Shown here: in pieces, positions 1 to 15,692 of the stretch
Numbering within the stretch: position 1 is the first letter of the stretch
How the letters are laid out: each line of letters opens with the position of its first letter
Assembly (NCBI GenBank): GCA_964035545.1
Contig: CAXIUT010000273.1
Span: 1 to 15,692, forward strand
Reading direction: 5' to 3'
Length of the DNA stretch: 15,692 nucleotides
Origin: Bugula neritina
Lineage: Eukaryota; Animalia; Bryozoa
Translations under genes and position numbers: made by a program
The notes under the pieces: generated by a model
Seen by the model: only the letters and a program-made list of their open reading frames with translations
Told to the model about the DNA's origin: nothing
The model's database searches: none

Positions 1-81
1 CCCAACCCCAACCCCAACCCCAACCCCAACCCCAACCCCAACCCCAACCCCAACCCCAACCCCAACCCCAACCCCAACCCC
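1..81. repeat. Left telomere, (CCCCAA)n
   Basis: Perfect C4A2 tandem repeat from base 1 to 81; this is the Tetrahymena-type ciliate telomere repeat. Confidence 0.99.
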
Positions 82-189
82 TACTGATAAACGAGAATCA
101 AATGATCTTACTGATAAACAATAATCAAAAGAATTCAATGATAGGCTTCCTTGATAAATATATTTGATAAGAAATAGTGATAAAACAAA

Positions 190-1628
190 TCAGTTTTATT
201 TACTTTCTGCTGGCTTGACAAATTTACTAGCTCTAAGACCATGAAGACCATTAAGCAAACTATTACCAAACCCACTTATCTTGCTGCTTCCTACTGACCC
301 TACAGTCTAAGTATGTCCTGTAAGTATATTATCTTTCCCTAATTTAAAAGTAACACAACTATCTCTCTGCAACTGCTTCTTCTCCTTCTTACGGATAGTG
401 TTAGAAGTAGTAAGAATTGGAGACTAGCCAACTGATACCTTATCTTTACTTTCCAAATCTTCTTATTCTTCTTACTTTTCACTATCGACTTATTCAGCAG
501 TTTCGTAATCTCCAAAATATGGATGACCTAGAGCTGCCTCTGCTGTAATTCTTTCTTCAGGATTTATTTTGAGCATTTTTTTCAAAAGATCCATAACTAT
601 CTTATCAACTTTTTAATATTCTTGACTTTCAAGTGAAAAGTTACAGCTTCTATTTTAATTAAGAACTTCTTTGTAGTTCTTTGCTTTAAAAACACTTTTT
701 CCAAAAAGAAGAGTATGGAAAATAAGTCCCAAACTAAACATATCACAAATAGGTTGATATTTTACTTTCATGTCTTTGATATTTATTACCTAAGGAGCTA
801 CATAACCAGGAGTTCCACATCTCACAAATAAATACTCATCAGCATTAGAAAACTAAGACAGACCATAATCTGCAATGACACACTCGTATTCTGTTTTATT
901 TCTGAAAAGGATATTCTCAGGTTTGAGATCTCGATGCATGATATTTTTTGAGTGCATTTCTTTTAAACCTTCAAGAAGACTCAGCATCATTGTTTTTATT
1001 TGTTCTGATTTAAATTTTTCTTTTGCCTACATAGATTAATATTTACCACAATTTTCTAATTGAGTTGGCCTCCATCTAGAAGTTAAAAAACAATATATAG
1101 AGAGTTATCTGACTAAAAAACCTAACAGAGTTTCATATTGTGTTTATTGTTAAGATGCCTCATAATATCTATTTCCTTTATTAAACATTCTTTTCCATTT
1201 TCCTCGCTATAAGCTGATTCCTTTGAAAAGGCTTTTACTGCATACTTCTCTTTAGTTTAGAGTTTTTATACCAGAAATACACTTGCAAAGTTTCCTTTTC
1301 CGATCTTCTTTATTGGTCTGAACTGTTCATGAAAGCCAAGTTGGTTGAGATGATTCTTCAAAACATTTCGAATCTACTTGAAATCTTACTTGATCAAGAT
1401 GAATGGATATTATTTGTCTTGATGATAAAATGTAAGTTTATCAGGATAGGCACTAAAGCGTAGGTCAAAGTGAAAAGGTATTGATATTTGTTTAAATTGG
1501 ATGACTTTGTCATAGATGCAAGCTTAGAAGGGTTCTTAGTTTTATTATAGTTTTAACATAGTTTTGAGTTGAAGAGTACCAGTTGGTTATTTCCAAGTAT
1601 CTAGCATTATACTTTCTTCTTTTTACAT
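190..1628 (-). CDS. Ser/Thr protein kinase (CAMK-like), ~472 aa, one 20-nt intron (1027-1046)
   Basis: With TAR=Glu: ATG at 1628, IGKGNFASV, YAVKAF, KEIDIMR, VFELLDGGQL, HRDLKPEN, IADYGLS, CGTPGYVAPEVIN, CDMFSLG, ERITAEAALGHPYF, TGA at 190-192. Removing the intron joins two frames without a gap. Confidence 0.96.
1027..1046 (-). other. 20-nt spliceosomal intron (gtaaatattaatctatgtag)
   Basis: GT-AG ends; removal restores the kinase frame between GGQLNEKIV and AKEKFKSEQIK. Confidence 0.9.
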
Positions 1629-1821
1629 TTCTTCTATTCTATAATTATCAATAGCAATAAAAAAAAACCTTAATAAGAATAAATATAATCTATTTCAATC
1701 AGAAACTTGTTATTTAGTTATTTGAGAGATAAATGAGATAAAAATTTGAGTCTTATTGATTTTTTAATTTATATCTTTAGGTATAGATATTTTTAACTAT
1801 AATTAATCCACATAATTACAA

Positions 1822-2450
1822 ATGAAATATGGAATGCTGCTCTTATTAACATTTCTACCCTTAGTTATCTCAATAAAAATGACTCTTTATTTAAGTATGG
1901 AATAAGGACATCAATGTTTTTACTAGTACTTGCGTACCTATTGCTTTACAAAGAAAAGGGATAAAAATATTCATTAAAGGCCAAATCTTATACCCATCAA
2001 AAACATAAAATATAAATCTTTAGACAAGATGATAACGAATGGAAATAAATCTACAACAAAAAATCACCTACAACCATGGAAAATATCAATAAAATAGCTT
2101 AAGAACATGCAACACATATGTTTTGTATCTCCAATACTGAAGAAGGAGTCTTAAAAGTTTCAATCTAAATACTCAATGGATTATCTCTTGGAGGCTTCGA
2201 AGAACTACCTTCAAAAGATGATAGTCTTAACATAGATCAACAAGTTGGTTGGCTTGATAGTCAAAAACAAAAACTAGTCACAGTGATGAATAGAATGGAA
2301 GGAAACAATTCATAAAGATAAAATTTAAAATCTTCTTCAAGCAAAACAATGCTATTTTTAGGTCTGCTAGGATTGACAGCTATTTTGTTGATTAATTGGT
2401 TGTTTTTTAATCGAGCAAAAAAAACTTTAAAAGACAGAAAACTCATTTGA
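1822..2450 (+). CDS. p24/emp24/gp25L (TMED, GOLD-domain) family cargo receptor, ~202 aa, one 20-nt intron (1934-1953)
   Basis: Signal peptide MKYGMLLLLTFLPLVIS, GOLD cysteines QCFYEYL and HMFCISN, a helical linker, TM segment MLFLGLLGLTAILLINWLFF and a basic tail KKTLKDRKLI-TGA typical of p24 proteins. Confidence 0.85.
1934..1953 (+). other. 20-nt intron (gtacctattgctttacaaag)
   Basis: GT-AG ends; needed to join the signal peptide/CFYEYL exon to the downstream p24 frame. Confidence 0.88.
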
Positions 2451-2558
2451 CTGATTGTTAGTATTAAATATCAATTTAAAAATTATAGTTATTTTATATC
2501 TTTGAGTCAGTATTTGATAAAGTTAATTCGAATTTCAAGTTATAATGATCTTCTATTT

Positions 2559-3563
2559 ATGAAAAAAAAAATCAAATCAACTAAATTTTTAAATCCTCTC
2601 CTCTCAAATAAACTCCAGCACAAATAAAGCAATCAGCAATCATTAATAAACACTAATCTTTAAAATAAATCATCTTCTATTGCTTTCAGCATCTTGGAAG
2701 AAATCTTGGATCAAACTTGTATTGAGATTTTTTAACACTAGGAATCCTATTAATCAGTTTTAGACATTAATTCAACTATGAATTCTATTTAGCGTTATTT
2801 TAATCAAATAAATGATATGAACTGTGAAGAAGATGGAGAATATTAGTGTGAACTATAGCCTGAAACAGTAACTAATATCTACAATATTTCTTCAGTTGAT
2901 AAAAAATCTAATATATTTATCACAAAACTCTTTCAAAATTCATAATCAAAGTCAAAGAAGTAAATAAAATAAAAGTCTCATAGCTATCAATAAAAAGAAA
3001 TATATATTCAAAGACATAGAATAAAAAGAGAGAATATTAGATATACATACAGAAATTAACTAGTTCCTCTTTAAATAAAAGAAAGAAAAAGTTAAGATTA
3101 TAGTTAAAGTATTGTAGAACTTATTAAAAGAAAAAAATAACTTAGAAATTTCAGTAATAAAGAATAAAAAATTGATACTTATTAACCTAAAATAAATAAA
3201 ATAAACAAAAAATAACAAAAATACTTCTATCAAAATGATTAAGGTAAAGCCACTTAACTTTCAATTCGAAAAAACAGTGATAAAATAAATGGAAGTTGGA
3301 TAGATATCAAATAAATAGGAGAACCTCTTCTTGAAGGTCTAAAAAAGAAACCTATTATTTAATATGCTTCTCTAAAAAGTAGGAAGAAAAAGAGAAGAAA
3401 TATTGAAGCGGGATAAACTTGTATTTTGATAGAAAAGATAAAATAAATCTAATAAAAATAGAATAATCTATTAATGAGTACATTAGTAAAAAATGGAATA
3501 ACTCTGAACCTAAAACAATAATTTTCATAGAACAAAAATTTTAAACTACCAACTGTCAGATGA
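2559..3563 (+). CDS. Hypothetical K/E/N-rich protein, ~334 aa, intronless
   Basis: ATG at 2559 followed by 334 codons with no in-frame TGA until 3561-3563. Contains a basic cluster KSRKKKRR (possible NLS). No domain recognised. Confidence 0.7.
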
Positions 3564-4107
3564 TTATGAACAAACTCTAAATGATTTCAAATTTATTATC
3601 TTTTATTCAGTATTTTAGCCCTATTTTCATCTTGAAAATTAATTTGATTGTCAAAACAATATATTTTTGTGATCTATGGTAAAATTTTATAATTTTCAAA
3701 CACTACTAAATCTTAAAAACTATGTTAAAATTGATAATTAGCTCATTTTTAGCACAAATTCATTGATAATATAATCAATATTTTTTTACCATCATGCATA
3801 AACATCTTCATTAATGCAAAACTATATTTTTAGACTTAAAACACTAAATAATTCTACTATTATATTTTTAAAAAACTATTTACCTGAAAAGCTTTGAGAT
3901 TTAAGGTAGAATTAATATATCTTATGATAGTTTCAGAAATATATGATAATAAAAATAGCTTAGACTATTATAAAAAGAGAACTTCATCTCACAATATCAA
4001 CTTCTAACAGAAGAGGACTCTAGATAAGTTGAATTATATATGCGACAAGTATAGAAATTCAAATTTAAGAATATTGATTATATTCTTTATCGTAATATTT
4101 TAAGAGC

Positions 4108-4788
4108 ATGAACATAGAGTCCACAACTTAAAACACCCGCACCTTCTATCTCCAAAGAATCACCCAATAAGATAAAGCACCTTTCATAACAGTCGACTTC
4201 TCCTCACCACCCCTAAACTCCAACCATAACTCATCATCCGCTGATCAATCTCTCCTCAAGTCTAATCTTCCCATCTTTAATGGAGATCTCAACCACTATA
4301 CTCCTGCCTTTGTTCTGGGAATAGATCAAGTAAACCATTTATAATTTAGGAGAAATGCAAAGCCAATACGAACGGCTATTTGAAAGCCCATTAAATGAAG
4401 CATGAATAGCTTTCAATAGAAAAATAATAATTGGTAAGTATGAGATAATATAGTTAGTGCCTCGACCGTCTAAAAGTGGTAGTTATTGCTGCATCTGCCG
4501 GACTAGCTATGATGACTATTTAACAGTAAAATATTCTTAATAAAGCATTTAAATGTACCAACTCATCAACTTCAACTCAAATCATCTCCCTTTGCTCAAG
4601 ATATTGCCAACTTCTGTCGAATTTTCAATCAAGAGGAATTGACTTCGAGTGGAGAAAAATATAAAAAACATGGAAAAAAAATCCAAAAGGAAAAAATCAG
4701 AAGAAAAAGAGGAAAAGTCGACTCTCAACTAAATTCTAGCTCAACCAAACTCTAGTCTTTAAATGGAACAAAATAAACTCTTATTTGA
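4108..4788 (+). CDS. Dbf4-type (zf-DBF) zinc-finger protein, ~206 aa, three 20-nt introns; 5' end may extend upstream
   Basis: After removing 4330-4349, 4434-4453 and 4526-4545 it reads KSGSYCCICRTSYDDYLTHLNVPTHQL (C-x2-C-x9-H-x5-H), resembling Dbf4 motif C. TGA at 4786-4788. Confidence 0.78.
4330..4349 (+). other. 20-nt intron (gtaaaccatttataatttag)
   Basis: GT-AG ends; restores the frame in the zf-DBF gene. Confidence 0.82.
4434..4453 (+). other. 20-nt intron (gtaagtatgagataatatag)
   Basis: Canonical GTAAGT donor and TAG acceptor; restores the frame. Confidence 0.87.
4526..4545 (+). other. 20-nt intron (gtaaaatattcttaataaag)
   Basis: Removal joins the Cys half and His half of the zinc finger (YDDYLT|HLNVPTH). 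Confidence 0.9.
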
Positions 4789-4921
4789 TATGTATATACA
4801 TCTTAAATAAATAAAACTTAGAAGAAAAGAATAAAAACTGCTAGTTAATCCGAAATTATCATATTAAAAATATCTTTTTTAGATAATATCTGTTATTTTT
4901 AAATCAGAGAAAAGGAAATAA

Positions 4922-5550
4922 TCATTTTTGCACATATTCTACAACAATATGTCCAATTACTTGTCCTTTTCGAACAACATCCATTAAATTGCTATTATTA
5001 ATAAAAACAACTCCTTCTTAATGTTGTCCCTTGATCTTAATCTTCATATTTCTAGGCACTACTATTTCCATCTTCCGTAGCTGATGTAGTGAATTCTCAA
5101 CGATCAGTCGCTTCTTTCGATGTTCCAAAGCATAAATACTAAAACAGTCATCAGGATTAGACTAGCTAGATTGAGTCAAATTGATATCAAAGAGTTTAAG
5201 AACTATTCTTTGCTTTTGTTTATGATAATGTTAATGTTGATATTGTTTTGATGATTCATACTAACTCTAGTATTGTTTAAGAGGAATGCTGCTGTTCATG
5301 TGGACTAGTTTTGATAGAAGTCGGCAGTTTTACTTTTAGATTGTGAATTTACGAAGGATTCTTTGGGAAGAAGTATGTCCTCTGGGTGAGGTATTAATGG
5401 ACTTTTATTTAGATTCTAGATAAAAAAAGGAGTACTCCGGTTGGACTGGAAGATGGTTGTAACTTAGTTATTTTTTCTATGACCCTGACGAATATTTCCT
5501 ATCTTTTTAAGATGTCTAAGGTAGTTTATTTTCGACTAATATTCTTCCAT
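4922..5550 (-). CDS. Hypothetical protein, ~202 aa, one 20-nt intron (5333-5352)
   Basis: ATG at 5550 (MEEYESKINYLRHLKKI...). The unspliced frame hits TGA shortly after 5333; splicing opens it to TGA at 4922-4924. ENCRLLSKLVHM...KQYESEY is weakly reminiscent of CFAP97/KIAA1430-type repeats (unverified). Confidence 0.75.
5333..5352 (-). other. 20-nt intron (gtaaattcacaatctaaaag)
   Basis: GT-AG ends; restores the frame. It is the only one of the eight without A at position 15. Confidence 0.75.
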
Positions 5551-5781
5551 CAAAGGAACTTAACCTTTATATATATTTAATTTTAAATTTTACCATTCAA
5601 TACCGACTATCATAAAATAACTGATTAAAACCTAATATGAATTCTACTTCTTTCTATCTATTCGATTAATCGCTAAATAATATTTTACCTCCCAATTTTA
5701 TAATTATCATTATTTGACCTTAAAAATATACTTAACAAAGATAATATAATGATAAATATTGATAATGATATGGATGATGAA

Positions 5782-8700
5782 TCATGCTGAACAAATTCCT
5801 TCCTTATTGCTCGTTCCAGGAGGACAAGTATTCACACAAGCCTCATTTGTTCTTGGACCAGGGCAACTCATATAGCAGAATCTGTTTCGATAATAGTTGT
5901 TCTCAGGACATGATCTGAAACATTGAGAACCAGCTGAGAATGTACCAATAGGACAACTACTTACACAACTTCTATTGTACTGGAATTGATTAGAAGAACA
6001 ACTAGTAGAAGGAATACATACTCCATTATTTGCCTCAAATCCTGTGTTACAAACAATACAGAAAGATGCACTGAAACAACTGATACAATTAGCTGAACAA
6101 TCCTTGCAATGTCTGCTCAAGACATCAGGATAAGTAGTACTAGGGCAAGCTCCAACACAATTGTTGTTTGAGATAAATTGATTCGAGTTACAAACAAGAC
6201 CTGTAGGTCTTTCTGATTGAGATTGTCTGATACATCCTCCAAAAGGACTAGGAGTATAACCATTGAAGCATCCTCCATAGATGCAAATTCCTTCATAGAA
6301 GAAGAATCCTGGGTCACAGATGTTGACACAAACTCCATTACTAAAATCTTGACCATAGGGACAGTTTTATCTAATTAACACATCTTTTATTATTCACGTC
6401 AATAGAATATCCAGAAATACATTTTGTGCAGCTATTCACATTTCCTGAACATTCAGCACAATTTGAGTTACAAGGTTGACAACTGCCATCAACTGTAGTA
6501 AATCCAGAACCGCAAGTTGTCACACATTGACCTGCTGAAACTATTCCAGAAGAACATTGACAAACTCCATTGACTGGTCTTGCTCCTACTGGGCATGAGT
6601 GTTGGCATTTTCCTTGGAAATAGTAAAATCCACTTAAACAAGAAGTACAGGCTCCTGAACCGTCACAAGTTGAACATGGATAGGGACAATCAGCACAGAC
6701 TCCTCCTCTTGGAGTGATATTGGTATTTTTACATGAGGTGCAGAAACTGAAAGAAGAGCAAGTTTTGCAACTAGAACTGCATGTTACACATCTCTTTTGA
6801 CCAGCATCAAAGAATTGATGAGTAAGACATCCTTTCTGACAAATAGAGCCAGTTCTCACATATCCTTAGGCACATTCAATACAGCTTTGAGGGTTGAATT
6901 TACATCCATAACAACTACTTGAACAAGCAACACAAAAACCTTGGAATGAAAAAGAATTTTCTTCACAAGCAGGAGTACAGGTACCGTCAACACCAACTGA
7001 TCCATGAAGGCAAGAGGTACAATTGTTAGGTCCTCCTTCACAAGTAGTACATTGAATGGAACAAGGAGCACATTCAGTGACTGAAACTTTGTAGAAAGCA
7101 TCAGGGCAGGTATCTACACATGAAGCGTTTCTTCCAACAAGTTGAAGAGAAATAGCAGGGCATTGGGCCCAACATCCTCCTTAGTAGAGAACTTGACCAG
7201 CTGGGCATGAGATACAGTTAGTAGCTGATCCAATACAAGTAGCACATCTAAAATCACAAACTTGGCATGCTCCTTTTTAGGCATAAGTTCCATCAACACA
7301 TTTTAAGACACAACTTTGACGATCAAAGGAAGTTTGAAGATATCCGAATCCATTAAGACAACTGGTACAGTATGAAGGATGATTGATACAAGTTTTGCAT
7401 GGTTAATTACAAGAAGAGCAGACCCAATTTCCAGTTGATCGATCACCGATAGTTCCAGCTGGGCACACACTGTAGCAATTTCCTTTATAACTGAAGAAAC
7501 CATCTTTACAATAGTAGCAAATTCTATTTTGAGTACATCTGAGACAACCTTCAGAGCATCCCACACAAACAGATCCTACGGGAGTAAATCCATCATTGCA
7601 AGATGTTTGACAAACTGTTCCCTGAAGAAGGAGTGGGTTCAAACAACTAGTACAGTTAGTTGCTGAAGTACATTTTTGACATCCATTAGGACAAGGAAGA
7701 CAATCTCCATTAGAACTGACAAAGTTTCTAGTTGAACAAATACATTTATTATCAGCTGTTTTAGTGTAGGATGTCTTGCAAGTAGTACAAGTATTTGCAT
7801 CAATACAAGCATCACAGTTAATTCCACAAGCAGCGCAATATCTAACATCATTGGGTGATACTGTGAAGTATGTTTGACTAGGACAGGTGCATGATCCATT
7901 GGTGTTAGGAGTAGCAAAAGCAACACATGATGAACAGGCAGTTGCAGATGTGCAAATACCACAACCCAAAGAACAAGCTACACAGGTGTTGTTTGCATCA
8001 GCATAGTATCCTGGTTTGCAGACGCAAATGCTTTCTGGAAGTTTGATGACTCTGTTTTTGGAGGCAAGGCATTTCACACAGAGTTTTAATCCTTGTTAAC
8101 ATTCAGAGCAGAAAGGATCAGCGTTACAGTTAGATTGAACGCATGAGCCATCAGCTGTTGAGTAGTATCCTGGTTGACATTTACAAGTTTGTTGTCCATT
8201 TTGATCAACTCCAGCAATTCTATTTTTGGTAATATCACATGAAGTACAAAGAGCTGGGGAAGTGGCGCAAGTCTTGCATTCTGGGTTACATTTTTAACAT
8301 GTTCTGGTTAGGTTGGTGTGATAAAGCTAATAATATCCATCCATACAAGTACAAATTGTTCCATTCAACATTCTGTTAAGAGTAGAATTGCAACTAGTAC
8401 AGGCTGAAGCATTAGTGCAAGTTAAACATGTTTGAGAACAAGTTGAACAGTTGACAGCTCCAGTATCAAAGTATCCAGTGATACAATCACAATTTTGACT
8501 AAGATCTCTTCGAAGAGGATCGACACAAGCTGTGCAAGTTGCTGCTGGTGAGCTACAATTTTGACATTGAGTGGGACATTGTTGACAAGTGGTACCATTG
8601 ATAAAGTAACCATTGCCACAAGTGCATGTCAAACTAACATTATCATGATTAGCTCCAGTCATACAAGTGGTACATTTAGCTGGGTCGCTTGGCTCACAAA

Positions 8701-10636
8701 TAGAACAGTAAAGAGCACTACAAGGGAAGCATTGGAATGTTTTGCCAGTATCAAGATAAAATCCACTGATACAAGTACAACTACCATTGTTAGCATTGTA
8801 TGCGAGACCAGCTTTAGTGTCACAGACAACGCATTTAGGAGGATTAATTGATACATCGAGACCAGTACCAGTAGGACAAGTAGTAGGACAACATCCAGTT
8901 GTTGGATCATATGCTGCAGCGTATTGGTATAAACGAAGGAAAGTCCAGAAGCTTTGGTCTACAGCTGTTGATCTAACGTATGAGATAGTAATGACAGCAA
9001 CTGCAGTGGTAGATCCAGCATTGATTCCTTTGAAAATATCAGTTACTGAAGTTCCACCTGCAGCAGTAGGAGTATAATTAATTTAATAAAGAACGAAGCC
9101 ATCAACTTCAAGTTTGATTTTATATTATGTATTGGCTACCATTGTTCCGGTTCCTCCTCCAATAGCTCCTATATTATCAAGGTATCCAAAATGGAACTTG
9201 AGAGGAGCTCCAGCAGTTAATCCAACGAATGGTATTTAAACTTTGAAGAGGATAGTATCATTATTTCCATTATTAGCACCAAAATACATGAAGTTGAAGG
9301 TATTTGATATTCCAGGAATAGTGATTGGAGCTGAGCTATCTTCAAGGATATATTGTTGATCTGATTTAGTAGGCACAGTGAAATAATCTTTTTTTCCAAC
9401 TTGAGTCATTTCAGTTTAAAAGCCAGATGGAGTTCTACATAAATGATCAATATTCACTGTAAAGATATCAGCTACAAAGAAGACATCAGTTGGGTTGCTG
9501 TTAGGAGTTGTAACTGTGAATTGATTGATGCTATCAAGAGTAGCGTTGATAGAAATAGTAGAGCATGTGGTATTAGAGTTTTGTGGAAGTTGAAATCTAG
9601 TTATTCCATAGATAGCGTATCTGGTGTCAGGAAGGACATAGTGTAGTTGATTGAAGTCAGAAGCAACAGTTCCTCTATTAATGGGAATTCCTTCATTGAA
9701 TTTAGTTACAGAAGTGTAGACATAGCTAGAAGAATAAAGCAAAAGTGAGCCTGCAGGATATGTACCGGCTGTAATTAAGTTAGAATCCATTCTTGAAATT
9801 ACAAATGCAACTTTTATATACTCAATAGCAGTATTAGGATTATAGATAGATACCTGAGGTCCTGAAGGTGTAGCTGCAGTGGTCACAGGAACAGCCTTTT
9901 CATCTGTTGCTGGAACTGGAGGCAAATTAGGTAAAACTCCAGCAGATAAATACTCTGCAGTAGTTTTGGCTGTATTCCATCTAAAACCCATTATATATGC
10001 GTGAATTATATTTTAACCACTTCCACCATTCGTTGTATTTGTAGCTGCAGCACCAGAATCTGGACAATTTGCATTGAATGCATAGTTAGGATCAGAATAA
10101 ATTAAGCAATTACTAGCAGGTGGAGCAGTTTGATAGGCTGCTCCAACAGAGTCAATAGCTGCTAATCCAGCAGCAGGATTGTTTACTTCAGCTACTGTAG
10201 CCCATATATCAGAATAAGTTCCACTAAGAAATCTTGATACAACAATGTAGGTAAAGGTCACTTTAGTCCATTGAGTGATAGAACCATCAGAAGGGTTTCT
10301 GAAGTTGACAACGATTCTCATTCTTGTGTTTTGATTTTCAAAGGCAACCTTATCAATGATCAATGTATAGAAACTATTCGTGCATCCAGTTTAAAATCCA
10401 CTTAAAGCAAATCCATAACCGAGGACATCCACTGTATCAAAAGCATTAATAGTCAGGTCCTGATAGAAATCTTTATTTGCTCCATTGTTGTATGTATCCA
10501 AGGGGTTTAGATGGATTACCCCTGTGCCCAATTTATTGATCAGAGATGAACTTTGACAAGTTGGGTCGAGAGAGACTTGGCCTAGAACTGTAAGGAATAG
10601 AGCCAGGCAGACAAGAAGTACTTTACTTGACATCAT
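5782..10636 (-). CDS. Large secreted cysteine-rich protein (furin-like / growth-factor-receptor CxxC repeats), ~1617 aa, with a +1 frame discontinuity at ~6365-6368
   Basis: Signal peptide MMSSKVLLVCLALFLTVLG, then a ~580-aa Cys-poor beta-rich region, then ~1030 aa of CxxC repeats. ORF-track pieces 10391-10705, 10013-10363, 9416-9991, 8327-8662, 7403-8077 and 6371-6859 share one frame and are separated only by TAA/TAG. The last ~195 codons are in the +1 frame and end in TGA at 5782-5784. No TM or GPI signal. Confidence 0.9.
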
Positions 10637-11095
10637 GATATTTATTATGATAGTTAACAAACCACTTCTGATTTGAAGAAAAATATAATCAGCGGACAGA
10701 ACCAACCACTATCAACACTCACAAAGGCAACCAAAAACCCTTTAAGTTCTTTAATATTTATTTAAGAACTCAAAGACTATCCAAATAAGGTTATCAAAAG
10801 TATCATCATCGATTATCTTATCCATCTGGATCATTGATAATTTCATAAATTGCTATCAGATGATAAAGATTAATGTAAAAGAAGAAGAAAATATTCTAAT
10901 TATCATCCTCAAAGAAACAATTCAATGTAAAATATTCAATAAAAGCACTTTTTCTTTGCAAAATGTTTAAAAGCAAATAGATAAAAAAGTTATAGAAAGA
11001 ATACAGAAGTAGTGCCAAGAAGAGTATAAAGTGATTGATCTTAATTACTAATCTTGATTTAATACTCATTTACATTTAGTAATAATTCTTTTAAA

Positions 11096-11836
11096 TCAAT
11101 AAAATATTTTAACTGGAAACTTGCCCTTTTACCTATCAACCCTCATTTTTAACATTTCAACTTTCTGCTAAAGCTGTCCAATAGTACACATCTTAGATTA
11201 CTATCTATCGAATTGAACTTGATAGTTTTTCGTCTTTGAGTTTTACTAGAGTAGGCGCACAAGACTATTATTAACCTGAAGCAATCTGTTATATTCCTAC
11301 ATTGATATATTTTGCGAATTGTTTACAGATCTTTATTGATGGCTATTTGATACATTTATTAGTGATGGGTATTTTTTCTCTTTATTGGTTTTATTCCTTC
11401 TTGAACTGATTTAAGGACGTTTTATTATCCATTGATTTTGAGGATAAATCGTATTTTCACTATTTCTAGAAGTAAATTATGTTTTCTTTTGTGAAAACAT
11501 AACTGAATCGCTCTTTTTTGAGGTGTTTTGAGACTCATTTCTATGATAATATGGCACAATATTTTCTTGATATTTTTTTTGCCAAGAGTTTGCCAATTAA
11601 TGAGGTTAAGATTTTACTTTTTTCAACTTAAACTATGACTTACTTTCTTTCCATTGTTACTTTTTATTATTGAGATGCTGGTTATTATCATTAACTCTTA
11701 ATCTATATTAATTTTAAAACGAAGGAAGTTTGTTAAGTTGTTGCTGAGCCTAAAAGAGAGGTAGTTCAAGTTACTGATCTTTTTACTTTTAAAGGAGACA
11801 GATAGAATGAGTGCATAACTTTTAGAACATTGACAT
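11096..11836 (-). CDS. Hypothetical protein, ~246 aa, intronless
   Basis: ATG at 11836 (MSMFEKLCTHSICLLEKEKDQELELPLF...), open to TGA at 11096-11098. Short C-terminal coiled-coil-like segment (IGQLEQKVEMLKMRVDREK). Confidence 0.68.
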
Positions 11837-11997
11837 AGAGTATATTTTTAATTTGAAAATTATCGATAACTTTATTATCATTCTTTTTCTCATATTTCAT
11901 CTCTTATTAATCTTCTTTTTAATTTTATTTGAATAAATTTAAAAGTCATAAGCTATGCAAAGATGATATACTATCCATAGAAATAGAAGAATAATAA

Positions 11998-12474
11998 ATG
12001 ACATACATACTAACATAGGAAGATATAAACTTCTGTCACAGAACTATTTAAGATCTAGATGACTAAGGTAGTGGTCAGATCAATGTGTATGACCTTTAAA
12101 CCTCTCTCCAACGAATGGACATTCACTTTGAATAATTCGAGTTATGCAAACTAATCTCTGAACTTGACTCCAATAACACAGGCTTCATCCAGTTTCAACA
12201 AATATTGGAAATCTATCAAAAAAAGCGTCAAATGGAAGTCTACGGATAAAATGATGAGGTCACCCTTGATGCATATACAGCAGTAGGAGGACCATCAGAT
12301 AAATCAGGACACATCGATGCAGAAGTACTAGTAAAGATCATAAAGGAATAATTTCAGTTGCCAATTGATATCGAATAACTGATTCGGTCAGTGGATGATT
12401 CAGGAAATGGATAAATAGAGTATTAGTAATTCTAGAAAATGCTCAAAGATAGAGGAGAGTTCAAAATTAAGTGA
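11998..12474 (+). CDS. Calmodulin-superfamily EF-hand protein resembling outer-arm dynein light chain LC4 (18 kDa), 158 aa
   Basis: EF loops DDEGSGQINVYD, DSNNTGFIQFQQ and DDSGNGEIEYEE. The segment TLDAYTAVGGPSDKSGHIDAEVLVKIIKEEF matches the LC4-type TLDAFVALGG..DK.G motif as I recall it. Confidence 0.85.
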
Positions 12475-12687
12475 TAAATTATATCATTTCATTTTAAAAT
12501 TATCCATTTCGATCAATTTCAGAATCACTATGAATTTCATAAAATATTCATTTGAATATATTTGAAATATTGGCTCTATTTGTAGAGCAATGATCAGAAG
12601 TATTATGATTTAGAAGTTTATTTTTATTTTATTTCTGATAGGCGATGATTAGTAAATTTATTGATGGGTTTGACTTTAATAATAAAA

Positions 12688-14284
12688 ATGATTTCGAGCT
12701 CGAATCTTCCTTTTTAGCCTTCTGATTATTTCTCTTCCTTTGAAAATTTAGAACACCTACGAGGCTCTATTAATAATCTAGTTGAAAGAGACCTTGTTGA
12801 TCTTGAATCCCTTCTGCAATCAGTTCAATAAACTCTCACTTTTTAGTCTGATGGACAAGATATCAACATAGAGGTCAAAAGAAAGGAAATCGAACTTGAC
12901 CTTTTTAAACATCTTTCAGAACAGAATAGATAGAGGTCTGAGCACCTCACAGGTTTAGCACATCTGACAGGTAGCTACCCTTATATTCAGTAACAATGAT
13001 AGATTTTATCGAGGAATCAAAACATAAACAAAGTGAGTATTTTGAAAGTTATGAGAGATAACTCGATTCCCTTAAATATACTATTGAAGAGCTGAGACAT
13101 AGCAAGTCAAACATAGAAGTATTGAAACGGTAATATAGAATGATGTCGAAGTTTTCAGGGATCAACTTGAAAGAGCCAGATAAGAGATAGATGTACTTGT
13201 AGATGAAAAGTAAAATTAAAATTAAGACCAATAGAATCAAAGAGAAAAGTAATGGAAAGATTGGAAAATACAATAATTATAAAATTAGTTAGAAGGACTA
13301 AAAGGAAAATTGAATTTTTATAAAATTCATGTCCAAAGTAAAAGAAAGTTTTAACCATAAACTAATCAAAAAATGATGAGAATCGTAAGAAGTGATTCAA
13401 ACTTTTTCAATAAAAAAATCAACTCAACAAAAGAGTCTCAAGATGAACAAAGAGATTCTTTAGATCATTATATTTACGTTAATAAATCTCTTTGTTAAGA
13501 AGTGAAATATCTTCGAAAACAACTTTAATTACTCTAAAGAGGTCAGAGAAGCCTCTAATAACTTAACTTTTCCTCTTAAAAGCAAATAAAATTTCTCACA
13601 GAAAATGACAAATCTTCAGAGGAATAATTATAAAACAATCAAATAGTTTCTTATAGATCAAGAGAGAAAGAAGCCCTAGCTCAAACACTAAGATTACTAA
13701 AATCAGAACATTCACTTTCATCTCTCATCAGTAGAGATCCTTCTAGAAATATGTTACATACTTAATCTTTTATTAATGAAGAGGTAATTAAGAAAAGTCT
13801 TTGCAGAGATTGGAGTTGTATTTCAAATGGTTTTGATCTTGTTCCTTAAAATTTAAGAGAAAAAGACAACAAAATCATTTATCTTAGCGATTAAGAAGGT
13901 TCTTTGATTGGAGATACTTCTAGAATTAATCTTGATTGTTTTTAAAAGAATCTAGAAACGGTAGCTTAAACCAAAGAGTCAGACTGGTCAGTTAATAATA
14001 CCGAAAGACATATGGTTAGTACTATTAGAGTAAGATCTAACATGGACTATGTTAATTATATGTTGAAATAAAGTGAAAAGAAGAAGCAAAAAACAATATT
14101 CAGGAAGGTAAAAAGATCATTTTTCGATTAGATATCAGCGAACTTTAAAGTTGAATCAAAGGTGACTGAAAAGAACAAGAATCAAAAGAAAGGTGTAATT
14201 GATAATTTATTTGGATGGGTAGTAAATAATCGTGTCAGACGTACATCTCAAAAGGCAAATAGTGGTTCTTCTTTGTTAGTTTGA
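12688..14284 (+). CDS. Coiled-coil hypothetical protein, ~518 aa, two 20-nt introns (12971-12990, 13119-13138); alternative in-frame ATG at 12664
   Basis: Three open frames are joined by two GT-AG 20-mers. Heptad-rich stretches include YERELDSLKYTIEELRH, FRDQLERAREEIDVL and IQELENELEGLKGKL. TGA at 14282-14284. Confidence 0.8.
12971..12990 (+). other. 20-nt intron (gtagctacccttatattcag)
   Basis: GT-AG ends; the unspliced frame reaches TGA within a few codons. Confidence 0.83.
13119..13138 (+). other. 20-nt intron (gtattgaaacggtaatatag)
   Basis: GT-AG ends; switches into the long terminal frame that runs to 14284. Confidence 0.83.
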
Positions 14285-14436
14285 TTTTATTTGTAATAAT
14301 TAATGCATATTATAACTGCCTTATTAAATATATAAAATATTATTGCATTCATATGTCAAAAAATTAACTTTTGTGTCCCTATTTATCATCTAAATCAAAT
14401 CAAAATCATTTTTATGAAGTTTTTTAATAGTAAATA

Positions 14437-14469
14437 ATGCTACTTTAATGCTATTTTGATGCTACTTTA
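14437..14469 (+). repeat. 3 x 11-bp tandem repeat (atgctacttta / atgctattttg / atgctacttta)
   Basis: Read directly from the sequence in the intergenic region upstream of the Myb gene. Confidence 0.8.
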
Positions 14470-14602
14470 GTCAAAGTAGTCGTTCTTATTAAGCTTTCGA
14501 AATACTATCTTCTTCAAGTTAAGATACTACTTTATCTGAGTTATTTTAAATGAGAAGAGTTTTTATTTGAAACTGTTATTTTTTATTTCTCAATATTATT
14601 TC

Positions 14603-15541
14603 ATGTTCTGGCCTGATTTTATAATTTTTTAAGAGAAAATCAGCAATAAAGATTAATTCATCAAGAAAATAAGATATTATTGCTTATAATTGAAGCGCCA
14701 AGTTGATGACTATAAAAGACAACACTATTTTGATGAATTATAACCAATGATTTAGTAGAGTTAATTCCAAGGACTACCGCCTCTAAAGAACTAAAAAGAC
14801 TTCTTCTTATTCGAACCACACTACAACCAAGAAGAAGAACATAAAATCTCTCAATCACCTATCCCAACCAGCTCTTTCTCTTCTCCCATACTGTCTAAAA
14901 AGATGAATAGGAAGGTTTCAACTGATTCTCCTAGGCCTAGAAAGAGTAAAGTAACTGAGCCTCAAAATCCTAATCAGAAGTTCGGACATTGGATGTTGTA
15001 AGAAAACAAAAGATATCATTGGTTTCTTGAAATACATCATAACCATTTTTTAAACAAACATTTGAGAAGAATGGATAAAATCTTCAAAACAATGGCTTTG
15101 TTTGTTAATTCAAGAGAAGCTTAACAATGTAGAAGTCACCATCAAAAAATGGAAAAGAAGTATCACTCTATCTGTAGGATCCTCCTCAGTCTCAGAAATC
15201 AACACTATCAGACCGAAGATTCACAGCCAATAGTCGAAGAACTCAATGAGCAAGCAATTGTCTTTAATGATGGAATTTTAGAAGCTAAATTTCTCCATAA
15301 AGGTGCATAGAACGAAGAAGAACTCTACAAAAAATAACAATAATTCGAAATGAAAGAATAAAATAAATCAGGAGAAGACGAATTTGTTATGAAATAGAGC
15401 TAGATAAAGAAAGATTAAGTTCCAAAAGTAGAGTGTGGATAATTGACTCTCTTTCCTTTAAATCCAGAGTACTAAGGAATGGATATAATGGATGAATTGT
15501 TGGCAGATTAAGCTCCCCATAATTACTTCCAGTTGATCTGA
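14603..15541 (+). CDS. Myb/SANT-like DNA-binding protein (SHAQKYF-related, ciliate type), ~312 aa; alternative start at 14747
   Basis: KFGHWMLEENKRYHWFL...KIFKTMALFVNSREAEQCRSHHQKMEKKY is a single Myb repeat. Acidic C-terminus; TGA at 15539-15541. Confidence 0.88.
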
Positions 15542-15605
15542 ATATGCTATTTATGTTACCAAATACTTGTTCTAGAATAATAGTTATTTTAATTACTATA
15601 AGTTA

Positions 15606-15692
15606 GGGGTTGGGGTTGGGGTTGGGGTTGGGGTTGGGGTTGGGGTTGGGGTTGGGGTTGGGGTTGGGGTTGGGGTTGGGGTTGGGGTTGGG
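15606..15692. repeat. Right telomere, (GGGGTT)n
   Basis: Perfect G4T2 repeat to the end of the window, inverted relative to the left telomere. Confidence 0.99.

Follow-up and report, generated by a model that had tools for sequence, protein, structure and literature searches.

Glutamate codons UAA and UAG, with UGA as the only stop, on a probable ciliate mini-chromosome in a bryozoan assembly

The peritrich nuclear code (NCBI table 30) is known from Vorticella, Opisthonecta, Carchesium and Campanella. The locus described here shares with it TAA and TAG as Glu codons, TGA as the sole stop, dedicated suppressor tRNAs and a ciliate macronuclear genome, and at the level of the code we found no difference, although a tRNA(UUA) was not found in that part of the ciliate genome which was assembled here. 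Among ciliates, UAR as Glu has been described only for Peritrichia (PMC10553269, PMC11687900, PMC4695839). The code of table 6 (ciliate, dasycladacean and Hexamita) likewise uses TAA and TAG as sense codons and stops at TGA alone, and it too involves suppressor tRNAs and an altered eRF1, but the two codons are Gln there and Glu here. In Oligohymenophorea sp. PL0344, a member of the ciliate class to which telomere type assigns our organism, TAG is read as Glu by a tRNA(CUA) and TGA is the only stop, whereas TAA is Lys there and Glu here (PMC10553269). The Blastocrithidia nuclear code (table 31) also reads UAR as Glu; however, Blastocrithidia is a trypanosomatid in which UGA is Trp and UAA doubles as a stop (PMC12153298), while here no UGA occurs within the coding alignments, as Trp or otherwise, and genes end with it.

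The window, by which we mean the whole 15,692-nucleotide stretch of DNA analysed (contig C282 of the Bugula neritina assembly), is telomere-capped at both ends, with C4A2 at one and G4T2 at the other, and we therefore take it to be a whole macronuclear chromosome. We consider it very likely that a ciliate was sequenced along with its bryozoan host, that the window is a complete mini-chromosome from the macronucleus of this ciliate, and that the ciliate uses a peritrich-type code in which UAA and UAG are Glu and UGA is the only stop. Its features are as follows.

1 to 81, plus strand: telomere, (CCCCAA)n, from the sequence; hundreds of the assembly's small contigs are capped by this repeat as well
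190 to 1560, minus strand: CaMK-like protein kinase gene; Pfam Pkinase in four separate stop-free pieces, PDB kinases also match
190 to 192, minus strand: kinase stop TGA
193 to 1026, minus strand: kinase exon 2
1027 to 1046, minus strand: putative 20-nt intron (GTAAAT...TAG) linking the two kinase frames, from reading the sequence
1047 to about 1560, minus strand: kinase exon 1, 5' end approximate
790 to 792 (APE Glu), 853 to 855, 1113 to 1115 and 1122 to 1124, minus strand: in-frame TAG of the kinase
463 to 465, 472 to 474 and 1083 to 1085, among others, minus strand: in-frame TAA of the kinase
1822 to 2450, plus strand: p24/emp24-like cargo receptor gene, family assigned from motif and architecture
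1924 to 1926, plus strand: TAG in the CFY-TAG motif of the p24-like gene
1934 to 1953, plus strand: putative 20-nt intron of the p24-like gene
2448 to 2450, plus strand: stop TGA of the p24-like gene
5782 to 10636, minus strand: gene for a large (about 1,610 aa) cysteine-rich secreted protein, stop TGA at 5782 to 5784
11998 to 12474, plus strand: EF-hand calcium-binding protein gene, Pfam EF-hand_1 on the piece 12136 to 12246
12472 to 12474, plus strand: stop TGA of the EF-hand gene, followed by TAA
14795 to 15541, plus strand: 3' part of a SANT/Myb-like (SHAQKYF-type) protein gene, motif read by eye
14999 to 15001, plus strand: TAA after GHWML in the SANT/Myb-like gene
15539 to 15541, plus strand: stop TGA of the SANT/Myb-like gene
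15606 to 15692, plus strand: telomere, (GGGGTT)n, from the sequence

An earlier note on this DNA had read TAA and TAG as Glu at a series of motif positions, and we found every codon coordinate that it cited to be correct and in frame. The codon at the Glu of the kinase APE motif is CTA on the plus strand, hence TAG in the direction of the gene, and it comes immediately after GTPGYVAP. The same gene encodes KLC-x-VF-x-SDNSLYIVF-z-LL, with TAG at 1122-1124 and 1113-1115 and TAA at 1083-1085, as well as the claimed poly-Glu run, SEK-z-EE-z-EDLE, where the TAA codons are those at 463-465 and 472-474. The TAG of the p24-like gene, cited as the E of CFY-E, follows GHQCFY. The TAA at 12427-12429 occupies loop position 12 of the last EF-hand (DDSGNG-z-IEY-x-z-F); another EF-hand of this protein carries a normal Gln in that position, so this site is weak alone. 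In the SANT/Myb-like gene the TAA lies within GHWML-z-ENKRYHWFL as described, but the W-x-x-E-E spacing attributed to it is approximate and this site too is weak alone.

Pieces and exons of the genes were searched separately. The predicted kinase splice yields ...GGQLN-x-KIV/AKEKFKSEQ..., which is colinear with kinase subdomains V-VI. The p24-like product has a signal peptide, the CFY-TAG motif, and a C-terminal transmembrane helix with a short tail. Pfam did not confirm the p24 and Myb pieces, both of which are too short (the Myb piece is 40 aa). The cysteine-rich protein has a signal peptide, an N-terminal domain without assignment and furin-like Cys repeats, and we found 38 environmental homologs. 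An ortholog, on L098, shares 66% identity over 1,440 aa. The gene of the window contains 13 TAA, 4 TAG and no TGA codons in frame, and a +1 reading-frame change at 6367-6373. A frame-preserving 22-nt GT..AG splice at 6341-6362 was considered for this gene and rejected because it would delete a segment that is conserved in the ortholog.

In the window alone, both codons behave as Glu codons. A minus-strand frame of 1,465 codons (6317-10711) contains 17 TAA or TAG codons and no TGA, which exceeds chance (P = 1.4e-15, given that TGA makes up 2.3% of codons over the six frames of the window). In alignment comparisons TAA, TAG and TGA were masked as X. For the kinase and cysteine-rich genes of the window, Glu was the best model for TAA, with Gln 33.7 nats and Lys 37.7 nats worse, and also for TAG, with Thr 41.4 nats and Gln 45.0 nats worse. 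Glu residues of the window stood opposite TAR in relatives in 12.5% of cases; the rate was 2.4% over all residues, and Lys and Tyr gave 1.9% and 2.3%. Glu content is 3.6% when counted from GAR alone and 5.8% from GAR and TAR together. Among 21 ciliate paralogs of the kinase, the APE column holds GAR (E) in 12, TAA in 8, TAG in 1 and nothing else, and the hinge and VF-x-SDN columns of this alignment are likewise E or TAR.

The same result was obtained from other contigs of this organism. In an all-against-all paralog model Glu was best for both codons, with Gln worse by 542 and 302 nats. The alpha-tubulins on contigs C87 and C16 have 17 TAR codons at Glu positions of the host tubulin. In all four tubulin genes together 29 of 50 TAR codons fall at host Glu, invariant Glu residues included, and none at Gln, Lys or Tyr, residues that the earlier note had named as contrary evidence at such positions. 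By codon, host Glu is found at 23 of 39 TAA sites, including nearly all the conserved ones, and at 6 of 11 TAG sites. At poorly conserved sites TAR aligned to many different residues.

These data bear directly on whether the organism uses the common ciliate code (table 6), with TAA and TAG both Gln. No other reassignment is as common in ciliates, and Oligohymenophorea are inferred to have had it ancestrally (PMC10553269); for TAA, moreover, Gln is the second-best model, and a few TAR codons do fall at Gln in variable sites. However, Gln is worse by 34-542 nats, the kinase APE column admits only GAR and TAR, and the absence of Gln from the 50 tubulin positions makes this reading extremely improbable, as the earlier note had held. 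It had also set its reading apart from the split code of PL0344, in which TAA is Lys and TAG is Glu. That organism is from the class of our ciliate and likewise has UGA as its sole stop (PMC10553269). In noisy paralog alignments only one residue pairs with TAA more often than Lys, and the best raw identity of the suppressor tRNA is to host tRNA-Lys. Against this, TAA lies at host Glu in about 15 conserved alpha-tubulin positions and never at Lys, eight paralogs have TAA in the APE Glu column, and Lys is 38-746 nats worse for TAA; we regard the split code as hardly credible here. Glu for both codons, matching table 30, was borne out by the window likelihoods as well as by the paralog and tubulin columns.

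TGA ends all five modelled genes of the window and stands at the natural C-terminus of three tubulin genes. Among 5,303 aligned codons, counted in known coding frames, there were 133 TAA, 53 TAG and no TGA, in agreement with the claim that genes stop at TGA alone. A code that is ambiguous or depends on context, like those of Condylostoma and Blastocrithidia, would have TAA and TAG as Glu internally and as stops at some 3' ends, or TGA sometimes as sense. TAA lies next to TGA at two gene ends, in one alpha-tubulin as ...ETVD-TAA-TGA and in the EF-hand gene as TGA-TAA, and therefore on DNA alone a terminal TAA could act as a stop. However, TGA is reached where the C-terminus is expected in the five window genes and in three tubulin genes, TGA is missing from the aligned codons, and TAR codons occur throughout genes and also near their 3' ends, which makes such a code very unlikely. 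Our data support the reading of TAA and TAG as Glu, with termination at TGA only, both for the window by itself and for other contigs.

The earlier note had proposed a search for tRNAs with UUA and CUA anticodons, and this was answered in part. We found two tRNA(CUA) genes, at 16787-16858 of contig C10 and 3981-4052 of contig C256, each with a Pol III T-run. The partial assembly yielded no tRNA(UUA): six patterns designed for that anticodon, and a covariance model built from the CUA tRNAs and host tRNA-Glu, gave chance matches only, and all candidates retrieved failed ARAGORN. This absence is weak evidence because the ciliate part of the assembly has very few tRNA genes. In environmental relatives a metagenome scan returned 59 CUA and 22 UUA tRNAs on one tRNA scaffold, and the C10 tRNA(CUA) is 97% identical to the commonest of these. 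The UUA and CUA tRNAs of the relatives share this scaffold with 88% identity, which argues further against the split code, since they are not Lys-like and Glu-like respectively. Overall identity does not single out the suppressor tRNAs as Glu-type: they are 0.56-0.72 identical to every host isotype, with Lys highest, while as a control the ciliate tRNA-Glu(UUC) clearly matches host Glu (0.82 and 0.77). They resemble Glu/Asp tRNAs only in the acceptor stem (UCC..GGA), the D-arm (GGTTAGGA) and the 4-nt variable loop.

The eRF1 gene is on contig C314. Its N-terminal domain is divergent, with NIKS replaced by QIKD and the GTS loop shortened by one residue; QIKD or NIKD is common to eRF1 of relatives. 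TAG occurs at human Glu positions in DF-x-PFKP and RLRM-x-KRHNY, and one TAA falls at a human Gln. A 24-aa piece spanning the NIKS site had no match in PDB. We propose that a tRNA(UUA), seen only in the environmental relatives on the same tRNA scaffold, would read UAA and by wobble UAG, and that glutamyl-tRNA synthetase would charge both suppressor tRNAs. The altered eRF1 may be blind to UAR, and termination would therefore be confined to UGA.

The ciliate is probably a peritrich, since its C4A2 telomeres, 20-nt introns and epibiont life on a marine bryozoan fit. Ciliate rDNA that would place it directly is missing from the assembly: searches with the Rfam SSU model, with two patterns of conserved sites and with the host 18S by BLAST returned host copies and the organelle-like contig C214 only. 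The protein collection contained no entry identical to its beta-tubulin. If the organism were instead a non-peritrich ciliate with UAR as Glu, this would be an independent, second origin of the reassignment in ciliates. Beyond the missing SSU rDNA, two observations would agree with this. The suppressor tRNAs show no plain descent from tRNA-Glu, and none of 12 sample accessions with close homologs is labelled as peritrich (checked against the PMC12411067 supplement), although the non-matching samples are unlabelled metagenomes and uninformative either way. However, the C4A2 telomeres are as in Oligohymenophorea, the very short introns of one length fit the narrow length distributions reported in peritrichs (PMC13685798), life on a marine bryozoan suits a sessile peritrich, and a single origin of UAR as Glu in ciliates has been inferred in the literature. 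We therefore consider an independent origin unlikely; if it were true, UAR would be decoded by a rapidly evolving family of tRNAs, in body something other than a straightforward tRNA-Glu copy.

The reading of UAA and UAG as Glu with TGA as the only stop is correct for this chromosome, but it is already known as the peritrich code, and knowledge of the code itself is unchanged by our finding. Its value is mainly practical: the standard or the usual ciliate code would fragment or mistranslate every gene on this contig and on about 300 sister contigs, and contaminant screens of the host assembly should mark these contigs as table-30 ciliate. The contigs add a long-read sample of a ciliate genome with UAR as Glu, including complete telomere-to-telomere chromosomes. 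The two tRNA(CUA) genes, the QIKD eRF1 and the environmental UUA and CUA tRNAs could be of use in studying the mechanism behind the reassignment.

The window makes up the whole of contig C282 (15,692 bases) in a 216-Mb assembly. Telomere repeats are present at both of its ends, thus the window is a complete ciliate macronuclear chromosome. The same repeat was found on about 300 small contigs of the assembly, and the rDNA, tubulins and tRNAs of the animal host lie on large contigs (C1–C9). From the sequence alone, an earlier note had read TAA and TAG in this window as glutamate. The codons that it cited were all correctly placed and all in frame. They are listed here with the genes, introns and chromosome ends (in motifs x is an in-frame TAG and z a TAA).

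1–81, telomere repeat (CCCCAA)n at the contig start
463–465 and 472–474, TAA codons within an acidic run
790–792, minus strand, TAG of the kinase directly after GTPGYVAP
1027–1046, minus strand, 20-nt intron (GTAAAT..TAG) between the two exons of the kinase gene
1122–1124 (TAG), 1113–1115 (TAG) and 1083–1085 (TAA), kinase motif KLC-x-VF-x-SDNSLYIVF-z-LL
1924–1926, TAG of the p24-like gene after GHQCFY
1934–1953, plus strand, 20-nt intron (GTACCT..AAG) of the p24-like gene
10636 to 5785, minus strand, secreted cysteine-rich protein gene of about 1,610 codons
12427–12429, TAA at position 12 of the EF-hand loop DDSGNG-z-IEY-x-z-F
14999–15001, TAA after GHWML
15606–15692, telomere repeat (GGGGTT)n at the contig end

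We found that frames bounded only by TGA were very long, one running for 1,465 codons with 17 TAA or TAG (TAR) codons and no TGA (P = 1.4e-15, calculated from the six-frame TGA rate of the window). Domain searches were run on individual pieces and exons. The Pfam protein kinase domain was matched by four separate stop-free pieces in the correct order, and the EF-hand by one piece. Judged from frame and homology, the introns needed to restore the reading frames of the kinase and p24-like genes appear to be exactly 20 nt long.

The cysteine-rich gene contains a +1 frame change at 6367–6373 (minus strand), within ATAAAAC. Across this site an environmental ortholog with 66% identity is colinear, and in it CV and CPYG are separated by four residues, which indicates that the window carries one extra A. 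The extra base could stem from misassembly of a homopolymer, or the site could be one of +1 ribosomal frameshifting. The ortholog, on an ENA ERZ3602259 contig with a GC content of 51%, has only three TAR codons to compare, two TAG that face a His and a Gln in the window protein, and one TAA that faces a Glu.

For the window kinase, 21 paralogs encoded on further ciliate contigs of this assembly were aligned after both TAA and TAG had been masked. The invariant glutamate column of the APE motif held a standard glutamate codon (GAR) in 12 paralogs, TAA in 8, TAG in 1 and nothing else. Similarly, the VF-x-SDN and IVF-z-LL columns held glutamate or TAR, with single exceptions. Substitution profiles of these alignments were then compared by likelihood for the kinase and for the cysteine-rich protein against its environmental ortholog. 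Glutamate was the best model for both codons; Gln and Lys were 33.7 and 37.7 nats worse for TAA, and Thr and Gln were 41.4 and 45.0 nats worse for TAG. Glutamates of the window were opposite TAR in relatives in 12.5% of cases. The share was 2.4% over all residues and lower for Lys (1.9%) and Tyr (2.3%). Across some 2,500 confidently framed window codons the glutamate share was 3.6% when GAR alone was counted and 5.8% with TAR included.

The tubulin genes of the host, which use the standard code, provided a reference for the ciliate tubulins. In the ciliate alpha-tubulins (contigs C87 and C16), 17 in-frame TAA or TAG codons were opposite a host glutamate, for example in FFS-x-TGAGK, VID-z-VRTG, LLM-z-RLSVDYGKK and HWYVG-z-GME-z-G-z-F. 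Among the 50 TAR codons that four tubulin genes contain, 29 were opposite glutamate and none was opposite Gln, Lys or Tyr, the residues that the earlier note had named as contradicting its reading. An all-against-all paralog model, in which the pairs are not independent, also gave glutamate as best for both codons, with Gln 542 and 302 nats worse.

TAR use differed between tubulins. The beta-tubulin at C10:811-2133 has no TAA or TAG among 37 glutamate codons, and the alpha-tubulins on C87 and C16 have 6 and 14 within their coding sequence. This may reflect expression-linked codon bias or a mixture of ciliate genotypes within the assembly.

That TGA is the only stop was borne out as well. We counted 133 TAA, 53 TAG and no TGA among 5,303 codons aligned from 25 ciliate genes for kinases and tubulins. 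All five modelled window genes terminate with TGA, and in the tubulin genes TGA falls at the natural acidic C-terminus. One tubulin has a terminal TAA immediately before its TGA, which leaves a small possibility that terminal TAA has a dual use at gene 3' ends.

The earlier note had suggested looking for substitutions in eRF1, and these are present. The ciliate eRF1 (C314:17700-18500) aligns to residues 8–46 and 116–136 of human eRF1. In the first of these stretches the GTS loop is shorter by one residue, in the second YxCxxxF is kept as YNCDSRF, and QIKD is found at the position of the NIKS motif of other eukaryotes. By our reckoning, four of its in-frame TAG and TAA codons are at human Glu positions and one TAA is at Gln. 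Environmental orthologs (L200–L209), with frames interrupted by TAR and bounded by TGA, have QIKD or NIKD in common. By analogy with other ciliates, these changes may restrict recognition to UGA (PMC10553269 and references therein).

The same note had proposed a search for tRNA-Glu with UUA or CUA anticodons. Pattern scans detected two tRNA(CUA) genes, each followed by a T-run (C10:16787-16858 and C256:3981-4052), and a canonical tRNA-Glu(UUC) is present on C54. tRNA(UUA) was not found in the assembly, which says little because the assembly holds very few ciliate tRNA genes at all. When metagenome contigs were scanned with the anticodon-loop and T-arm pattern of the CUA tRNAs, we found 77 loci with 59 CUA and 22 UUA tRNAs, most on one shared scaffold. 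These tRNAs come from numerous metagenomes, freshwater and other. The C10 tRNA is 97% identical to the commonest metagenomic CUA form, and between the UUA and CUA forms identity is 88%. This suggests that the clade has both decoders. Against a panel of host isotypes, overall identity of the CUA tRNA was flat (0.56–0.72, Lys nominally highest), whereas the control ciliate tRNA-Glu(UUC) matched host Glu best (0.82 and 0.77). Overall identity does not clearly assign the shared scaffold to any one isotype, but Glu/Asp-like features are seen in its acceptor stem and D-arm (UCC...GGA and GGTTAGGA in the CUA tRNA), and the 4-nt variable loop of the CUA tRNA is of this type too. A tRNA-Glu body for the CUA tRNA is supported only in part. 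It is the codon alignments that establish which amino acid is meant; the tRNA sequence does not.

A few metagenome matches were suppressor-type tRNAs in the style of bacteria or phages and unrelated to the others. On host contigs C1–C8, two dispersed repeat families (about 80 near-identical copies and about 20 copies) matched tRNA-like search patterns. The 65-kb contig C214 carries low-scoring bacterial-type SSU and LSU rRNA genes (within 38000-47999) and 13 or more tRNA genes, which lie mostly between these rRNA genes; it looks like the organelle genome of another cobiont rather than a ciliate nuclear contig. An AT-rich tRNA-like gene with a six-base anticodon loop occurs twice on contig C73 (6060-6260 and 17630-17830); ARAGORN could not name its anticodon, and the pair may belong to a mitochondrial genome.

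Ciliate rDNA was not found in the assembly. For the cysteine-rich protein and eRF1, we traced homologs to the samples they came from, mostly unlabelled metagenomes (SRR27710286, SRR30398004, SRR23848403, SRR6041131, SRR21722006, SRR11607848, SRR6470667, SRR6470659, SRR12686997, SRR28369001, ERR3534961, ERR14064740, several ERZ assemblies and GCA_041445565.1). The peritrich runs tabulated in the PMC12411067 supplement include none of these samples, a result that, with most of them unlabelled, weighs neither for nor against a peritrich. The Tetrahymena-type C4A2 telomere, the introns of one very short length and epibiont life on a marine colonial animal are each consistent with a peritrich, and peritrich intron-length distributions are reported to be narrow (PMC13685798). 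We consider it quite improbable that the ciliate lies outside the peritrichs.

The code of this ciliate is the same as NCBI table 30, in which UAR is glutamate and UGA the sole stop. As had been proposed, it differs from table 6 and from the split UAA=Lys/UAG=Glu code. For this ciliate our data exclude table 6 (TAR as Gln), the PL0344 split code (UAA as Lys) and the Blastocrithidia code (UGA as Trp). Vorticella and Opisthonecta were the first organisms for which this code was reported (Sanchez-Silva et al. 2003, cited in PMC4695839), and Carchesium and Campanella followed (PMC4967479, PMC10553269). In reviews to December 2024, UAR=Glu is listed among ciliates for peritrichs alone, with an inferred single origin (PMC10553269, PMC11687900). 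Both the observation and its interpretation in the earlier note are correct and are well supported within the window itself, and the code is one already described. The value of the finding lies in annotation and in the material that it provides for the tRNA and eRF1 side of UAR reassignment.
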